Source: a virus
Lineage: Duplodnaviria > Caudoviricetes
Direction: 5' to 3' (one strand)
DNA: 55,232 nucleotides
Virus record (IMG/VR): IMGVR_UViG_3300020045_002265
Span: 1 to 55,232 of that record
The notes beneath the pieces were generated by a model. It saw only the letters and a program-made list of their open reading frames with translations. It made no database searches and had not been told where the DNA came from. The translations under genes were made by a program, and so were the position numbers. How positions within the stretch are numbered: position 1 is the first letter of the stretch; the number at the start of each line of letters is the position of its first letter. Below are positions 1 to 55,232 of this stretch, in pieces.

Positions 1-249
1 AAACGTCTTTTCCGAGTAATTTATGAGTGCCAACGGTTCGAGTTCGTTTCCCCTATCAGTCCACTTGTTTGAAAAGTCCTCTGGTGATTCGCCTGTAATC
101 CGCTCAAAGACAACCTTATGAATGATGTCTTGATACCCCTGTGTAGTTTTACCCATAAAGAGTTTTGGAAATATGGATGCTGTAAACTTTCCCATCCTTA
201 ATTTTTTCCACTCATCCGTTCCCTGTTCGATGTCGGAATGAATTATCAT
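1..249 (-). CDS. YqaJ/lambda-exonuclease family protein, N-terminal part (runs off the window edge)
   Basis: Manual translation from ATG at 249: MIIHSDIEQGTDEWKKLRMGKFTASIF...RG NELEPLA. The QGTxEWxxxRxGxxTAS and RGxELEP motifs are typical of lambda-exo/YqaJ. Not in the ORF track. Confidence 0.7.
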   Translation of the reverse strand, partial: MIIHSDIEQGTDEWKKLRMGKFTASIFPKLFMGKTTQGYQDIIHKVVFERITGESPEDFSNKWTDRGNELEPLALINYSEKTF

Positions 250-321
250 AGTGTTATTCCAATTTGTGATGCTATATCTTTTGCAAAGTCTATTGTAAAT
301 TCAATCTCTCTCATAACTCAA

Positions 322-597
322 TTATTTAGACCAACCGCCTGAAATAGCAGTTCTATCTCCAGTTGTACCAACCGCAGTTAATTTCACGTACGGGTAAACG
401 TCTTGATTTACATACCAAGTAGCTACTAAACCAGCTGTGATTGTAATAACATTTAAGGTAGCTCCTGAATGTGAAGCTAGTGGACTTGCCACCCCTAAAG
501 TTCCTCCTACAAAATTCAACAATTGGTAGTTTGTTCCATCTAACGAACCGTAAAGTCCAATTGTTCCATCACTTGTTCCGCTTGTTTGAGTACACAA
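322..597 (-). CDS. hypothetical beta-rich protein, probably 5'-truncated
   Basis: ORF with protein-like composition (GSLDGTNY, YPYVKL). TTG start with no clear RBS and an in-frame stop at 613-615. Confidence 0.4.
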   Translation of the reverse strand: MCTQTSGTSDGTIGLYGSLDGTNYQLLNFVGGTLGVASPLASHSGATLNVITITAGLVATWYVNQDVYPYVKLTAVGTTGDRTAISGGWSK

Positions 598-822
598 TAC
601 TTGGCATACACTTTAATCTCTGGCACTTCCTCTGCAAGCTCAAGTAAAGATGGGCATAACTCTTTCCCCTCATCACCAGCCACAGTTATTTGTGGTGGGT
701 ATATTAAACCGGAAGACATATTAACTGAACCAGCTGAAATTGCAGATGTATATGATGCAATCGCTGTCATTAATAGCTTCCTAGAGCAAGCTAAAGAGAG
801 AGGACATTTGGAAATAGTATGA
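586..822 (+). CDS. hypothetical phage protein (only the C-terminal half looks genuine)
   Basis: GGYIKPEDIL...HLEIV is protein-like and its stop overlaps the next ATG (ATGA). The Ser-rich N-terminus looks spurious. Confidence 0.4.
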   Translation: MSTQYLAYTLISGTSSASSSKDGHNSFPSSPATVICGGYIKPEDILTEPAEIADVYDAIAVINSFLEQAKERGHLEIV

Positions 823-1037
823 GAGGAACCAAAGCTAAAGTATTAAGATCATTTGCTACGGCAATTGCTAGAGATGATGGACTCCCATTGGTCGCATATA
901 GATTGGAACATGAGAAAACTAAATTCTACCAAAACCCAATGATGAAGGAACCAATTGAATATAAAACAGCAACAGTTGTTTTGGGTGAGTCGCGTAGAGC
1001 AATCTACAAAAGACTTAAACGGAGTGCAAAAGTATGA
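819..1037 (+). CDS. hypothetical basic protein
   Basis: ATGA overlaps with both neighbours. Confidence 0.7.
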   Translation: MRGTKAKVLRSFATAIARDDGLPLVAYRLEHEKTKFYQNPMMKEPIEYKTATVVLGESRRAIYKRLKRSAKV

Positions 1038-1321
1038 CCAGTATAAGTTTAGAAGAATTGCCAGAGTTGTTGGCACTAATACCCACTTTCAAACCAATCG
1101 TCAAGCAAGCTTTAGATGGCTTAGCTGAATATGATGAAGAAGTGGAACGTATGCGAGAGTATGCAATCAACTCTATTGTGAAAACCAAAGCAGGAATTTA
1201 TAGAGGGTTAATTGCAGAAGGTATCCCAGCTGATCATGCTCTGGCATTAACCGTGAAGAGTTTACAAGAATACTCAAATTCAGTAACAAATGTAATTAAT
1301 AAAACAAAAGGAAAGAAATAA
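1034..1321 (+). CDS. hypothetical protein
   Basis: GGAG RBS; translationally coupled to neighbours. Confidence 0.75.
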   Translation: MTSISLEELPELLALIPTFKPIVKQALDGLAEYDEEVERMREYAINSIVKTKAGIYRGLIAEGIPADHALALTVKSLQEYSNSVTNVINKTKGKK

Positions 1322-2289
1322 TGGCGTACAAACCAAGTAATGCAAACAGTAACAAATCAAATGGAACTCCCGGTGTAGCACTAAATGGAGTTGCTTATAA
1401 ATATCCTAAACTGGATGAGAGTGGGAGTTATTCAGCTCGTATCAGTTTGATTGTGGATATTGGTACACAAGAACGTGCTGACTTTGAAGATCCAATCACT
1501 AAAGAATTGACTGTTCGTAAACCAGTACAACAATTAGTAGTCTTTGCTGATTTGGTTGATGAAGTGGTAGATTACGGTGGTGATATTGGTGAGAAGCAAT
1601 ATCGCCTGATGTTGAATAAAAACTTCAAGGGTGATATTACAGGTATTGATTTCAATGCTGTAGCTCCTCGTGATGCTGATGGTAAAATTATTAGTGGTAA
1701 GCTTTATACTTTCCACCCAACTAATTTAATGACCAAGCTCGCTAAGGCTACTGGCAATGATCACATCCTTGGTGTGAATGATGAAAGTAATATGGATATC
1801 TCAGCATTGTTGGGTGCAGCATTCCAAGCTGATATTGATGTTAAGAAAACTGAGTCAGAGAAGAAAGATGCTGAGGGTAATGCAATTGTTTATACCAACA
1901 TTAATTTCAAACAAGCATCTAAGGTGCCTAAGAAATTAGTGGTAGATGATTTACAAGTTGAGCCTCTGATTCTTAACCACAACAATGTTACTGCTGAGAA
2001 TGTTAAATTCATCCGTGGTAAAGTTGTTGAGATGATGAAGAAAGCTCCAGAGTATGAAGGCAGTGCTTTGCAAAAGTTATTGGCTGAAGCTAATGATAGT
2101 GCAGCAGATGATAAATCTGATGATGCTCCAGCTGCTGAAGCTAAAGAGCCTGCTAAGAAAGCTCCAACAACAGTGAAGCCTAAAGCAACTCCTAAAGCTG
2201 AGAAGAAAGCTGAAGCTGCTCCGGTTGATAATGGAGTAGATATTGAAGAAGAGATGCCTGACTTTGATGGTCTTGAAGAACCCTTCTGA
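1321..2289 (+). CDS. putative ssDNA-binding/annealing protein
   Basis: 322 aa with an Ala/Lys/Pro linker and acidic C-terminal tail ending DFDGLEEPF; replication-module location; followed by a terminator. Confidence 0.55.
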   Translation: MAYKPSNANSNKSNGTPGVALNGVAYKYPKLDESGSYSARISLIVDIGTQERADFEDPITKELTVRKPVQQLVVFADLVDEVVDYGGDIGEKQYRLMLNKNFKGDITGIDFNAVAPRDADGKIISGKLYTFHPTNLMTKLAKATGNDHILGVNDESNMDISALLGAAFQADIDVKKTESEKKDAEGNAIVYTNINFKQASKVPKKLVVDDLQVEPLILNHNNVTAENVKFIRGKVVEMMKKAPEYEGSALQKLLAEANDSAADDKSDDAPAAEAKEPAKKAPTTVKPKATPKAEKKAEAAPVDNGVDIEEEMPDFDGLEEPF

Positions 2290-2308
2290 TCTGAGTGGTA
2301 ATTTAATC

Positions 2309-2328
2309 GGGGCTTCGGCCCCCATTTT
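2309..2328 (+). terminator. rho-independent terminator
   Basis: GGGGC-TTCG-GCCCC hairpin followed by CATTTT. Confidence 0.7.
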
Positions 2329-2343
2329 AATTTAAGGTAGTTA

Positions 2344-2934
2344 ATGACTAAATTTTATAATTCTAGAACTAGATACCCAACCAGAATTAATAATGAGAAA
2401 CTTAAAGCTTGTCAGTTGTGGGAAAATTTAAGGTGTAGAGTTGAATCCGAAAAATTCCATGCAGGTGCCCCCACATACAAAGGTGTTGAAGTTTGTGAAG
2501 AGTGGTTGGATTACCAAAACTTTGCAAGTTGGTTTGAGGGTCAAGTTGAAGCTGGCAGGTATCATGAAGGGTGGCAACTTGATAAGGACATTCTGAGTGG
2601 AGATAAGAAAATCTACTCACCAGAGACTTGTGTTTTTATTCCGAAAGATTTGAACTGTGTTCTTTTGGATAATAAATCTAGGAAAGGTAAGTATGCCACT
2701 GGAGTTATTAAATTTAGAAAAGGGTATCTTGCCAAAATACGTAAAAATGTAAAAACCACACAGAAACAATTTCCCACCGAGCAAGAAGCTTTTGCTTACT
2801 ACAAAAAGCATAAAGAGGTTTATGTAAAAGAGCTTGTGAATAGCTATAAAGGTTTGGTGGATGACAGAGTTTATGATTATTTTATGAATTGGAAAGTAGA
2901 AGATGAGTTTGAAAATAGAGAGGTTGGTCTTTGA
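2344..2934 (+). CDS. putative homing endonuclease (HNH-like, WQLDKDIL family)
   Basis: CEEWLDYQNFASWF...WQLDKDIL...YSPETCVFIP..LN; paralog of 28691-29284. Confidence 0.7.
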   Translation: MTKFYNSRTRYPTRINNEKLKACQLWENLRCRVESEKFHAGAPTYKGVEVCEEWLDYQNFASWFEGQVEAGRYHEGWQLDKDILSGDKKIYSPETCVFIPKDLNCVLLDNKSRKGKYATGVIKFRKGYLAKIRKNVKTTQKQFPTEQEAFAYYKKHKEVYVKELVNSYKGLVDDRVYDYFMNWKVEDEFENREVGL

Positions 2935-4037
2935 GCAGTTATAAACCAAATACAAATACACCACCGGTTAAAGAAGCAAAATATGAATGTTGCTATGTAG
3001 ATTTTGATACTGTCTTATATCGAGCTGCAAGTAGTGTTCAACAAAATTTTATCAATGTTACATACAAACCCACAGGTAAAGTTAAAAGGTTTGATGGTGT
3101 ATCTAAGTTTTATGGGCTAGGAAAGAAAATCGGTGGCTGGCTAGGTGAGCGTAATGTAGAAAGAGAAGCTAAAGGTTTAGCTCCTTGGGGACTTGAAGAG
3201 TTTGAGATTGAAGAGGCAGCAGAGCTAAAAGAAGTTCCACCCGACTATGAAAATATTATTGATTGGGCAATGTCCCAGATAGATATCAAAGTTGGGGATA
3301 TTAAACGTTACTCTGAAGCTGCTACTTATGTTTTAGGTATCGGTGGGAAATCTAACTTTAGATACGATGCAGCGCATATCCTAGCTTATAAAGGCAAGCG
3401 TAAAGCTAAACCAATATTGTTTGAAGAGTTGAGGGAAGCCTTCATCGATAAATACAAATCTAAGGTCATGATTGCTCGTGACGGTATGGAGATGGACGAT
3501 GAGGTTAGTTGCAAGGGTTGGGAAAGCTATAGGGAGTTTTTAAAGACCGGTAAACACAAATATGTTATTGCTTACTTGGATAAAGATCTTAACATGATCC
3601 CATGCCCAAGCTTCAATTATGATAAATGTGAAGAAGGAATTACCACACCAACTATTGAAGATTGTGCCAGAGCTTTTACTTCTCAACTGATTAGTGGTGA
3701 TCTAGCGACTGATAATATCCAAGGCTTGCCGAATATCACAGAAGGGTTCGCCAAGAAGCACGGATTACCCAAGCCAAGAGGTATTGGTAAAGCTACAGCA
3801 CTGAAACTGCTTGAGGATTGCAACACACCTAAAGAAATGTATACGAGAGTTGTTGAAGCATACCAAGATTACTATGGACTTGAACCATTTAAATTTACTT
3901 CACACAGAGGAGTTGAGTCCGAAAGAACTTGGTTGGATATGCTGAGAGAGAATGCTTTGTTATTGCACATGATGCGTAAACCTGATGAACGATTTGATAT
4001 TGCAGAAACATTAAAACGTATGGGGATTGTGGGATGA
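2931..4037 (+). CDS. 5'-3' exonuclease (T7 gp6/flap-endonuclease-like)
   Basis: DFD..Y, NFR..., YKGKR, EMDD, DKDL, GD..TDNIQGLP and GIGKATA motifs. Confidence 0.85.
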   Translation: MSSYKPNTNTPPVKEAKYECCYVDFDTVLYRAASSVQQNFINVTYKPTGKVKRFDGVSKFYGLGKKIGGWLGERNVEREAKGLAPWGLEEFEIEEAAELKEVPPDYENIIDWAMSQIDIKVGDIKRYSEAATYVLGIGGKSNFRYDAAHILAYKGKRKAKPILFEELREAFIDKYKSKVMIARDGMEMDDEVSCKGWESYREFLKTGKHKYVIAYLDKDLNMIPCPSFNYDKCEEGITTPTIEDCARAFTSQLISGDLATDNIQGLPNITEGFAKKHGLPKPRGIGKATALKLLEDCNTPKEMYTRVVEAYQDYYGLEPFKFTSHRGVESERTWLDMLRENALLLHMMRKPDERFDIAETLKRMGIVG

Positions 4038-4267
4038 CCAATGAAGAATTCTATGAAGCACTGAATGATGAAACATGGAATCCATTTCAACATTTAACAA
4101 AATATGAATATGTTCTTAATCTGAAAACTTTTATTCGATTCACCAGTCATCCATACATCTACGATGCTTATAAGTATTTTTTGAGAGCTGATGGTGGATC
4201 AAGGTTGAAAGAATTTGTATTACACGGGATAACTTTTAAATTGGAAGAAAACAGAAATGACAATTGA
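4034..4267 (+). CDS. hypothetical protein
   Basis: Coupled ORF within the operon. Confidence 0.65.
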   Translation: MTNEEFYEALNDETWNPFQHLTKYEYVLNLKTFIRFTSHPYIYDAYKYFLRADGGSRLKEFVLHGITFKLEENRNDN

Positions 4268-5138
4268 ATTACTAAGACCACAATTAGCAGCCAGTGATGT
4301 CCCAGATATTTACACTCAGGTGAGCTATCCAAAGATCATTCAGCCAAAGCTTGATGGTATTTGCTGCTTAGCTGTGAATGGTGTAGCCATGAGCCGTAAC
4401 ATGAAACCTATCCCTAATCGGTATGTTCAGAAAGTGTTTAAGGAATTAAACCTACATGGATTGCATGGTGAGCTCATGGTGAAGGGTGACTTCAATGATG
4501 TGCAATCAGCAATTATGCGTGAAGATGGTGAGCCTGAGTTTGAGTATGTTGTTTATGATCATTGGATGACTGGTGAGGTTGCTTATCACCTAAGACAAAG
4601 TTTATTGTCAACAGGGGTGGCGGTATTAAACAGTCAACATATTAAAATGGTGGATTACTGGTGGGTTTACTCTGCTAAAGATTGTGAAGATATTCTAAAC
4701 CAACTCATTGAATTTGGTTATGAAGGCGCAATGTTACGCGACCCTAACTCACTTTACAAACAAGGTCGTCATACATTGAAATCTCAAGCTCTGATGAAGC
4801 TTAAGAAATTCCTCGATGATGAAGCTGTCATTATTGGATTTGAAGAGAAGCTTACCAATACCAACGTTAAAGAGTTGGATGAACGTGGATACTCTAAACG
4901 TTCTAGTAAGAAAGAAGGGATGGTTCCAGCTGGCACATTGGGAGCATTGATTGTTCGATGGAAAGGTGTTGAATTTAATATTGGATCTGGATTTGATGAT
5001 GCTATGAGACAATACATCTGGGATAACCGTGAAAGATTACTCGGTAAGTTAGTGACATTCCGTTATCAAGAATTATCGAAGTATGGTGTTCCAAGATTTC
5101 CAACTTTCAAAGTTTTATGGGAGGGTGATAAGGTATGA
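4257..5138 (+). CDS. ATP-dependent DNA ligase
   Basis: KLDG adenylation motif, GEL, EGAMLR, MKLK, GSGFDD and PRFP. Confidence 0.95.
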   Translation: MTIELLRPQLAASDVPDIYTQVSYPKIIQPKLDGICCLAVNGVAMSRNMKPIPNRYVQKVFKELNLHGLHGELMVKGDFNDVQSAIMREDGEPEFEYVVYDHWMTGEVAYHLRQSLLSTGVAVLNSQHIKMVDYWWVYSAKDCEDILNQLIEFGYEGAMLRDPNSLYKQGRHTLKSQALMKLKKFLDDEAVIIGFEEKLTNTNVKELDERGYSKRSSKKEGMVPAGTLGALIVRWKGVEFNIGSGFDDAMRQYIWDNRERLLGKLVTFRYQELSKYGVPRFPTFKVLWEGDKV

Positions 5139-5239
5139 TGATTGCAGCAGTATTGATGACAACTGGATTGTTAATGGTAATTGGCTATTGGGTATTATTG
5201 CTAGTAAATGGAAAGCCTAAGGATAAGATTGATGAATGA
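5135..5239 (+). CDS. small membrane protein (34 aa)
   Basis: MMIAAVLMTTGLLMVIGYWVLLLVNGKPKDKIDE; GAGG RBS; ATGA overlaps at both ends. Confidence 0.6.
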   Translation: MMIAAVLMTTGLLMVIGYWVLLLVNGKPKDKIDE

Positions 5240-5964
5240 TTGGAGTTGTTAGCGAGATGACTTGCTATGTTTACTGGGTGAAATCTCCCGATATGGGTGA
5301 TTTATTCTCACAAGGTTATGTTGGTATCAGCTATTCACCAGAGATCCGGTTCAAACAACATAAAAGCAATGCCCTGACAAACTCACATCACCAGTACAAA
5401 GACGAGTTCAGGGAATCCTTGCTTAGTGGTAGTTGTGAATTAAAAATCTTAATCAGTTCAACTAGGGAATATTGCTTAGATTTAGAAAGAAAAATACGAC
5501 CCGAGCTTAGTGTAGGTTGGAACTCTGCAATTGGGGGAGATGGTGGCAATAGATTTAAACATGGCTTAACTGACAGTCGTTTAAGTAAAACCTACTACAA
5601 CCTAATAAACAGAGCTTTTGAAACTAATGAGGTGTTCTGGGATGGTTGGTTAGGGGAGGGGGGTCTTGTAGAGTTTTCTAAATTTTACAAGGAATTTGAA
5701 AGTGTTGAAGGGAATTTTACTCTGAGAGAGAAAGGTAAAGGGTACAACCCTGAAAATATTATCAAAATTAAAAGGTCGGAAATAATTAATAAAGCATACA
5801 GGAAATATGATATAGGCGATGGTGGATTTTACTCTGTAAATGAACTCGGTATTAAATTTAACTTAAAACCTAATACCATATCTAGCAGAATGAGAGACGG
5901 ATGGACTGTCAGACAAGCTGTCGGGCTAGACTACAGAAAACCTAAAAGGAGAAAATATGAGTGA
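5236..5964 (+). CDS. GIY-YIG family homing endonuclease
   Basis: YVYWV...YVGIS...RFKQH and GWN..IGG motifs; C-terminal HTH-like segment. Confidence 0.75.
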   Translation: MIGVVSEMTCYVYWVKSPDMGDLFSQGYVGISYSPEIRFKQHKSNALTNSHHQYKDEFRESLLSGSCELKILISSTREYCLDLERKIRPELSVGWNSAIGGDGGNRFKHGLTDSRLSKTYYNLINRAFETNEVFWDGWLGEGGLVEFSKFYKEFESVEGNFTLREKGKGYNPENIIKIKRSEIINKAYRKYDIGDGGFYSVNELGIKFNLKPNTISSRMRDGWTVRQAVGLDYRKPKRRKYE

Positions 5965-6538
5965 GCCTTGGAAAGTTGAAGGTGTATCTTTTAACACAGA
6001 AAGTAAATTCTGGAGTTTTGTTAGATCAGGACTTAGGAAAGTTTGGGCTAGGCATGAAGTTAAACTGCGTTTTATAGAGAAATTTAGAAAGAAAGTTCCC
6101 AATCCAAATCCTAATGGAAGGGTGGCTGAAGTATGGGGGATGACCTGTTGTAAATGTAATCACGATTTCCCTATGCCTGTGGATAAGAAGTTAAGAAAGA
6201 AAATTGAGGAGTTTAATGGTGTACCATTTAATTACATAGAGATCAATCATAAAACTGAAGCAGGGTCACTTAAAAGTAAAGATGATGTTGGGAGGTTTGC
6301 TTCTAACCTTCTTTATGTGACATTTGATGATTTAGAGCCTATGTGTAAAAAGTGTCATGATGTTTTAACTTATATGCAGAAAGAGGGTGTTGATGAAAGC
6401 ACAGCTAAGGCGACTAAAGAAGCAATTGAGATTATCAAGAGTAAGAAAGATAAAGAGTGGCTACTTGAGAAGGGGATTGACCCAGCAAGTAGTGGGCCTA
6501 AGCGCAGAGAGCAAATAATTGAGGTATTGAAAAGATGA
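5957..6538 (+). CDS. HNH-type endonuclease
   Basis: RSGLRKVW, CxxC, EINH and CKKCH motifs. Confidence 0.7.
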   Translation: MSEPWKVEGVSFNTESKFWSFVRSGLRKVWARHEVKLRFIEKFRKKVPNPNPNGRVAEVWGMTCCKCNHDFPMPVDKKLRKKIEEFNGVPFNYIEINHKTEAGSLKSKDDVGRFASNLLYVTFDDLEPMCKKCHDVLTYMQKEGVDESTAKATKEAIEIIKSKKDKEWLLEKGIDPASSGPKRREQIIEVLKR

Positions 6539-6831
6539 ATGTATTAAAAATAGAGACACTACTGACAATGGAGCAAAAGTTGTTAGATAGTTTGAAACCA
6601 CTAACCCTTGATAATTTTAATCCTGTTGATGGTTTCACAGAGAAAAATATAGCCAACTTTAATAAAAGCAAATTAGTAGAATTGATATCAGATTACATGA
6701 TGTCAGAGTTTATTGGCGATGGTAAGGATATGCCAGTAGAGCGATTCTTCAAATTTCAAAGTGAGTTGTTTAGAGCTATATCAACTTTAATAGATTCTTG
6801 TTCTGTGAGTAGTGGGAATGAAACTGAATAG
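6535..6831 (+). CDS. hypothetical protein
   Basis: GAGG RBS; coupled ORF. Confidence 0.65.
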   Translation: MNVLKIETLLTMEQKLLDSLKPLTLDNFNPVDGFTEKNIANFNKSKLVELISDYMMSEFIGDGKDMPVERFFKFQSELFRAISTLIDSCSVSSGNETE

Positions 6832-7201
6832 AACATTTATCATCAGGCATAAAGAAACTAAAGCTCAGTTCCACGCCATGAGCGGCAATACAAGTTGGAA
6901 AGCTGCTGGACATGCTAAGTTAGCTTTTGGAAATTCCATTCAAGGTGCTCGTTGGACTAATGCAACCTATATCCTTGGTAAATATGGCCTTAAACAATCA
7001 GACTTCAAATACAAAGGGGATGGCCTGTATGATTACCGATTTGATGGCCAAAGTGTCTATGAAATTGTAGAGCTGAAGCCTAAGTCTGAAGATCAGTTGA
7101 AGAAGGCTTTGCAGTTGTTACAAGAAGTTGTAGACAATGATCTCGACATCGATTTGTGTGAGAGAGTAATTAAATTCTTGGAAGAGGTAGAGATTGAATA
7201 A
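6812..7201 (+). CDS. hypothetical protein
   Basis: Coupled ORF within the operon. Confidence 0.7.
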   Translation: MGMKLNRTFIIRHKETKAQFHAMSGNTSWKAAGHAKLAFGNSIQGARWTNATYILGKYGLKQSDFKYKGDGLYDYRFDGQSVYEIVELKPKSEDQLKKALQLLQEVVDNDLDIDLCERVIKFLEEVEIE

Positions 7202-8174
7202 ATTAAAAAATGATGACAATTTATGTTTGCAACTTGTAGAGGCTGTTCATGTAGATAAACTTAGTATCCCAGCAGCAGCTAAGAAATTAGCAATTGCCCA
7301 AAGATCAGCTTATGAGTTCTTTGGCAAAGAGAAGAAGTGGATGATCGCTTGGTGGGATGAATATGAAAGTCTAACTAAGGATGTCAATAACCCTAAAGTT
7401 AAGATTCTTTTCTTCGACATTGAAACCAGCCCAATACTTGGGAATGTCTGGTCACTCTGGCAACAGAATGTTGGTCTTAATCAGATACAACAAGATTGGT
7501 ATGTCTTATCTTATGCTGCTAAGTGGCAACATGAAGATGAAGTGATCTATGAAGATAAAAGTGGATCATGGGATAGTGAAGATGACAGTGAATTGCTTAA
7601 AGGTATTTGGAAACTACTAGATGAAGCTGACATTGTAATTGGGCAGAACAGTAAACGATTTGATGAGAAGAAACTTAATGCTAGGTTCATTCTGAACGGT
7701 ATGAAACCTCCATCCAGTTATCGAAGTATTGATACTCTTGAGATAGCAAAGAGACATTTTGGATTCACTTCTAATAAATTGGAGTACATGAGCCATAAAC
7801 TTTGCAAAAAGTACAAGAAGCTCAATCATGGAAAGTTTGCAGGGTTTGAATTGTGGAAGCAATGCTTAGCCGGTAATCCTGAAGCTTGGGCTGAGATGGA
7901 AGACTATAACAAACATGATGTGTTGGCTCTTGAAGAGTTGTATGAAATATTGCGTCCTTGGTATAAGGCCCACCCCAACTTAAATGTTTATCATGGTGAG
8001 ACAAACAATTATTGTACATGTGGTGAAAGTGACTGGGTGCATAGTGGATACCATTACACCAACTTATCTAAGTTTGATAGGTTTCAGTGTAAAGCTTGTG
8101 GTGCTGAAGTAAGGGGTCGAGTGAACCTACTATCCAAGTACAAAAGAGAAAATTTAAATAGTAATATTATTTGA
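7194..8174 (+). CDS. RNase H-like/DnaQ-type 3'-5' exonuclease with C-terminal Zn ribbon
   Basis: FFDIETSP, QNSKRFD and YNKHDV (DEDD-type residues); C-terminal CxC...CxxC. Confidence 0.85.
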   Translation: MNKLKNDDNLCLQLVEAVHVDKLSIPAAAKKLAIAQRSAYEFFGKEKKWMIAWWDEYESLTKDVNNPKVKILFFDIETSPILGNVWSLWQQNVGLNQIQQDWYVLSYAAKWQHEDEVIYEDKSGSWDSEDDSELLKGIWKLLDEADIVIGQNSKRFDEKKLNARFILNGMKPPSSYRSIDTLEIAKRHFGFTSNKLEYMSHKLCKKYKKLNHGKFAGFELWKQCLAGNPEAWAEMEDYNKHDVLALEELYEILRPWYKAHPNLNVYHGETNNYCTCGESDWVHSGYHYTNLSKFDRFQCKACGAEVRGRVNLLSKYKRENLNSNII

Positions 8175-8183
8175 GGAAATAGA

Positions 8184-8903
8184 ATGGCAGATTTTAAGAA
8201 AGGCGATAAGTTAAAGATTAAAGATCTTGGTGATACTGATAGCTACTGGTATGAGTCTGGCGAGATTTATACTTTTGACCACTACCTGAGTGCTCGAAAA
8301 GGGGGTAGGGGTATAGTCACCGAAGAGTTGATCGCTGAAGGTTACATCAGTGACGATGTGTGGATTGGAGAAGATGATGTAGAACCATGCCAGAATGAGC
8401 TACAAGACGTTTTAGCTTCAGGGGATACCGAAGTACCAGATATCATAGGAAATGGCCCCAATGAACTTACAGAAGCCTTAAATGCAGTTGATGAGATGTT
8501 CAAAGAGTTAATGTTTGAAGTAGTGAAGAATAATGCAGCTGATGGGATAAATGCCATTGTTGACTATTGCCACAATGAGTCGGCAGTTAAAGGTTGGTGG
8601 ACAGCTAAAGATGGATCACACCTAAAAGACAATCCACTAACATTCTCCAATAAGCTTATGCTGATTGTATCAGAAATAGCTGAGGCTATGGAAGGTGACC
8701 GCAAGGATAGTATGGATGATCACTTACCACATCGTAAAATGGCTGAAGTGGAATTGGCAGATGCAGTAATTCGTATCTTCGATTTGGCTGGAGCTTATGA
8801 TTATGATTTAGGTGGGGCTGTAGTTGAGAAGATGAATTACAATAAAGTAAGGGCAGACCACACTAAAGAAGCTAGGAGTGAAGCTAATGGCAAACGTTAT
8901 TAA
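8184..8903 (+). CDS. MazG-like nucleotide pyrophosphohydrolase (C-terminal domain)
   Basis: LIVSEIAEAMEG.RK...EVELADAVIRIFD...KMNYN motif. Confidence 0.8.
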   Translation: MADFKKGDKLKIKDLGDTDSYWYESGEIYTFDHYLSARKGGRGIVTEELIAEGYISDDVWIGEDDVEPCQNELQDVLASGDTEVPDIIGNGPNELTEALNAVDEMFKELMFEVVKNNAADGINAIVDYCHNESAVKGWWTAKDGSHLKDNPLTFSNKLMLIVSEIAEAMEGDRKDSMDDHLPHRKMAEVELADAVIRIFDLAGAYDYDLGGAVVEKMNYNKVRADHTKEARSEANGKRY

Positions 8904-9411
8904 TAAACCAAAGTTACTGATTGTAGGACATGCTCGTTTTGGTAAAGACTCTGTAGCTCAGATATTGGCTGATGGTTGGGATTTTAAATTCCAGTCATCA
9001 TCCTTAGCAGCAGCTGAGATAGTTGTTTATCCAGAGCTTAAGAAAATTTATGGATATGAAACTTTAGAAGAATGTTTCAATGATAGAGTTAATCATAGAG
9101 CTGAATGGAAAGAGTTAATCACCGATTACAATAGTGAAGACAGAACTAAACTGGCCAGACAGATATTGGAAAACAATAATGTATACTGTGGTATGCGTTG
9201 CCATAAAGAGTTGGCTGCTTGTGTAGCTCAAGGACTATTTGATGCGATTGTCTGGGTAGATGCAAGTTATCGTAAAGAACCAGAACCACTATCAAGTAAT
9301 ACAATTACCAAACAGATGGCTGATTATGTAATTGACAATAATGGATCAATTCCTGATTTGATAAATGAAACATTTAAATTTATGAAGTGGTTTTATGCCC
9401 AAAACAGTTGA
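8887..9411 (+). CDS. deoxynucleoside monophosphate kinase-like P-loop protein
   Basis: GHARFGKD P-loop, GMR...E and DYVIDNNG. ATG at 8887 follows a GGAG RBS. Confidence 0.75.
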   Translation: MANVINKPKLLIVGHARFGKDSVAQILADGWDFKFQSSSLAAAEIVVYPELKKIYGYETLEECFNDRVNHRAEWKELITDYNSEDRTKLARQILENNNVYCGMRCHKELAACVAQGLFDAIVWVDASYRKEPEPLSSNTITKQMADYVIDNNGSIPDLINETFKFMKWFYAQNS

Positions 9412-9565
9412 GTTAGAAATATTAATTGTCGGTGATAAGGTTCAAGTGTTATTAGACAATGAATCAATAGTTGAAGGTGACTTATACTCTAAAAGTAATA
9501 GCGTCATAGGTCACTTGGCTAAATACAAATTTACAATTGACGTAATCGAAGGAGATAAAGGTTGA
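9395..9565 (+). CDS. hypothetical protein (56 aa)
   Basis: MPKTVELEILIVGD...GDKG fills the gap between the kinase and thyX and overlaps both. Confidence 0.55.
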   Translation: MPKTVELEILIVGDKVQVLLDNESIVEGDLYSKSNSVIGHLAKYKFTIDVIEGDKG

Positions 9566-10224
9566 AAGCAGAGTATATTGCCCATTTAGGTGATGATCTT
9601 TTAGTTGCAAATATAGCAAGAATTTCTTTTGACAAAGAGTCAAAAGAATTTACACTAAGGAAAGATAAAGAGAAGGGCAGTGATGAAGGATTAATTCAGT
9701 ACCTTGCTCAACACAATCACTGGACTCCTTTTGGCCACCCTCAAATAACATTAAGGATGAAAGCACCAGTACCAATCCGTACACAGTGTTTCAAAAGTAA
9801 AATAGGATTTGTTGAAAATGAAGAGAGTCGCAGATATATCTCATCTACACCGGAATTATTTATACCAGAGTCTTTTAGAAGTAAACCGGATGGAAATAAG
9901 AAACAAGGTAGTTCAGGGAATCATCCCTTATCCGAAGAATTCTTGGCTAGGTATATTCGTACCTGTAATACAGCCATCAAAGAGTATGATGAAATGATTG
10001 AAGCCGGCATTGCACCAGAGCAGGCTAGATTTGTTTTACCACAAGGTTGTTATGTTAATTGGGTTTGGACAGGATCTTTAGCAGCATTCGCTAGATTTTG
10101 TAAATTAAGAAAAGATAGTCATGCTCAAGGTGAAGTAAAAGACTTAGCTGACCAAGTTAGTAGTATTATTGAGCCTTTGTTTCCATATTCGTGGAAGGCT
10201 CTGATGGGAGAAATTAATGAGTAA
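9562..10224 (+). CDS. thyX: flavin-dependent thymidylate synthase
   Basis: ARISF, HWTPF, NEESRRY, EQARFVLP and HAQ.E motifs. Confidence 0.95.
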   Translation: MKAEYIAHLGDDLLVANIARISFDKESKEFTLRKDKEKGSDEGLIQYLAQHNHWTPFGHPQITLRMKAPVPIRTQCFKSKIGFVENEESRRYISSTPELFIPESFRSKPDGNKKQGSSGNHPLSEEFLARYIRTCNTAIKEYDEMIEAGIAPEQARFVLPQGCYVNWVWTGSLAAFARFCKLRKDSHAQGEVKDLADQVSSIIEPLFPYSWKALMGEINE

Positions 10225-10642
10225 GAATAATGCAGCATGGGATTTGTTTGATGAGCAACTTAATATTATTGAGCCTCCGATAAACTACCTCAGCTTTACA
10301 GAATTACAGCAAGTGGTTGGATTCAGATCAGCACTAATGACTGAGAATACTGAAGAATTCCGTAGGATCTTATTCGAGAATGGTGTTGATATATCTAAGC
10401 CATATAATATCGTCAAGTGTCTACACCGACCACGTACAAGTAATAAAATTGTAGATGGTTTCCGTATTGAGTTTACAGAAAGGACCGAGAGGGCTTGGCT
10501 TGACACAGGAGCAGCATCCTTGGAAGCTTGGGTATTCTCAGGCAATGATAAGAGCTTGCATCAAGAACTTCGCAATATGAGCCGTGAACGTAATCATAGC
10601 GTTGAGCGTGAATACCAAAGTCAGAATTACAATAAGAATTAA
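10217..10642 (+). CDS. hypothetical protein
   Basis: GGAG RBS; lies between thyX and nrdB. Confidence 0.75.
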   Translation: MSKNNAAWDLFDEQLNIIEPPINYLSFTELQQVVGFRSALMTENTEEFRRILFENGVDISKPYNIVKCLHRPRTSNKIVDGFRIEFTERTERAWLDTGAASLEAWVFSGNDKSLHQELRNMSRERNHSVEREYQSQNYNKN

Positions 10643-10651
10643 GGAGTTGAT

Positions 10652-11620
10652 TTGAGAAATATTGATCTTTTACACACTAAGACAGGAGCTTACCAAATAC
10701 TGTTTCCCGAAGCTGTTAAGTTTGCAGAGGATCAGTTTAATATTGCTTGGCCTCCATCTGAGTTTCCTGTAGCTGAGGATATCCAAGATGTACTGACAAA
10801 TTTCAGTGAATCAGAAATGCACGCCACTATCACCGCTTCCAAATTATTCACACTCTATGAGTTGAAAGCTGGAACTGATTACTGGCTTGGTAGGGTCATG
10901 CGTAGATATCCAAGTGCTTGTATCCAGAGAATGGCATCAGCCTTTGGTAATGCTGAATTGAATTATCATGCTCCATTCTATAATGAATTAAATAAAGCAT
11001 TGAACTTGGATACGTTGGAGTTTTATACCAGTTATGTTGACAATCCACTATTGAAGGAAAGAATGGATTACATCGATAGTATTATTCGTTCACCAGATGA
11101 TGCCTTAAGTTTGGCTGTATTCAGTATGGTGGAAGGTGTAGTACTTTATTCTACATTTGCTTATTTTAAACATTACCGGGCAAATGGTAAGAACAAGATT
11201 AAGAATTTGGTAAGTGGTATTAATGCAAGTATTCGTGATGAGACTTTGCACAGTACCGGTGGTGCTTGGTTATTTTCTAAAGAACTGGAATTCCTAGGCA
11301 AGAAGCCAGAGGATTATGCAGAGCAGATTTATGAAGCAGCTAGATACCTGTGTGAGCATGAGAAGCTGATTAATGCAATGCTATTTGAGAAGGGAAATAT
11401 TGAAGGATATACATTGACACAAGCTAATCACTTTGTTGAGAGCCGGGTTAATTTCTGCTTACAACAATTAGGATTGAAGCCTATTTATGTTGTCAAATAC
11501 AATCCAGTTGCTGAGTGGTTTTATGACAGTACATTGGCATTAAAACTTCATGACTTCTTCAATACAAGTGGTAGTGATTACAAAAGAAATTGGAGTCAGG
11601 AGAGATTACGAGCATGGTAG
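10652..11620 (+). CDS. nrdB: ribonucleotide reductase class I beta subunit
   Basis: W.P.E, ExxxH..FY, VEGVVLYSTF and RDETLH motifs. Confidence 0.93.
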   Translation: MRNIDLLHTKTGAYQILFPEAVKFAEDQFNIAWPPSEFPVAEDIQDVLTNFSESEMHATITASKLFTLYELKAGTDYWLGRVMRRYPSACIQRMASAFGNAELNYHAPFYNELNKALNLDTLEFYTSYVDNPLLKERMDYIDSIIRSPDDALSLAVFSMVEGVVLYSTFAYFKHYRANGKNKIKNLVSGINASIRDETLHSTGGAWLFSKELEFLGKKPEDYAEQIYEAARYLCEHEKLINAMLFEKGNIEGYTLTQANHFVESRVNFCLQQLGLKPIYVVKYNPVAEWFYDSTLALKLHDFFNTSGSDYKRNWSQERLRAW

Positions 11621-13365
11621 ATGTTTATGAACAATTAAGTGAACAACGTAAAAAGGAGCAAGCCGAAGGTTTATATCCAGATTGGTTTACAACTGGCAGC
11701 TACCAGATGTTCAAAGAAAGCTATCAATATGAAGCTACTGGCTATAGAGAACAAGTGGAACGTATTGCCAAGACCTTAGCCCCGTATGCTCCAGATTTTA
11801 GTAGATTAAAGCCACACCCACTTTATGAGACAATTACAACCAATCATGGAAATAGTTGGGAAGAGTGCTTCTTAAGCATAATGTGGACAGGTGACTTTGC
11901 TCCATCGACACCAGTATTAGCAAATACAGGAACTGACCGTGGATGTTCTGTCAGTTGTAGTGGTAGTGTTATTGGTGATAGTGTTAGGGACTTCTATGAA
12001 TCTCTTACCGAAGCTGCATTACTTTCTAAAGAAGGTTTTGGTACATCAGCTTATCTTGGTAAGATTCGACCAAGAGGAAGTAAGATTACTAATGGTGGTA
12101 AAGCTACAGGAACTTTCCCTGTACTTAAAACTTACCAAGAGATGGCTTCAAGAGTCAGTCAAGGTGGAGTTAGACGTGGAAGTTGGGCTGGATATTTGCC
12201 AATTGATCATGATGATTTTGATGAGTGGTGTGATAGCTTGATTAAAGATCCACAAGGTCAAAATATTGGATGGGTTGTTACCAGAGCAGTTATCCAGAAA
12301 TGGGAAGAAGGCGATGAGGAATTAACTCGCCGCCGAGCTAGAGCTTTATATGCTAAGTTGGTAACTGGTAAAGGTTACTTCTGGAAAGTGGATCATGTGA
12401 ATGAACAACAACCGGAAGCTTATAAAGCTCATGGATTATTGAATCATGCTTCCAACCTTTGTACTGAGATTACATTGTTTGCTGACTTTGAGCACACATA
12501 CACTTGCATTATTAGCAGTATGAATTGCTTGAGATATGACATCTGGAAAGATACCGGCTCTGTGTTCATTGCCATTGTACTGCTTGATGCACTCTGTAGT
12601 GAATTTTTGGAGAAGGCTAGAAACATTGTAGGGCTTGAGAAGGCTGTGCGCTACACTGAGAAGGCGAGAAGTTTGGGATTAGGTTTGTTAGGCTTCCACA
12701 GCTACTTACAATCCAAGATGATTGCATTTGAAGAGTATGAAGCTCATAGATTGAATATTGAAATCTTCTCTCACCTACACGATGAAAGTTTGGCTGCATC
12801 ACAGTGGATTGCTTCTGTAAATGGTGAGCCTGAGTGGTGTAAGGGCTTGGGCGTAGCCCACACCCATTTAACCGCTGTAGCGCCCAATATGAGCAGTGCT
12901 GTGCTATGTGGACAAGTGAGCAATGGTATAGAACCTTGGCTTGCCAATGCGTTCCTACAGCCTACAGCGGCTGGTGAAATGCTTAGGATTAACCCTGAAT
13001 TCTTGAAGCTAGCGACTAGTAAGGGTAAATATAATAAAGCCCTTGTTAGAGATATCATCCAGAAGAAGGGATCTGTGCAACATCTGGATTGGCTCACCGA
13101 CCATGAGAAACTTGTATTCAGAACTGCATTTGAGATTGATCAGTTTGCTATTCTTAGACTGGCATCCCTGAGACAACGATACATGGGGCAATATGGCCAA
13201 GGGCAATCCTTGAACTTCTTCTTCAGTTCGGAAGCTCCAGAGGAATACGTGGCAGCTGTCTATAAGGAATTTTTCTTAGATGAATACCTGAAGGGGCAAT
13301 ATTACCTCAGGTCTGAATCTGGGGTGCTGGCCTCAAATGGAGAGTGTTTGGCGTGTTCGTCATAA
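11614..13365 (+). CDS. nrdA: ribonucleotide reductase class I alpha subunit (no ATP cone)
   Basis: STPVLAN, VSC, SQGGVRRG, SNLCTEI, APNMSS, YYLRS and C-terminal CLAC. Confidence 0.95.
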   Translation: MVDVYEQLSEQRKKEQAEGLYPDWFTTGSYQMFKESYQYEATGYREQVERIAKTLAPYAPDFSRLKPHPLYETITTNHGNSWEECFLSIMWTGDFAPSTPVLANTGTDRGCSVSCSGSVIGDSVRDFYESLTEAALLSKEGFGTSAYLGKIRPRGSKITNGGKATGTFPVLKTYQEMASRVSQGGVRRGSWAGYLPIDHDDFDEWCDSLIKDPQGQNIGWVVTRAVIQKWEEGDEELTRRRARALYAKLVTGKGYFWKVDHVNEQQPEAYKAHGLLNHASNLCTEITLFADFEHTYTCIISSMNCLRYDIWKDTGSVFIAIVLLDALCSEFLEKARNIVGLEKAVRYTEKARSLGLGLLGFHSYLQSKMIAFEEYEAHRLNIEIFSHLHDESLAASQWIASVNGEPEWCKGLGVAHTHLTAVAPNMSSAVLCGQVSNGIEPWLANAFLQPTAAGEMLRINPEFLKLATSKGKYNKALVRDIIQKKGSVQHLDWLTDHEKLVFRTAFEIDQFAILRLASLRQRYMGQYGQGQSLNFFFSSEAPEEYVAAVYKEFFLDEYLKGQYYLRSESGVLASNGECLACSS

Positions 13366-13370
13366 AGTAG

Positions 13371-13399
13371 TTGACAACTAGTTATACCCTTGATACCCT
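13371..13399 (+). promoter_or_regulatory. sigma70-type promoter
   Basis: TTGACA-17 nt-TACCCT with extended -10 TG; overlaps the nrdA terminator hairpin. Confidence 0.55.
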
Positions 13400-13430
13400 G
13401 TATGCCTTAACCGGTGTACGGGGTTTTTGT
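13394..13430 (+). terminator. rho-independent terminator after nrdA
   Basis: CCCTGTATGCC-TTAACC-GGTGTACGGGG followed by TTTTT. Confidence 0.6.
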
Positions 13431-13449
13431 TTATTGGAGGAAATGAATT

Positions 13450-13557
13450 ATGAGTAAGTATCCTGAACGCAGACCTGAGTGGCTATGTTGGACAGTGACA
13501 ATATTGTCCTTTGTCTTAGTATTCAGTGTTATTATCAACCATGCAGTCAATCATTAA
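13450..13557 (+). CDS. small membrane protein (35 aa)
   Basis: MSKYPERRPEWLCWTVTILSFVLVFSVIINHAVNH; GGAGG upstream. Confidence 0.6.
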   Translation: MSKYPERRPEWLCWTVTILSFVLVFSVIINHAVNH

Positions 13558-13567
13558 GGAGCTGGCC

Positions 13568-13690
13568 ATGTCAAATGAAGAGAAGAAATCAGAGTTCAGT
13601 ATTATAATCTTTATCATACTATTAATCTTGTGTTGGCCACTGGCATTGATATATGCTGTGTATAAGCATTTCAAAGGGGCGGCTAAATGA
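13568..13690 (+). CDS. small membrane protein (40 aa)
   Basis: MSNEEKKSEFSIIIFIILLILCWPLALIYAVYKHFKGAAK; AGGAG RBS. Confidence 0.65.
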   Translation: MSNEEKKSEFSIIIFIILLILCWPLALIYAVYKHFKGAAK

Positions 13691-13857
13691 CACTTCAGAA
13701 TATATTTTCAACTTTAGGTACTCTGCTATTTACCATAATTGTATTTATAGTACTGAATTTCATAACTGGGACTCCAGAGCTATTGTCAAAGAAAGATCTA
13801 TTGTTTATCATAGTTTACTGTGTCGGTTGGTTTACAAGAGGTTGGCATGATCAATAA
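13687..13857 (+). CDS. small two-TM membrane protein (56 aa)
   Basis: MTLQNIFSTLGTLLFTIIVFIVLNFITG...LLFIIVYCVGWFTRGWHDQ; ATGA coupling. Confidence 0.6.
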   Translation: MTLQNIFSTLGTLLFTIIVFIVLNFITGTPELLSKKDLLFIIVYCVGWFTRGWHDQ

Positions 13858-14017
13858 TCCTACCCACATTCCAAATGGATTGATGTGCTGTGGATGCACT
13901 AAAGCTCTTGACAAGTGTAATCATTTAGAGTTTAATAAGATGCCAGTCATCGATAAGAGGGATAAAGAATTTCCAGTTGTTAAATGCACTCAATATATTA
14001 AGAAGGAGAAATCATGA
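13847..14017 (+). CDS. small Cys-rich protein
   Basis: GAGG RBS before the ATG at 13847; MCCGC...C...C pattern. Confidence 0.6.
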   Translation: MINNPTHIPNGLMCCGCTKALDKCNHLEFNKMPVIDKRDKEFPVVKCTQYIKKEKS

Positions 14018-14319
14018 AAAGATTAGCAATGTTATTAGCACTCTCATTAGTGGCTTGCCAGCCAGCTTATTCAAATGAGTTGCCGAAGGGTTATTGTGAA
14101 GTGGTGGTTTGTAATAAAATTGAAAGGTTCAGCTTAGACCCGTTCAGTCATTTCAAGGATAAGCTGGGTGAAACTTGTTTTGGAACAATAATTGGTCAAG
14201 AGGATGCTGTAGTTGATAAAGTCCTAACTGAAGAGTCACGGTGGTATCAGGGGCAGTCAATTAACCCAACCAAGAAATCAGTGACCAGAGTAAAAGAAGT
14301 AAAAAGTTGTAATAAATAG
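14014..14319 (+). CDS. putative lipoprotein/exported protein
   Basis: MKRLAMLLALSLVAC lipobox-like signal; AGGAG RBS. Confidence 0.7.
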   Translation: MKRLAMLLALSLVACQPAYSNELPKGYCEVVVCNKIERFSLDPFSHFKDKLGETCFGTIIGQEDAVVDKVLTEESRWYQGQSINPTKKSVTRVKEVKSCNK

Positions 14320-14320
14320 T

Positions 14321-14349
14321 TTGACAGTAGTGCCAAAGAGTGGTTTAAT
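14321..14349 (+). promoter_or_regulatory. sigma70-type promoter
   Basis: TTGACA-17 nt-TTTAAT with extended -10 TG, upstream of the SPFH gene. Confidence 0.6.
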
Positions 14350-14412
14350 AGCATCACTCAAATCGAGTAGCATCATTTGATGCAACATTAACCAAGAAAG
14401 GAGAAGTAAATT

Positions 14413-15735
14413 ATGACAGAACTTAAGCAAGGTATTCCGGGACTTATCAAGTGGAGTATTATTGGTGTTGTGAGCTTTATTGCAGCATTGATCTTATTCA
14501 ATGGTGTCCTGTTCTACAATGAATCTGGGTATCAAACTCATGTGCGTACCATCTTTGGTGAGGAAAAAGTGGTAACTGATGTTGGTTACTCTACTAAGTG
14601 GTTTGGTCGTGCGACATCTTGGAAACAAGCTCAAACTTTACAATTCTCTATCACAGAGAGCGGTGTGTCTGAGACATCTGTAGACGATGGTGTTGGGGTC
14701 AATAACTACAAGGTAGTGTTCCTTGGTAATGTGGATGGTCAAGTAGAAGCATCTACCCGATTCCGTATGCCACAAGGTGAACAGTTCTTACAGATTGCTC
14801 GTGAATATCGCACTCCAGAGAACTTCCTGCAAACCGCTGTAGTCCCAGCTGTGAAAGAGACATTGCAAACTACTGCATCTCTTATGACTGCTGATGATTA
14901 CTTCGCTGGTGCTCGTGGTGAGTTTGGTGCTAACTTTGAAGATCAACTTCGTAATGGCCAGTATGCTGTTAAACGTAAAGAGATCAGTAAAGAAGTAGTT
15001 ACACAACGTAGTGAGGCAATAGGTGCAACTTCCGGCTTAGGTGTTGATGGTGAGCAAAAACGTGCTGAGTTCATTACTGAGAAAGAGACAGATCGCACAG
15101 GTCGTGAGATCCGTAAGGCTCAACAATTCGTAGGCCTTGGTGTAGAAGTGGTGGAAGCTCGTATCACTAACATCCTACCTAATGATCAATTCCGTGCTCG
15201 AATGGTAAAGGTACAGACAGCTCAAGCAGACCTCGCCATTGCCCGTCAGAATCGATTGAAGGAAGAAGAAGAGAAATTGCTGGTGACTGCACGTGGTCAG
15301 AAAGAAGTTGAACAGAAGCGTCAAGAAACCCTTCGTGATCAAATTGAACAAACCACCAAAGCTGAAACTAGTAAGAAACTTGCTGTCTTAGAAGCTCAGA
15401 AGAACTTTGAGAGTGCTGAAATTGCCAAACAAACTTCTGCTCAGTTGCTAGAGAAAGCTAAGATCGATGCCCAATCAACCAAAACTCTGGCTGATGCTGA
15501 AGCTTACCAAAAGCGTGTGGTGTTGGAAGCAGATGGTGCCTTGGCTCAGAAACTTGAGAAGATTGGTGAGATCAACCAGTTCTGGGCAAATGCAGCGGCT
15601 AAAGCTCCAGTGTCACAATTCGTGATGGGTGGTAATGGTCAAAGTGGTAGTCGTCAATCTGAGTTCTCTGATATGATGAGCCTCCTGACTGTCAAAGCTG
15701 CCAAAGATCTTGCAGTGGACTTGAAAGTTAAGTAA
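14413..15735 (+). CDS. SPFH/band-7 (prohibitin/flotillin-like) membrane protein
   Basis: N-terminal TM, SPFH-like core, long Ala/Glu/Gln/Lys coiled coil; AGGAG RBS. Confidence 0.8.
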   Translation: MTELKQGIPGLIKWSIIGVVSFIAALILFNGVLFYNESGYQTHVRTIFGEEKVVTDVGYSTKWFGRATSWKQAQTLQFSITESGVSETSVDDGVGVNNYKVVFLGNVDGQVEASTRFRMPQGEQFLQIAREYRTPENFLQTAVVPAVKETLQTTASLMTADDYFAGARGEFGANFEDQLRNGQYAVKRKEISKEVVTQRSEAIGATSGLGVDGEQKRAEFITEKETDRTGREIRKAQQFVGLGVEVVEARITNILPNDQFRARMVKVQTAQADLAIARQNRLKEEEEKLLVTARGQKEVEQKRQETLRDQIEQTTKAETSKKLAVLEAQKNFESAEIAKQTSAQLLEKAKIDAQSTKTLADAEAYQKRVVLEADGALAQKLEKIGEINQFWANAAAKAPVSQFVMGGNGQSGSRQSEFSDMMSLLTVKAAKDLAVDLKVK

Positions 15736-15755
15736 TATTAACAAGCAATACAAAT

Positions 15756-15778
15756 GCCCACCACTAGGTGGGCTTTTT
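15756..15778 (+). terminator. rho-independent terminator
   Basis: GCCCACC-ACTA-GGTGGGC-TTTTT. Confidence 0.8.
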
Positions 15779-15796
15779 CAGTAGAGGAGAAATACT

Positions 15797-16177
15797 ATGG
15801 TAGGTTGGATTATATTGGTAGTGTCGTTCCTGATATCTTTAGGGATGACAACTTTAGTAATTAAGAATGGTATGGATGGCAACATTAGGAATAAATTTAA
15901 TGGCCGGTTGAAGACTGATAGTTTGGTAGCACATATTGTTGCATGGTGGATTTTCTCTGCTGCATACTTATCTTTACTTACATTTCATACAGCGGGTGTA
16001 TTATCAATTACCGGAATTGTCTTGGCAATATCACTGGCAGTCTTCGGTTTATTAGCAGCATTTGATCCTAGTTCATCATCGGCTAAATTGTGGAATAGTA
16101 TTAAGGAATGGTTTAATTCATTAACCAAACCAAAATTACCTACTAACCCCACAATAATGCCATTTGAAGGTAAATAA
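15797..16177 (+). CDS. membrane protein (about 3 TM)
   Basis: Three hydrophobic segments; GAGGAG RBS. Confidence 0.75.
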   Translation: MVGWIILVVSFLISLGMTTLVIKNGMDGNIRNKFNGRLKTDSLVAHIVAWWIFSAAYLSLLTFHTAGVLSITGIVLAISLAVFGLLAAFDPSSSSAKLWNSIKEWFNSLTKPKLPTNPTIMPFEGK

Positions 16178-16415
16178 TTACCTAGTAGGAGATGAGGTGA
16201 TAAATAAAGATCAAGTCGATAAGTTCATAGCTGAGCTTGATAAGAGACTTACAGCCAGAGGCCATTATGTCAATTCAATCAGCTACAATGGCAATGCTGC
16301 TGAAGTGATTATTACATTACTAGTTGACAACAGGCTTGACTTCTATGTAATATATGATGAGTTCGGCCATAATCGTTGGCTGAGGGTATTATCTGAGGAG
16401 GGTTATGCTCCTTAG
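16164..16415 (+). CDS. hypothetical protein
   Basis: Coupled ORF. Confidence 0.6.
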   Translation: MKVNNYLVGDEVINKDQVDKFIAELDKRLTARGHYVNSISYNGNAAEVIITLLVDNRLDFYVIYDEFGHNRWLRVLSEEGYAP

Positions 16416-16476
16416 TGAAAAGCAAACCCAGTAATGGGAACAAACTTAACAAAACGTTAATTAAGAGGAAATAATT

Positions 16477-16887
16477 ATGACAGAACAAATTGAACAAAAG
16501 AACCCAGAAGACCAAGCAACTCTTGGTGGTGAGTGGCATTCACGCCATGTGCGCTATCCAGAATTATCAGAGATATTTCCGGGCGGCATCACTCTGCGAT
16601 ACAAAGTGGATGAAGTCACTAACACAGCGGAGTACAAGTTTGCCATTTGCAATCCAAATGACCAGTACTCTCGTAAGACAGGTATTGCAATTGCCGATGC
16701 TAAGGAATCCTTCTTCACCGACTTACCTCCATTTGATATTGAGCGTGAAGATTTGGTGCAGCTGATCCTTAGAGATATCTTCGACAAAGTTCCTACATTG
16801 TCCAGACAAACCATATCCTTGATCTATAATTTCTCAGTGCAACATGTTGTGAGAAGTATTAAAGGTTATTTTTATCCTAAGGTATAA
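16477..16887 (+). CDS. hypothetical protein
   Basis: GAGG RBS; contains an AIC.P.DQYSRKTG motif. Confidence 0.7.
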   Translation: MTEQIEQKNPEDQATLGGEWHSRHVRYPELSEIFPGGITLRYKVDEVTNTAEYKFAICNPNDQYSRKTGIAIADAKESFFTDLPPFDIEREDLVQLILRDIFDKVPTLSRQTISLIYNFSVQHVVRSIKGYFYPKV

Positions 16888-16890
16888 ATG

Positions 16891-16930
16891 AAAAAGCCCC
16901 AGAGATGATGTGTCTCTGGGGCTAATTTAT
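16891..16930. terminator. bidirectional terminator at the convergence of the + and - operons
   Basis: AAAAAGCCCCAGAGA-TGATGTG-TCTCTGGGGCT hairpin flanked by A/T tracts. Confidence 0.8.
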
Positions 16931-16935
16931 TTCTA

Positions 16936-17526
16936 TCATGTGTAATTGTAACTCAAATGTTTGTATGTAGTAATTTGAGCTGAAGGTGAAGATTGAACCC
17001 CAGCTCCAATCAAAGCTGCTGATGGAGCCGATGCAATTAAATCACCACTATCATTTCCTGTACTGCTCCTTGCAAACATTGTTCTCAATTTAAGTCCAAC
17101 AACACCATTCAAAAAAGCTACGTCAAAAAAGGTCTGAGTTTCACTGGAATTATTGAGATGTATGTTAATACTATTACCGAGTGTAGTCCAAGTTACACCA
17201 CCATTAACACTTGCCTCAACCCAGAAGAACAAATGGCTTACACCAGAAGCTCCTGTCCTACCTGCTCTTAATCTACTCTTGATAGCAATCGGGCCAGACT
17301 TTAAGAAAGTAAATACACCTCCAGTGTAGTCTAAAATTTGTGAGTTAGATTGTTTATTAACTCCATAAGACACAACTTTTGGAGTATCTATTGGTGATCC
17401 AGATTGAGTTGATAGGTTTATAAAATCACCCTCTGGGACAAACCCTGAAAGGAACCCATCTTGTAATTCTACAATGGCATCATTCTGTTTGTATTTAGGT
17501 GACCATTTATTAATAACTATTGTCAT
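16936..17526 (-). CDS. hypothetical beta-rich protein, possibly virion-associated
   Basis: Last gene of the late operon; Gly/Ser/Thr-rich beta composition. Confidence 0.6.
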   Translation of the reverse strand: MTIVINKWSPKYKQNDAIVELQDGFLSGFVPEGDFINLSTQSGSPIDTPKVVSYGVNKQSNSQILDYTGGVFTFLKSGPIAIKSRLRAGRTGASGVSHLFFWVEASVNGGVTWTTLGNSINIHLNNSSETQTFFDVAFLNGVVGLKLRTMFARSSTGNDSGDLIASAPSAALIGAGVQSSPSAQITTYKHLSYNYT

Positions 17527-17846
17527 TTATGCTCCTCAATAATTATACTTTCTTCCAAAGCATCCATTCTATATTTATGAGTGACAATAGAGTCATTCAA
17601 TTGTAATTCAAGCCTTATTATCTGCTTCTGTAGATCTCTCTTATCCGCTTCAAATTGCTTTCTTATTTCCTCTTTGGTGTTTTCCAAATCTCTTTTATCT
17701 AGCTCAAACTCCTTTCTAAGTTCATCCTTGACAATATTAATCTCCCTCCTAGCATCCCATTGAAGAATCGTTTGACTACATATGTACAGAATAGCAAGTA
17801 TAAATAAATATCCAACTACCTTCTCTGCTACTTGTTGCCATGTCAC
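17523..17846 (-). CDS. membrane-anchored coiled-coil protein
   Basis: N-terminal TM followed by a repeated ELRKEFELDKRDL/EIRKQFEADKRDL unit. Confidence 0.7.
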   Translation of the reverse strand: MTWQQVAEKVVGYLFILAILYICSQTILQWDARREINIVKDELRKEFELDKRDLENTKEEIRKQFEADKRDLQKQIIRLELQLNDSIVTHKYRMDALEESIIIEEHK

Positions 17847-17855
17847 TTACAACCC

Positions 17856-18197
17856 CTATTTACTCTTTGGAGGATTTCCCCCACTAACTACATACAGCAA
17901 TGTGTTAAGTTTATTATCGATGTTGGCACCCATTGCCCTCATCTCACTTCTTACTTCTTCTTTAAACGATAATAAATCAGACTGCGTAACCCTTTCATCT
18001 TTGATCTTATCAACTTGTGATCGGAGATCTTTAATGTCCATTTGACCTACGCTGGCATCTCTCATCTTATCAACCTGAGTTTCTAGGTCTCTAATATTTG
18101 ATTGCATGTTGTTATACAACAACCCCATCAAGGTCATAGCTATGGTGAGTACCCATAAAGCTACCGTCTTAAAAAATTCATTATTCGGAACTGACAT
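17856..18197 (-). CDS. membrane-anchored coiled-coil protein (lysis region)
   Basis: N-terminal TM followed by a repeated IRDLETQVDK/IKDLRSQVDK unit. Confidence 0.7.
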   Translation of the reverse strand: MSVPNNEFFKTVALWVLTIAMTLMGLLYNNMQSNIRDLETQVDKMRDASVGQMDIKDLRSQVDKIKDERVTQSDLLSFKEEVRSEMRAMGANIDNKLNTLLYVVSGGNPPKSK

Positions 18198-18465
18198 TGT
18201 AAATTTTCTCTTGTTTTATTTTCCAATCTCTTAATGACTCTAGTTTCAATTCATAAGCTTCAATGCAATAATAATTCTCTATGAAGAGTTTACCTTGTTC
18301 TCTAGGACTATAAAATTCCCACTTAGGTGTGCAAGGGCTTATGAGGAGTGAATCATCAGGGAGTATCGGGACTTCTTTTGTCTTTACTGAGTTGCTTGAA
18401 CACCCTGAGATATTCATCACTGTAAGGAGCATCAATATCAACATATTCGACTTGATCTTTTTCAT
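18181..18465 (-). CDS. o-spanin (Rz1-like lipoprotein)
   Basis: Lipobox ISGC; Pro/Cys-containing mature part; overlaps the 3' end of the i-spanin gene. Confidence 0.75.
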   Translation of the reverse strand: MKKIKSNMLILMLLTVMNISGCSSNSVKTKEVPILPDDSLLISPCTPKWEFYSPREQGKLFIENYYCIEAYELKLESLRDWKIKQEKIYNVSSE

Positions 18466-18772
18466 CTTGGGAACCTACTTGCTTCGGACACTTTCTGGGG
18501 ATGGCATTTAACTGTTCTTTGAGGGTCTTTTTATCCTTCTCAAGGGTCATTAAATCGGCCACTTGTTTAGCCATGACCTGCTCTGATGCCTCTTTACTCT
18601 CAGTTAACTTCTCTTTACTCTCAGAACAATCTTTCAATAGGGTCTGAGACTGCGTATACTTTGATTGGAGCGATTCTAGGTCTTTCTGGCTACTTTGGTA
18701 TAGGAGGCCAAGAGAGAGGCTAGAAATCAATCCTAGGAGGGATAAGCCCCCTAGTATCTTTGTTAGAATCAT
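18356..18772 (-). CDS. i-spanin (Rz-like)
   Basis: N-terminal TM plus periplasmic coiled coil; overlapped by a lipoprotein gene. Confidence 0.75.
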   Translation of the reverse strand: MILTKILGGLSLLGLISSLSLGLLYQSSQKDLESLQSKYTQSQTLLKDCSESKEKLTESKEASEQVMAKQVADLMTLEKDKKTLKEQLNAIPRKCPKQVGSQDEKDQVEYVDIDAPYSDEYLRVFKQLSKDKRSPDTP

Positions 18773-19029
18773 TAGCCGATGTTTCCATCAAAAGCTCTGA
18801 ATCCGATCAGCCCTGTGGCTGTTGCAGCTGTCACATGAGTAACTCTAATTGGGAGGATAGTTCCTGCCGCAACTGCTGTAAATGATAGCACAGAGCCATC
18901 AGCACAGGTCACTGTCAGGTTACCAGTACCACCTACATAAATCCCATGAGCTTGTTTTGCCAGTGGGCTTGCACCAGCTGTGATATTAAATCCACCTCTA
19001 GCTACAAAACTTCCTAAACTAAATGCCAT
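18772..19029 (-). CDS. head-spike base-like protein (RcGTA Rcc01079-like), paralog 1
   Basis: GIYVGGTGNLTV...G..LSF..VAAGTILPIRVTHV.AATAT motif; 85 aa from the ATG at 19029. Confidence 0.6.
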   Translation of the reverse strand: MAFSLGSFVARGGFNITAGASPLAKQAHGIYVGGTGNLTVTCADGSVLSFTAVAAGTILPIRVTHVTAATATGLIGFRAFDGNIG

Positions 19030-19030
19030 A

Positions 19031-19276
19031 TTATTTCTCTTTTTGAATTTCTTGATCACTTACTTTGCAGACATCTTCTTTGATTTCTTGGTTGATAAAA
19101 CTACCAACAATCCCCATTAAAGCCAAAGCTGCTGTAACAGAAGCTCCAACCCAAATAGGGACGTAATCAATAAAGGGGACAATGGCAATCATCCCCACAG
19201 AAGATATAGCAACTAATAGGTGAGTGATAAAACTGTATCTTTTGAATACAGCTTTCCAATCTTTATTAATTTTCAC
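19031..19276 (-). CDS. putative holin
   Basis: 81 aa, two TM segments and a charged C-terminus; lies next to the spanins. Confidence 0.6.
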   Translation of the reverse strand: MKINKDWKAVFKRYSFITHLLVAISSVGMIAIVPFIDYVPIWVGASVTAALALMGIVGSFINQEIKEDVCKVSDQEIQKEK

Positions 19277-19285
19277 AATTACCTC

Positions 19286-19543
19286 TTATGAAGTTGTGAA
19301 GATTTTGTAACCCCACAAACCTGTTGCTGTAGTTCCAGTCGCCAATACTTTAAGAATTGACACAGGCTCTAATTCACCAGCAGCAATTGGAATTGTACGT
19401 TGTACTCCAGCTTTAGTGATGACGACAATATTACCGGCATTACCTTTACACTTAATTCCGTAACAGACGTTTGCTGCACTATCACTTGGCGTGACTGGGA
19501 ACATATCTCTTGCAATGGAACTATCAATATTACTTCTATACAT
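19286..19543 (-). CDS. head-spike base-like protein (Rcc01079-like), paralog 2
   Basis: VTPSD...AGNIVV...G..RT..IAAGEL.PV.ILKVLATGTTATG motif; 85 aa. Confidence 0.6.
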   Translation of the reverse strand: MYRSNIDSSIARDMFPVTPSDSAANVCYGIKCKGNAGNIVVITKAGVQRTIPIAAGELEPVSILKVLATGTTATGLWGYKIFTTS

Positions 19544-19558
19544 TTTTATTTCTCTTAG

Positions 19559-20695
19559 TTAAATCCCGAACCCAATTCCAATACCCAAAGATATACCAGT
19601 TAAACTACCCGATATCACACCTTGTTGACCTAGTGTAAACTCATAAATATAAACCACACCAGTTGATAATACTTGGTGAATTACTATTGTTACTGTTGGA
19701 TCTTCAGCAGTCCAAAAACCGCTCGGGTCAACAGCAATATCAGCAGAATCATGTACCAGCAAATCACCAGTTACCGGTGTAATCACCAGATTGGCCGTGA
19801 TGTATTGAGGGTTATCAGTCACCGGCATATTCAGTGTGACAATTGAGTACCCATCTGGTGCCCCAACAACCGATGCAGCAGTAGCAGCAGTAGCACCCTG
19901 CGTCAGCGTGTGCGTGTGCGATGCACCCATGAATGGATAAGCTTGGGTGCTCACTGGGGGCGGATAGGTAGCTGTAAGTGCCTTGGGGTCGGTGCCAGCA
20001 GCTATCGTTACCGCAGCGCTTACTGTGCCACCACCTATGACCGGAGTTGTTAAGGTTGCAGCACCAGCCGTAAAGCCAGTAGCGGTGCCAGCGAAAGCAC
20101 CATCGGCAGGGATCGGATTATCTATAGTGTTGATCGTCGCCTCTGACTTCCAAGGATTTCCGGCGAAGTCAATAAGTGTGCCATCTTGCGCACTGACAAT
20201 ATCAGGGAGCACGGTGCCGCTGGTTATCCCGTTGGCATTCCAATCGTGATTAACCGTTGCACTTGTGATTTTTGCGTAGTACAAATCCAAACGACTTGAT
20301 GTTGTTGAAGCGCCACCAATAAGGTTGTATGCGGCTGGCAGCGCCACAACATATCCAAGCTGTGTTATCTGCACATCATTAAGATGGAATCGTGTAACCG
20401 CTCCTACCCTGCTATACCTTACTTTGTTTATATTGCCCGCCACAATACCGCTAGCGGCAGAGCTATAGGCTGTTCCCCCCGCCCTAAATGTTATGACTCC
20501 GGTAGTGAAATTTACCAAAAACCGGTTGTTTGTGTTGGCCGAGTCACCCAATAGGTTTATCTCGCCAGTCGTGCCTCCCGGAACCCTGAATTGAAACTCG
20601 AAGTCCCAGTCGGCGGCAGGAACGGAGACGGAAGGGATTGTAATTCTGTTGCGGCTTCCGCCACTGCCCGCAAGCTGCTCAATATAGTTAGCCAT
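19559..20695 (-). CDS. virion fibre-like protein with N-terminal LamG/ConA-like domain
   Basis: Beta-sandwich N-terminus, Thr/Ala/Gly-rich middle, C-terminal GISLGIGIGFGI. Confidence 0.55.
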   Translation of the reverse strand: MANYIEQLAGSGGSRNRITIPSVSVPAADWDFEFQFRVPGGTTGEINLLGDSANTNNRFLVNFTTGVITFRAGGTAYSSAASGIVAGNINKVRYSRVGAVTRFHLNDVQITQLGYVVALPAAYNLIGGASTTSSRLDLYYAKITSATVNHDWNANGITSGTVLPDIVSAQDGTLIDFAGNPWKSEATINTIDNPIPADGAFAGTATGFTAGAATLTTPVIGGGTVSAAVTIAAGTDPKALTATYPPPVSTQAYPFMGASHTHTLTQGATAATAASVVGAPDGYSIVTLNMPVTDNPQYITANLVITPVTGDLLVHDSADIAVDPSGFWTAEDPTVTIVIHQVLSTGVVYIYEFTLGQQGVISGSLTGISLGIGIGFGI

Positions 20696-20699
20696 CTAT

Positions 20700-22157
20700 T
20701 TATGCTCCTGCGCTATAAGTTGGGAGCAAGCCAATGTGCTCAAGGTTAGTTTGATACGGGCCGGAATTCAATCCTCCACCCGCCAGTCCAATAGTCGGCG
20801 ATCCAGCTTTAAATCGGTAATCACCTGCGTCCATATCGATAAACATTGCGGCAGAGGTAGATATGACAGATAGGGAGTCTGGGTTACTATAACCAAGCGT
20901 AGATTTGGCTCCAGCTACTAGCGCTTTCCAGTTTGTGAAATTATAGCTAGCATCACCAGCACCAAACGCATTAAGCCTACCCTCAAATGCCGTATAGGCG
21001 TTGCGGTTGCTCTCGGTTAAGAGAGTCGTCCAGCCTTGATCGTTGATTTGTATTTGGTTAAGTCCACCAATATGGATGTTATTTCTATTTTTAAAGTCAG
21101 CGAATCCAGATACAACGGTGAGTTTTGTTGTTGGATCATCTGCCCTTAAAACACAGTTCTCAATGATTAATTGCGTTGACTGCTCCAATCCAGCTCCCAT
21201 CTCCGCAACAACCACACCACCACCGCCATCGAATCCTGTATGGTGGAATATGCAGTTTTGTGCGATAGTTTGACCGCAGTGTGCTGTAGCGCCGCCACGA
21301 ACGCCCAAGTAGAACGGGCGTGATCGAGTTTTGAAATGACTGTTGCGAATGGTGGCACCCTTGTATGGCAGTCCTGTGTCGGGGTCAAGAAGGTGATCCT
21401 TGGCAAAATATCCGAAGTCAGCATCCTCAAAGTAGCAGTTTTCAACAATCAAATTGATAGCGCCGTAAGTCTGAATACTGGCGACAAGGTTGGAATCTTC
21501 AGCCGCATTTCTACGGATATCGGAAATTTTACTGTTCCTGATCACCCAATCTTTTGACCCCCACGGGGCTATTCCAGATACGTTTCCTTTGTCGCTGTAT
21601 GAGTCAACTGATTTGGCACAGCAATTTTCAATAGTCCAGCTAACTGACAGTGTACTTGGATCGAGGTTTAAGGTTGCACCGCCAATGGATGCAATTGCTG
21701 CATTCATGCAGTTTTCAAACCGCAACCCATACAAGCTCCAGTAGCTTTTTGCTTGGGTGACTAGCCCCGCGTAAACCCCACCACCATCAATAATCACAGA
21801 GCCTTCGTGCCCTGCTGCCGCCTTTAGCACACAAGGGTGGAATATTGTCCCATTAATCAATGGTGCTGTTGCTGCATAGACTGGGTGCAGGAGTACCTGT
21901 TGCGGCACATAAGGATTGCTTACCGTAAATTCAAAATACCTTCCTGAGTAAACGTGAATCTCCCCTGATGGCTGCAAAACAGACATGGCTTTATTAACTG
22001 TCAAGTATGGATTTGCAAATGTTCCGTTGCCAGTGGTGTCATTGCCGGTTTTCATAACATGCAAAACCTGCGCAGGTGTGTAGGGTGGTTGAATTAGCCC
22101 AGTCTCGGGGTCTCTACTTGCTAAAATTGTAACAAATAATGTTGGTGTGAAAGCCAT
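20700..22157 (-). CDS. pectin-lyase-like parallel beta-helix protein (candidate polysaccharide depolymerase)
   Basis: HV...GND...GT..NPYLTVNKA...G.Y motif, repeated IENC/IRNS beta-helix rungs, DYRFKAGSP.IG C-terminus. Confidence 0.7.
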   Translation of the reverse strand: MAFTPTLFVTILASRDPETGLIQPPYTPAQVLHVMKTGNDTTGNGTFANPYLTVNKAMSVLQPSGEIHVYSGRYFEFTVSNPYVPQQVLLHPVYAATAPLINGTIFHPCVLKAAAGHEGSVIIDGGGVYAGLVTQAKSYWSLYGLRFENCMNAAIASIGGATLNLDPSTLSVSWTIENCCAKSVDSYSDKGNVSGIAPWGSKDWVIRNSKISDIRRNAAEDSNLVASIQTYGAINLIVENCYFEDADFGYFAKDHLLDPDTGLPYKGATIRNSHFKTRSRPFYLGVRGGATAHCGQTIAQNCIFHHTGFDGGGGVVVAEMGAGLEQSTQLIIENCVLRADDPTTKLTVVSGFADFKNRNNIHIGGLNQIQINDQGWTTLLTESNRNAYTAFEGRLNAFGAGDASYNFTNWKALVAGAKSTLGYSNPDSLSVISTSAAMFIDMDAGDYRFKAGSPTIGLAGGGLNSGPYQTNLEHIGLLPTYSAGA

Positions 22158-22663
22158 TATATTTTCACCTCCCCCATGCACCATTTATATTCTTCAGCTC
22201 TGCGAATAACAATTCCTGAGCAATTATTTTCTTTCAATCTACAATCCTTCTTGTTTGCATAGACCCATTTAGTAAGCTCTTTACAAGCACCAACATGATT
22301 CCCGGCATTTAGTTTTTTCATTAATGTAGAATTACCACAAGCACTTACCCCAACATTGAAGCAGAAGGATAAAATAGCAGCATGTTGATATTCAGATTTA
22401 AATGGAACCTTGACATATTTCATCATTCCATCATTATGTTTGATTAAGTCAGCAGCAAATTGCTTAGCACATTCTTCATCAGTAAACTTCTGGCCAAGCT
22501 TTAACTCCGGGCCTGTGTGTCCATAGCAGCTCGTAAGAATTCCTACAGGGTCGATGTATGTTCTATTGACTAAACCCTCATGTGGAGCAATTAAGACTGT
22601 TCCACCAAGGACTAAAGCACTACCAAGGCCTAACCCTATTAATTGTTTTTGTAATTTATTCAT
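22157..22663 (-). CDS. SAR endolysin (GH24 lysozyme)
   Basis: Gly/Ala/Leu-rich N-terminal SAR helix; E-8x-D-5x-T triad (EGLVNRTYIDPVGILT); GHTG, FNVG and RR..E motifs. Confidence 0.92.
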   Translation of the reverse strand: MNKLQKQLIGLGLGSALVLGGTVLIAPHEGLVNRTYIDPVGILTSCYGHTGPELKLGQKFTDEECAKQFAADLIKHNDGMMKYVKVPFKSEYQHAAILSFCFNVGVSACGNSTLMKKLNAGNHVGACKELTKWVYANKKDCRLKENNCSGIVIRRAEEYKWCMGEVKI

Positions 22664-23091
22664 TTGATATAACCCTTGGTTGTCTTATATAATGACCACA
22701 ACCACTGAGGGGATAATCTCCAAGTACGCTCAGTCATTCCTAAATAAAGTGCAACCAACTCAGAACAAAAATATGACTCTTTATCTGACAAGTTCTTTCT
22801 GAGAGCTAATGACAAAATACCGAGTGGATCATATTTCTTACCCACTTGTTCTCTTGCCCATGACATTGCTGAATCCTTATCCTTAATTGGCATATCTACA
22901 ATCACATAGTGATCATAGTGTTGTTTCCACTCACCGAAAGGTATACGTCTAACCCCACTAGCCAGTGTACTATCAATAACAAAACTCCCATCTATAATTC
23001 CACAATGGCTCCAGTGAGAGAGTGTGAATAATTTAATAAGAAAGGAGAATGGTTTATTGTTAGTAGCAAACACTATTTTAGCAGTTTGCAT
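22660..23091 (-). CDS. permuted papain-like NlpC/P60 (YiiX-type) enzyme
   Basis: WSHCGI...GKKYD...YFCSELVA, with the catalytic His preceding the Cys. Confidence 0.8.
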   Translation of the reverse strand: MQTAKIVFATNNKPFSFLIKLFTLSHWSHCGIIDGSFVIDSTLASGVRRIPFGEWKQHYDHYVIVDMPIKDKDSAMSWAREQVGKKYDPLGILSLALRKNLSDKESYFCSELVALYLGMTERTWRLSPQWLWSLYKTTKGYIK

Positions 23092-23103
23092 TACTTTATT
23101 TTC

Positions 23104-23373
23104 CTAGTACAAATTTTTATCAAGGGTGTACTCAAGTTGTTTGGCATCCACCATATTAGCGATTCTAATTAGCCTCTCTGATTTCTCTGGTGAGAGACGA
23201 ATTGCTTCAACAAGCTTACTTTTTAATTTTGGAGGTAGGTGTACATTCAAAGCATCGTCAATGCCATAACTGATCACCTCAGCCTCTTTAACTTCAACCA
23301 CCAAACTCAATTGGTCAACTAAAGTTGTAATTTTTCTACTCTTTGACATATTATGCATACTCTGGATGATCAA
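23104..23373 (-). CDS. hypothetical protein
   Basis: ORF in the late operon; the true start may be the ATG at 23349. Confidence 0.55.
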   Translation of the reverse strand: MIIQSMHNMSKSRKITTLVDQLSLVVEVKEAEVISYGIDDALNVHLPPKLKSKLVEAIRLSPEKSERLIRIANMVDAKQLEYTLDKNLY

Positions 23374-23956
23374 TTAAGAATTGACCAACTGTTGAATAAC
23401 CTTTACCGCCATTAGCAGCCATTTCGATTTCCGTTGGTACGGTAGGAAGGCCAAATATAACTCTTGATTCTGGAAGTAATTCATTAGACCAAACAGGAGG
23501 GCAAAGAATTTCTGTGGCTCTGCCGGTGGCAATTAAACCTAAAGCTTCAAGAGCTTGTGTTCCTGCCACTGTTTCAGGTCTATCAAGATGAACATAGGCT
23601 GTGGCCATAATATCATCTTGAGCTACCGCAACAGACAACCATTGTTCCTCTGTTAAGAGTAAGTTGAGACCTAGAGAAGCTTTCTTTATTGCTCTCTTCT
23701 CTGCTGCTGTAAAACGATTACGGTAAGCGTACTTGGTAATTATTCTTCCAAAGGTTGGTGAGGTGTCTGGAGGAGGTAGGAATTCACCTCCTTGATAAAG
23801 CCAACCTGTGGTTACACCCATGTCAACCTGAAACTGCTCCAATTGAATATATTCTGGATCTGGATTACCACCAAAGAAATCAGTTCTCCATGTGGGTGGC
23901 CAATTAGAAACACCACCCACAACATAATTAGATACGTAAACAACTCTTACTGTCAT
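23351..23956 (-). CDS. putative tail-fibre assembly/chaperone-like protein
   Basis: GWLY.GGEF.PPP and ITK.A.R.RFT.AE...I motifs; lies downstream of the fibre genes. Confidence 0.55.
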   Translation of the reverse strand: MTVRVVYVSNYVVGGVSNWPPTWRTDFFGGNPDPEYIQLEQFQVDMGVTTGWLYQGGEFLPPPDTSPTFGRIITKYAYRNRFTAAEKRAIKKASLGLNLLLTEEQWLSVAVAQDDIMATAYVHLDRPETVAGTQALEALGLIATGRATEILCPPVWSNELLPESRVIFGLPTVPTEIEMAANGGKGYSTVGQFLIDHPEYA

Positions 23957-23958
23957 TA

Positions 23959-24879
23959 TTAAGTCCCCACATACCAATCAACTACAGACTGTAGGAACTG
24001 GTCAAAGTCTGCTCTGTACACGTAACCAAAACAAGATTGTGATGCACTTGTTCCACCATCTACCAAGCCTAGAAATAATTTGTCATTGTCACACACAACC
24101 AAACCTCTAACAGCATTGAAGCTACTTACATCTACCTTATCTGTAAAACTAACATCAGCAAGACGAAGACCCCTCACTATTCCAGTAGATTGGGAAATTA
24201 CCTCAAAAAAATGTGTTGAAGATGTACCAACTGCTGCTCCCATTGAGTTAAAAGGGGCAATGGCAATTGTTCCATCAGATGTCACATAATAAGTATTTAT
24301 CAGTGAGTAACTACCCAGTGTTACAGCAACATCTTGTGACACTATAGCCCCAGTTGTCTTATTTAAAGTGTGTTCAAACCCACGGTAATATATCTTTAAG
24401 CCACCAGCACCATTATCCACAATAGAAGTGAATTCAGAAGGCCAATTGTTGGCAGTTGCTGGCGTGAATGCAGCTCCAATAGTAGTAACTGCTCCAGAGG
24501 CATCGTTAACTTTTATTAAGCGATATTGTGGTGATTCAAATAACAGTAAGTATAAGCACTGATCTGCTGTACTTAGGTAAGCAGACACCGCATTTGAGCT
24601 AGTTAAGTAGGTTGTGAAAAGTACGGTGGTAAGTAGGGAGGATACACCAGAAGAACTAACTGAATATAATCCCACTTCAGAGTATGTGCTGTTGAAAACA
24701 AAATAGTTATTTGCTACAGCAGTTCTCCACACAGGCATATTAGTGACGCCGTTTGTAGTATTAAAGCTCGATATTTTTTCGGGATTTGTTTTATTTATTA
24801 GGGGGATATTTTTTAACTTGTAGAAAGGGCTGTTCCCCCCATTACCACCACCATTAGTATTGAAATAAGTTGTGCTCAC
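23959..24879 (-). CDS. putative receptor-binding/tail-fibre protein
   Basis: Beta-rich, Ser/Thr-rich; located after the baseplate genes. Confidence 0.5.
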   Translation of the reverse strand: MSTTYFNTNGGGNGGNSPFYKLKNIPLINKTNPEKISSFNTTNGVTNMPVWRTAVANNYFVFNSTYSEVGLYSVSSSGVSSLLTTVLFTTYLTSSNAVSAYLSTADQCLYLLLFESPQYRLIKVNDASGAVTTIGAAFTPATANNWPSEFTSIVDNGAGGLKIYYRGFEHTLNKTTGAIVSQDVAVTLGSYSLINTYYVTSDGTIAIAPFNSMGAAVGTSSTHFFEVISQSTGIVRGLRLADVSFTDKVDVSSFNAVRGLVVCDNDKLFLGLVDGGTSASQSCFGYVYRADFDQFLQSVVDWYVGT

Positions 24880-24882
24880 GTA

Positions 24883-25533
24883 TTATCCCCTTGTGAATCC
24901 ATCAACACGTACGGCCAACTGCCCCACTATATTTGATGTTCTAATAATTAATTTATCTGTGGATGACAGAGCTAGGCCTTCTCTTGAGAATCCTGTTGTC
25001 CCATTTTTTCTTAAAGTCTCTTTTTGTAGTAAATAACCACCAGCTACGTCTGTTGTAGTAACATATACTTCCACACTTACTAAATCTGAAGCAGTCCCTT
25101 CAGGAATGGAACATGTCACATCCACTGTAGTTGCTTTAGCTGCTGAGTTTGGAAACACTGTTGTGTCTGTGTTAGTTGTAATTAAAGTTGAAGATGAAAT
25201 GCAATCACCTGCCGAGTCTTCTTCAATACCGTTCACCACAACATTAACGCCAGCTACATCTGTTTTATAACAAAGCCATTCTGTTGGCTTCATAATTAAT
25301 CCAATACGCTCGTATCCAATTGTACTGATACTAATTGTATCGTGTTGAATTACATAGTCCGCTGCTGGCGTAGATGTTGGACTGATGTAAAGCAGGACTG
25401 TTGCAGTTGTGCCTGAGTTATTAACTACAGTCACATTCACTTTACCCACTTTACCACTTGGAGCTTGATACACAGCTTGTGTAACAGCTCCTGCTGATTT
25501 GTGACTTGCTAATCTTCCTAAAACGGTTGCCAT
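24883..25533 (-). CDS. tail-fibre-associated protein with two internal repeat domains
   Basis: The two halves align (GYERIGLIMKPTE...VVVNGIE / GFSREGLALSSTD...VRVDGF). Confidence 0.6.
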   Translation of the reverse strand: MATVLGRLASHKSAGAVTQAVYQAPSGKVGKVNVTVVNNSGTTATVLLYISPTSTPAADYVIQHDTISISTIGYERIGLIMKPTEWLCYKTDVAGVNVVVNGIEEDSAGDCISSSTLITTNTDTTVFPNSAAKATTVDVTCSIPEGTASDLVSVEVYVTTTDVAGGYLLQKETLRKNGTTGFSREGLALSSTDKLIIRTSNIVGQLAVRVDGFTRG

Positions 25534-25546
25534 TTATTTCTCCTGA

Positions 25547-25828
25547 TTACCATTTACTAAAGAAAAGTAAATCAGCATTTTGATTTTTATCTTGAATTGC
25601 TAACATTTGTGCTTTTAGTGCATCCACTTCTTGGTCGTGCCAAGCTGTCCATTGATATTGTAATCTGTGAAGCCAGTTAAAATATTCTCTTGGTGGAGCC
25701 TCACCATAATCCCAACCATAATCTTTGTGGTCTGTGTCGGGTGTCTGTACGTTGAGTGCTCCAAGAGGGCCATTGCCTATATCTAGTTTGGCAAATTCTG
25801 GTAACACCACTGGTTTTGTAAAAGGCAT
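25547..25828 (-). CDS. short tail-fibre anchor/adaptor
   Basis: GW.YGEAPPREYFNWL motif typical of myovirus fibre N-termini; only 93 aa. Confidence 0.6.
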   Translation of the reverse strand: MPFTKPVVLPEFAKLDIGNGPLGALNVQTPDTDHKDYGWDYGEAPPREYFNWLHRLQYQWTAWHDQEVDALKAQMLAIQDKNQNADLLFFSKW

Positions 25829-25840
25829 GTATACCCCTAA

Positions 25841-26407
25841 TTAAAATATGCTCGTATATCGGCCAATAAACTTACCACCACTACTATCCTCTGTACTACC
25901 AAATCCAATACCAATACCACCCTCAAAGGAGAATACTGGATCGGCGTCGATTGAAGAGGTGAAGGAAGCTGTGACTGTTACTGGAAGTGCTTTTGTTAAA
26001 GTTGTTACTTGTTCTATTGTAGGAGTACCAACATCTGAGAAGAGGGAAACACCAGCAGGGAATTCTTCAGTTAGTGTTGCAGTATCACTTTCAAGAAGCA
26101 ATCTCCACAACTGTAATACTGTTTTATATTGGCCTTCCCCAGCATTGAGTATTTTCTGAATCTTTAATACTTTTCTATACTCTGTGTCATCCAGTCCTTC
26201 TCTCTTCTTCCCTAGGTGTTCACCAAGACCATCTAATTGGACACCTACAGCAACATCTAAATTTTTCTGATCAATTATGTCTTGGATACAATCTTCGATT
26301 TCTTGTACCTCTTCCAAACCAATCCTAATTACTTCTCTAAATATTGGAGAATTAAAGAATTGAGATGGTATGGTACTAAGACCTCTTTCTACATGATCAA
26401 TTGGCAT
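25841..26407 (-). CDS. baseplate wedge protein (DUF2612-like)
   Basis: AVGVQLD.LG..LG..R.GL.D.EYR motif; follows the baseplate J gene. Confidence 0.75.
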   Translation of the reverse strand: MPIDHVERGLSTIPSQFFNSPIFREVIRIGLEEVQEIEDCIQDIIDQKNLDVAVGVQLDGLGEHLGKKREGLDDTEYRKVLKIQKILNAGEGQYKTVLQLWRLLLESDTATLTEEFPAGVSLFSDVGTPTIEQVTTLTKALPVTVTASFTSSIDADPVFSFEGGIGIGFGSTEDSSGGKFIGRYTSIF

Positions 26408-26410
26408 GGA

Positions 26411-27850
26411 TTACACCTCGTTAACAACAATACGAGTAATATCAAAACTACTACGTTCTGTTCTACCGATAGGAATGGTAGTTGTTACAAAAGGAGTCCA
26501 AGTAATTTCATCAAGAGAGCTTGATAAACGTACATCGATTCTGTCAATACCTTGAACAGCTGCGTAAATACCACCCTTGAATCTGCCGGGTATTACATCA
26601 ACACCAATGTTAAGACTATCACCATAAGCCAGAGCTGCCTCTTTAATACCTTGTTCGCCTGTAGACGCAAAGGGTTCTTCTGGGTATCTTGTGTAATCAA
26701 TTTCCATTCTGATATATTTAATCACAGGCCTAGAAAATTCAACTGCTTGCGGATCTCCATTTGAATCTATAATTGTTCTGCTGATGGCTCCGGTGGTCTC
26801 GATACCTACTGGGTGATATTCCCAAATAGTTTCTGCAATTTGTTGCTCATCTCCACCCTCAACAACAACCTCAAATGATTTTGGAGGTCTACCGTCAACA
26901 TCTGTTACAAATGTTCTGTTGGCAATAATGAATGCAGCTGTCACACCATCAAGGTTACGAACATTAGCTATAATTGCTTGCTCTGTGGCTGCTCCAATGA
27001 TTGATACAGACTCATAACGTCTAACACGTAGTTCCTCATCTGTTTCCTCTAAACGACCTTCTGTGGCTGCTTCTAGGTTGGTTACAGAAGTAACTCCAGA
27101 GATAGGTACAAGAAGATTAGTCAGAGTATTGACTGGTGCTTTAATTTCGCCAAAGTTTATTGCAGTAACTTGAACAAGATCACTGACACTGGTAACTCCA
27201 ATACGGGCACCGACAACCAAACTATAAACTGAATTATTTTCTGTTACGTTAACTCTCAACGTAGTGGAAGTAGGTAAGCTTGTTGTGACCCCGGAGACAT
27301 CACTGTCAATCTCTGCTTTAAGTGCTACAAGAATACTATTTGCACTTGCACCAACACCACTGTTAATTGACACAGTGACACCATCAATGGTGAGTGTATA
27401 AACTGTACTATCAACTACTGAAGTAATTTCAAAAACAACATCACTAAAACGGGTATTGGTTAGGGTAAGATTACTAGCTACTGTAAATCTCTCATTAGTG
27501 TCACTTACACTTACAACAGTGTCAGCTGGGATAACTGTTCCCACCAATCCAGTAACTTGTAGTTGTGTAAATGATTGTGTAGCTTCAATTCTTTGAACAT
27601 TTACGATATCAGCAACATAATCTAAACTGGTTGCATAAGCACTAAGTGGGTAGGAGGCATCGTATGCTCCTTGTGTTCCGCCCCAAGCATCGCTCAATTC
27701 TTCCGCCCAAATATTAAAGATAATGTTGATTGCATTATTGCTCACATCATCCCATAAAGGATCAATCCTTGTTTTTAACTTGGACTGCATATTCTCATAA
27801 ATTTCTTGGCGGGTCTTGATAACCAACCCAGCACTTGTTAAACCAGCCAT
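26411..27850 (-). CDS. baseplate J-like wedge protein
   Basis: ETDEELRVR, V.GV..A and PPKSFEVVVEGG motifs. Confidence 0.9.
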   Translation of the reverse strand: MAGLTSAGLVIKTRQEIYENMQSKLKTRIDPLWDDVSNNAINIIFNIWAEELSDAWGGTQGAYDASYPLSAYATSLDYVADIVNVQRIEATQSFTQLQVTGLVGTVIPADTVVSVSDTNERFTVASNLTLTNTRFSDVVFEITSVVDSTVYTLTIDGVTVSINSGVGASANSILVALKAEIDSDVSGVTTSLPTSTTLRVNVTENNSVYSLVVGARIGVTSVSDLVQVTAINFGEIKAPVNTLTNLLVPISGVTSVTNLEAATEGRLEETDEELRVRRYESVSIIGAATEQAIIANVRNLDGVTAAFIIANRTFVTDVDGRPPKSFEVVVEGGDEQQIAETIWEYHPVGIETTGAISRTIIDSNGDPQAVEFSRPVIKYIRMEIDYTRYPEEPFASTGEQGIKEAALAYGDSLNIGVDVIPGRFKGGIYAAVQGIDRIDVRLSSSLDEITWTPFVTTTIPIGRTERSSFDITRIVVNEV

Positions 27851-27861
27851 GTATTCTCTCT

Positions 27862-28224
27862 TTAAACGTCAAAAGACAAACTGAGGATATCGCCACTGTC
27901 TGTGATGACTTTAGCATTAATATTGAGTTGTCTTGTGGAGGGATTGAATGTAGATGAGTAGGAAATTAAATCCCTCACTCCAGACTCATTCGCTATTTGT
28001 GTTCTGAAAATATCATCGATATCTTCCAGATCAATACCCTTAATAAATATTTCTTGGTAGTACGGAATCCCATAATTTAAATTATGAATCCACTCACCTT
28101 TAAAGAATAACAACTTCACTTTCAGTCGCTGAACTATCTCATCTTCTTTTGTGGTTGTTATTGCAAATGTAAAATTCTCTATCACCAGATCGTGAGTAAT
28201 AGGGTCTAACTTTAAATCGATCAT
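27862..28224 (-). CDS. baseplate wedge/sheath initiator (gp25/gp46-like)
   Basis: QRL...L..FKGEW...YGIPY motif. Confidence 0.8.
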   Translation of the reverse strand: MIDLKLDPITHDLVIENFTFAITTTKEDEIVQRLKVKLLFFKGEWIHNLNYGIPYYQEIFIKGIDLEDIDDIFRTQIANESGVRDLISYSSTFNPSTRQLNINAKVITDSGDILSLSFDV

Positions 28225-28691
28225 GATACTGTCTCAAATTGTGGTGGAAGTGGGTTTGGGTATATCACTGTCCAGATAATTGTCTTAGCAACATTCTCAA
28301 TGTTAGTAATAAAATTTAAGTAGTATGGTTGGGAGTCCGTTGTTGTGTAACTGGCATTTATAGCTGCTGTGAATGCTCCAACTTTAGATGAAGCATTATT
28401 GCTCACAGAGACAGCTCCTCCAGCCGGTATTAGGAAACATGTTGCCCAATAATCAGCAAGTGCTTGACCAAACTCCACATCGGTTATGAAATCATCGCCT
28501 GTTGATAAGATAGATGAGAGGATACCCTCATCTTCTGTTCCAGAAGCAGCTCCAGCCACAACACCTGCTTGGGAGTAGGATTTATATGCGGAGGCAAAAG
28601 CAGTTGCAAAATTACCAGACGGGTATGTGTCGATATAACTTGTGATGGCTGCATTGATAGCAGAAGCACAGGAAGAGGGGTTTAAACTCAT
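28221..28691 (-). CDS. hypothetical baseplate-region protein
   Basis: Ala/Ser-rich ORF coupled to the wedge gene. Confidence 0.6.
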   Translation of the reverse strand: MSLNPSSCASAINAAITSYIDTYPSGNFATAFASAYKSYSQAGVVAGAASGTEDEGILSSILSTGDDFITDVEFGQALADYWATCFLIPAGGAVSVSNNASSKVGAFTAAINASYTTTDSQPYYLNFITNIENVAKTIIWTVIYPNPLPPQFETVS

Positions 28692-29284
28692 TAGTCGGTT
28701 AACTCAATCTGGTAATTTAGTAATGCTTCATAGACTCTAGAATCTAGTTGCTCCTTGTAAACTTCAGCTGCAATCTTTATTTGAGCTTCTTTATAATCTT
28801 TGTACACCAGATGGGCTTCTAATGGCGTCCAGTAACGCCCTAAGTTTTTCCATTTGCCTGTTTCAAAACTAGAGGAAGCGGCCTTGTGTAACTTTAGGGA
28901 TCTCCCCGTATCATCTATGTGTACCCCTAAAGGTTGATCGCCCCTAGCTCTGTCACTCAAAGTAAAGAGGTTATTAATTCTTCTAGGAACAAAGCAACAA
29001 GTATCTTCTGAATAAACTTTATTCCCTTTAACAAGAATATCTTTATCTAGTTGCCAATCTTCTAAACCAAACCCAATTTGGTTATTACACCACTCAGCGA
29101 AATACTGGAAGTTTTTGAAATTGTCTGATACTGAGCAACTAATGTAGCTCGGTTCTTTTTTGTGGTAAATCTCACTATAAGCTCTTGACAACATTGCAAA
29201 CCAGAGTTTATACTCTTTAGTATGTTTACCATCTACCTTACTTTTGTATTTACCTTTTGTGTAAATACCCACACCTTCACGCAT
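28691..29284 (-). CDS. putative homing endonuclease (WQLDKDIL family)
   Basis: NFQYFAEWC...WQLDKDIL..GNKVYSEDTCCFVP..IN; paralog of 2344-2934, inserted among baseplate genes. Confidence 0.7.
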   Translation of the reverse strand: MREGVGIYTKGKYKSKVDGKHTKEYKLWFAMLSRAYSEIYHKKEPSYISCSVSDNFKNFQYFAEWCNNQIGFGLEDWQLDKDILVKGNKVYSEDTCCFVPRRINNLFTLSDRARGDQPLGVHIDDTGRSLKLHKAASSSFETGKWKNLGRYWTPLEAHLVYKDYKEAQIKIAAEVYKEQLDSRVYEALLNYQIELTD

Positions 29285-29346
29285 ATTTAAATCCTATCTA
29301 ATTTGGGGCTAACAACTATACTCTCATCTTTAAGTTTAGTAAACAC

Positions 29347-30105
29347 TTAAGCAACGAAAGTACTTGTTAATCTACCAAGGTTCCCAATATGGGTGTGGGT
29401 ATTACCGGAGAAGCCCGCATCAGTTTCCACATCTTGCCCGATAGAAACACCTTGATCAACTCGCAATGCTCCCGTACAGGTGGTTTGAGGGCTGTCGATA
29501 GTTACGCTATCTGAGGCCGTAATAGTGGCTGTCTCTGTATTTACTTCAGTAATTGGAGAGTTAGTAATAACCTTTGTTGGGGATGTCACTACAAGGTCGC
29601 CATTTGGCTTTAGGGCGATTTTAACCTCATTCCCAGTACCTGAGTTCATCCTGATCTCCAAATCGCTAGGATGAGTCCCTAGGGCCTTTGAGAAGGGGTA
29701 TAGACCAAGGATACCGTAACAGTCATTAACATCAAACACCCTGAAGTCTTTAGGGTCAACTGGCTTGGTGCCATCGCTCAATGTAAATGTATCAATACTA
29801 CGACTACAGAACATCAAAGCTACAATGGTCTCACCCTCTTTGACTGGGAAACTAATAATAGCTGTGCCGGTGCTTGGGTGAATTATAGGGACGCCTTGGA
29901 TAACTGGCATATCTTTAAGACCTTGATCATCAAATCCCGCTGAGCGGTCTCTATACTTGATCAGGGGTTGTACTGTGGCTTTCTGAGTGTCTGGGTCATA
30001 CTTAACCACCAGAGCTGGCAATCCAGCATGTATGGTCTCTATTCTTGTTTGACAGATCAGCTCAATCAACATAGCTGGATCGTAGTCAGGTACTTGGTCA
30101 GTCAT
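29347..30105 (-). CDS. baseplate central spike (gp138/gpV-like)
   Basis: N-terminal OB-type domain (PA.VV.YD...ATVQP), beta repeats and a C-terminal HTH His-x-His motif. Confidence 0.85.
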   Translation of the reverse strand: MTDQVPDYDPAMLIELICQTRIETIHAGLPALVVKYDPDTQKATVQPLIKYRDRSAGFDDQGLKDMPVIQGVPIIHPSTGTAIISFPVKEGETIVALMFCSRSIDTFTLSDGTKPVDPKDFRVFDVNDCYGILGLYPFSKALGTHPSDLEIRMNSGTGNEVKIALKPNGDLVVTSPTKVITNSPITEVNTETATITASDSVTIDSPQTTCTGALRVDQGVSIGQDVETDAGFSGNTHTHIGNLGRLTSTFVA

Positions 30106-30114
30106 CGTAATCTC

Positions 30115-30978
30115 TTATTGGTAATTGGAGCACTCAAGAGAGGTATCCCAATTGTCTCCTTCAAAACTACCGCTGTGTTTCACCTTGTCGATTACATAAA
30201 CACCATCAGAATTGAAAGTCCCTTGAATTTTAATAACTGCGCCAGCCACAAAAAGTGGATTCATTTGCAATGTTAAATTAAGGCCTGTCTTCTTTGGTAG
30301 GTTTAAGTCCTCCTTAAGTTCACTCACCTCTTTGGTGGTTTTCTCAGGAGTATTCTTAATCATTGTTGGTGTTATCAGGATAGCTTTTCTTTTGATATCC
30401 CCATTAACGGGATAGACATTGATTGTATCATTTTGAACAATGTGCCATTTAAGATTATTGGTGGATGTAATTTTATCCAACTCAGTCTTGGCACTGCCGG
30501 AAGTCGAGTAACCTCTCGGGTATGTTTTTGTGAGCGTATCACCATTAAGATTAACAACTTTAATCTCTGGCATACCTTCTTTAATTATTTTATTGATAAT
30601 GTCTCTGACAGTTGAGGACTCTGGTAGTGCTGCTTGCACACGCCCTTCTCTAACTGTAACTGCACCTTCGGCAGCGAGAACATTTGTAATTACTTCTGTA
30701 CCATCTCTTCTTGAGGCAACATATATCTTATTACCATTAAAAACAGTGGCAAGTGGATTATCCCCGAAGCCAACCTCAAGCTTAACAACAGCATCAATAC
30801 TATCAAAGATCGATATGGTTTCAGCTGAGAGGTTGTATATCTTCAGGTCTAATTCATTTAACTTACTATTACCACTGGAATTAACTGTGAATTCAATATG
30901 CTGATTTTGTATGATCACACCTTTACCATTACTGGCTGTGATGGACAGTTTATATTTCCTGATAAAGTTTTCAGACAT
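30115..30978 (-). CDS. baseplate hub protein
   Basis: KIYNLS, LEVGF and Y.I.KVKHSG...W motifs; gene order. Confidence 0.75.
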   Translation of the reverse strand: MSENFIRKYKLSITASNGKGVIIQNQHIEFTVNSSGNSKLNELDLKIYNLSAETISIFDSIDAVVKLEVGFGDNPLATVFNGNKIYVASRRDGTEVITNVLAAEGAVTVREGRVQAALPESSTVRDIINKIIKEGMPEIKVVNLNGDTLTKTYPRGYSTSGSAKTELDKITSTNNLKWHIVQNDTINVYPVNGDIKRKAILITPTMIKNTPEKTTKEVSELKEDLNLPKKTGLNLTLQMNPLFVAGAVIKIQGTFNSDGVYVIDKVKHSGSFEGDNWDTSLECSNYQ

Positions 30979-30980
30979 GA

Positions 30981-31322
30981 TTAAGTCGCAGTGGTTATAG
31001 AGTTGTAAACCAATTCAAAATCGGTTGATAGGTTTTCTAAAGTTATTACAGGTGAAGCTGGATAGTCGGTAGTTAGTGGAAGCAGGTATAAATTGCCAAG
31101 AGGTAATTCCACCTTAGTGTGAATGTAGGTGAGATCCAACCAAGGAACTAATCTAACACCAGCAATTAATAGTGTTCCATCTAACTTATAAATATTCAGA
31201 TACCAACTTTCCATTCTTACGTTGTAGATAAAGTTGAACTTGTACTCCTTACCATCAAGAGCTGTGGTGTAGGAGTAGTTTGGCAATGAAGCTGTTGGTA
31301 ACTCTAATACGAATTCAGTCAT
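30981..31322 (-). CDS. baseplate/tail protein
   Basis: LDG.EY.F.F.YN.R...WYL.I motif; gene order. Confidence 0.7.
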   Translation of the reverse strand: MTEFVLELPTASLPNYSYTTALDGKEYKFNFIYNVRMESWYLNIYKLDGTLLIAGVRLVPWLDLTYIHTKVELPLGNLYLLPLTTDYPASPVITLENLSTDFELVYNSITTAT

Positions 31323-31324
31323 TA

Positions 31325-32062
31325 TTATTTACCATATATCTGAGAGCCTACATTTCTTGCCGTCGCTTCAACACTACTAGCAGCAGTGGCGGTTAGCGTT
31401 GTTTTTAAAACACTGGTTCTAACTTGAGCTGGCTTATTACCTGCATCTTTTTCTTTGGCATTGTTGGTTGCTGTGGTGCCAGTTTGTGTTTTATTTGAAT
31501 CACCATTATTATTTGTGGCTGTTGATCCAACAAAAACTGTGGTGAGTTCAGCACTAACTCTACGAATTTTCTCAAACTCTAAATCAACAAATAATGCACC
31601 ACCTCTACCTGTTGATTTAGGTAATGATACATTGGTGACAATAAGTTCAGAGTAAGTATCTATCGGAGTAAGCAGACTCACAACCTTACGATCATCCCTC
31701 ATCTTCAACAACATCCGATATACTTCAGATTGTTTGTAGTGGTTTGGAATGAATGGGATGTTTAATGTAGCATCAGAAAAAACACCCGACACAGTGAACC
31801 TTGGATTTTCATTAACAACGTGATCACTTACTGTCGATCTATCCTCCACGGGGTAGCTTGTAACCTTTGAGGGGAAGCTATGCCCGATATCAGTTGCTGC
31901 ATCGAATGCTAATTTCTTACCATCAGCTGTTGTAATTGTTGTATGGACAGGACTACGTGGTCTACGCATAATCAAGGAGTCACGTTGTGACTCCAGCCTA
32001 TACCCACGTATCCTTGCACCAATTGCTCCAGTGCGGTCTAGTATAAAATCTAATAGTGCCAT
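31325..32062 (-). CDS. tail-tube initiator/Dit-like baseplate protein
   Basis: VTSYPVE....SDH motif; follows the tape measure gene. Confidence 0.7.
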   Translation of the reverse strand: MALLDFILDRTGAIGARIRGYRLESQRDSLIMRRPRSPVHTTITTADGKKLAFDAATDIGHSFPSKVTSYPVEDRSTVSDHVVNENPRFTVSGVFSDATLNIPFIPNHYKQSEVYRMLLKMRDDRKVVSLLTPIDTYSELIVTNVSLPKSTGRGGALFVDLEFEKIRRVSAELTTVFVGSTATNNNGDSNKTQTGTTATNNAKEKDAGNKPAQVRTSVLKTTLTATAASSVEATARNVGSQIYGK

Positions 32063-34035
32063 TACTGACTTGCCCCGCTACGCATTACATAGTTCGACTG
32101 TGCTTGAATCATCTTCATATTTAATTGTGAAGTAACATGATCGGCGATTTGTTTAGGGTCATTGATACCTTCAAGTGTCACATTATTTACAATGTGGTAT
32201 GTTGGTGCCCCATTCATATCCTGTCTGGCGATTGATTTAGGCGCTAATGCTGAGCTTGCTGGATTGTATTTCAACATCTCATCAAAGTATTGACCAGAGC
32301 CTCTGAACTTCCCATAGGAATCCATTAACTCACCATAAGCAAACACATTTGTTGGATTAATTGCTAATTTACTTGCAGACAAAAGTAATGAAACAAATTG
32401 CTTAAGTTGGTACATCCACTTATCGAAGGGGAATAAATCAAGCATATCTTTTTTATACTTTTCCCAAACTTCAGAGTTGTAAACACCATCTAAAGTGAGT
32501 AGAGCTATTAATGATCCTAAAACCATTTCAATAGTTCTGCCAATACCGACCAACACTTTAGATATGTTACCGGCCCAGCCACCTTCCTTCATCATATCGC
32601 CTAAGACAGAATCACCACCCTGTAAGGTAACAATCAAGTCATCAAGCAATAATAAAAAAGCTGCCCATCCGGCCATCTTAAATGCCTTACCTATGAATCG
32701 TAAAGCAGCAGCCCATTTGGTGGTTCCAGCAGCAGCGGCATTAAGTACTGGCAAGAATCTAGCTATCATTGCGAATAACCAGAATAGCGAAGCTATGGTT
32801 CCAGCAAGTGAATCAGGGAGCATACTCCTAAATACATTCACAACTGAAATTAGTAAATCGTAGAAATTCTTTATGTAGCCAAATGATTGAGTAAATACTG
32901 ATTTAATTGTTTTTAAGAATGGAGGTGCAATTACAGTAAGCTCTTTGATAATCTCTGATAGCCCGTCTAAGACAGTTACCATTAATTCCAAACCACCACC
33001 TTCATTGACTGTCATAATAAATCTTTGCCAAGAGGTGTTCAGTCTTTCAAAGGCTTTTTGTGGAGTAACTAACATTCTAGCAATTAAGTCTGGGTCTGTT
33101 AATTCACCCATGTGCTCAATAACTTTACTCAACTCTTCTATCTTAACTTTACCATCTTCCATATCATCAAATAGTTTTCTAACATCACCACCTGTAAGTG
33201 CATCAGCAAATATCTGCACAGCACCGGGTAAACTTTCAGCTAATTGGCCTTTCAATTCTTCGGCCATTACTTGACCTTTAGAGGCCATTTGAGCGAAAGC
33301 TTTCATACCTCTATTCTGAGCATCAGTACTTAGGCCCATCATCGTAGATAGGTTTTGGAAGTTGGTGAATAGTTTCTGGGTTTGTTCTATACCAAGTGGC
33401 TTAGCTGTGGCAGCAAGTAATTGTCTGTACTGTGTATTAGCATCTTGTAGGTTAAGGCTCAGTCTTTCAACCTCTTTATCTACAAAGTCAATTTGTTGTT
33501 GAGCGCCTTCAGCACTTCCAGTTAGGAATTCATACTGAGGTCTTTGTGATGTTTGGAAGTTACCAACATTAAAACTTTGCATTGTGAATCTACGCAAAGC
33601 TTCTATACCGGCGAAGGCTTTGAAGTTTTGCATGGTGAAGAGAGCATCACCAAATCTATGACCTCTACCACCTGATCTCTCTGAAGAGGTTCTTGATGGT
33701 GTTGGTCTGTTGGTTCTATTTCTCATTTCCAAAGCAGCATTTCTACTTTGTTGGAGTAGATTCTGTTGGCGTAGTTTTTCAATATCAGCTTCAGTTCTGG
33801 CAAGTGCTGTTCTTTGAACCATGACACGAGCTTCAGCGTTTATTCTACGAGCTTCTGCACTTGCTAGCCTTGTAGCAGAACGCATACCAGCTGAATCAGT
33901 CATACCTTGGAAAGATCGTGACATGCGCTTTATTCTTGATTCAAGCACTTGCAAATTTTTATCCAGAGCAGCTAGGCTGGATTTATCTACTTCAAAGCCA
34001 ATCTTAGTAAAGAAGTTGGCTAAAGGAGTTGACAT
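32062..34035 (-). CDS. tape measure protein
   Basis: AFAQMASKGQVMAEELKGQLAE.LPGA tape-measure motif; hydrophobic C-terminal half. Confidence 0.9.
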   Translation of the reverse strand: MSTPLANFFTKIGFEVDKSSLAALDKNLQVLESRIKRMSRSFQGMTDSAGMRSATRLASAEARRINAEARVMVQRTALARTEADIEKLRQQNLLQQSRNAALEMRNRTNRPTPSRTSSERSGGRGHRFGDALFTMQNFKAFAGIEALRRFTMQSFNVGNFQTSQRPQYEFLTGSAEGAQQQIDFVDKEVERLSLNLQDANTQYRQLLAATAKPLGIEQTQKLFTNFQNLSTMMGLSTDAQNRGMKAFAQMASKGQVMAEELKGQLAESLPGAVQIFADALTGGDVRKLFDDMEDGKVKIEELSKVIEHMGELTDPDLIARMLVTPQKAFERLNTSWQRFIMTVNEGGGLELMVTVLDGLSEIIKELTVIAPPFLKTIKSVFTQSFGYIKNFYDLLISVVNVFRSMLPDSLAGTIASLFWLFAMIARFLPVLNAAAAGTTKWAAALRFIGKAFKMAGWAAFLLLLDDLIVTLQGGDSVLGDMMKEGGWAGNISKVLVGIGRTIEMVLGSLIALLTLDGVYNSEVWEKYKKDMLDLFPFDKWMYQLKQFVSLLLSASKLAINPTNVFAYGELMDSYGKFRGSGQYFDEMLKYNPASSALAPKSIARQDMNGAPTYHIVNNVTLEGINDPKQIADHVTSQLNMKMIQAQSNYVMRSGASQ

Positions 34036-34047
34036 AGTGTTCTCCTA

Positions 34048-34254
34048 TTATTTATCTTTAGGCCTTGCTTCTTCTTCCAGATCAGCTTTGTAATCTAGTA
34101 GCTCACAAGCGTCAAGAAGATCCTCTAATGTCCATTGAAAACGTACTTCAGTGTATGAAGCTAGTTGGGGGTTAGCCAATACAGGCCTCCACATCATTTG
34201 CGTCCAATAATCCATCGAGCTTTCTTCTTTCCATCTTTTCTGTACCCTTGTCAA
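34048..34254 (-). CDS. tail assembly chaperone, C-terminal extension (gpT-like), probably made by -1 frameshift
   Basis: LASY.E...WTLEDL.D..E.LD motif. The frame is open back to the GTTTTTC run in the upstream gene. Confidence 0.7.
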   Translation of the reverse strand: MTRVQKRWKEESSMDYWTQMMWRPVLANPQLASYTEVRFQWTLEDLLDACELLDYKADLEEEARPKDK

Positions 34255-34304
34255 TGAAGAGGTGTCAACCTCACCTTCGGCAGTATGGGAATAGCCATCA
34301 GCTA

Positions 34305-34790
34305 TTATACTTTTATACCGCCTAACTGAAAAACAGAACCAAAGTTTTCTTGTGCAATAAATACAAGGATGTGAAACAACTCTCCAAGTTCTACATCATT
34401 GAAGCCAATGACGGTATTGTCTTTAACAACTTGTGACTCTCTAAAAAGATCCTTGATAATAGCGGGGACAGTTTCCGCGTCCATGTTAGTTGTCAAGAAG
34501 CCTACAGCTTTACTCAAACTATCTGAAAACAATTGTTGATCTTTCTCAGCTTTCTTAGCTAAGAGAATTTCTTGTTCTTGTGTTAACGGTTGTCCTGCAT
34601 TGCTTGCTTTTATGGCTTCAAGAGTTTCAACATCTTGTGGTGCGGACTCACCCCCTCCAAATATTGCAGACAACGATTGACCAAATACTTTGGTAATACG
34701 AGCCAATAAGGGGATACGTTTATCATTATTCATTGTATTAATTTTAAAAAGAGAATCACCGATTGTCTTTTCAACTGTTCTAATTGCCAT
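34305..34790 (-). CDS. tail assembly chaperone (gpG-like)
   Basis: Lies between the tube and tape measure genes; ends ENFGSVF near the slippery run. Confidence 0.75.
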   Translation of the reverse strand: MAIRTVEKTIGDSLFKINTMNNDKRIPLLARITKVFGQSLSAIFGGGESAPQDVETLEAIKASNAGQPLTQEQEILLAKKAEKDQQLFSDSLSKAVGFLTTNMDAETVPAIIKDLFRESQVVKDNTVIGFNDVELGELFHILVFIAQENFGSVFQLGGIKV

Positions 34791-34837
34791 CTAATTATTT
34801 ACCTTAAAATAAAGGAGAGGGAATCCTCTCCTAATTA

Positions 34838-35260
34838 TTAGTTACCACCAACAAACATTTGACTGTTAGCTGCTTGGATTGTCCATTCAACTGTAGAAGC
34901 TTCTTTACCTTTAGTAAGGTCAGCAAACTTAATCACCCAAGCCGCATCAGAGATAAACAATGATCTGCCTGAGTTATCTTTAACAAAGAGTGGGAATGTT
35001 CCCAAACCTGTTGAACGGTCAGTGATGTGTAGACCAGATAAAACATCATTCGATGGAGATCCACCAAGCAATGTAATTGTAACCGTAGCTAATGTGGATG
35101 GGTTGAGACTACGACTAATATCACCATCTGCTCCTGAGACAGTTGTAAAACCATCTTCATCAAAAGAGATAGAAACAAAGTCACCATCGCCATACCCACG
35201 AATATCTACACCACCGACTACGATAGATACTTCTTTTGGATTGTAATTATAAAAAGCCAT
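34838..35260 (-). CDS. tail tube protein
   Basis: YNPKEV...G..I.GY, GADG, TL...SPSND.L and EWTI motifs. Confidence 0.85.
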   Translation of the reverse strand: MAFYNYNPKEVSIVVGGVDIRGYGDGDFVSISFDEDGFTTVSGADGDISRSLNPSTLATVTITLLGGSPSNDVLSGLHITDRSTGLGTFPLFVKDNSGRSLFISDAAWVIKFADLTKGKEASTVEWTIQAANSQMFVGGN

Positions 35261-35275
35261 TTTGTATTCCTAAAT

Positions 35276-36161
35276 TTATTGAGACACATAATAGATATCT
35301 GGAAACTTATCGCTTCTCAGTCGATTATATATTTGTTTCTTTGTGTAACCAGATTCAGCTACTGCATCAGTAATAGATGGGTATGTCTTACCCTCTACGG
35401 AGATTTTTCGGGATCTGGGATGGGTTTCACCTTTAAGCCCCCCTCATTGGGTGGCCCTTAATTGCACAACCCCTCTTGGCGACTGAGTACTCCTCAGTAA
35501 AACCTCGATCTAGTCTTGTAACTAAGTGAGACTTTGACATCTTCAAATAAAAAGAAGCCACACCTAAGTCTGGCCACCAGAATCCACCGACATAAACCGG
35601 GCCTTGGTATTTACAATCTTTTCTGGGAGATTTTTGAATTGGTATTAGTCTCTCCTCTGAATTTGAAAACCTCATGGCCCATGAAGGGTGTCTATTAAAC
35701 ACAGCTGCACAAACATCAGCCGAAGGGAACCAGAAACCCAAAACATACACAGGCTTGGAGTAATCGGTAAACTGCTCTTTACTAGGAGGGTTTTTATTCT
35801 CCTCACAATAAACAGCATAGTTACGACTTTCACACAACTTAGCCCTGTACTCTTCTGTTTGAGGTGGTTTAAGTGTTTGGTCTCCCTTCAGGATATTATA
35901 ACCACTACTGGTTGAGTCATAAGCCTCTATAAGCTTTTCCTCCAACCCTAGAATGTAATCACGACCACCTTTGCAAATTACTTCCATTTTAAAATTATCA
36001 ATGCCATAATTTCTAATGGCATTTTTTAATTTTAAGCATCCAGAACTGTTTGATTGGTGGGCCTTGAACCGTCTCTTAGGATTTTTAGATACGCCTATAT
36101 AGACCTTGCTGTTTAGTAGATTCGTTATCTTGTAGAGGTAAGCTATTTCGGTCTTAGCCAT
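35276..36161 (-). pseudogene. GIY-YIG homing endonuclease with a frameshifted C-terminal DNA-binding domain
   Basis: YLYKIT...VYIGVS...RFKAH. The ORF stops at 35433 just after a G6 run. Removing one G gives HPMRGLKGETHP...GKTYPSITDA..., open to the stop at 35276. Confidence 0.7.
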
Positions 36162-37450
36162 TACACTACGGCGGTTAAATCGATTTCGACGTAGAAAACA
36201 GCACCAGCCATACGAGCAATAACCTTGATTCCTGTAAGTCTGCGCAGAGCACGGTCGTTGGCAGAAATATCAGCAACTTTAGGAACAATAACTTGAATGT
36301 CATCTGGATCGAAGATACCAGCATTAGCTGATCTCAATACAGAGTCACGCACAGCTGATTCAATAGTTGCAATCCCTTTATTTGTAAATGGAATTTTAGG
36401 AAGTGTAATCATTAAACGATAAACACTTACTTGAATATCACTTGCAGCTGCGTCAAGGTCACGGATAATATCATCCCAAGTACCATCACCCATTTTAGGG
36501 CCGTGGATTGTATTCACACCACCACGAGGGACATATACAGTTACATTCTTAGCTGTTGCATTTGTAATCTGAGTTGCTGTTAAGTTGTCAACAGTGTCAC
36601 CTGCCAATTGCTTGAACTCCATTGCGGCTGCACCCGGTGCAAATCCAAACAACACACCTAGGTAAGATGCTTCTGGATATTGTTCATCAGCATTACCGCC
36701 ATAGATAACACCAGCACGATCATAACCATTAGTCTTGAACGCTTTACCAACAGAAGTTGTGTCAGCTGATTCAGATTGGTTGATGATATTCAAATCTTCA
36801 GAGGAAGTCTTGTAGAACTTACGAGCAGCTTGAGCAAATGCAGCTACTTCTAACTGATCAGCTTTAACGTGGGAGTAAGCCATCAAACCGTACCAATCAT
36901 TATTCTCAAGCATTACAGCATTCAAAGCATCTGTTAAAGATTCAGTGGTTGTATAAACAGGAGTTAAATTGGTTGAAGCTTTAGTGGAGAATGGAACACC
37001 GCCTACATCGGCAGTAAGAATTAGAGTAGTTGTACCAGATGCGGTCACTGGTTCAGCACCAGCATTAATCGCAGAGGTCAAGCCAGTTACAATTTCACCA
37101 GCTGTAGCATCGACATCGGAGATAAATGAAAACAATGTTCCATTTAAAGTTACTGAATAAGTTGTACTGTTAGCAACTACAGGGGTGTATGTTACGATTG
37201 TTGTATCTTGTCTACCAATGGCAAAAGCATCTACAGAGATCTCTTGGCCAAATGTAGAAGAAGCAGCTTCATACTCAGCAGAGTTGGTTGCAAAATCTGC
37301 GGCTACCTCTGTTAGGCTGCCATAAACTTTGTAGCGAGTGGTAAACGCTTTGTGCTTACCGAGGAACATTGCCAAACTATAACCAGCCACGGTAACAGCA
37401 GCCGTTTGACGGTCTACGTTAACCTTAACAGCGGTATCAATTGAAGCCAT
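36161..37450 (-). CDS. tail sheath protein
   Basis: NDWY, FKQL.G, KIPFT..G and R.L.GI...A..AGA motifs; upstream of the tube gene. Confidence 0.9.
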   Translation of the reverse strand: MASIDTAVKVNVDRQTAAVTVAGYSLAMFLGKHKAFTTRYKVYGSLTEVAADFATNSAEYEAASSTFGQEISVDAFAIGRQDTTIVTYTPVVANSTTYSVTLNGTLFSFISDVDATAGEIVTGLTSAINAGAEPVTASGTTTLILTADVGGVPFSTKASTNLTPVYTTTESLTDALNAVMLENNDWYGLMAYSHVKADQLEVAAFAQAARKFYKTSSEDLNIINQSESADTTSVGKAFKTNGYDRAGVIYGGNADEQYPEASYLGVLFGFAPGAAAMEFKQLAGDTVDNLTATQITNATAKNVTVYVPRGGVNTIHGPKMGDGTWDDIIRDLDAAASDIQVSVYRLMITLPKIPFTNKGIATIESAVRDSVLRSANAGIFDPDDIQVIVPKVADISANDRALRRLTGIKVIARMAGAVFYVEIDLTAVV

Positions 37451-37469
37451 TATTTCACCTTATTATTTA

Positions 37470-38006
37470 TTAAATGTCAATTTCATCAGTTCGTGAAAGA
37501 ATTACATCACCAAGTTCATCTTCTACTTCGTGGGTAATTTCTACTACGTCTATGAAATCAAGTTGATCTGTATCATTCAAGGTGATATTAAAATTCACCT
37601 CTAATATGTGTCTTTGTTCCCAGCCACTACCTAAAGATCGTGGAGCTGGTTTAATTGTTCCAGTGTTAAGGTAAGACAACCCTAAGACTGTGAAATTATC
37701 TAAGTAAGTTATTTTATTTAGGTTGTGTGCAAAGGTCATAGCCATTTGTTCAGATAAAAGCCCAATAAAAGCTACTTGTAAAGTCACACGCCAAACTGTA
37801 GAGGTGGAGAAGTCCAGACTATTATCATCGTAGTCCTCATACTCTTGTATCTCACCGCCCAGTTGTGTCCAATTAGTTAATTTGAAACTTACCCAATTAC
37901 TTAAACTTGGATTGTCCTGTTCTGCAATAAGTACTGGTACACCGGTTATTTTTAACTTAATTACTTTGGATATTTCTTTTTGTAAGTTGTGTATATCTAT
38001 AATCAT
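37470..38006 (-). CDS. neck/tail terminator protein
   Basis: Gene order (immediately before the sheath gene) and size. Confidence 0.6.
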   Translation of the reverse strand: MIIDIHNLQKEISKVIKLKITGVPVLIAEQDNPSLSNWVSFKLTNWTQLGGEIQEYEDYDDNSLDFSTSTVWRVTLQVAFIGLLSEQMAMTFAHNLNKITYLDNFTVLGLSYLNTGTIKPAPRSLGSGWEQRHILEVNFNITLNDTDQLDFIDVVEITHEVEDELGDVILSRTDEIDI

Positions 38007-38482
38007 AAAATACCAACTTTAAAAGTTAGTTCTGATATTAAGTTGGGTTCTTCGCCAATCTTACTACCATAAACAAGTGGATCATTAAAGCCTTTGATCT
38101 CAGCCCACCCTTCACTGTTGCTTGGAGATGATACGCCTTTGATATTAACTTCAATTTGATTAGTAGCTTGCTCACCAACCAATCTAGCAATCTCTGCTAC
38201 ACTGACGGAGCCTAATTTTTTTAATTGCGTGGTAACTATTGATTGAACTTGAGATCTTTTCTGTTCTGATAACATAAAGCTGTCAGCCCAAGGACTCCAG
38301 TAATGCAGGTTCATTGCAACTTGTGCAACAGGAACAGGATCACCATCTCTAACACTCATCCAATGATTCTTTGAATCGATATAGCCAACCTCCACACTCG
38401 CATTTCTAAGCTGTCTCTGAAGTCTTTTAAGACCTTTCTTATCAATTCTGGTACTAACCTTCATTCTTATCATTATTGTCAA
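38003..38482 (-). CDS. neck/tail completion protein
   Basis: VEVGY and KGFNDPL motifs; gene order. Confidence 0.6.
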   Translation of the reverse strand: MTIMIRMKVSTRIDKKGLKRLQRQLRNASVEVGYIDSKNHWMSVRDGDPVPVAQVAMNLHYWSPWADSFMLSEQKRSQVQSIVTTQLKKLGSVSVAEIARLVGEQATNQIEVNIKGVSSPSNSEGWAEIKGFNDPLVYGSKIGEEPNLISELTFKVGIL

Positions 38483-38484
38483 CC

Positions 38485-38880
38485 TTAGAGCAAACTAAGC
38501 TCTTGGGAGTCAATCCTAACAGCGAAGGCTTCATAACCTGTGAAACGACTGGTATTAACCCAATCACCTAATTTAAATACTCTGTAAGACTCGCCGGAAT
38601 AGGTGAACTCATCAGCCTCAAATGCACCTGTATCAATATGTTCTATCAACTGGATATTTGAGAAAATCCGAACCACCTTTCTTTTACGCAAAGCTTCTGG
38701 TAGGATTTCAACAGCATTTTTTCTTATGTAGGGTGTGATTAGGGCTAATATTTCTATTTGAGTTGGTGCTGGTTTTATCCACTCACCATCTACCTCTGTA
38801 CCACGAGCAGTTCTATTAAAAGTGTAAGTTGTTGGTTTTATCAATTTAAATGGAATCTTTGACATTAGCATTGTAAACAC
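38485..38880 (-). CDS. head closure/head-tail joining protein
   Basis: G..VDGEW, LPEA.R and AD.F.Y.GE.Y motifs. Confidence 0.65.
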   Translation of the reverse strand: MFTMLMSKIPFKLIKPTTYTFNRTARGTEVDGEWIKPAPTQIEILALITPYIRKNAVEILPEALRKRKVVRIFSNIQLIEHIDTGAFEADEFTYSGESYRVFKLGDWVNTSRFTGYEAFAVRIDSQELSLL

Positions 38881-38901
38881 TCCATCTACAAATTATTCAA
38901 A

Positions 38902-39258
38902 TTAGCAAATTGCCCATTCATCGACACCAACACGAACAACACTAATGAAGCCATAACGGGCTGCTACTGCTGGGCCTGCGGGTGCTCTGAGCGTTACACC
39001 AGCACCAGCTGTGAAGCTAACAGCCCCAACACCTTTCTGATATACACTGATTGATTCCATATCTTTCCAAGCAACTGTTGCATCATTTGGAATTGTGAAT
39101 ACAATTGAAGACCCACTATCACCAACTATCGCTTTTCCAGAGTCTGTTTTAGCAAGTGTTGTTGCACCTGTTACTGTTCGGCCAAATGTTGGGTTTGTGA
39201 TTTCTTTATCTAGTTTGTTGGCATTATATAGCCAACCATTTTTTCTTACTAAAGCCAT
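38902..39258 (-). CDS. putative virion accessory (collar/fibre-like) protein
   Basis: TL..TDSGK, TIP, Q.G.GAV.F.AG.GVTL...W motif seen in fibre-associated domains; inserted among neck genes. Confidence 0.5.
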   Translation of the reverse strand: MALVRKNGWLYNANKLDKEITNPTFGRTVTGATTLAKTDSGKAIVGDSGSSIVFTIPNDATVAWKDMESISVYQKGVGAVSFTAGAGVTLRAPAGPAVAARYGFISVVRVGVDEWAIC

Positions 39259-39267
39259 GATCTTACC

Positions 39268-39705
39268 TTATACAAGTATTGAATCACCGCAAGGGGAACA
39301 GAGCGCATCTGAATCACATGTGCGGATATTTTCGAGTGGAAATTTAACCAAGTCTGGATTACTATCATTCAAACACATCTCTTCTTTACTTATACCACCA
39401 GACCAAGGCATTAAGCCATTTGGAAGGGCATTGCTTGGATTAGAGATAATAAATTTAAGAGCTGCGAGATAGGCATCAGCACTTCTCCAAACTTCAACAT
39501 CACCAACTCTTTCACGAATCGGATTCCCCGATATACCTAACAGCACTGCCAAAGCAGCATCTGCTGAAGCTGCAATGACATTACCATTATGAAGGTCTAA
39601 GTAATATTGAATTTGTTCATCAGTGAGTTGCGGATAGAATGGACTGTTTTCAGTGTCCCCGATTCGGAGCCTGACTATTTCAATTGGTTCCATTATTACT
39701 CCCAA
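39268..39705 (-). CDS. head-tail connector/adaptor
   Basis: VRLRIGDT...LTDEQIQYYL motif; follows the MCP gene. Confidence 0.75.
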   Translation of the reverse strand: MGVIMEPIEIVRLRIGDTENSPFYPQLTDEQIQYYLDLHNGNVIAASADAALAVLLGISGNPIRERVGDVEVWRSADAYLAALKFIISNPSNALPNGLMPWSGGISKEEMCLNDSNPDLVKFPLENIRTCDSDALCSPCGDSILV

Positions 39706-39708
39706 AAT

Positions 39709-39731
39709 AAAAAAGGGCCGAAGCCCTTTTT
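39709..39731 (-). terminator. rho-independent terminator after the major capsid gene
   Basis: On the - strand: AAAAGGGC-TTCG-GCCCTTTTTT. Confidence 0.8.
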
Positions 39732-39736
39732 AATTA

Positions 39737-40828
39737 TTAAGGTGTACCTAAATACAAACGAACAACAGCTTGAGGGCGAAGCATGGCGTTCAAGAAGTTT
39801 GATTCAGTCATGATCTCAATCTTATCTTGTTTCTCACCCATGTATTCCCAGTAGTAAGCTTCTTGAGCTACTTGGTTTACTGTGTCGAAACGGTTAGCCG
39901 GAGCGTAGTAAGTTTTGAACAGAGCAGCATCAGGAGCCATTGGGAACACGTAAGCATCACCAGCTGGAATGTAAGGAGTAGTAACACCAGTATTACGATC
40001 TGTGAATGAACCACGGTATTCAATCCAAAGGATTCCACCGAATTCAAATTGACGGTAACGTGCATCCAAACCAAATGCGTTTGCATTCAAACGACCATTA
40101 AGAACAGCAGCACCTTGTGGTTGTGCGTAGTACTTATAGGCATCAGTCACATAAGGGTGGCTAATCAGAGCGTTGAAGAAAGATGGAGAACATACAGCAA
40201 CCAAACGGTCAACGTAGACACCAGATTTCAAACCATCTTGAACACCAGCGATAATTGGTTCCATCAAAGTCAATGGGCTGATAGTTTCATCAGTCAAAGG
40301 CATTGCGATTTGAGTACGAGTAACACCAAACTCTGTGTACCAGTTAATGGTAGAGCCATAAGATGTTGCCAAAGTACCACTTGGAGCATACACAGTACCA
40401 GTTGTAATCAATTGAGCACGAGCAAACTCAAGAGTACGGGCGTGGTTGGTACGGATTTGATACATTTTACGAGCACGAGTAGCTGCTACTGTTTCGATTT
40501 GTGTACCAGCAAACAAGTCAGAGAAAGCTACAACACCATCAATGTCATTTGGAGAAATGTAATCATCTAATGGAAAGTGAGGTACAGCTGCTTGCACGTA
40601 TTGACGGGTTGGGCCACGGCTACCGGTGTTACGTTCATCCCAGTTACGATCAGGAATCAATGCTTCATCCCAAACTTCGCGAGGTACTTGAACAGTCTTT
40701 ACTGTTTTACGTTCAACGTTGAACATACCCAGTTGTTGAAACAAACCCCAGCTATTAGGAATGACCTGAATAGTTTCACTCAGATCAACATATTTTTGTG
40801 GGTTGTTAGGATTAATTACTAAAGGCAT
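39737..40828 (-). CDS. major capsid protein
   Basis: 363 aa, lambda gpE-like (PHFPLDD.I.P.DI, H..TLE..R, ESN.L...RP); strong codon bias. Confidence 0.9.
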   Translation of the reverse strand: MPLVINPNNPQKYVDLSETIQVIPNSWGLFQQLGMFNVERKTVKTVQVPREVWDEALIPDRNWDERNTGSRGPTRQYVQAAVPHFPLDDYISPNDIDGVVAFSDLFAGTQIETVAATRARKMYQIRTNHARTLEFARAQLITTGTVYAPSGTLATSYGSTINWYTEFGVTRTQIAMPLTDETISPLTLMEPIIAGVQDGLKSGVYVDRLVAVCSPSFFNALISHPYVTDAYKYYAQPQGAAVLNGRLNANAFGLDARYRQFEFGGILWIEYRGSFTDRNTGVTTPYIPAGDAYVFPMAPDAALFKTYYAPANRFDTVNQVAQEAYYWEYMGEKQDKIEIMTESNFLNAMLRPQAVVRLYLGTP

Positions 40829-40848
40829 ATTATTATTTTATCTCTTAA

Positions 40849-41295
40849 TTAAACAGTTGCTTCGAGGATAACGCCTTGTTCTTTCAACAAGTGACGCAGA
40901 CCTTCAAATTGTGGGCCAGTCAACATTGGGCTGGATACTGGGGTGTAGATTTGTTTGAGCAAGTAGTCTTTGAGGATTACATTGTCACGAACAAAAGCCA
41001 GAGCATTATCTGTAGTATCAGCTGCAAGCAGAGAAACACCTTCAGGCTTGGCTTGATAACGATTACCGAAAACTACGGCAAATTCATTTGTTGTAACCAA
41101 CTGGCCAGAAGCACTCAGAGGAGCATAGGATGTGTCTGTTGCTGCTTTAGCACGGAAAACAACTGTTCCCAATGGGAGAGTTACATCGGAAGCAACATCG
41201 ACAAAGATAACTTCACGAGCGTAACCAATTTTAGGGTCTTTTTCGTGCAATACCAAGTCAGACAGTTGGTAGAAAGGGCGGCTTACTAAAGGCAT
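40849..41295 (-). CDS. head decoration protein
   Basis: SDLV..E....GY.RE and LGTV motifs; directly upstream of the MCP gene. Confidence 0.75.
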   Translation of the reverse strand: MPLVSRPFYQLSDLVLHEKDPKIGYAREVIFVDVASDVTLPLGTVVFRAKAATDTSYAPLSASGQLVTTNEFAVVFGNRYQAKPEGVSLLAADTTDNALAFVRDNVILKDYLLKQIYTPVSSPMLTGPQFEGLRHLLKEQGVILEATV

Positions 41296-41300
41296 ATTAA

Positions 41301-42278
41301 TTATTCACCATCTTTAATATTAAATTGTTTTTTCAACAGTGCAGCAGTTGCGTCAACTACTTCATCTGTTACTACTGGACGACCCTGTGCGCCTGCTTCT
41401 TTCAAAATGTCAGAAGTGGCCAGTTGTTCATCTTTTTTCTTCAGAGCTTTGATAACAGAATCAAAAGTAGTGTCATCAACACTTTCTAAACTTTTGAATA
41501 ATGCTTCAGCAGCTTCTGCTTCTTTCTCTACTTCTGCAATAGATGCTTTACGAGCTTTCTCTACAGTTGCTTTCTTTTCTTCTTTGTACTGCTTGATAAT
41601 TTGTTCTGCTTCTTCAACTTTCGCATTTGATGCGGCGACTGCTTTAGTCACTGCTTCATTAACAATAGTATCGAGAGCTGATTTACTGATAAAATCGGTC
41701 ATTGATTCCTCTTTATTTACTTTATCATCCACGGAGGGAGTTTTTGAACCTTTCGGCTCGATTACGCCCTCTGGTGATTCAGAGGACTTTTTGATAGAAG
41801 CTCTCGCCTTATCAATATTCTTTTCAAATATTTCTTGTGATTTAATTACTTTTAGATAATCTTCAGGGCTTAGCTCAGCAACTGCCTTTTTTATATCTTC
41901 TAGGCCTTTATCTAAAACAAGGGATTTCATGATAACAACAGCATCAACTTTTTCTTGAATATACTCGGAATACCATGTGTCAGATTCAACATCATCCTCT
42001 TCTGTGTTATACCCAAAAACTTTAGCCAGCACAGTTGCATCTTCATACCAAAGATCAAAAAATCTATGCAAATATTCGACTATGTTCATAGTCACTGTGA
42101 CTTGACTTGCTTTTTCGATATCTTCTTCTTTGACTTCTTCGGTGTTAAGGGATTTGAAGATCAAAGTTTGACGACCATTTGCAGGGCCACCCTGCTCTTT
42201 ACCAACAAGTGCAACAGCACTTCCTTCACTCTCAAAATTTATATTCGTTAGTTTCCTAACTGCTTTTAGTTCAGACAT
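41301..42278 (-). CDS. capsid scaffolding protein
   Basis: VALV....GGPANG N-terminus followed by a charged coiled coil. Confidence 0.7.
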   Translation of the reverse strand: MSELKAVRKLTNINFESEGSAVALVGKEQGGPANGRQTLIFKSLNTEEVKEEDIEKASQVTVTMNIVEYLHRFFDLWYEDATVLAKVFGYNTEEDDVESDTWYSEYIQEKVDAVVIMKSLVLDKGLEDIKKAVAELSPEDYLKVIKSQEIFEKNIDKARASIKKSSESPEGVIEPKGSKTPSVDDKVNKEESMTDFISKSALDTIVNEAVTKAVAASNAKVEEAEQIIKQYKEEKKATVEKARKASIAEVEKEAEAAEALFKSLESVDDTTFDSVIKALKKKDEQLATSDILKEAGAQGRPVVTDEVVDATAALLKKQFNIKDGE

Positions 42279-42748
42279 TAATTATCCTCAAGCTTTTGGG
42301 TTGAAGCTCTTGCTTGAATGCTTACACCGTTAAAGGTTCCATCTTTGACACCTTGCCAAAGGATCTCACCTATTTCTGTTTCTGGGAAATACCACTTCTG
42401 AATCCAACTGCCAGCTATAACAGTTTCACCATCTAAGTTAATGTCGGCTGGAAGGATATAACTCTCAATGATCTCTGCATCTTGAGTCTCAACTTTGTGG
42501 AATAGATTAGCCTTATTGCAATGCTGATTGAAGTTACGGCAAGCCTTAGCTACTTCAACATCGGTATAAGTATCTTGATGCAGATCGGTTGTGGTATCAC
42601 CATCTTGAGGTTCAAGAACAACAAATAAAGCTATTCGCTGTTCTTCTTCAACTGACTTGGTTATCTCTTTAGTGGTAACTTCTTGCTGAGACCCGCCGAA
42701 ATACTTTTCGATAAGATCCCCTAGTTTTTCAACAAACTCTTTACTCAT
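42278..42748 (-). CDS. putative prohead protease (XkdF-like)
   Basis: VLEP...DLH.D, NLFH, IIESYI.P, GSW and W..VKDG.F.G.SI motifs. Confidence 0.75.
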   Translation of the reverse strand: MSKEFVEKLGDLIEKYFGGSQQEVTTKEITKSVEEEQRIALFVVLEPQDGDTTTDLHQDTYTDVEVAKACRNFNQHCNKANLFHKVETQDAEIIESYILPADINLDGETVIAGSWIQKWYFPETEIGEILWQGVKDGTFNGVSIQARASTQKLEDN

Positions 42749-44232
42749 TATTTATTTGCCTTGTTAGAAACACTTGAATCTTTAGCACTTGGTTTTTTAG
42801 CTGTGCCATTACCTAGTGTTTGCATTCCTTCCCCAGCAGCAGAATCATAGGCCGTGAGGTGTTTAAGGAACTCATCCCTATTCTTCTCAATTGACTCCTC
42901 AATGAAGTAAGGAATACCAGCTTGATTATGAATCCACTCAACAGTTTCAGGATTTTGCAACAACAGCCCAGCAGCAGCCACACGTTGAATAAACGCAGAC
43001 AGTGCTTCCAAATCTTGCTTCTCAACTTTACCATATGAGAAATATGGAGTTACTGAGGTATCCCAGCCATTCAATGCAAAGAGTTGAGGGATAAGGTCAT
43101 GGTTAAGTTGATCTTGAATTTCGATAAGTTTTGATTCGATGGCAATTTCAGAAACTGTCATCTTGCTTTCGGATAATGCAAAACTACCACCACCGGATTG
43201 GCCGAGAACTAAGAAGTCAGCAGCTAATGCTGTTAGTATCTCATTTGAATAGCGGCCAATAATTTTAGGTGTGTCGTAAGCTTTTGTACCAGTAACGTTT
43301 ACAATATCAAACTTGAAGTATTCATTATTATTTTCATCAACTACTTGGGGGAGGATGAAGCCTGATTGAGTACCATTATGTGCATTACGCATCATTTGTT
43401 TATAATATTCATAAACACCCTTGTCGGATTCTGTAGCATCTTCTGCCATATATCTTGGAGGAATGTATAAGACTTTAAAGCCCTGCATATCTTGAGAGAT
43501 ACCAGTACCTTCAACTTGCTCAAGTGCTTTCTTATATTTCCATGCTTCCCAACATCCAACTAAAGGTGATTCACCCAGAGGATTGTCTTTTGCTGACCCA
43601 TTACGGAACAGTAGGAATTTCTTACGGGGTATTTTAACTTTATCACCATACAATGGATCTGAGGCATACATTGAGTAATCACTTAGTCCAGCAGGTCTCA
43701 CAGCAGCTTGCCATACACCGGCTAAATCTCTGCCTTGATTTTTCCAATCCCAACCAACAATTGTATCTTGGGATCTGATTGGTAATTTTTCTAAGCCAAC
43801 TAAGCCATCATCGTACTTCGAGCCATTAGCTTTGTATCGTTGACGGTAAACTTTTTCATGCACAGAGAAACCATAACGGTTGAAGCTAACAACTTGTCTA
43901 ATAAAACTCCCCCAGCTATGCTCCATATCGTGCATATTCTGGCGAAGGAATTCAGCTTTAGCTGCGAGCTTATCTTCATAACCTTTTGGTATTTCAACTT
44001 TCCAAGGTACACGGGCAATCATCATCTCAACCAGATTTAAAGCGGGAGCAATTGTCCCGTCTTTGGCCATCTTCTTGAATGTGTTGATTGATTGTGGAAA
44101 AGATAATTCTCTTTGGCATTCTTCAATAGGAATTCCTGCAACTACTCTAAGGCCATTAAAACCGGACTCTGTAAGCCTTAGTGAGGGGATATCCGAGTCA
44201 CCCTTTTTTAAATTATCTGGTTCGGTTGCCAT
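42748..44232 (-). CDS. portal protein
   Basis: YGFSVHEKVY, KFLLF..., NPLGESPL, GGSFALSESK and LIPQL.ALNGW motifs. Confidence 0.9.
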   Translation of the reverse strand: MATEPDNLKKGDSDIPSLRLTESGFNGLRVVAGIPIEECQRELSFPQSINTFKKMAKDGTIAPALNLVEMMIARVPWKVEIPKGYEDKLAAKAEFLRQNMHDMEHSWGSFIRQVVSFNRYGFSVHEKVYRQRYKANGSKYDDGLVGLEKLPIRSQDTIVGWDWKNQGRDLAGVWQAAVRPAGLSDYSMYASDPLYGDKVKIPRKKFLLFRNGSAKDNPLGESPLVGCWEAWKYKKALEQVEGTGISQDMQGFKVLYIPPRYMAEDATESDKGVYEYYKQMMRNAHNGTQSGFILPQVVDENNNEYFKFDIVNVTGTKAYDTPKIIGRYSNEILTALAADFLVLGQSGGGSFALSESKMTVSEIAIESKLIEIQDQLNHDLIPQLFALNGWDTSVTPYFSYGKVEKQDLEALSAFIQRVAAAGLLLQNPETVEWIHNQAGIPYFIEESIEKNRDEFLKHLTAYDSAAGEGMQTLGNGTAKKPSAKDSSVSNKANK

Positions 44233-44808
44233 TTAAACCTCTATGTGATCCCATATTCTTCTACTGTGTATTTGACTTATAAGACTAGAAGAGACTTTAA
44301 ACTTTTCAGCTATTTGAACCTGAGACAAAACACCACCCTTCAACAAGTTTTTTATAACTATGACATCTTCATTAGTTAGTTTAGAAGATGGGTTTTTGAC
44401 ACCATCTTGATTTTTTAATCCTATAACCCATGAATGGTGATTGTTGTAACTTCTAGAAACCCATTCAAGATTTGATAAGTTATTGTTCAGCGGGTTACCA
44501 TCTTTGTGGTTCACTTCATACTTATCGGGAGGATCACCTAAAAATGCAAAAGCCACTAAACGATGAACTAAGAAAAATTTACTAACCCCGTCATCATGGA
44601 GTTGAATCTCTTTTCTTCCATTCCAAGTGGTTCTTTGTTTTTTAATCCTTTCTTTCCTGAGTGCCCTATGGCCATTGGAATAATAAACAACCCTTTGTAT
44701 TGACTTTACATTTCCGAGGTTACTCACAAGATAATTCTCAAAACCTCTCACAGGCTTCCAAGTTTCTACTTCATTCCCTTTGCTAAGGGTTGTGCTATCT
44801 TCAGCCAT
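44233..44808 (-). CDS. NUMOD4-HNH homing endonuclease
   Basis: ETWKPV.GFE.Y.VSNLGNVKS; VHRLVA; VNHKDGN..NN..SNLEW motifs. Confidence 0.9.
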   Translation of the reverse strand: MAEDSTTLSKGNEVETWKPVRGFENYLVSNLGNVKSIQRVVYYSNGHRALRKERIKKQRTTWNGRKEIQLHDDGVSKFFLVHRLVAFAFLGDPPDKYEVNHKDGNPLNNNLSNLEWVSRSYNNHHSWVIGLKNQDGVKNPSSKLTNEDVIVIKNLLKGGVLSQVQIAEKFKVSSSLISQIHSRRIWDHIEV

Positions 44809-44816
44809 TTAATTTC

Positions 44817-46163
44817 CTATGCGAAAGGGTTTGTGTGAGTTAGGGTGGCCTCTTTGAGACCCGGTAAGAAATTAGGAATTTGAATCCTTTGAGCTAATGT
44901 GATGAAAGCGTCACTTGTCGAGTCCACCATATCGTCCTTTTTATTATGGGAGCCATCAAAAGCTTCCAGTTCAGAGAAGTAGACATCATTCCAATGTGCT
45001 TTTACATATCTTACAAGGCCAGCTTCAGCAACACTTGTGAATGGTTGGAATCTGACAATTTTAGATTTATTTGTTGCTCTAAGTCTTGCACCAATTTGTT
45101 CGGCTGCTAGGGTTTTCACCATCATCTGCCCAGCAGCAATACCTGCTTGTCCGGGTTCTTTTGGCAATATGATCTGAGTACCTTCAGGGTCTTCTTTAGC
45201 TACTTGAATAATTCTTTCAATTACCTCACCATACCTAGCTCTGAAACGAACTACATCAAGAATGACATATAATCCATTTTTAGTTTTGCCGATAAGCACA
45301 CCAGCAGTCCAGTCAGGATTGGGAGCAGTTTCAGATGGTAAGGCACCAGCGATATCCCATGCACGACAATAAGAAACTATTTCTAAGTCATGTGGGTTTA
45401 CAGGTTCACCAAGCCACTCTTGTTTGAAATACCCACTTGAATCTTCACGGATATCCCAGTTACCATATAAATCTCTTTCCTGTTTAACTCTTTTCAAACC
45501 TTGTAAGTTTGCAAGATATCCGGGGTTAGATTTTATAAGTGGGGGGTTGTCATAAATTGTTGCAGAAATAAATTGCAGAGATAGTGGAAGTACATGCTTA
45601 CCATAAGTGGCAATTAATTCTTCTTTAGTATCAGCCCAGATCATTTGATTGTCTTGGCGAATAAACCATCTTACCTTGCCATCTCTCTCTGGATCAGGCC
45701 TGCCTGCATTCTCCATACCTTTAGGGATAATCCACCAATCAATCCAATTGCGTAGGAAAGAGTCTGGAGATGGGTTACAGGTGAGGAACAGGTTAGGCAC
45801 CATCTTCGCTTTAGAACGTAGACGGGATAGAACCACTAATGTGTGGTCTTCTGTGATTTGTGTGGCTTCGTCAATCATCGCAGCGGAGATTTGAAGACCA
45901 CGGAATTTTTCAGCATCATCATCTGTCTCTAGGTGAGTCATTGCAATCTCAGCACCAGAGGGGAAAATGAATTTTTGATCTTTAATTTTTACTTGGACAC
46001 GAGAATCAAATGCCCTGTATAGTTGTTTAGCTTCATCAAATAGACCACCTGATTTCATCAAAGTGGTTGAGTTCTTTCTTATGATGAATCCACGATAGTT
46101 TGGGTCACTAACCCATCGAAGGTGTCGGAGGAGGCCGCAATACGATTTGCCGCCGCCCATGGC
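44817..46163 (-). CDS. terL: terminase large subunit, exon 2
   Basis: AMGGGKS (rest of Walker A), IDEATQ Walker B, TCNP, AWDIA and KDDMVD nuclease motifs. Confidence 0.92.
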   Translation of the reverse strand, partial: AMGGGKSYCGLLRHLRWVSDPNYRGFIIRKNSTTLMKSGGLFDEAKQLYRAFDSRVQVKIKDQKFIFPSGAEIAMTHLETDDDAEKFRGLQISAAMIDEATQITEDHTLVVLSRLRSKAKMVPNLFLTCNPSPDSFLRNWIDWWIIPKGMENAGRPDPERDGKVRWFIRQDNQMIWADTKEELIATYGKHVLPLSLQFISATIYDNPPLIKSNPGYLANLQGLKRVKQERDLYGNWDIREDSSGYFKQEWLGEPVNPHDLEIVSYCRAWDIAGALPSETAPNPDWTAGVLIGKTKNGLYVILDVVRFRARYGEVIERIIQVAKEDPEGTQIILPKEPGQAGIAAGQMMVKTLAAEQIGARLRATNKSKIVRFQPFTSVAEAGLVRYVKAHWNDVYFSELEAFDGSHNKKDDMVDSTSDAFITLAQRIQIPNFLPGLKEATLTHTNPFA

Positions 46164-46389
46164 CAGTCTGTTATAGGGTTCGTTAAACCCTCTGCAATCT
46201 CTCACAGTGCCGGACTATATCTTCAACCTTTCGGTTGCCCCCCGTTTCGATTCCACTTGGAACCTACTCGCTTACATTCATCAGCGTTAGTCTCTACTCT
46301 TTCCTATTAAAGGCTTAGATCGGTATCGCCCACGTCTTTACGTTTGGGTTTCACCGAGTTAGAGGGGTTTTAAATGGAGGCGCTTATTC
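46164..46389 (-). mobile_element. group I intron (226 nt, no ORF) in terL
   Basis: Exon ends in U and intron ends in G. P7 elements AGAGACTA and AAGATATAGTCC; P3 CCCCTC/GGGGGG; P4 TCGGT/ACCGA. Splicing restores YGG|AMGGGKS. Confidence 0.9.
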
Positions 46390-46476
46390 ACCACCATAAA
46401 CAATAATATTTGCATCGCTGGATAAAAACCAACTCTGCTTTTTGCTCGCAGGAGCAAAACTAAAATCTGTACTCAT
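46390..46476 (-). CDS. terL: terminase large subunit, exon 1
   Basis: MSTDFSFAPASKKQSWFLSSDANIIVYGG (29 codons) with the Q-motif; ATG overlaps the upstream HNH stop (TAATG). Confidence 0.88.
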
Positions 46477-47114
46477 TATGAATTACCCACCCACCTGTGA
46501 ACTGTGGAAAAGCTTCTATCAACTATTTCACCAATTCTTGTTAGGGTGTATCCTTGCTCCCTTAGCCATCTGGCTTTAGAAACTGTGTGTTTAGATGCTT
46601 TTCTAGGGTCTCCATATTTACCACGAACTATTCTTGTAGCTGTTGGCTCACTGATACCGAAGTGTTTGGCTAATTTCTTCACTGAAATATTATTCTTCAA
46701 ATGATATTCTTTAACTCTTTGTTTATAATCACCGTCATACAGGGTGTTCCCTCTGACAACCATTAAATTATTTTTAAAAGCGTGTACTGTTTGTTCTTGG
46801 TGTGTTGCCCATTTTAAGTTGGATTCTAAGTTATTAAACTTATCACCATCTTCATGATTTACTGTTGGCTTATTTTCTGGATTAGGGATAAAAGCTTCTG
46901 CCACTAATTTGTGTACGGTGGGCCAACTTTCTTTACTAGTTAGCTTGTTTCTCAAGTGAACAGCTTTATAGCCACCATCATTAATCTTAGCTTTTAAAGT
47001 AATACCTTTACGGAAGCGATTTCCATCAAACCGGTCTACACTTCTAACAACACCAAAGTTGCTTACTTGGTAAACACCCTCATATCCGACTACATCTTTC
47101 CAAATTTCTTGCAT
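46476..47114 (-). CDS. NUMOD4-HNH homing endonuclease
   Basis: EIWKDVVGYEG.YQVSNFG; VHKLVAEAFIPNP.NKPTVNH.DG.K.NN; C-terminal HTHs. Confidence 0.9.
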   Translation of the reverse strand: MQEIWKDVVGYEGVYQVSNFGVVRSVDRFDGNRFRKGITLKAKINDGGYKAVHLRNKLTSKESWPTVHKLVAEAFIPNPENKPTVNHEDGDKFNNLESNLKWATHQEQTVHAFKNNLMVVRGNTLYDGDYKQRVKEYHLKNNISVKKLAKHFGISEPTATRIVRGKYGDPRKASKHTVSKARWLREQGYTLTRIGEIVDRSFSTVHRWVGNS

Positions 47115-47204
47115 TATCGATCTCCACTTAAATCTTAAAGGGTGGGACTATCTGCCTAAAGTGGTAGGCAGCAAACCTTGCAAAGTCTTTCATCCCATTA
47201 AATT

Positions 47205-47771
47205 TTACTCGTCCTCTGACTCATCTTCGGCAACATATTCAGTTACCAATTTTGGGCCGCCAAATGTCTTAGCCTTTTCAGCAGCTTCTTGCTCAGATGT
47301 AGGCAATGCACCCTCTGTTTCAGCTTTCTTCTGTTTAAGGGCAGCTTCAATTTTTCTAAGCTTACTTTCTTCAGCAGCTTTCTTGGTGGCAATATCTTGT
47401 GCCAATATCCATTTAGCTAGGCTTAGTTTTGTTTCGGGGACTTTAACCCATTCAACCATCATTTCAATTTCAAGACCTTCTTCAAGCTCAACAAATTCAA
47501 ATTTTAAACTTGGATCTTTAAGAAGAAGTTTTTGTTTATCATCTTCTGTACCTTTCCATACGCTTCGCTCGGGAACTAATTCACCGAGGATGGCTTTACC
47601 AATAAGGTTTATGGACGGGCCGCTAAGAGCTGATAGTTGCTTACTGACAGTAGCTACTGGGCTACGTGATGGACGCGGAACACCGGCGCTGGTTGGTTTG
47701 TTAGGATTTGCATGGAATCTCTTCAAAGCTTCTTTTTGTTTGAGACGTTTATCTTCTGGGAGTTTTGACAT
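47205..47771 (-). CDS. putative terminase small subunit
   Basis: Position upstream of terL; basic N-terminus and acidic tail. Function inferred from gene order only. Confidence 0.5.
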   Translation of the reverse strand: MSKLPEDKRLKQKEALKRFHANPNKPTSAGVPRPSRSPVATVSKQLSALSGPSINLIGKAILGELVPERSVWKGTEDDKQKLLLKDPSLKFEFVELEEGLEIEMMVEWVKVPETKLSLAKWILAQDIATKKAAEESKLRKIEAALKQKKAETEGALPTSEQEAAEKAKTFGGPKLVTEYVAEDESEDE

Positions 47772-47994
47772 GATTATCTCTATAGAATAAATCCCCTCTT
47801 GCGAGGGGTAATGTGCGTTTGCCTAAGTGAAAGGAGAGTAAAACAAAGACAAACACAATCTGCCGTATGAAGTTATTAATTTTTATAACTGGCAGTATCG
47901 ACCTAGGAGGAGGTCTGAGGAATTTGGCCCTTCAGTTTGAGCTTAGCATTTCCAATATAATTTTGTGGTGCGAGAGGCTTGAAGGGAATACTTA

Positions 47995-48357
47995 TTACAA
48001 ACTAACAGGAACTACTTTAAGAGCGCCAGCATCGACAACCAAACCTTCACGAAACAATTTAGCTAACTTCTGATTCCATGTGAGAGTGGGCGTACCTCCT
48101 GAAATGGTCTTAATAGTCACGTTAAAATCATTCACGATAAGGTTGATCATTGTTAGTGGGTCAATATCTTCTTGGATATCTTTCCACAAACCATCGCGCT
48201 TATCTACTTCAACCCATACGCCAGCTTCTTTGTGCAGCAATGATGGGTAATAGATGTCAGGGAATGAGGGATTATTAATACTGAACAATCCAGTATAGAA
48301 TTCATGATTGTTAATTGTGAAAGCATAGCCTGCATAGGCTTGACTTGGAATTGGCAT
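47995..48357 (-). CDS. hypothetical protein (120 aa)
   Basis: Start moved to ATG 48357 (MPIPSQAY...) because the longer ORF overlaps tRNA-Tyr. Confidence 0.65.
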   Translation of the reverse strand: MPIPSQAYAGYAFTINNHEFYTGLFSINNPSFPDIYYPSLLHKEAGVWVEVDKRDGLWKDIQEDIDPLTMINLIVNDFNVTIKTISGGTPTLTWNQKLAKLFREGLVVDAGALKVVPVSL

Positions 48358-48386
48358 ACTTGGTAATCTCGGGGAATTTTGAATTT

Positions 48387-48470
48387 TGGTGCGCAGGGGT
48401 GAAATTCGCATCACCACAACTTTCATCGGAGTTTTACAGACTCGTGGGTTCACTCATACCCAGCCTACGC
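48387..48470 (-). tRNA. tRNA-Tyr(GTA), atypical T-loop
   Basis: Acceptor GCGTAGG/CCTGCGC-ACCA; anticodon loop CTGTAAA; T-loop TGCGAATT. Confidence 0.7.
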
Positions 48471-48475
48471 AGAAT

Positions 48476-48561
48476 TGGAGGAAAGCAGAGTAGTCGAAAC
48501 TCAAGCCGTGAGGCTCAATTCGCTTAGCAAGCGGTTTCATCACCTAGATGATTTACTTTCC
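48476..48561 (-). tRNA. tRNA-Ser(GCT)
   Basis: GGAAAGT acceptor, loop TTGCTAA, long variable arm, CCA end. Confidence 0.85.
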
Positions 48562-48705
48562 ATTGAATCAAATAGATTCTTGATAGATATGTGTAGCTTC
48601 TAAGGTTACACTCAAGTTGATACTTATAGTGTGGGTTAATGCTTGTTCTTATTAAGTCCCTTATCTCAGAGATCTTATTATTGATATTAGCAGGAGTAAC
48701 TGTTG

Positions 48706-48786
48706 TTACTTTAGGCTTGACTCGCCTGATCCTGAACCAATTTTACCGCCACTTCCGGGGCCAACTTTGTTATCTGTAACTTTCAT
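48706..48786 (-). CDS. 26-aa Gly/Ser-rich peptide
   Basis: MKVTDNKVGPGSGGKIGSGSGESSLK; GGAG RBS 7 nt before the ATG. Confidence 0.45.
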   Translation of the reverse strand: MKVTDNKVGPGSGGKIGSGSGESSLK

Positions 48787-48804
48787 ATTTATCTCCATTG
48801 TAAT

Positions 48805-48878
48805 TGGCAGGCCATGTAGGTATCGAACCCACGTCTTCAGGGTTGGAGCCTGACATTCTACCATTGAACTAACGACCT
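48805..48878 (-). tRNA. tRNA-Trp(CCA)
   Basis: Cloverleaf; TCAGG-CTCCAAC-CCTGA; CCA end. Confidence 0.9.
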
Positions 48879-48884
48879 ATAATT

Positions 48885-48999
48885 TGGTGCAGAGGGTAGG
48901 AATCGAACCTACGTTATTTCACTTATGGTTTGAATTGAATTTTAAGTTGTTTGCTGCAATAATCCTTAACAGGATATAGTCCAACATTTCAACCTCTGC
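48885..48999 (-). ncRNA. tRNA-like RNA (acceptor stem, T-arm, CCA) carrying a permuted CAGCAA-motif stem (unit H)
   Basis: GCAGAGG/CCTCTGC-ACCA and GTAGG-TTCGATT-CCTAC. No D-arm or canonical anticodon arm. Internal ATCCT-GTTA-AGGATTATTG-CAGCAAAC. Confidence 0.75.
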
Positions 49000-49004
49000 A
49001 TATT

Positions 49005-49080
49005 TGGTGGAATCAGTGAGAATCGAACTCACCACAGAAAAGGTGCAAACCTCTCTCGCCCCCTTGGCACATGTGACCCC
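49005..49080 (-). tRNA. tRNA-Ala(TGC)
   Basis: G3.U70 pair; loop TTTGCAC; CCA end. Confidence 0.85.
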
Positions 49081-49084
49081 ATAT

Positions 49085-49159
49085 TGGTGCATTCTCTTGG
49101 TAACGATCCAAGCTTTTACCCTCTTCAGGGGTACGCTAATCCATCTCAGCTAAGAATGC
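49085..49159 (-). tRNA. tRNA-Phe(GAA)
   Basis: TACCC-CTGAAGA-GGGTA; GCATTCT/AGAATGC-ACCA. Confidence 0.88.
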
Positions 49160-49160
49160 T

Positions 49161-49248
49161 TGGAGGAAGATAAAGGAATCGAACCCTCAACGCTCATCAC
49201 ATTGGCGACTGATTTCAAGTCAGTTTGTCCCCATGGACGCTACCTTCC
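49161..49248 (-). tRNA. tRNA-Ser(TGA)
   Basis: ACTGA-CTTGAAA-TCAGT; long variable arm; CCA end. Confidence 0.88.
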
Positions 49249-49364
49249 AATAAATTTGGTCGGGCTTTATTTTTGTATCTCATTTGGCCTTCTCCCGTTA
49301 GAACTTATATTGCTATTATTCTTTTGCCACTTCATTCAGGTGCTACCTGACAACTTCTTAAATT

Positions 49365-49440
49365 TGGTACTAGACCAGAGATTCGAACCATCACTTTCAA
49401 GATTTTAAGTCTTGTGCCTCTGCCGTTGGGCTAATGGAGC
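49365..49440 (-). tRNA. tRNA-Leu(TAA), degenerate, possibly a pseudo-tRNA
   Basis: Good D-arm and CAAGA-CTTAAAA-TCTTG, but two mismatches each in the acceptor and T stems and a short variable region. Confidence 0.55.
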
Positions 49441-49448
49441 ATTTAATT

Positions 49449-49525
49449 TGGTCTCTATGGCTGGACTCGAACCAACAACCCCTCGCTTCCAAAGCGAGCC
49501 GTCTACCAATTGACATTACACAGAG
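49449..49525 (-). tRNA. tRNA-Pro(TGG)
   Basis: CTCGC-TTTGGAA-GCGAG; CTCTGTG/CATAGAG-ACCA. Confidence 0.88.
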
Positions 49526-49583
49526 ATAATAAGTTTTGAATATTTAACGTCTGGATAACTATGAACCACGACAAAAATACTAT

Positions 49584-49658
49584 TGGCGACACTTATGGGT
49601 TACGATCCCATGACCTTTCCCGTGACAGGGGAGTGCTCTACCTCTGAGCTAAAGTGCC
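49584..49658 (-). tRNA. tRNA-Asp(GTC)
   Basis: Loop CTGTCAC; GGCACTT/AAGTGTC-GCCA. Confidence 0.88.
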
Positions 49659-49663
49659 ATATT

Positions 49664-49739
49664 TGGAAGCGAATACAGGAGTCGAACCTGTAACTAAAGG
49701 TTATGAGCCTTTCGGGATACCATTTCCACACAATTCGCA
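49664..49739 (-). tRNA. tRNA-Met(CAT), initiator-like
   Basis: AAAGG-CTCATAA-CCTTT; 1:72 mismatch; CCA end. Confidence 0.82.
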
Positions 49740-49751
49740 CTTAATACTTTA

Positions 49752-49822
49752 AACAGAATGGGTTTTAGCTACTAAGCATTAATGGAGTTTAGTAAGTAAG
49801 GTTTTTGCTGTATCCATTCTTC
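49752..49822 (-). ncRNA. CAGCAA-motif (Y-like) RNA, unit G, inside the tRNA cluster
   Basis: AGAATGG/CCATTCT terminal stem, CAGCAAAA 10 nt from the stem start, 3' GTT; inner TACTAA/TTAGTA hairpin. Confidence 0.75.
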
Positions 49823-49826
49823 AATT

Positions 49827-49901
49827 TGGCAGGAGATGGTGGCTTCGATCCACCCACTAGAGATTCAAAGTCTCGTGTTTTACCAAATAAACTAATCTCC
49901 A
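49827..49901 (-). tRNA. tRNA-Gln(TTG)
   Basis: Loop CTTTGAA; CCA end. Confidence 0.85.
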
Positions 49902-49916
49902 ACTATAAATACTTAT

Positions 49917-49990
49917 TGGGGTGACCTATGGAGTTCGCATCCACATATTCCTCCTTCACAGGGAGGGTCTTTACATTAAGATAAGGCCAC
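49917..49990 (-). tRNA. tRNA-His(GTG), atypical
   Basis: CCTCC-CTGTGAA-GGAGG; C73; T-loop TGCGAAC; the encoded -1 base is C, not G. Confidence 0.78.
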
Positions 49991-50003
49991 GCCAATAAAT
50001 ACT

Positions 50004-50079
50004 TGGCACTCTCACCGAGAGTCGAACTCGGATTACCGGCTTGAAAGGCCAGCGTTTTAACCAATTAAACTATAACAGT
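50004..50079 (-). tRNA. tRNA-Glu(TTC)
   Basis: CTGGC-CTTTCAA-GCCGG; one G:G mismatch in the acceptor stem; CCA end. Confidence 0.82.
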
Positions 50080-50483
50080 ATTAATCCTGCATGAAACTTT
50101 CTGTGGCAATTAGAACACAGAACCATACACTTTCTAATCTCAGCTTTGAAAGCTTTTGTAGAGTACCTAGACATTCTTGCTGGGTGGTCTTCCTTTATAG
50201 AAGGGTCTTTGTGATGGAGGTCAAGCGCAACTGGCTCTTTCTCTCCACAAACATAACAACCACACATACGTTTATATCTATTAACCAACTCCTTGTTGTA
50301 GCTTTTAACTTGCTTATTCCTGTCTCTAATAGCTTTCCTTTTCTTCGGGTTTGTTAGGTAGTTAGAATTGTTGTTTCTTTTACTACAATCCCTGCACTGC
50401 GTTTGTAAACCATCTTTTCTGGATGAGTTGACGTTGAACTCACTTAGTTCTTTATCAGTTGAACACTTATAGCAATGTTTCAC
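50070..50483 (-). CDS. HNH endonuclease inserted in the tRNA cluster
   Basis: GTG start after an AAGGA RBS; CxxC...CxxC zinc finger, CYVCG...LDLHH.DP...C..LCSNCHRKFH. Confidence 0.8.
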   Translation of the reverse strand: MKHCYKCSTDKELSEFNVNSSRKDGLQTQCRDCSKRNNNSNYLTNPKKRKAIRDRNKQVKSYNKELVNRYKRMCGCYVCGEKEPVALDLHHKDPSIKEDHPARMSRYSTKAFKAEIRKCMVLCSNCHRKFHAGLILL

Positions 50484-50497
50484 AAATTTCCTTAATA

Positions 50498-50573
50498 TGG
50501 AGCTACGACTGAGATTTGAACTCAGAACCTCTTGATTACAAATCAAGTACACCGCCAATTGTGTTATCGTAGC
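50498..50573 (-). tRNA. tRNA-Thr(TGT)
   Basis: CTTGA-TTTGTAA-TCAAG; GCTACGA/TCGTAGC-TCCA. Confidence 0.9.
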
Positions 50574-50574
50574 T

Positions 50575-50649
50575 TGGCTCCACATCTAGGCATCGAACCT
50601 AGCTCACACGGATTAACAGTCCGGCTGCACACCTTGTGCATTACATGGA
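50575..50649 (-). tRNA. tRNA-Asn(GTT)
   Basis: CGGA-CTGTTAA-TCCG; T-arm CTAGG-TTCGATG-CCTAG; CCA end. Confidence 0.85.
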
Positions 50650-50674
50650 ATTAAAACTACACTGTATACCTAAT

Positions 50675-50702
50675 AGTATACACTATATTTCTCATTTGTC
50701 AA
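50675..50702 (-). promoter_or_regulatory. sigma70-type promoter for the tRNA cluster
   Basis: TTGACA-16 nt-TATACT on the - strand. Confidence 0.7.
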
Positions 50703-50725
50703 TAGCTAAAGTGAAATATTTTTCA

Positions 50726-50938
50726 TTATTCACAATTTTTATTGCTAAATCTCTTGTTTTCTCTTGTTAAATCTTCATGTGCATAGAATTTATGATCCAA
50801 ATGATCTGGGTTCAGCACATAGACTCTGACACAAGTACTGCAAAATTCCTCTGGAACGACTGTACCATCGGGTAACTTTATAGTCTGCTCTAGTTCATAA
50901 TCTTCTAACTTATTATCACAAGACTTACATCTACTCAT
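50726..50938 (-). CDS. small Zn-finger-like protein
   Basis: CKSC...CSTC; 70 aa. Confidence 0.65.
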   Translation of the reverse strand: MSRCKSCDNKLEDYELEQTIKLPDGTVVPEEFCSTCVRVYVLNPDHLDHKFYAHEDLTRENKRFSNKNCE

Positions 50939-50954
50939 ATTGTTCTTCTTAAAT

Positions 50955-51031
50955 TGGTGCGGGTATAGGGACTCGAACCCTAACCATCTGGGTGGAAGCC
51001 AGAGATGCTAACCGTTAAACACCATACACGC
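50955..51031 (-). tRNA. tRNA-Gly(TCC)
   Basis: TCTGG-CTTCCAC-CCAGA; CCA end. Confidence 0.88.
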
Positions 51032-51040
51032 ATTATTAAA

Positions 51041-51102
51041 TTGTTGTGGCCGGGTGCGAAACCGGCATAAGGACTTGCGTATCGCCTACGCATTCACAAC
51101 AA
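51041..51102 (-). ncRNA. small three-way-junction RNA with complementary loops
   Basis: TTGTTGTG/CACAACAA closing stem; TGCGTA-GGCGA-TACGCA; GCCGG-TTTCGCAC-CCGGC. Confidence 0.6.
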
Positions 51103-51106
51103 TATT

Positions 51107-51180
51107 TGGAGTCTGAGATAGGATTCTAACCTACATAACATGGATTTGCAATCCAGCGCATAACACTCTGCCACCCAGAC
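51107..51180 (-). tRNA. tRNA-Cys(GCA)
   Basis: Loop TTGCAAA; GTCTGGG/CTCAGAC-TCCA (U73). Confidence 0.85.
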
Positions 51181-51275
51181 ATTTAAAAATACCACCTTGT
51201 TTGGATGCCCACGCCAAGTCAGTTTTAGGTAATTACACTGACACCCCAGAACCCTGCCATCAAGATGGTTTCTAC

Positions 51276-51404
51276 TCACTTACTACATCTAACTGGTATC
51301 TCAACATCCTCACATAAGTGATTGTCACTATACCACCAGATGAAGCCACAAACCAACAGGAATGTGGCTAATACTACTTGAGAAACTCTATATCGCCAGT
51401 TCAT
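51276..51404 (-). CDS. small membrane protein (42 aa)
   Basis: MNWRYRVSQVVLATFLLVCGFIWWYSDNHLCEDVEIPVRCSK; AGGTG RBS. Confidence 0.55.
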   Translation of the reverse strand: MNWRYRVSQVVLATFLLVCGFIWWYSDNHLCEDVEIPVRCSK

Positions 51405-51412
51405 ATTAACAC

Positions 51413-51661
51413 CTAGCTGAATGTACTACCGAACTTCTCTTTAATGGAGATTGCATTGGCAGCTTCTGCATCATGCTCAACTATTTGTACTTCCAGATCT
51501 TTAATCTTGGATTCCTTCTCCACCTTTTGAGCAGAGTGGTAGTTGGCTACTTCCTGAAGTTGTGTAAGGACTTTATTCAATCCCTCTAGAACATCACTAA
51601 CCATTGGTACTTTCTTGACTTTAGTTGCAAACATTGGAATACTCATAACAATCTCCTTCAA
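51413..51661 (-). CDS. hypothetical coiled-coil protein
   Basis: AGGAG RBS favours the internal ATG (MSIPMF...); directly downstream of the vWA gene. Confidence 0.7.
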   Translation of the reverse strand: MKEIVMSIPMFATKVKKVPMVSDVLEGLNKVLTQLQEVANYHSAQKVEKESKIKDLEVQIVEHDAEAANAISIKEKFGSTFS

Positions 51662-51664
51662 AGA

Positions 51665-53086
51665 TTAATTTAAATTATAACGCTCCGACATAATAACCGC
51701 AAGCATTTGCTCATATGGGGTTGTGTTTGGGTCTTCATTTTTGAAGATTGACTTCATCAATGATGGACTAAATCCACTAACCAAAGTTGTACCAGCTTCA
51801 CCGGCAGTCACAGGGCTTGTTGTATTTGAAGCATTCAAGTTCCAAAATACAATCTGAGGTCTGCTATATCCAGCGGCTTTGTAAAGCTCATCAATTTTAT
51901 TGAAGAGGGTTACGTTGTTGTTGCCTGAGAATGCACGATTAAATTGCATATCCGAAAATACAACAATTACTTCCGGCATCTCTTCAACTGCAACTTTGTT
52001 CTGCACAGCTGCATTAAGCACAACAGTAAATACTTTCTCTAAGTTGGTGCTACCACCCCAAGGCGCTTTGTAAGTCTGGCGTACACGTTCAGTCAATGTA
52101 CCGCTAACCTTCATAATCTGGGGATTATCATGGAAAGTAATAAACATGTCCTTGAATGCACCCTCTAACTTACCCGACAAGTATAAACCTAAACTTGCAG
52201 CAATGTCAATACACAACACTTTAGAATTACCACCAGCTGGACATTCCATTGAACTGGATACATCAATCAATGGCAGGATTCTTTTAGAATTACCTTCCAA
52301 GTAATTTGGCAAAGCATTCCATTGGGCATCCGCTACAGCACTTACACCATACTTTACTGACTTAACAATATCATAAGGGTATACAGCACCGGCATTGACC
52401 TTAGCCTCGCCTTTAGTTAAGGATTGAATGTATTCACCATATCTCTCTGGTGCATTACGCCCAAATGCCTTCTGATAACGAGCTGAGGCCACTGATGGCA
52501 ACTTACCAAACTCAATACCATTCCACTCTTTAGCACACATTTGCTGTTCAACTGTAGAGCGATTAGCTACTACATGTTTACGCCATTCTTTCTCATTATG
52601 GAAGCCCATAAGCTTACGCAAAGCTTTGGCGGTGTTACCTTTAATGGGAGTCCATTTGTAGGCTAAGCCATTACCAGCTTTAAGCGCATCAGTAAAACAC
52701 TTTAATGCTGTACTTACCACATTAATATTGCCAACATTCTCTGCAATCCACAAAAGGTCATCATAACGACCAAGTTCAGGGATTTTGGTAACTATAGTGA
52801 CCATCTTCTGATTGGCTTGATAACTCTCCGCAGCGAGTTTAAATAGGTCACGGAACAACTGACGTTCACCAGCACCCTCACGGACATCTCGAAGCCATTG
52901 CAAGATACGCAATGCTTCGTCTTGGTTCTCTGCCAAGGCAGCTATAAATTTTGAGTCAATGTTCTTTCCACGGCTTGCTCCAGCCAGATAAAATAAATCT
53001 ACGTTTGCATTTGTAGAAGTGTGGAAAGCTTTAGCACCATTCTGGGTGGTTGCTGTTGCATTCAATGCATTAAATAATGTTGTCAT
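51665..53086 (-). CDS. DUF2828-type, Ro60/TROVE-like protein with C-terminal vWA domain
   Basis: Helical N-terminal region (T.NGA, RDVREGAGER, GRYDDL, KW.P, PSVA..RY..AF); MIDAS motif DVSSSM, GSTNL, SDMQF, IVFWNL, VSGFSP; AGGAG RBS. The Ro60 relationship is inferred. Confidence 0.75.
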   Translation of the reverse strand: MTTLFNALNATATTQNGAKAFHTSTNANVDLFYLAGASRGKNIDSKFIAALAENQDEALRILQWLRDVREGAGERQLFRDLFKLAAESYQANQKMVTIVTKIPELGRYDDLLWIAENVGNINVVSTALKCFTDALKAGNGLAYKWTPIKGNTAKALRKLMGFHNEKEWRKHVVANRSTVEQQMCAKEWNGIEFGKLPSVASARYQKAFGRNAPERYGEYIQSLTKGEAKVNAGAVYPYDIVKSVKYGVSAVADAQWNALPNYLEGNSKRILPLIDVSSSMECPAGGNSKVLCIDIAASLGLYLSGKLEGAFKDMFITFHDNPQIMKVSGTLTERVRQTYKAPWGGSTNLEKVFTVVLNAAVQNKVAVEEMPEVIVVFSDMQFNRAFSGNNNVTLFNKIDELYKAAGYSRPQIVFWNLNASNTTSPVTAGEAGTTLVSGFSPSLMKSIFKNEDPNTTPYEQMLAVIMSERYNLN

Positions 53087-53106
53087 TCTATTCTCCTTTG
53101 TTTATT

Positions 53107-53182
53107 AACAGAATCAATTGTGATGAGATCACAGTACGCCGGTAAGCCCGAAGGCTTGGATTGTTTGCTGAAGTGATTCTTC
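53107..53182 (-). ncRNA. CAGCAA-motif (Y-like) RNA, unit A
   Basis: AGAATCA/TGATTCT stem, CAGCAAAC, 3' GTT; cargo AAGCC-TTCG-GGCTT and TGTGAT-CTC-ATCACA hairpins. Confidence 0.8.
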
Positions 53183-53188
53183 AAACAT

Positions 53189-53376
53189 AACAGATACAGG
53201 ATTCCGATTCATTTAACCATCATACTCGGTATATTTCTGGCGATCAAGTTTCTTCTTGCAATACCCAGTCTTCTACTGATAATATCCCAAGTCGTCTTAT
53301 TGGCTCGTTAACTGCTTTCCATTAAGCTTTAGATTGGGAATCCATTTAGTGTATTTTGTTGCTGAACTGTATCTTG
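53189..53376 (-). ncRNA. CAGCAA-motif (Y-like) RNA, unit B (188 nt)
   Basis: AGATACAG/CTGTATCT stem, CAGCAACA, 3' GTT; long multi-hairpin cargo. Confidence 0.75.
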
Positions 53377-53382
53377 AAACAT

Positions 53383-53504
53383 AACAGATTAGTTGTTTTC
53401 TTTTGCTCTACCAACTGAGCTAATATACGCCACCAAAGTGTTCACGTATATACAGGACTCGAACCTGTGACACAAAGTTTGTATTGTCGCTGTAACTAAT
53501 CTTC
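53383..53504 (-). ncRNA. YrlA-like RNA with a circularly permuted tRNA domain, unit C
   Basis: AGATTAGTT/AACTAATCT stem, CAGCGACA; T-arm ACAGG-TTCGAGT-CCTGT, closed acceptor ATATACG/CGTATAT, then D-arm TAGCTCAGTTGGTAGAGC. Confidence 0.88.
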
Positions 53505-53510
53505 AATTTA

Positions 53511-53577
53511 AACAGGCTGCAATCAACGGTTTTAGATTAAAAGTCTAATGTTTGATTTGTTTGCTGTAAGCAGCCTT
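53511..53577 (-). ncRNA. CAGCAA-motif RNA carrying a tRNA-Lys(UUU) anticodon stem-loop, unit D
   Basis: AGGCTGC/GCAGCCT stem, CAGCAAAC; inner ATCAA/TTGAT and TTAGA-CTTTTAA-TCTAA. Confidence 0.82.
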
Positions 53578-53586
53578 TAATTCTTT

Positions 53587-53711
53587 AACGGAATGTATTT
53601 ACTGTACGTGTGCTACCATTACACCATCAACAGGCTTACGCCCAGATTGCAGGACTCGAACCCACTCCACGATCTTCAAATGATAAGTAATTTATTGCTG
53701 TAAACATTCCT
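53587..53711 (-). ncRNA. YrlA-like RNA with a circularly permuted tRNA domain, unit E
   Basis: GGAATGT/ACATTCC stem, CAGCAATA; T-arm GTGGG-TTCGAGT-CCTGC, GGGC-GTAA-GCCT capped acceptor-like stem, D-arm TGGTGTAATGGTAGCAC. Confidence 0.82.
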
Positions 53712-53719
53712 AAAACTAT

Positions 53720-53781
53720 AACAGAGAGCTGTTTGCTTCTTACGGCCTATGCAAGAGTTTTGTTTGCTGTAAGCTCTCTTC
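53720..53781 (-). ncRNA. CAGCAA-motif (Y-like) RNA, unit F
   Basis: AGAGAGCT/AGCTCTCT stem, CAGCAAAC, 3' GTT; inner TCTTGC-ATAGGCC-GTAAGA hairpin. Confidence 0.8.
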
Positions 53782-53797
53782 AAATTTCAATGTAACC

Positions 53798-53825
53798 ATA
53801 TTACCACATTTTTCAAATTTTGCAA
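53798..53825 (-). promoter_or_regulatory. sigma70-type promoter driving the RNA array and vWA gene
   Basis: TTGCAA-16 nt-TAATAT with extended -10 TG, 16 nt upstream of unit F. Confidence 0.6.
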
Positions 53826-53855
53826 CTACTTTCTTAGATCATTTTAGTATTAAAA

Positions 53856-54128
53856 CTATCTACTTAATAAGTCTTTCATAATTTCATCAAATGACTGTGT
53901 TGCTGGATCAAATAGCTTAAACAGACAACTACCATGAAACAATTTATCCTCAATTCCACCTAGTAAATAGGCGAAGCACAAATGCTTATCACCATTACTT
54001 GTTGTCTGCATACCATAGTATACATTCACTATTTGATAAAAGCCAGCTAACTCTGGCATTCTTTCAAGCTTTAATTCTACCCACTCGCCAACTTGGAAAT
54101 AAGGACTATCTCTCACTCTGATTCCCAC
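53856..54128 (-). CDS. hypothetical protein
   Basis: FQVGEWV motif; coupled ORF series. Confidence 0.6.
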   Translation of the reverse strand: MGIRVRDSPYFQVGEWVELKLERMPELAGFYQIVNVYYGMQTTSNGDKHLCFAYLLGGIEDKLFHGSCLFKLFDPATQSFDEIMKDLLSR

Positions 54129-54327
54129 CCTTAGTACGATTAATATTAGCCCTTATCTTATCCATATTTTCTATGGAATATTTAGCTTCATTCCGTGATA
54201 CAATCAAAGGTAGTCGTGTAGAGTAGTGCCCAAAAGAAAGTATACGAACAATACCATCAACAACCTCAGCTAATCCTAATAATATAATCCAACGCCTGCC
54301 GCAAGGGTTTTTATTTCTAAAAATCAT
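54106..54327 (-). CDS. hypothetical protein
   Basis: GAGG RBS; ATGA coupling. Confidence 0.6.
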   Translation of the reverse strand: MIFRNKNPCGRRWIILLGLAEVVDGIVRILSFGHYSTRLPLIVSRNEAKYSIENMDKIRANINRTKGGNQSER

Positions 54328-54530
54328 TTGTACCTCACCAAGTGTAATTGCTTATTCTTAATGCTAAATGGATTAACTACATTCCAATATTTCCAATCTT
54401 CAGCACTAAATGATCCCATATACATTGGAAGCATTCTGTAGACATAGAATATACCACTAATACTTGTATATTGGTAGCCTGATTGTTCTAATATTTGTTC
54501 ATAGTTGTCGATTAGCGGTTTATTCTTCAT
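54324..54530 (-). CDS. hypothetical protein
   Basis: ATGA coupling. Confidence 0.55.
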   Translation of the reverse strand: MKNKPLIDNYEQILEQSGYQYTSISGIFYVYRMLPMYMGSFSAEDWKYWNVVNPFSIKNKQLHLVRYK

Positions 54531-54802
54531 ACTACGTTTACCCTTGATAGCCTGTATACGATCTTGTACAAACTTCCTTGGTTGTACTGTGGGTAGTGGT
54601 TTTTGTGTATGTCCGACACCCTCATAAATAATACATCATATTTGTATCTAATATCCCTAACCTCTTCGTCAGATATCTTAACTTTGATACCCTTCTTGAC
54701 ATAGGTAGATTTATATTTCTTTTTACCGACAATAACATCACCTAAAGAGGAGTTTATGCATGTGAATGATTTACCGTAGTTGCCTGTTCCTATTCTTACC
54801 AT
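54527..54802 (-). CDS. hypothetical basic, HTH-like protein
   Basis: AGGAG RBS; KISDEEVRDIR segment resembles endonuclease-associated HTH domains. Confidence 0.55.
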   Translation of the reverse strand: MVRIGTGNYGKSFTCINSSLGDVIVGKKKYKSTYVKKGIKVKISDEEVRDIRYKYDVLFMRVSDIHKNHYPQYNQGSLYKIVYRLSRVNVV

Positions 54803-54871
54803 TAGATTTCTCCTAACCGCATATGTTATATAATATAGTTATATTAATAGCTATTGTTCTAGTTGGATTAT

Positions 54872-54948
54872 TTTGGTTGTAGTGATCCCATGTACCCCCA
54901 TAGATAGATTACTCTATCCCTAAGAAGATACACATCACTACAACCAAA
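54872..54948 (-). repeat. long inverted repeat/hairpin
   Basis: 15-bp perfect arms TTTGGTTGTAGTGAT/ATCACTACAACCAAA, extended by G.U-rich pairing on the - strand. Confidence 0.8.
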
Positions 54949-55200
54949 TCAATAAGTTCATTCTCCTGAGCCGTCTTGATTCCGCCAGATAATCTGGTTA
55001 CACTATCCTGTAGTGCAAGTTGGTACAACATACCCTATAATCGTTGTACTTAGCTATTTACGTTTTATAGAACGTCATGCACACTGTTATAGCTACAATG
55101 ATCCACAGTTTGAGGTGTGTGCGTCTTTATCCTCTTTAAGTGTAAGTAAAGCGGTTTACCCAGAAACCTTACACCGAGCTGTAATATCAGCAAGACACCT

Positions 55201-55229
55201 AGATTACCATGACAACCCTTATTTGTCAA
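55201..55229 (-). promoter_or_regulatory. sigma70-type promoter
   Basis: TTGACA-17 nt-TAATCT with extended -10 TG. Confidence 0.7.
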
Positions 55230-55232
55230 CTT

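Follow-up and report, generated by a model that had tools for sequence, protein, structure and literature searches.

A Ro60-fold phage protein of the DUF2828/DUF7788 family and its candidate partner RNAs with a common handle

The window analyzed here, a stretch of 55,232 nucleotides comprising positions 1 to 55,232 of the IMG/VR virus record IMGVR_UViG_3300020045_002265 (Duplodnaviria; Caudoviricetes), carries a run of short structured elements directly upstream of a gene for a 473-aa protein. The question raised by this locus was whether the protein is a divergent relative of Ro60 and whether the elements are its RNA partners. Ro60 binds the terminal helix of Y RNAs. A preliminary description, made from the sequence alone, had proposed a Ro-like protein displaying an array of modular RNAs with interchangeable cargo. 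All features of interest (array, 473-aa gene and elements of the tRNA cluster) lie on the minus strand.

The 473-aa protein and its family

The gene (51665–53086, minus strand) encodes a protein of 473 aa assigned to Pfam DUF2828 and DUF7788 and to PHROG 850, with a helical ring at about residues 1–260 and a vWA domain with MIDAS at about residues 265–455. The AlphaFold model had a pLDDT of 86.8. Comparison by VIA-align with Xenopus Ro (1yvr) gave a Z score of 21.8 and an rmsd of 3.9 Å over 410 residues (model residues 6–453), and ranks 1 to 10 were all occupied by Ro60 chains, among them that of Thermus phage phiLo (Z 14.8) and Rsr of D. radiodurans (Z 12.8); the first match after the Ro60 chains (Z 10.2) covered the vWA part only. 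All 13 Foldseek matches at E ≤ 0.001 were likewise Ro60 chains (E 1.8e-8, TM 0.48–0.56). As modeled, the protein is a full-length Ro60 fold composed of helical ring and vWA domain. The TROVE-like ring that had been proposed, together with a Foldseek check, was thus supported, the best structural matches all being Ro60, and the MIDAS also stood, since its residues D275-x-S277-x-S279, T347 and D379 were invariant in 45 relatives.

Searches at the sequence level returned no match to the Pfam TROVE model (hmmscan, Pfam-A, E ≤ 0.01; DUF7788 and DUF2828 only) and 0 matches among PDB sequences (phmmer, E ≤ 10), so the kinship with Ro60 rests on the fold. The Ro-likeness of the protein family is already known, both from existing annotations of relatives ('Ro-like RNA binding protein', 'RNA-binding protein') and from two papers (PMC11482910, PMC12282133).

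The family is large: of 8000 scored candidates, 7030 were relatives at E ≤ 0.001, and a member was present in 710 of 50,697 phage records. It occurs in Felixounavirus as well as in P100-like phages. Eukaryotic members came from plants, fungi, Naegleria and a mite, those of plants and fungi appearing in the search among longer proteins, and an ESM Atlas search returned viral clusters only. When a eukaryote profile was run against a representative library, at least 150 proteins were listed. Names were sought for ten of these 150, chosen by AT-rich-type composition; those obtained were Naegleria, a mite, poppy and a fungus, and no Dictyostelium member was among them, a sample that is no guide to absence. 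The literature search found neither a functional paper on DUF2828 or DDB_G0281243 nor a published named RNA partner of the DUF2828/DUF7788 family.

Units of the array and of the tRNA cluster

Six tandem units were delimited at 53780–53107 (minus strand), upstream of the ribosome site of the 473-aa gene (AAGGAG, 53098–53093, ahead of the ATG at 53086). Each opens with A(A/G)G and the 5′ strand of a 7–9 bp terminal stem, followed by the motif (U)U(A/U)CAGC(A/G)A and an interior that varies between units; the 3′ strand of the stem and GUU close it. Unit bounds were set at the initial A of A(A/G)G and the final U of GUU. The units are separated by AT-rich spacers of 7–9 nt. The offset of CAGC(A/G)A is the same in all six, exactly 11 nt counted from the first A and 10 nt counted from the stem start, and the terminal stems differ in sequence while each pairs over 7–9 bp and is followed by GUU. 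The array, its motif offset, its varying stems with 3′ GTT and the ribosome site that follows were therefore found as first described; the unit lengths given at that time were each 0–1 nt longer, which reflects only how the boundaries were drawn.

The units differ mainly in their interiors. Unit 1 (53720–53780, 61 nt; AAG start, 8-bp terminal stem, UUACAGCAA, GUU tail) encloses a small hairpin cargo, and its minimum-energy fold forms the terminal stem and leaves the motif unpaired. Unit 2 (53587–53711, 125 nt) starts with AGG and has a 7-bp stem, UUACAGCAA and a CCGUU tail; by eye, a T-arm-like segment precedes a D-arm-like one, a permuted tRNA-like order, and no model match supported the interior as tRNA-like. 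Unit 3 (53511–53577, 67 nt; AAG, 7-bp stem, CUGUU) carries CUUACAGCAA as a one-sided bulge, followed by a second stacked helix. An RNA-library contig was identical over 53511–53587, which includes this unit, and had different flanks.

Unit 4 (53383–53503, 121 nt; AAG, 9-bp stem, UUACAGCGA) bears a YrlA-like tRNA mimic with a T arm, a closed acceptor-like stem and a D arm; the words of its D and T arms recur in reversed order in ordinary tRNAs of public runs. Unit 5 (53189–53375, 187 nt; AAG, 8-bp stem, UUCAGCAA, CUGUU) contains a large cargo; its terminal stem is present in the minimum-energy fold, and its interior folded no better than shuffles (z −0.98). Unit 6 (53107–53181, 75 nt; AAG, 7-bp stem, UUCAGCAA, CUGUU) holds two small hairpins and is followed by the ribosome site.

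A scanner that looked for the motif at its fixed offset, together with GTT and a stem of 6 bp or more, gave 10 matches in the window, namely the six array units, a seventh unit at 49821–49752 and three others, compared with a mean of 0.46 and a maximum of 4 in 200 letter shuffles of the window. The three others (two on the plus strand, one of 258 nt), which are without the AAG start, were taken as chance. AAG start and CUGU end are both present in six of the seven units, unit 2 having AGG and CCGU, and the motif was unpaired in the folds of all seven.

Unit 7 (49752–49821, minus strand, 70 nt; AAG, 7-bp stem, AUACAGCAA, CUGUU) lies between tRNA-Gln and tRNA-Met, 1.8 kb beyond the stop of the 473-aa gene, within a cluster of at least 13 tRNA genes (48805–51180, minus strand), 12 of which were called by ARAGORN and one added by Rfam (49920–49990, 48.2 bits). 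Homing endonuclease genes are also present in the tRNA region. The same cluster encodes a tRNA-like RNA of 115 nt (48885–48999, minus strand) with an acceptor stem, a T arm and a 3′ CCA, in which a closed handle hairpin, AUCCU-GUUA-AGGAU, takes the place of the anticodon arm. Its handle is a closed hairpin because the 3′ stem strand and GUU directly precede the AAG; UUGCAGCAA follows the hairpin at the usual 11-nt offset (AAG at 48967, CAGC at 48956), and the fold was better than that of shuffles (z −3.48). A similar arrangement was recognized by eye in Citrobacter phage Ci1 (L001, about 7840–7965), where the closed-handle form was the sole form seen. Of the two further units reported among the tRNAs, one is therefore canonical and the other an atypical closed-hairpin element, and the eight RNA cargos counted earlier become seven canonical units and one closed variant.

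A promoter had also been proposed ahead of the array. One weak sigma-70-like match (53789–53816, minus strand; TTGAAA, 16 nt, TACATT; 9/12) has a predicted start at about 53782, adjoining the start of unit 1; over the entire region, 17 promoter-like sites were counted against 16.2 in shuffles, with no excess. Given the 9/12 match and the absence of a site excess, the candidate serves as a lead only.

A handle-bearing RNA family beside the gene

The covariance model R1 is based on 15 short units taken from the window and from five phages. A Staphylococcus unit (L006:7624-7690) and three Felix-type units of locus L003 were left out (their 3′ ends had been misplaced by MAFFT), and all four were afterwards recovered by the model; the held-out units recovered came from L003 (three), L005, L006 and L008. 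Within the window, units 1, 3, 6 and 7 scored 48.2, 51.8, 41.1 and 49.2 bits, respectively, each as a training row.

The test loci, 80 from IMG/VR and 40 from GTDB genome contigs, were fetched through the protein. R1 gave 40 matches in 35 of the IMG/VR loci and 38 matches in 23 of the GTDB loci, that is, 78 matches in 58 of 120 independent loci, every one of them on the strand of the gene; 34 of the 40 IMG/VR matches lay within 500 nt of it. Within the stored flanks, no match was found in 45 of 80 IMG/VR and 17 of 40 GTDB loci, and nine such loci gave none with filters off either. When five of the negative contigs were searched whole, three carried same-strand units 7–8 kb away, and the two without a match were both fragments. 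R1 misses units with long interiors. The simple scanner gave 76 plus-strand matches in 49 of the 80 IMG/VR loci and 25 minus-strand matches in 18; because it was noisy for long spans, unit counts were taken from R1.

Five control phages (T4, T5, Bxz1, K and SPO1) contained no relative of the gene (0/5), and the best R1 result in them, E 0.13 at 21 bits, was not counted as a unit. The co-occurrence of motif and gene that had been put forward as a check was accordingly observed: 78 matches in 58 of 120 loci, and none in the five gene-less phages.

The placement of units varied by phage, being upstream, downstream, or kilobases off among tRNAs. Listeria phage LP-124, related to CKA15, has three units 72–337 nt upstream of the gene. 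Three units begin 40 nt past the gene in Mycobacterium phage Crossroads, with no tRNA gene annotated nearby, and in Staphylococcus phage S-CoN_Ph10 three begin 19 nt past it, with a single tRNA 1.4 kb further on. In KVP40, units were detected only by the scanner and, weakly, by R1 (E 0.7). The handle was retained between phages whose proteins are just 29–50% identical. In other phages the units are at present missed, or annotated as tiny ORFs or pseudo-tRNAs.

Three elements make up the handle across the family. The first is a terminal helix of roughly 7 bp with an unvarying G:C as its second pair; the second, immediately following this helix on the 5′ strand, is the unpaired bulge (U)U(A/U)CAGCAA; and the third is a short tail at the 3′ end that starts with (U/A)G. 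Unit ends in other phages vary around (A/U)G ... C(U/A)G. In the 40 IMG/VR matches (35 distinct sequences), 99.6% of stem cells were paired in an alignment fitted to the model, which favors pairing, compared with 65.3% in shuffles and at most 58.3% with the partner strand slid. Six of the seven stem pairs varied on both sides, the G:C pair was invariant in all 35 distinct sequences, and CAGCA, the G:C pair and the 3′ G were invariant in all 40 matches. The anatomy of the units, the fold of the protein, the covariation of the helix and the same-strand co-occurrence over very distant phages are established.

The reading that we consider likely is that the DUF2828/DUF7788 gene encodes a divergent Ro60-type protein and that the units are its RNA partners, joining a common handle to different cargos. 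Alternatively, the handle could mark the RNAs for something else, be it a host RNase, an enzyme of tRNA processing or a different phage protein, with units and gene belonging to a shared tRNA/RNA-metabolism module. In its favor, units are often found within or beside tRNA clusters, and in some phages genes for RNA ligase, RtcB and CCA-adding enzyme lie nearby; however, units and gene are also paired where no tRNA is annotated nearby (Crossroads) or where the sole tRNA is 1.4 kb off (S-CoN_Ph10), all 78 matches share the gene's strand, mostly within 500 nt, and the tRNA-rich but gene-less T4, T5, K, SPO1 and Bxz1 are without units. This explanation is regarded as unlikely.

That the units are cis-acting leader or trailer parts of the gene's mRNA, controlling its translation or stability, is improbable to a greater degree. 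It would fit the window, where the array ends 8 nt ahead of the ribosome site with no terminator-like site detected in between, but not the varying position of units in other phages, the location of unit 7 past the gene, the presence of complete tRNA mimics among the cargos or the recurrence of an identical unit 3 with other neighbors in another record. A functionless origin from decayed or rearranged tRNA genes, or from small selfish repeats, could account for the swapped order of tRNA arms in units 2 and 4, and homing endonuclease genes in the tRNA region would suit it. The covariation disfavors it. Stem changes are compensatory, CAGCA, the G:C pair and the 3′ G do not vary, the handle is kept between phages with such divergent proteins, and the cargos are mostly not tRNA-like. 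We give this last explanation very little credence.

If the units are indeed partners of the Ro60-type protein, the array would be co-transcribed with the gene and then cut within the AU-rich spacers of 7–9 nt, and the ring would bind the handle in the manner of Ro60 on the terminal helix of Y RNAs. The cargo, which by its predicted structures would range from small hairpins through a 187-nt domain to a circularly permuted YrlA-like tRNA mimic, may tether or decoy further factors, for instance nucleases, tRNA enzymes or enzymes of repair. Binding, processing and biological role are what we infer; the phage would probably use the particle for counter-defense or RNA surveillance. Public runs covered at most 0.10 of the stretch, with matching contigs that show neither ends nor levels.

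The RNA family defined here is one that genome annotation misses or mislabels, and a large protein family of unknown function gains in it a concrete candidate RNA partner. The Ro/Y-RNA principle of one protein-binding handle with exchangeable cargo would then take in a second protein family and entire cargo arrays, and would be tied to a gene with a counter-defense phenotype reported for a coliphage (PMC11482910).

Relation to known RNAs and phage systems

The locus resembles Ro60/Rsr with YrlA in the protein fold (ring and vWA/MIDAS) and in RNA genes that adjoin the protein gene on the same strand. YrlA RNAs also have an end-to-end terminal helix with a conserved motif just after its 5′ strand, CGAAUG or CGAAG in the sequences of supplementary text 1 of Chen et al. 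2014 (PMC4201824). The cargo of the units of about 120 nt follows the YrlA order of T arm, closed acceptor-like stem and D arm. All three elements paired when unit 4 was aligned to YrlA (RF02553; 32.9 bits, gathering 69) at model positions 23–87 of 114, and the match stopped short of positions 1–22 and 88–114. Units of about 120 nt beside the gene at other loci scored 37.7–47.1 bits, and no unit reached the gathering score (best 47.1).

In contrast to Ro60/Rsr with YrlA, the phage protein belongs to the DUF2828/DUF7788 sequence family, without a TROVE match; the phage handle carries UUACAGCAA where YrlA has CGAA(U)G; and phage loci encode many RNAs with unrelated, mostly non-tRNA cargos. The window units have UUACAGC(A/G)A at the site of the YrlA motif and nothing of the CGAA(U)G type, which upholds the proposal of a handle, CAGC(A/G)A, different from the canonical CGAAUG at the same position.

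The handle also closely resembles that of the Class I RNAs of Dictyostelium, which are abundant, developmentally regulated and so far thought unique to social amoebae. According to Kjellin et al. 2021 (PMC7919456), these RNAs of 42–65 nt start with AAG, have an invariant G paired to the C of a 3′ CUGU, and form a 6-bp terminal stem kept in structure and not in sequence, with an unpaired 11-nt motif directly after the 5′ strand, followed by a variable rest. In the phage units, the AAG, the unvarying G:C and the variable rest recur, with a stem of roughly 7 bp, the motif (C)UUACAGCAA and the end CUGUU. Their stems covaried at six of seven pairs around the G:C invariant in 35/35 distinct sequences, and their CAGCA, invariant in 40/40, was unpaired in the seven window folds. 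The motif consensus of RF01414 in Rfam is CCUUACAGCAA; units 1 and 3 carry CUUACAGCAA.

RF01414 was the sole Rfam family aligning to the handle, and all eight of its matches fell on units, in register, at 16.6–30.7 bits. The gathering score of 41.5 bits was not reached, the best values being 30.7 (L036) and 29.1 (unit 3); unit 1 scored 18.0 bits, in register. An Rfam check had been advised, and no family reached its gathering score on the units. The preliminary statement that no described family with the motif was known nevertheless needs correction, since Class I RNAs look alike, below threshold and in register. In contrast to the units, which come from a phage record, Class I RNAs are described in PMC7919456 as dictyostelid, with none outside Dictyostelia, driven by their own DUSE promoters and bound by the RRM protein Rnp1A.

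It is possible, if rather doubtful, that DUF2828/DUF7788 proteins and handle RNAs form a second, hitherto unrecognized Ro/Y lineage reaching from phages to eukaryotes, with Class I RNAs as its eukaryotic members. In that case, a DUF2828-type protein would bind the Class I RNAs, the uncharacterized pull-down protein DDB_G0281243 being one candidate, and undiscovered partner RNAs would be expected in the plants, fungi and Naegleria that bear the protein. The near-identity of the handles makes the role of Class I RNAs and the binder of their motif, open since 2004, a directly testable question. The RNA family appears to be new, as does its link to the amoebae.

Among phage systems, Thermus phage phiLo (PMC12135203, PDB 9l5y) is similar in having a Ro-fold protein with small RNA genes just upstream; it differs in that the protein is a canonical Ro60, the handle is of the CGAA type and the RNAs are two, Yrl1 and Yrl2. 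In vitro, phiLo Ro60 is reported there to bind its RNAs and damp host PNPase. T4 rnaC and rnaD are likewise small stable RNAs of unknown role among phage tRNA genes; as relatives of the units they were rejected (no gene relative, best R1 E 0.37, no handle in the sequence).

Two published proteins are probably members of the same family. In PMC11482910, Bas63 gp130 is called 'structurally similar to Ro60', lies directly upstream of tRNAs and is required against the Ppl defense; we infer its orthology from genus and gene order. For Listeria phage CKA15, PMC12282133 describes very high transcription of non-coding regions up to 2 kb upstream of the Rsr-like CKA15_055. In both papers it was speculated that nearby 'tRNAs' or abundant non-coding transcripts include Y-RNA partners (PMC11482910, PMC12282133); in contrast to the present work, the RNA partner, its handle and its spread are left undefined there. 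One of the three CKA15 regions, of 492 nt, was fitted better by a ROOL-like RNA than by units.

RNA units and tRNA region of the window

All features of the system were located on the minus strand. The promoter proposed before the array in the preliminary description was recovered as a promoter-like site at 53816-53789, but the match was weak (9/12). Six tandem units followed, u1 (53780-53720, 61 nt), u2 (53711-53587, 125 nt), u3 (53577-53511, 67 nt), u4 (53503-53383, 121 nt), u5 (53375-53189, 187 nt) and u6 (53181-53107, 75 nt), separated by AT-rich spacers of 7-9 nt. Each started with A(A/G)G, the next 7-9 bases paired with those directly before a 3' GUU, and CAGC(A/G)A was found exactly 11 nt after the first base. 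AAGGAG is located eight bases past u6 and is followed by the ATG of the 473-aa ORF (51665-53086).

A rule-based scanner returned 10 matches in the 55-kb window, compared with a mean of 0.46 and a maximum of 4 in 200 shuffles. Seven of them were real units, u1-u6 and a unit among the tRNAs (u7, 49821-49752), while the other three had no AAG start. Coordinates and scanner thus agreed with the six tandem units already described, with their varied pairing stems, fixed motif offset and GUU, and that observation was confirmed.

The claim of two further units among the tRNAs was only partly borne out: u7 was canonical, but the other copy (CAGC at 48956, 11-nt offset kept) had its 3' strand and GUU directly before AAG. 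Its handle, composed of the terminal stem, the unpaired motif and the 3' tail, is therefore a closed hairpin, which takes the place of the anticodon arm in a 115-nt tRNA-like RNA with a CCA end (48999-48885). The same closed-handle arrangement was recognized by eye in Citrobacter phage Ci1. In minimum-energy folds of the open units, the terminal helix was formed and the motif unpaired in 7/7 cases; in u3, the motif appeared as a one-sided bulge between two stacked helices.

The window encodes terminase, portal, major head, tail sheath, baseplate and ribonucleotide reductase, and the virus is therefore a myovirus-type phage. At least 13 tRNA genes were counted. Rfam detected a tRNA missed by ARAGORN at 49920-49990 (-) (48.2 bits) and a weak tRNA-like match at 49368-49440 (-) (24.9 bits, threshold 29). 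A second odd tRNA-like sequence at 49005-49085 (-), with a T arm and 3' CCA and without the CAGCAA motif, was not called by ARAGORN and gave only a weak tmRNA-like match in Rfam (17.5 bits). HNH endonuclease ORFs were present inside or beside the tRNA cluster at 50070-50585 (-) (PHROG 2255) and 46476-47114 (-) (PHROG 59). In its listed form, the former overlaps with tRNA-Thr, and the actual start codon is probably located further downstream.

Predicted fold and spread of the protein

In Pfam, the 473-aa protein matched DUF7788 (E 9e-47, residues 273-452) and DUF2828 (E 1e-23) but did not match TROVE at E<=0.01; in PHROGs it belonged to family 850, 'RNA-binding protein'. Database labels for the DUF2828 family read 'RNA-binding protein' or 'Ro-like RNA binding protein'. 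A sequence search of the PDB gave no match.

An AlphaFold model was built from 45 relatives (pLDDT 86.8, pTM 0.87). All 13 Foldseek matches at E<=0.001 were Ro60 chains (best 1.8e-8, TM 0.48-0.56). In VIA-align, ranks 1-10 were all Ro60, including Xenopus Ro (Z 21.8, 410 residues, 3.9 A, model residues 6-453), Thermus phage phiLo Ro60 (Z 14.8) and Deinococcus Rsr (Z 12.8), and the first row after them (Z 10.2) covered the vWA domain only. The MIDAS residues were invariant in the alignment with relatives. Since the best structural matches were all Ro60 and neither TROVE nor a PDB sequence was matched, the protein encoded in the window has a predicted Ro60 fold but belongs to another sequence family, and the earlier proposal of a divergent Ro protein was upheld by both structural comparisons.

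Relatives were present in 710 of 50,697 phage records, with hosts including Escherichia, Salmonella, Mycobacterium, Vibrio, Listeria, Staphylococcus, Campylobacter, Enterococcus and Bacillus. Family members also occur in eukaryotes, where their spread was patchy (Naegleria gruberi, the mite Oppia nitens, poppy and other plants, ascomycete fungi; proteins P0269, P0264, P0128, P0123), with about 30-35% identity over 58-80% of the phage protein length. The Listeria phage member CKA15_055 is listed in Table 1 of PMC12282133 among the proteins of purified virions (20 peptides, 57% coverage), and the protein or particle is thus possibly delivered with the DNA.

Linkage of units and gene in other phages

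Eight annotated loci were examined, and same-handle units were found beside the gene and on its strand. Four lay among the tRNAs of Felix-O1-like UAB_Phi87, three each in Listeria LP-124, Staphylococcus S-CoN_Ph10 (annotated as tiny ORFs) and Mycobacterium phage Crossroads (the first 40 nt past the gene; the second of the three is a tRNA mimic), two in Campylobacter PC14 and six in Bacillus phage Skywalker. KVP40 yielded two long candidates only, by scanner, and Ci1 the closed form only.

Tiny 'hypothetical protein' ORFs lay over or beside units in the Staphylococcus (L006, 7465-7554 and 7617-7718) and Felix-type (L003, 7782-7958 and 8349-8606) loci; these are probably mis-annotated RNA genes. 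In Ci1 (L001), a 'tRNA-Pseudo' annotation (7967-8080) directly followed the handle RNA. An RtcB-like ligase and an RNA ligase (8806-10017, 11577-12518) in LP-124 (L005) and a CCA-adding enzyme (11863-12948) in Ci1 were encoded within a few kb of the Ro-like gene; such RNA repair and tRNA maturation genes recall the bacterial rsr-yrlBA-rtcBA operon.

Fifteen short units served as the training set for a covariance model, R1, which has 7 base pairs. Four misaligned rows had been excluded from the training alignment; R1 recovered these four and two more held-out units. It was applied to loci chosen through the protein alone. At E<=0.1, 40 matches were obtained in 35 of 80 IMG/VR loci, 34 of them within 500 nt of the gene by our count, and 38 matches in 23 of 40 loci from GTDB contigs, the majority belonging to metagenome bins. 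Every match (78/78) was on the gene's strand. Nine match-less loci still gave no R1 match with filters off; a full-length search of five match-less contigs revealed units in three, 7-8 kb off on the same strand. In five large phages without the gene (0/5 carry a relative), the best R1 match reached only E 0.13; Chen et al. (PMC4201824) list one of these, Bxz1, in their Table S2 as having a canonical Ro60 and YrlA. The expected co-occurrence of the motif with DUF2828-type genes was thus observed (78 matches in 58/120 loci, none in the five gene-less phages), and units and gene are tightly linked on the same strand across distant phages.

In the 40 IMG/VR matches, 99.6% of stem cells were paired, against 65.3% when shuffled and at most 58.3% when slid, in an alignment fitted to the model and so favouring pairing, although compensatory changes were plain in the raw rows. 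Six of the seven stem pairs changed on both sides, while a G:C pair, CAGCA and the 3' G were invariant. A conserved, covarying handle is therefore carried by many RNAs with different cargos, the variable interiors of the units.

Gene and units were also found together on contigs binned as an uncultured archaeon, Pacearchaeota (425-kb contig) and Saccharibacteria (L130, L131, L141), which represent either viruses of those hosts or binning errors.

Relation to known RNAs and proposed function

Ro60 homologs with adjacent YrlA-like RNAs are described as established in bacteria and some phages (PMC4201824), and Ro60 of Thermus phage phiLo is reported to bind two YrlA-like RNAs and damp PNPase in vitro (PMC12135203). 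Our literature search found no defining paper on the partner RNA of the DUF2828 family, its handle or its spread.

The preliminary description knew of no described family with this motif. This held at the Rfam gathering score, which no family reached on the units; below threshold, two families recurred, and RF01414 aligned in register. Units of about 120 nt matched YrlA: u4 scored 32.9 bits, the alignment covering the T arm, closed acceptor-like stem and D arm at model positions 23-87, and like units of other loci scored 37.7-47.1 bits. Ordinary tRNAs in public runs carried the same D- and T-arm words in normal order, and u4 is therefore permuted. The architecture is the same as in YrlA, but the handle differs: the YrlA alignment of Chen et al. 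(PMC4201824) has CGAA(U)G directly past the 5' stem strand, whereas the phage units have UUACAGCAA at that place.

Dicty_Class_I_RNA (RF01414) gave eight matches, all on units and with the short units in register (16.6-30.7 bits, gathering score 41.5). As described by Kjellin et al. (PMC7919456 and its preprint), Class I RNAs are 42-65 nt long, start with AAG, whose invariant G is base-paired to the C in the terminal 3' CUGU, and have a 6-bp stem conserved in structure and not in sequence, an unpaired 11-nt motif past the 5' strand and a variable remainder. Every described RNA feature also holds for the phage units, and the likeness is both unexpected and specific; it merits a direct test. In that account, the RNAs were detected in Dictyostelia alone and no function is assigned to them; GuaB, NdkC, Rnp1A/CIBP and the uncharacterised DDB_G0281243 are given in the preprint as pull-down proteins. 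No Dictyostelium member of the protein family was found among the 10 of 150 listed representatives whose names were looked up.

The locus is a putative Ro/Y-RNA-type system whose protein family and handle are new and whose cargos are arranged in arrays, and the earlier interpretation was supported in its testable parts. The gene and the array would share a transcript, cleavage would occur in the AU-rich spacers, the ring would bind the helix and the single-stranded motif, and the cargo modules (tRNA mimics, hairpins, the 187-nt domain) may tether or decoy other factors. The phage might gain protection or RNA control, which would agree with the Bas63 phenotype and with the presence of RNA-repair genes in the vicinity in some phages. 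In the PhageMaP preprint (PMC11482910), the Ro60-like gp130 of Felixounavirus Bas63, directly upstream of the tRNAs, is needed against Ppl defence, and its authors surmise that some Bas63 'tRNAs' are Y RNAs.

The CKA15 study (PMC12282133) reports very abundant non-coding transcripts up to 2 kb upstream of the Rsr-like gene. In the related phage LP-124, a ROOL RNA match (4420-4971, 87.4 bits, gathering score 99.1) preceded the DUF2828 gene by about 1 kb and may be one of these regions.

A contig from a soil RNA library (run X3) matched window positions 53511-53587, comprising u3 and its spacer, without a difference, and its flanks were unlike those of the window; the next unit after the u3 copy started with a CAGCAG variant of the motif. 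An identical u3 with other neighbours fits a cassette-like exchange of units.

What the first reader, a model, noticed from the sequence alone, without database searches (positions are those of the whole stretch)
53511..53577. Unit D displays a perfect tRNA-Lys(UUU) anticodon stem-loop
Seen: TTAGA-CTTTTAA-TCTAA (53532-53548), a 5-bp stem with the canonical 7-nt Lys loop, on the family handle. No tRNA-Lys gene is in this window. Established: tRNA-Lys(UUU) is the target of the anti-phage anticodon nucleases PrrC and PARIS AriB. Inference: a decoy or inhibitor for such nucleases, or a bait for LysRS or wobble-modifying enzymes.
Basis: partly seen in the sequence, partly recalled or inferred. Interest (0 to 1): 0.8.

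Follow-up and report, generated by a model that had tools for sequence, protein, structure and literature searches.

The report
Phage Y-like RNA displaying tRNA-Lys anticodon arm
A tRNA-rich phage encodes, next to a Ro60-like RNA-binding protein, a small scaffold RNA whose tip is an exact copy of a lysine tRNA anticodon arm, one of a widespread and apparently undescribed set of phage RNAs that display different anticodons.

Summary
On the minus strand, 53548-53532 reads TTAGA-CTTTTAA-TCTAA: five Watson-Crick pairs and a 7-nt loop. It caps a 63-nt unit (53576-53514) closed by a 7-bp stem, with the shared motif UUACAGCAA.

Six such units lie upstream of a 473-aa gene (Pfam DUF2828/DUF7788) whose predicted fold matches Ro60, and a seventh lies in the downstream tRNA array. 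The units are therefore Y-RNA-like. Two siblings carry YrlA-type permuted tRNA domains.

Unit D belongs to a conserved class:
- 14 of 44 small handle units from related phage loci carry a CU-NNN-AA hairpin, against 0.25 expected.
- The stems covary (96% of cells paired, 5 of 5 arm pairs compensatory).
- The triplet changes between units (UUU, CUU, UGU, UCU, UGA and others).
- The same 17-mer is the anticodon arm of real tRNA-Lys(UUU) genes in 17 of 65 bacterial matches.
- One environmental variant differs from the window only by three compensatory pair swaps in this stem.

tRNA-Lys anticodon-arm mimicry on a Ro-like scaffold is well supported. The decoy or inhibitor role remains inference, although the Bas63 homologue gp130 is reported to counter a defence system. 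I rate it a new variant of the Y RNA/YrlA kind, of high interest.

The parts
53514..53576 (-). Unit D: a complete handle unit (Y-RNA-like small RNA) with an anticodon-arm mimic at its tip
   Evidence: It is the CM R1 hit 53508-53581 at 74.6 bits.
53570..53576 (-). 5' strand of the closing stem P1 (AGGCUGC)
   Evidence: Pairs with 53514-53520. In the family, P1 is 100% paired and 5 of 7 pairs covary.
53514..53520 (-). 3' strand of the closing stem P1 (GCAGCCU). The shared tail GUUUAA follows at 53513-53508.
53561..53569 (-). Conserved single-stranded handle motif UUACAGCAA. It occupies the position of the GNCGAA Ro-binding motif of YrlA.
   Evidence: CAGCAA is invariant in alignment A2. Position compared with the paper passage.
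53521..53557 (-). Helix P2 (53557-53552 with 53526-53521) enclosing the anticodon-arm mimic and its internal loop
   Evidence: The equivalent 3-bp helix covaries in relatives.
53532..53548 (-). Anticodon-arm mimic. Stem: 53548-53544 with 53536-53532. Loop CUUUUAA: 53543-53537. UUU triplet: 53541-53539.
   Evidence: Identical to natural tRNA-Lys(UUU) arms. Three compensatory pair swaps in an environmental variant.
53724..53778 (-). Handle unit 1: a small unit with a 6-bp hairpin and loop AUAGGCC, which is not anticodon-like
53590..53710 (-). Handle unit 2: a YrlA-type permuted tRNA-like insert (T arm, closed acceptor-like stem, D arm)
   Evidence: The arms were read by eye.
53387..53501 (-). 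Handle unit 4: a YrlA-type permuted tRNA-like insert
   Evidence: Rfam YrlA partial hit at 53399-53476, 32.9 bits, below the gathering score of 69. Also.
53193..53373 (-). Handle unit 5: a 181-nt unit whose insert is unassigned
53110..53180 (-). Handle unit 6, next to the gene. It carries a UUCG-capped hairpin and the hairpin GUGAUCUCAUCAC (53132-53120), which recurs in L002, L004 and L005.
49755..49820 (-). Seventh handle unit, inside the tRNA array between tRNA-Gln and tRNA-Met
   Evidence: CM R1 hit at 35.4 bits. Fold. Neighbouring tRNAs.
51665..53086 (-). Gene for a 473-aa Ro60-like protein (helical repeat ring plus vWA domain with a MIDAS motif); Pfam DUF2828 and DUF7788
48805..51180 (-). 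tRNA array downstream of the gene. It contains no tRNA-Lys.

Best explanation
Unit D is a small, non-coding, Y-RNA-like RNA.

Its closing stem and the adjacent UUACAGCAA strand form the handle. I infer that the phage's Ro60-like protein, encoded directly downstream, holds the RNA by this handle.

The tip is a faithful mimic of the tRNA-Lys(UUU) anticodon arm, which is the one part of tRNA that classical YrlA lacks. The resulting RNP would present this arm to a protein that recognises the tRNA-Lys anticodon arm.

The most likely partner is a host tRNA-directed nuclease or other anticodon-arm-reading defence factor, which would be sequestered, blocked or handed to a degrading partner. On this reading the unit is one cartridge of a phage counter-defence kit. 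Sister units with other anticodons would address other tRNA-specific factors.

Shown: the anatomy, the conservation, the covariation, the identity to natural tRNA-Lys arms, the Ro60-like predicted fold, and the linkage to tRNA arrays.

Inferred: binding of the handle by the protein, expression and processing of the unit, and the identity of the partner.
For: Protein:
- The AF2 model (pLDDT 80.8, pTM 0.81) gives 12 Foldseek PDB hits at E <= 0.001, and all 12 are Ro60/TROVE. The best is 1yvr at E 2.7e-9, TMq 0.64.
- The MIDAS residues D275, S277 and S279 are invariant in 34 homologues.

Linkage of RNA and gene:
- All 107 CM matches (E <= 1) in the window and 80 homologous loci lie on the gene's strand.
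- A finder that uses only the handle gives 134 top-score units on the gene strand against 5 on the other strand.

Mimicry:
- 14 of 44 distinct small units selected by the handle alone carry a CU-NNN-AA hairpin. Shuffles give 0.25 +/- 0.52, maximum 3 in 200.
- In 71 distinct units, 96.0% of cells are paired against 72.8% shuffled (0 of 500 shuffles reach it) and 31-47% when the partners are slid. All 5 arm pairs show compensatory change.
- The triplets vary while C32 U33 and A37 A38 stay fixed.
- L078:2058-2113, inside a handle unit, scores 45.9 bits on Rfam tRNA over model positions 7-64 of 71. That is a D arm, a Lys-UUU arm and a T arm without an acceptor stem.
- The exact 17-mer lies in ARAGORN-called tRNA-Lys(UUU) genes at 17 of its 65 exact matches in the genome collection.
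- A 151-nt environmental contig differs from 53496-53626 at only 6 positions, and these are three compensatory pair swaps in the arm. A 222-nt contig from an RNA library is identical over 53511-53587 but has unlike flanks.

Counter-defence link:
- bas63_0130 is a homologue. It is 94.4% identical in DNA to the REP8 gene, and the REP8 gene product is 41.5% identical to the window protein by tblastn.
- The PhageMaP preprint reports gp130 as a counter of the ppl defence system (passages read).
- PARIS AriB recognises the tRNA-Lys anticodon stem-loop (passages read).
Against: - No binding, cleavage or protection data exist for any ASL-type unit.
- Ends and expression are not shown. The only RNA-library support is one short contig at depth 3.9, which could be contaminating DNA.
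- 14 of 19 UUU-type hits lie in loci that also encode a real tRNA-Lys(UUU). The phages already have the replacement-tRNA countermeasure, so a decoy may be redundant.
- The Felixounavirus units, including those of Bas63 where the counter-defence phenotype was reported, have handle units whose loops are not anticodon-like, for example CAAGAAA. The protein's function therefore does not require an anticodon mimic.
- A turnover nuclease would cleave a simple decoy.
- The alignment used for the covariation count was fitted to the model. In addition, 37 of its 57 sources were fetched with a pattern that fixes the loop flanks and the closing A-U pair.
- The sigma-70 promoter scan was not above shuffles: 17 sites found against 16.1 expected.
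Confidence: 0.45

Rival explanations
1. Recruiter of tRNA-maturation or modification enzymes. The anticodon-arm mimics, like the T/D/acceptor mimics of YrlA-type units, would tether host enzymes that read anticodon loops (for example t6A37, i6A37 or wobble-U modification enzymes) or tRNA-processing enzymes to the Ro60-like ring. The RNP would then serve quality control or maturation of the phage's own large tRNA set rather than counter-defence.
For: - Units sit in tRNA-sized slots of tRNA arrays. All 59 units that have a tRNA in their locus are co-oriented with the nearest tRNA, and 39 of those 59 lie within 20 nt of one.
- 14 of 19 UUU-type hits coexist with a real tRNA-Lys(UUU).
- Every triplet seen ends in U or A and is followed by A37 A38. 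From recalled knowledge, this is the context of tRNAs that receive t6A or i6A.
- Salmonella YrlA is modified by the tRNA enzymes DusA and TruB (paper passage).
- Ro60 is a non-coding-RNA quality-control protein (paper passages).
Against: - No modification or processing enzyme has been linked to this family.
- The restriction to U36 or A36 could simply reflect A+T-rich sequence. In the pattern-fetched set the loop flanks were imposed.
- The only reported phenotype of a family member is counter-defence.
- The fast compensatory turnover of the arm stem between near-identical relatives looks more like an arms race than housekeeping.
Confidence: 0.2
2. Relic or structural cap. The units descend from tRNA genes, and the anticodon-like hairpin is kept only as a stable cap or as a gate for the Ro-like ring. 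The triplet drifts freely and has no anticodon-specific partner.
For: - The family shows a continuum from permuted full tRNA-like units, through acceptor-less cloverleaves, to arm-only units. That fits stepwise reduction of tRNA-derived RNAs.
- Many small units, including window unit 1 and the Felixounavirus units, have loops that are not anticodon-like.
- Y RNAs are proposed to gate the Ro60 cavity (paper passage).
Against: - C32, U33, A37 and A38 are kept while stems and triplets change across proteins only 43-57% identical.
- The enrichment of CU-NNN-AA loops is about 50-fold over shuffles.
- A weak A/U-rich 5-bp stem (-0.4 kcal/mol alone) is a poor choice for a mere cap.
- Unit D is 100% conserved over 77 nt between relatives whose flanks have diverged.
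Confidence: 0.2
3. Degenerate tRNA-Lys gene fragment or chance hairpin, with no RNA product of its own.
For: - The window has degenerate tRNA-like sequences, such as 49368-49440 at 24.9 bits.
- Expression is not demonstrated.
Against: - There are no D, T or acceptor remnants around the arm.
- The arm is embedded precisely in the handle architecture shared by more than 100 units.
- Chance expectation is 0.023 per window.
- Covariation supports a folded RNA.
Confidence: 0.05

Closest known systems
Bacterial and phage Y RNAs of the YrlA type with Ro60/Rsr (Chen et al. 2014, PMC4201824; structure preprint 10.1101/312249; Rfam RF02553)
   Same: - Small RNAs encoded beside and co-oriented with a Ro60-fold protein gene.
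- The 5' and 3' ends pair into a stem, with a conserved purine-rich motif on the 5' strand just inside it.
- The distal module mimics tRNA.
- Several RNAs occur per locus.
- Units 2 and 4 of the window have the YrlA topology (T arm, closed acceptor, D arm), and unit 4 gives a partial YrlA hit.
   Different: - The protein is the DUF2828/DUF7788 branch. It gave no Pfam TROVE hit and no phmmer hit to PDB sequences.
- The motif is UWCAGCAA rather than GNCGAAN0-1G.
- Unit D has none of the T, D or acceptor elements. Instead it shows the anticodon loop, which YrlA lacks ('YrlA lacks the anticodon loop').
- Unit D gives no Rfam YrlA match.
- Units are often scattered through tRNA arrays.
Thermus phage phiLo Ro60 with Yrl1 and Yrl2 (PMC12135203)
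   Same: - A phage-encoded Ro60-fold protein with Y-like RNA genes directly upstream of it.
- The phiLo structures (9kop, 9l5y) are among the fold matches.
- The authors propose an anti-defence role through host PNPase (passages).
   Different: - The phiLo RNAs were identified by a CGAA motif in a stem-bulge-stem structure.
- 'Anticodon' occurs 0 times in that paper's main text.
- There are two RNAs there, against seven here.
Bas63 (Escherichia phage JohannRWettstein) gp130, from the PhageMaP preprint 10.1101/2024.10.10.617714
   Same: - Same protein family and same gene order, with the gene followed by a tRNA array.
- Three unannotated handle units lie between its tRNAs.
- It is reported to counter the ppl defence system and noted to look like Ro60. 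The authors only guess that some annotated tRNAs might be Y RNAs.
   Different: - In the close relative REP8, the one loop read base by base is CAAGAAA, which is not anticodon-like.
- No RNA partner was defined in the preprint passages I read.
Phage T5 tRNA-Lys that neutralises PARIS (PMC11464382)
   Same: - A phage RNA countermeasure centred on the tRNA-Lys(UUU) anticodon stem-loop.
- AriB recognises that stem-loop and cuts between positions 40 and 41, and a U-A to A-U swap in the stem gives resistance.
- Between relatives, unit D varies by exactly such stem pair swaps.
   Different: - The T5 RNA is a complete, functional tRNA that replaces the cleaved host tRNA.
- Unit D has no acceptor, D or T arms and cannot act in translation. 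It could only bind, distract or recruit.
Natural tRNA-Lys(UUU) anticodon arm
   Same: - 17 of 17 nt are identical to the anticodon arm of ARAGORN-called tRNA-Lys(UUU) genes at 17 of the 65 exact matches. The record titles name Ignavibacteria, Kapabacteria, Chloroherpeton, Bacteroidota, Defluviitaleaceae and Hyphomicrobiales.
- The loop is the same as in E. coli tRNA-Lys (sequence printed).
   Different: Only the arm is present. It is flanked by a 2-nt and a 5-nt internal loop and a helix that leads into the handle, not by D and T arms.

Membership tests
Y RNA / YrlA (Rfam RF02553) | Encoded beside, and on the same strand as, a Ro60-family protein gene | tested here: met
   - Six units lie 24-692 nt upstream of the gene.
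- The fold of the product matches Ro60.
- All 107 CM matches in the window and 80 homologous loci are on the gene strand.
Y RNA / YrlA (Rfam RF02553) | 5' and 3' ends form a stem that carries the conserved Ro-binding motif GNCGAAN0-1G on the 5' strand | tested here: not met
   The stem is present and covaries. The motif is UUACAGCAA in the equivalent position, not GNCGAA (paper passage).
Y RNA / YrlA (Rfam RF02553) | tRNA-like domain with a T arm, a D arm and a closed acceptor stem | tested here: not met
   Unit D has only the anticodon-arm-like hairpin. The sibling units 53590-53710 and 53387-53501 do have such a domain.
Y RNA / YrlA (Rfam RF02553) | Score at or above the Rfam gathering threshold (69 bits) | tested here: not met
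   No YrlA match overlaps unit D. Unit 4 scores 32.9 bits.
Y RNA / YrlA (Rfam RF02553) | Physical binding to the Ro60 orthologue | not testable with these tools
   Needs RIP or EMSA.
tRNA (Rfam RF00005), tRNA-Lys | Cloverleaf with acceptor stem, D arm and T arm | tested here: not met
   ARAGORN and Rfam give no tRNA call at 53508-53581.
tRNA (Rfam RF00005), tRNA-Lys | Anticodon arm: 5-bp stem, 7-nt loop, U33, purine 37, anticodon UUU | tested here: met
   Identical to the arms of real tRNA-Lys(UUU) genes at 17 of 65 exact genome matches.
Ro60 / TROVE proteins (the partner protein) | Helical-repeat ring followed by a vWA domain with a MIDAS motif | tested here: met
   - All 12 Foldseek hits at E <= 0.001 are Ro60/TROVE and cover the full length.
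- DxSxS is invariant.
- This rests on a predicted model (pLDDT 80.8).
Ro60 / TROVE proteins (the partner protein) | Sequence match to Pfam TROVE or to solved Ro60 sequences | tested here: not met
   Pfam gives only DUF7788 and DUF2828 at E <= 0.01. phmmer against PDB sequences gives 0 hits at E <= 1.
Decoy or inhibitor of anticodon nucleases (a functional class, not a sequence family) | Binds, or is cleaved by, a tRNA-Lys-specific nuclease and protects the phage | not testable with these tools
   There is only indirect support: mimicry, stem pair swaps between relatives, and the reported counter-defence phenotype of the Bas63 homologue.

The most novel reading that the evidence does not exclude
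tRNA-rich phages carry a modular, exchangeable library of anticodon-arm 'cartridges' mounted on a common Ro60-like RNP scaffold. Each cartridge would neutralise, by capture on the ring, a host tRNA-specific nuclease or toxin of matching anticodon specificity. The triplet and stem of a unit would then predict which defence it defeats, and stem pair swaps would track the host's tRNA or the nuclease's recognition. This would be a second, RNA-programmed arm of the phage tRNA arms race, alongside replacement tRNAs.
Probability: 0.25. Interest if true: 0.9.

Novelty: new variant of a known kind. Interest (0 to 1): 0.78.

Why it matters
Y RNAs and Ro60 are conserved from bacteria to humans, yet the purpose of the tRNA mimicry in bacterial Y RNAs is still open.

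This phage family supplies the missing piece of the mimic. It displays anticodon arms with many different triplets, on a handle that is easy to recognise by sequence, and it does so in phages that also carry large tRNA sets.

That makes the question testable. The RNAs are small, the protein partner is encoded next door, and one homologue (Bas63 gp130) already has a reported counter-defence phenotype in an E. coli K-12 phage. The candidate targets, tRNA-Lys-directed nucleases such as PrrC and PARIS, are established laboratory systems.

If the arms do capture anticodon-specific factors, phage genomes would contain a readable catalogue of which host tRNAs are under attack. The scaffold could also be used to display arbitrary RNA hairpins.

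The finding has a practical side for annotation. Hundreds of cultured phage genomes (710 records carry the protein) probably contain unannotated small RNA genes between their tRNAs.

Tried and rejected
- blastn (distant mode) of the whole array 53090-53860 against 50,697 phage records gave no match. The handle is too short and the inserts too variable for BLAST.
- phmmer of the protein against PDB sequences gave 0 hits. The relationship to Ro60 appears only at the fold level.
- The Rfam hit 'Dicty_Class_I_RNA' on unit D (29.1 bits, gathering score 41.5, E 0.027) and a similar one in L182 I regard as chance.
- The sigma-70 promoter scan found 17 sites against 16.1 in shuffles. TTGCAA/TAATAT-like hexamers upstream of the arrays were seen by eye in several loci but are not statistically supported.
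- I rejected the idea that the Lys mimic stands in for a missing tRNA-Lys. 14 of 19 UUU-type hits share their locus with a real tRNA-Lys(UUU).
- I looked for RNA-repair genes (RtcB, RNA ligase, Pnkp) in the window. None was found among the 23 distinct ORFs scanned with Pfam or PHROGs. The other ORFs were not scanned and the contig is about 61% complete.
- Sequencing runs: all 10 listed runs hold small shares, at most 0.11 of the sampled words. The four that I laid are contigs, which cannot show RNA ends or expression levels. Uncovered parts are not interpreted. The high depth over 53404-53423 and 53451-53472 comes from ordinary tRNAs of other organisms that share D-arm and T-arm sequence.
It was rewritten and rerun.
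- The Annual Review on bacterial Ro60 (PMC10870794) is not held.
- Searches for prior descriptions found no paper on DUF2828-linked RNAs or on Y-like RNAs that display anticodon loops. Subscription-only papers are not searched.
Full report
**1. What is at the coordinates**

The window is a single IMG/VR viral record of 55,232 bases, estimated 61% complete. Everything relevant is on the minus strand. Reading 53548 to 53532 gives TTAGA CTTTTAA TCTAA, which is five Watson-Crick pairs around a 7-nt loop with C32, U33, UUU, A37 and A38.

The hairpin caps a 63-nt unit (53576-53514) with these parts:
- a 7-bp closing stem (53576-53570 with 53520-53514);
- the single-stranded motif UUACAGCAA (53569-53561);
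- a 6-bp helix (53557-53552 with 53526-53521);
- an internal loop, then the hairpin.

RNAfold returns exactly this as both MFE and centroid: -14.7 kcal/mol, z = -3.21, and 1 of 200 shuffles folds as well. The 17-mer alone is barely stable at -0.4 kcal/mol.

A 5-bp Watson-Crick stem around CTTTTAA occurs once in the window. Shuffled windows average 0.023, and 6 of 300 have one or more.

ARAGORN finds 12 tRNAs, none of them Lys. Rfam adds one more tRNA at 49920-49990 (48.2 bits), which reads as His (GUG) from its loop. It also gives a sub-threshold tRNA-like at 49368-49440. The observation, including 'no tRNA-Lys in this window', is confirmed.

**2. The surroundings**

Six units with the same handle lie head to tail between 53778 and 53110. 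The handle is a 7-bp stem, then U-W-CAGCAA, then a variable insert, then the stem's 3' strand followed by (U)GUUA.

The ATG of a 473-aa ORF (53086-51665) follows immediately. After it come a small ORF and the tRNA array at 51180-48805. A seventh unit sits inside that array at 49755-49820.

Units 2 and 4 carry a T arm, a closed acceptor-like stem and a D arm, in that order. This is the permuted topology of YrlA, and unit 4 gives a partial Rfam YrlA hit (32.9 bits, below the gathering score of 69).

The phage is a contractile-tailed virus with ribonucleotide reductase, terminase, portal and sheath genes.

**3. The protein**

- Pfam gives DUF7788 (E 9e-47) and DUF2828 (E 1e-23) but no TROVE hit. 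PHROGs calls it 'RNA-binding protein'. phmmer against PDB sequences finds nothing.
- An AlphaFold2 model built on 34 homologues has pLDDT 80.8 and pTM 0.81.
- That model gives 12 Foldseek hits at E <= 0.001, and all 12 are Ro60/TROVE structures. They include Xenopus Ro (1yvr, E 2.7e-9, TMq 0.64), human Ro60, D. radiodurans Rsr and the Ro60 of Thermus phage phiLo.
- The MIDAS residues D275, S277 and S279 are invariant.

The gene therefore encodes a Ro60-fold protein of a divergent branch, and the handle units are in the position of Y RNAs. In YrlA, a GNCGAAN0-1G motif near the 5' end is thought to be the Ro contact (paper passage). Here UWCAGCAA occupies the same place, so the architecture is the same but the sequence differs.

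**4. Relatives**

The search for related loci confirmed 167 of 175 candidate stretches in viral contigs and kept 80 loci, with 43-57% protein identity.

A finder that uses only the handle gives 134 top-score units on the gene strand and 5 on the other strand. A covariance model built from ten arm-type units gives 107 matches at E <= 1 in the window plus 80 loci. All 107 lie on the gene strand.

The protein is also in 710 cultured-phage records, including Felixounavirus, KVP40-like, Listeria A511-like, Campylobacter and Mycobacterium phages. Some are annotated 'Ro-like RNA binding protein'.

Handle units are present and unannotated in several cultured phages:
- Escherichia phage REP8 has three model hits, plus one YrlA-type unit that I read by eye, all among its tRNAs.
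- Bas63/JohannRWettstein has three hits.
- KVP40 and Citrobacter phage Ci1 have one hit each.

**5. Is the anticodon-like loop conserved or swapped?**

I first selected units by the handle alone, which is blind to the insert. Of the 44 distinct small units (<= 80 nt) from the window and 80 loci, 14 carry a hairpin with a CU-NNN-AA loop and at least four inner pairs. Dinucleotide shuffles give 0.25 +/- 0.52, with a maximum of 3 in 200. For the larger units the count is 3 of 67 against 0.87 expected.

An earlier, looser count (Y-U ... R loops) gave 21 against 4.1 +/- 2.1. About eight of those 21 are T loops.

The triplets seen in that unbiased set are UUU, CUU, UGU, UCU, UGA, GGA and CGA. In permuted full tRNA-like units they are UCU, GAA and GCA.

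This pattern forces A31-C32-U33 and A37-A38-U39. It brought many more units.

Combining both sets, 73 model hits at E <= 1e-7 (71 distinct) were aligned.
- 96.0% of cells are paired, against 72.8 +/- 0.9% in shuffles (0 of 500 reach it) and 31-47% when the partners are slid.
- The arm helix is 95.3% paired, and all 5 of its pairs change on both sides.
- The closing stem is 100% paired, and 5 of its 7 pairs covary.
- Caveats: this alignment is fitted to the model, and 37 of the 57 sources came from the forcing pattern.

Triplet tally:
- Unconditioned set, 19 distinct units: UGU 4, UGA 4, UCU 3, UUU 2, CUU 1, CGU 1, CGA 1. That is 16 of 19 with CU-NNN-AA. The CGU unit (L008) actually has an 8-nt loop, and the alignment placed the extra A in the stem.
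- Pattern-fetched set, 52 distinct units: UUU 17, UGU 8, UCU 5, UGA 5, and single or double cases of AUU, GCU, GUA, CUU, CAU, GGA, UUA and GCA. Eight units have other loops.

Homologues keep the arm and its loop frame, and they swap the triplet.

**6. Evidence that the hairpin is tRNA mimicry and not just a hairpin**

(a) Other handle units contain unmistakable tRNA parts together with an anticodon arm.
- L078:2036-2126 holds a D arm, a Lys-UUU arm and a T arm. Its interior (2058-2113) scores 45.9 bits on Rfam tRNA over model positions 7-64 of 71, which means everything but the acceptor stem.
- L077:1734-1847 is a permuted, complete tRNA-like unit with an Arg-UCU arm.
- The orthologous units L073:1863 and L077:1865 differ in the middle letter of the triplet, GAA against GCA.
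- L094, L182 and L191 show further D-arm/arm/T-arm units, read by eye.

(b) The exact 17-mer of unit D has 65 exact matches in the one-genome-per-species collection. Seventeen of them lie inside ARAGORN-called tRNA-Lys(UUU) genes, as their anticodon arm. The record titles name Ignavibacteria, Kapabacteria, Chloroherpeton, Bacteroidota, Defluviitaleaceae and Hyphomicrobiales. This is a lead to the host, nothing more.

(c) Natural variation.
- A 151-nt contig from a freshwater run covers 53496-53626 with six differences. These are at 53533-53535 and 53545-53547, and they convert TTAGA/TCTAA into TCTAA/TTAGA. That is three fully compensatory pair changes in the arm. The loop and the other 125 positions are unchanged.
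- A 222-nt contig from a soil metatranscriptome is identical over 53511-53587, but its flanks are unlike the window. One flank reads as the start of a different handle unit.

The unit therefore behaves as a conserved cartridge, and its arm stem is the one place that changes.

**7. Context within tRNA arrays**

Of the 73 hits, 62 have a 7-nt CU..A loop, and the other 11 were left out of this tally. Of those 62, 59 have a tRNA in the fetched locus.
- In all 59 the nearest tRNA is on the same strand.
- In 39 of 59 the nearest tRNA is within 20 nt.

The units occupy tRNA-sized slots, so the processing of neighbouring tRNAs would release them. That is an inference.

14 of 19 UUU-type hits lie in loci that also encode a real tRNA-Lys(UUU). 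The mimic is therefore not a stand-in for a missing tRNA.

**8. How it most likely works**

Established for the wider family, from paper passages:
- Y RNAs bind Ro60 through the stem-proximal motif.
- They tether Ro60 to other proteins, for example PNPase, and gate its cavity.
- YrlA's tRNA-like domain is recognised by tRNA enzymes.

Classical YrlA lacks the anticodon loop, and unit D supplies exactly that. An arm alone cannot be charged or decode, so its role must be to be recognised.

Two facts point to counter-defence:
- The PhageMaP preprint reports that deleting Bas63 g130 sensitises the phage to the ppl system, and that complementation rescues it. I confirmed that bas63_0130 is the homologue of the window's gene.
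- PARIS AriB recognises the tRNA-Lys anticodon stem-loop, and a single U-A to A-U swap in that stem abolishes targeting. That is the same kind of change that separates unit D from its environmental variant.

I therefore favour an RNP in which the Ro-like ring holds the handle and presents a tRNA-Lys arm to an arm-reading host factor, most plausibly a tRNA-directed nuclease (confidence 0.45).

Points against this reading:
- There are no functional data for any arm-type unit.
- The Felixounavirus units are not anticodon-like.
- A real tRNA-Lys usually coexists with the mimic.

Rivals:
- Recruitment of anticodon-loop modification or processing enzymes for the phage's own tRNAs (0.2).
- A tRNA-derived structural cap with no anticodon-specific partner (0.2).
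- A pseudogene or chance hairpin (0.05).

**9. Comparison with what is known, and novelty**

The system works like Ro60/Y RNA and contains YrlA-type members. Unit D fails three defining features of YrlA: the motif sequence, the T/D/acceptor domain and the Rfam score. It is also not a tRNA.

My literature searches and the passages I read turned up no description of RNAs linked to DUF2828-type proteins or of Y-like RNAs that display canonical anticodon loops. The nearest statements are:
- a 'potential anticodon arm' with a 6-nt loop in D. radiodurans Yrn1;
- the PhageMaP guess that some Bas63 tRNAs might be Y RNAs.

Subscription papers, the Annual Review (not held) and all supplements could not be checked. 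I rate the finding a new variant of a known kind.

**10. Verdict**

The 'tRNA-Lys anticodon arm on a family handle' reading is right and generalises to a widespread class with interchangeable anticodons. The decoy or inhibitor mechanism is plausible but untested. Interest 0.78.

Noticed in passing
window 48885-48999 (-): A 115-nt tRNA-like RNA. It has a perfect 7-bp acceptor stem, an encoded ACCA end and a T arm. Its middle holds the handle motif UGCAGCAAACAA preceded by a closed hairpin AUCC-UGUUAA-GGAU. This looks like a handle closed by its own tail, the inverse topology of YrlA. MFE -28.6 kcal/mol, z = -3.44, and 0 of 200 shuffles fold as well. Rfam gives only weak partial tmRNA hits here.
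   Followed up: partly
window 49003-49078 (-): A second tRNA-like piece (acceptor-like stem, T arm, CCACCA end) that ARAGORN does not call. Rfam gives a partial tmRNA hit of 17.5 bits. Its fold is no better than shuffles (z = +0.73).
   Followed up: partly
window 49749-49825 (-): A seventh handle unit inside the tRNA array, between tRNA-Gln and tRNA-Met. Its tip is a 6-bp helix with a 9-nt loop region and is not anticodon-like.
   Followed up: partly
window 49920-49990 (-) and 49368-49440 (-): ARAGORN misses a tRNA at 49920-49990 (Rfam 48.2 bits) whose loop reads CTGTGAA, i.e. His GUG. There is also a sub-threshold tRNA-like at 49368-49440 (24.9 bits) with a UAA triplet and a mismatched acceptor stem.
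   Followed up: partly
window 53193-53373 (-): Handle unit 5 has a 160-nt insert of unknown nature. Long units in relatives (150-270 nt) share conserved blocks, such as CTGGAGCC ... GAGGAGTTTCGATAAGTCTCCTC, and may mimic another RNA.
   Followed up: no
window 53120-53132 (-); L002, L004, L005 gene-proximal units: The hairpin GUGAUCUCAUCAC is conserved in the unit nearest the gene in the window and its three closest relatives. In L004 and L005 it also occurs in the first unit of the array.
   Followed up: no
L124:10568-10636; L008:6453-6523: One arm-type unit has the triplet UUA, which would pair with the stop codon UAA. Another has an 8-nt loop, CUCGUAAA.
   Followed up: no
L014, L093, L181 (phage tRNA arrays): ARAGORN calls several oddities in these arrays: a tmRNA and a 'tRNA-Pyl' (CTA) in L014, a 'tRNA-SeC' (TCA) and a four-letter anticodon (tttg) in L093, and a four-letter anticodon (caag) in L181.
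   Followed up: no
L275 (Bas63, MZ501086.1) 4249-4326, 4416-4484, 4871-4949; L084 (REP8) 4498-5290: Handle units in these well-studied E. coli Felixounavirus genomes are unannotated. In Bas63, one overlaps the opposite-strand hypothetical CDS bas63_0137, which may therefore be a spurious gene call.
   Followed up: partly
L082 (Citrobacter phage Ci1) 5967-6080: A 114-nt feature annotated 'tRNA-Pseudo-AAC / tRNA-OTHER' lies just downstream of the Ro-like gene. It may be a YrlA-type unit.
   Followed up: no
window 53404-53423 and 53451-53472: The D-arm and T-arm sequences of unit 4 are letter-identical to those of ordinary tRNAs in unrelated organisms. Many high-depth contigs in three runs join them across a normal anticodon arm.
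   Followed up: no
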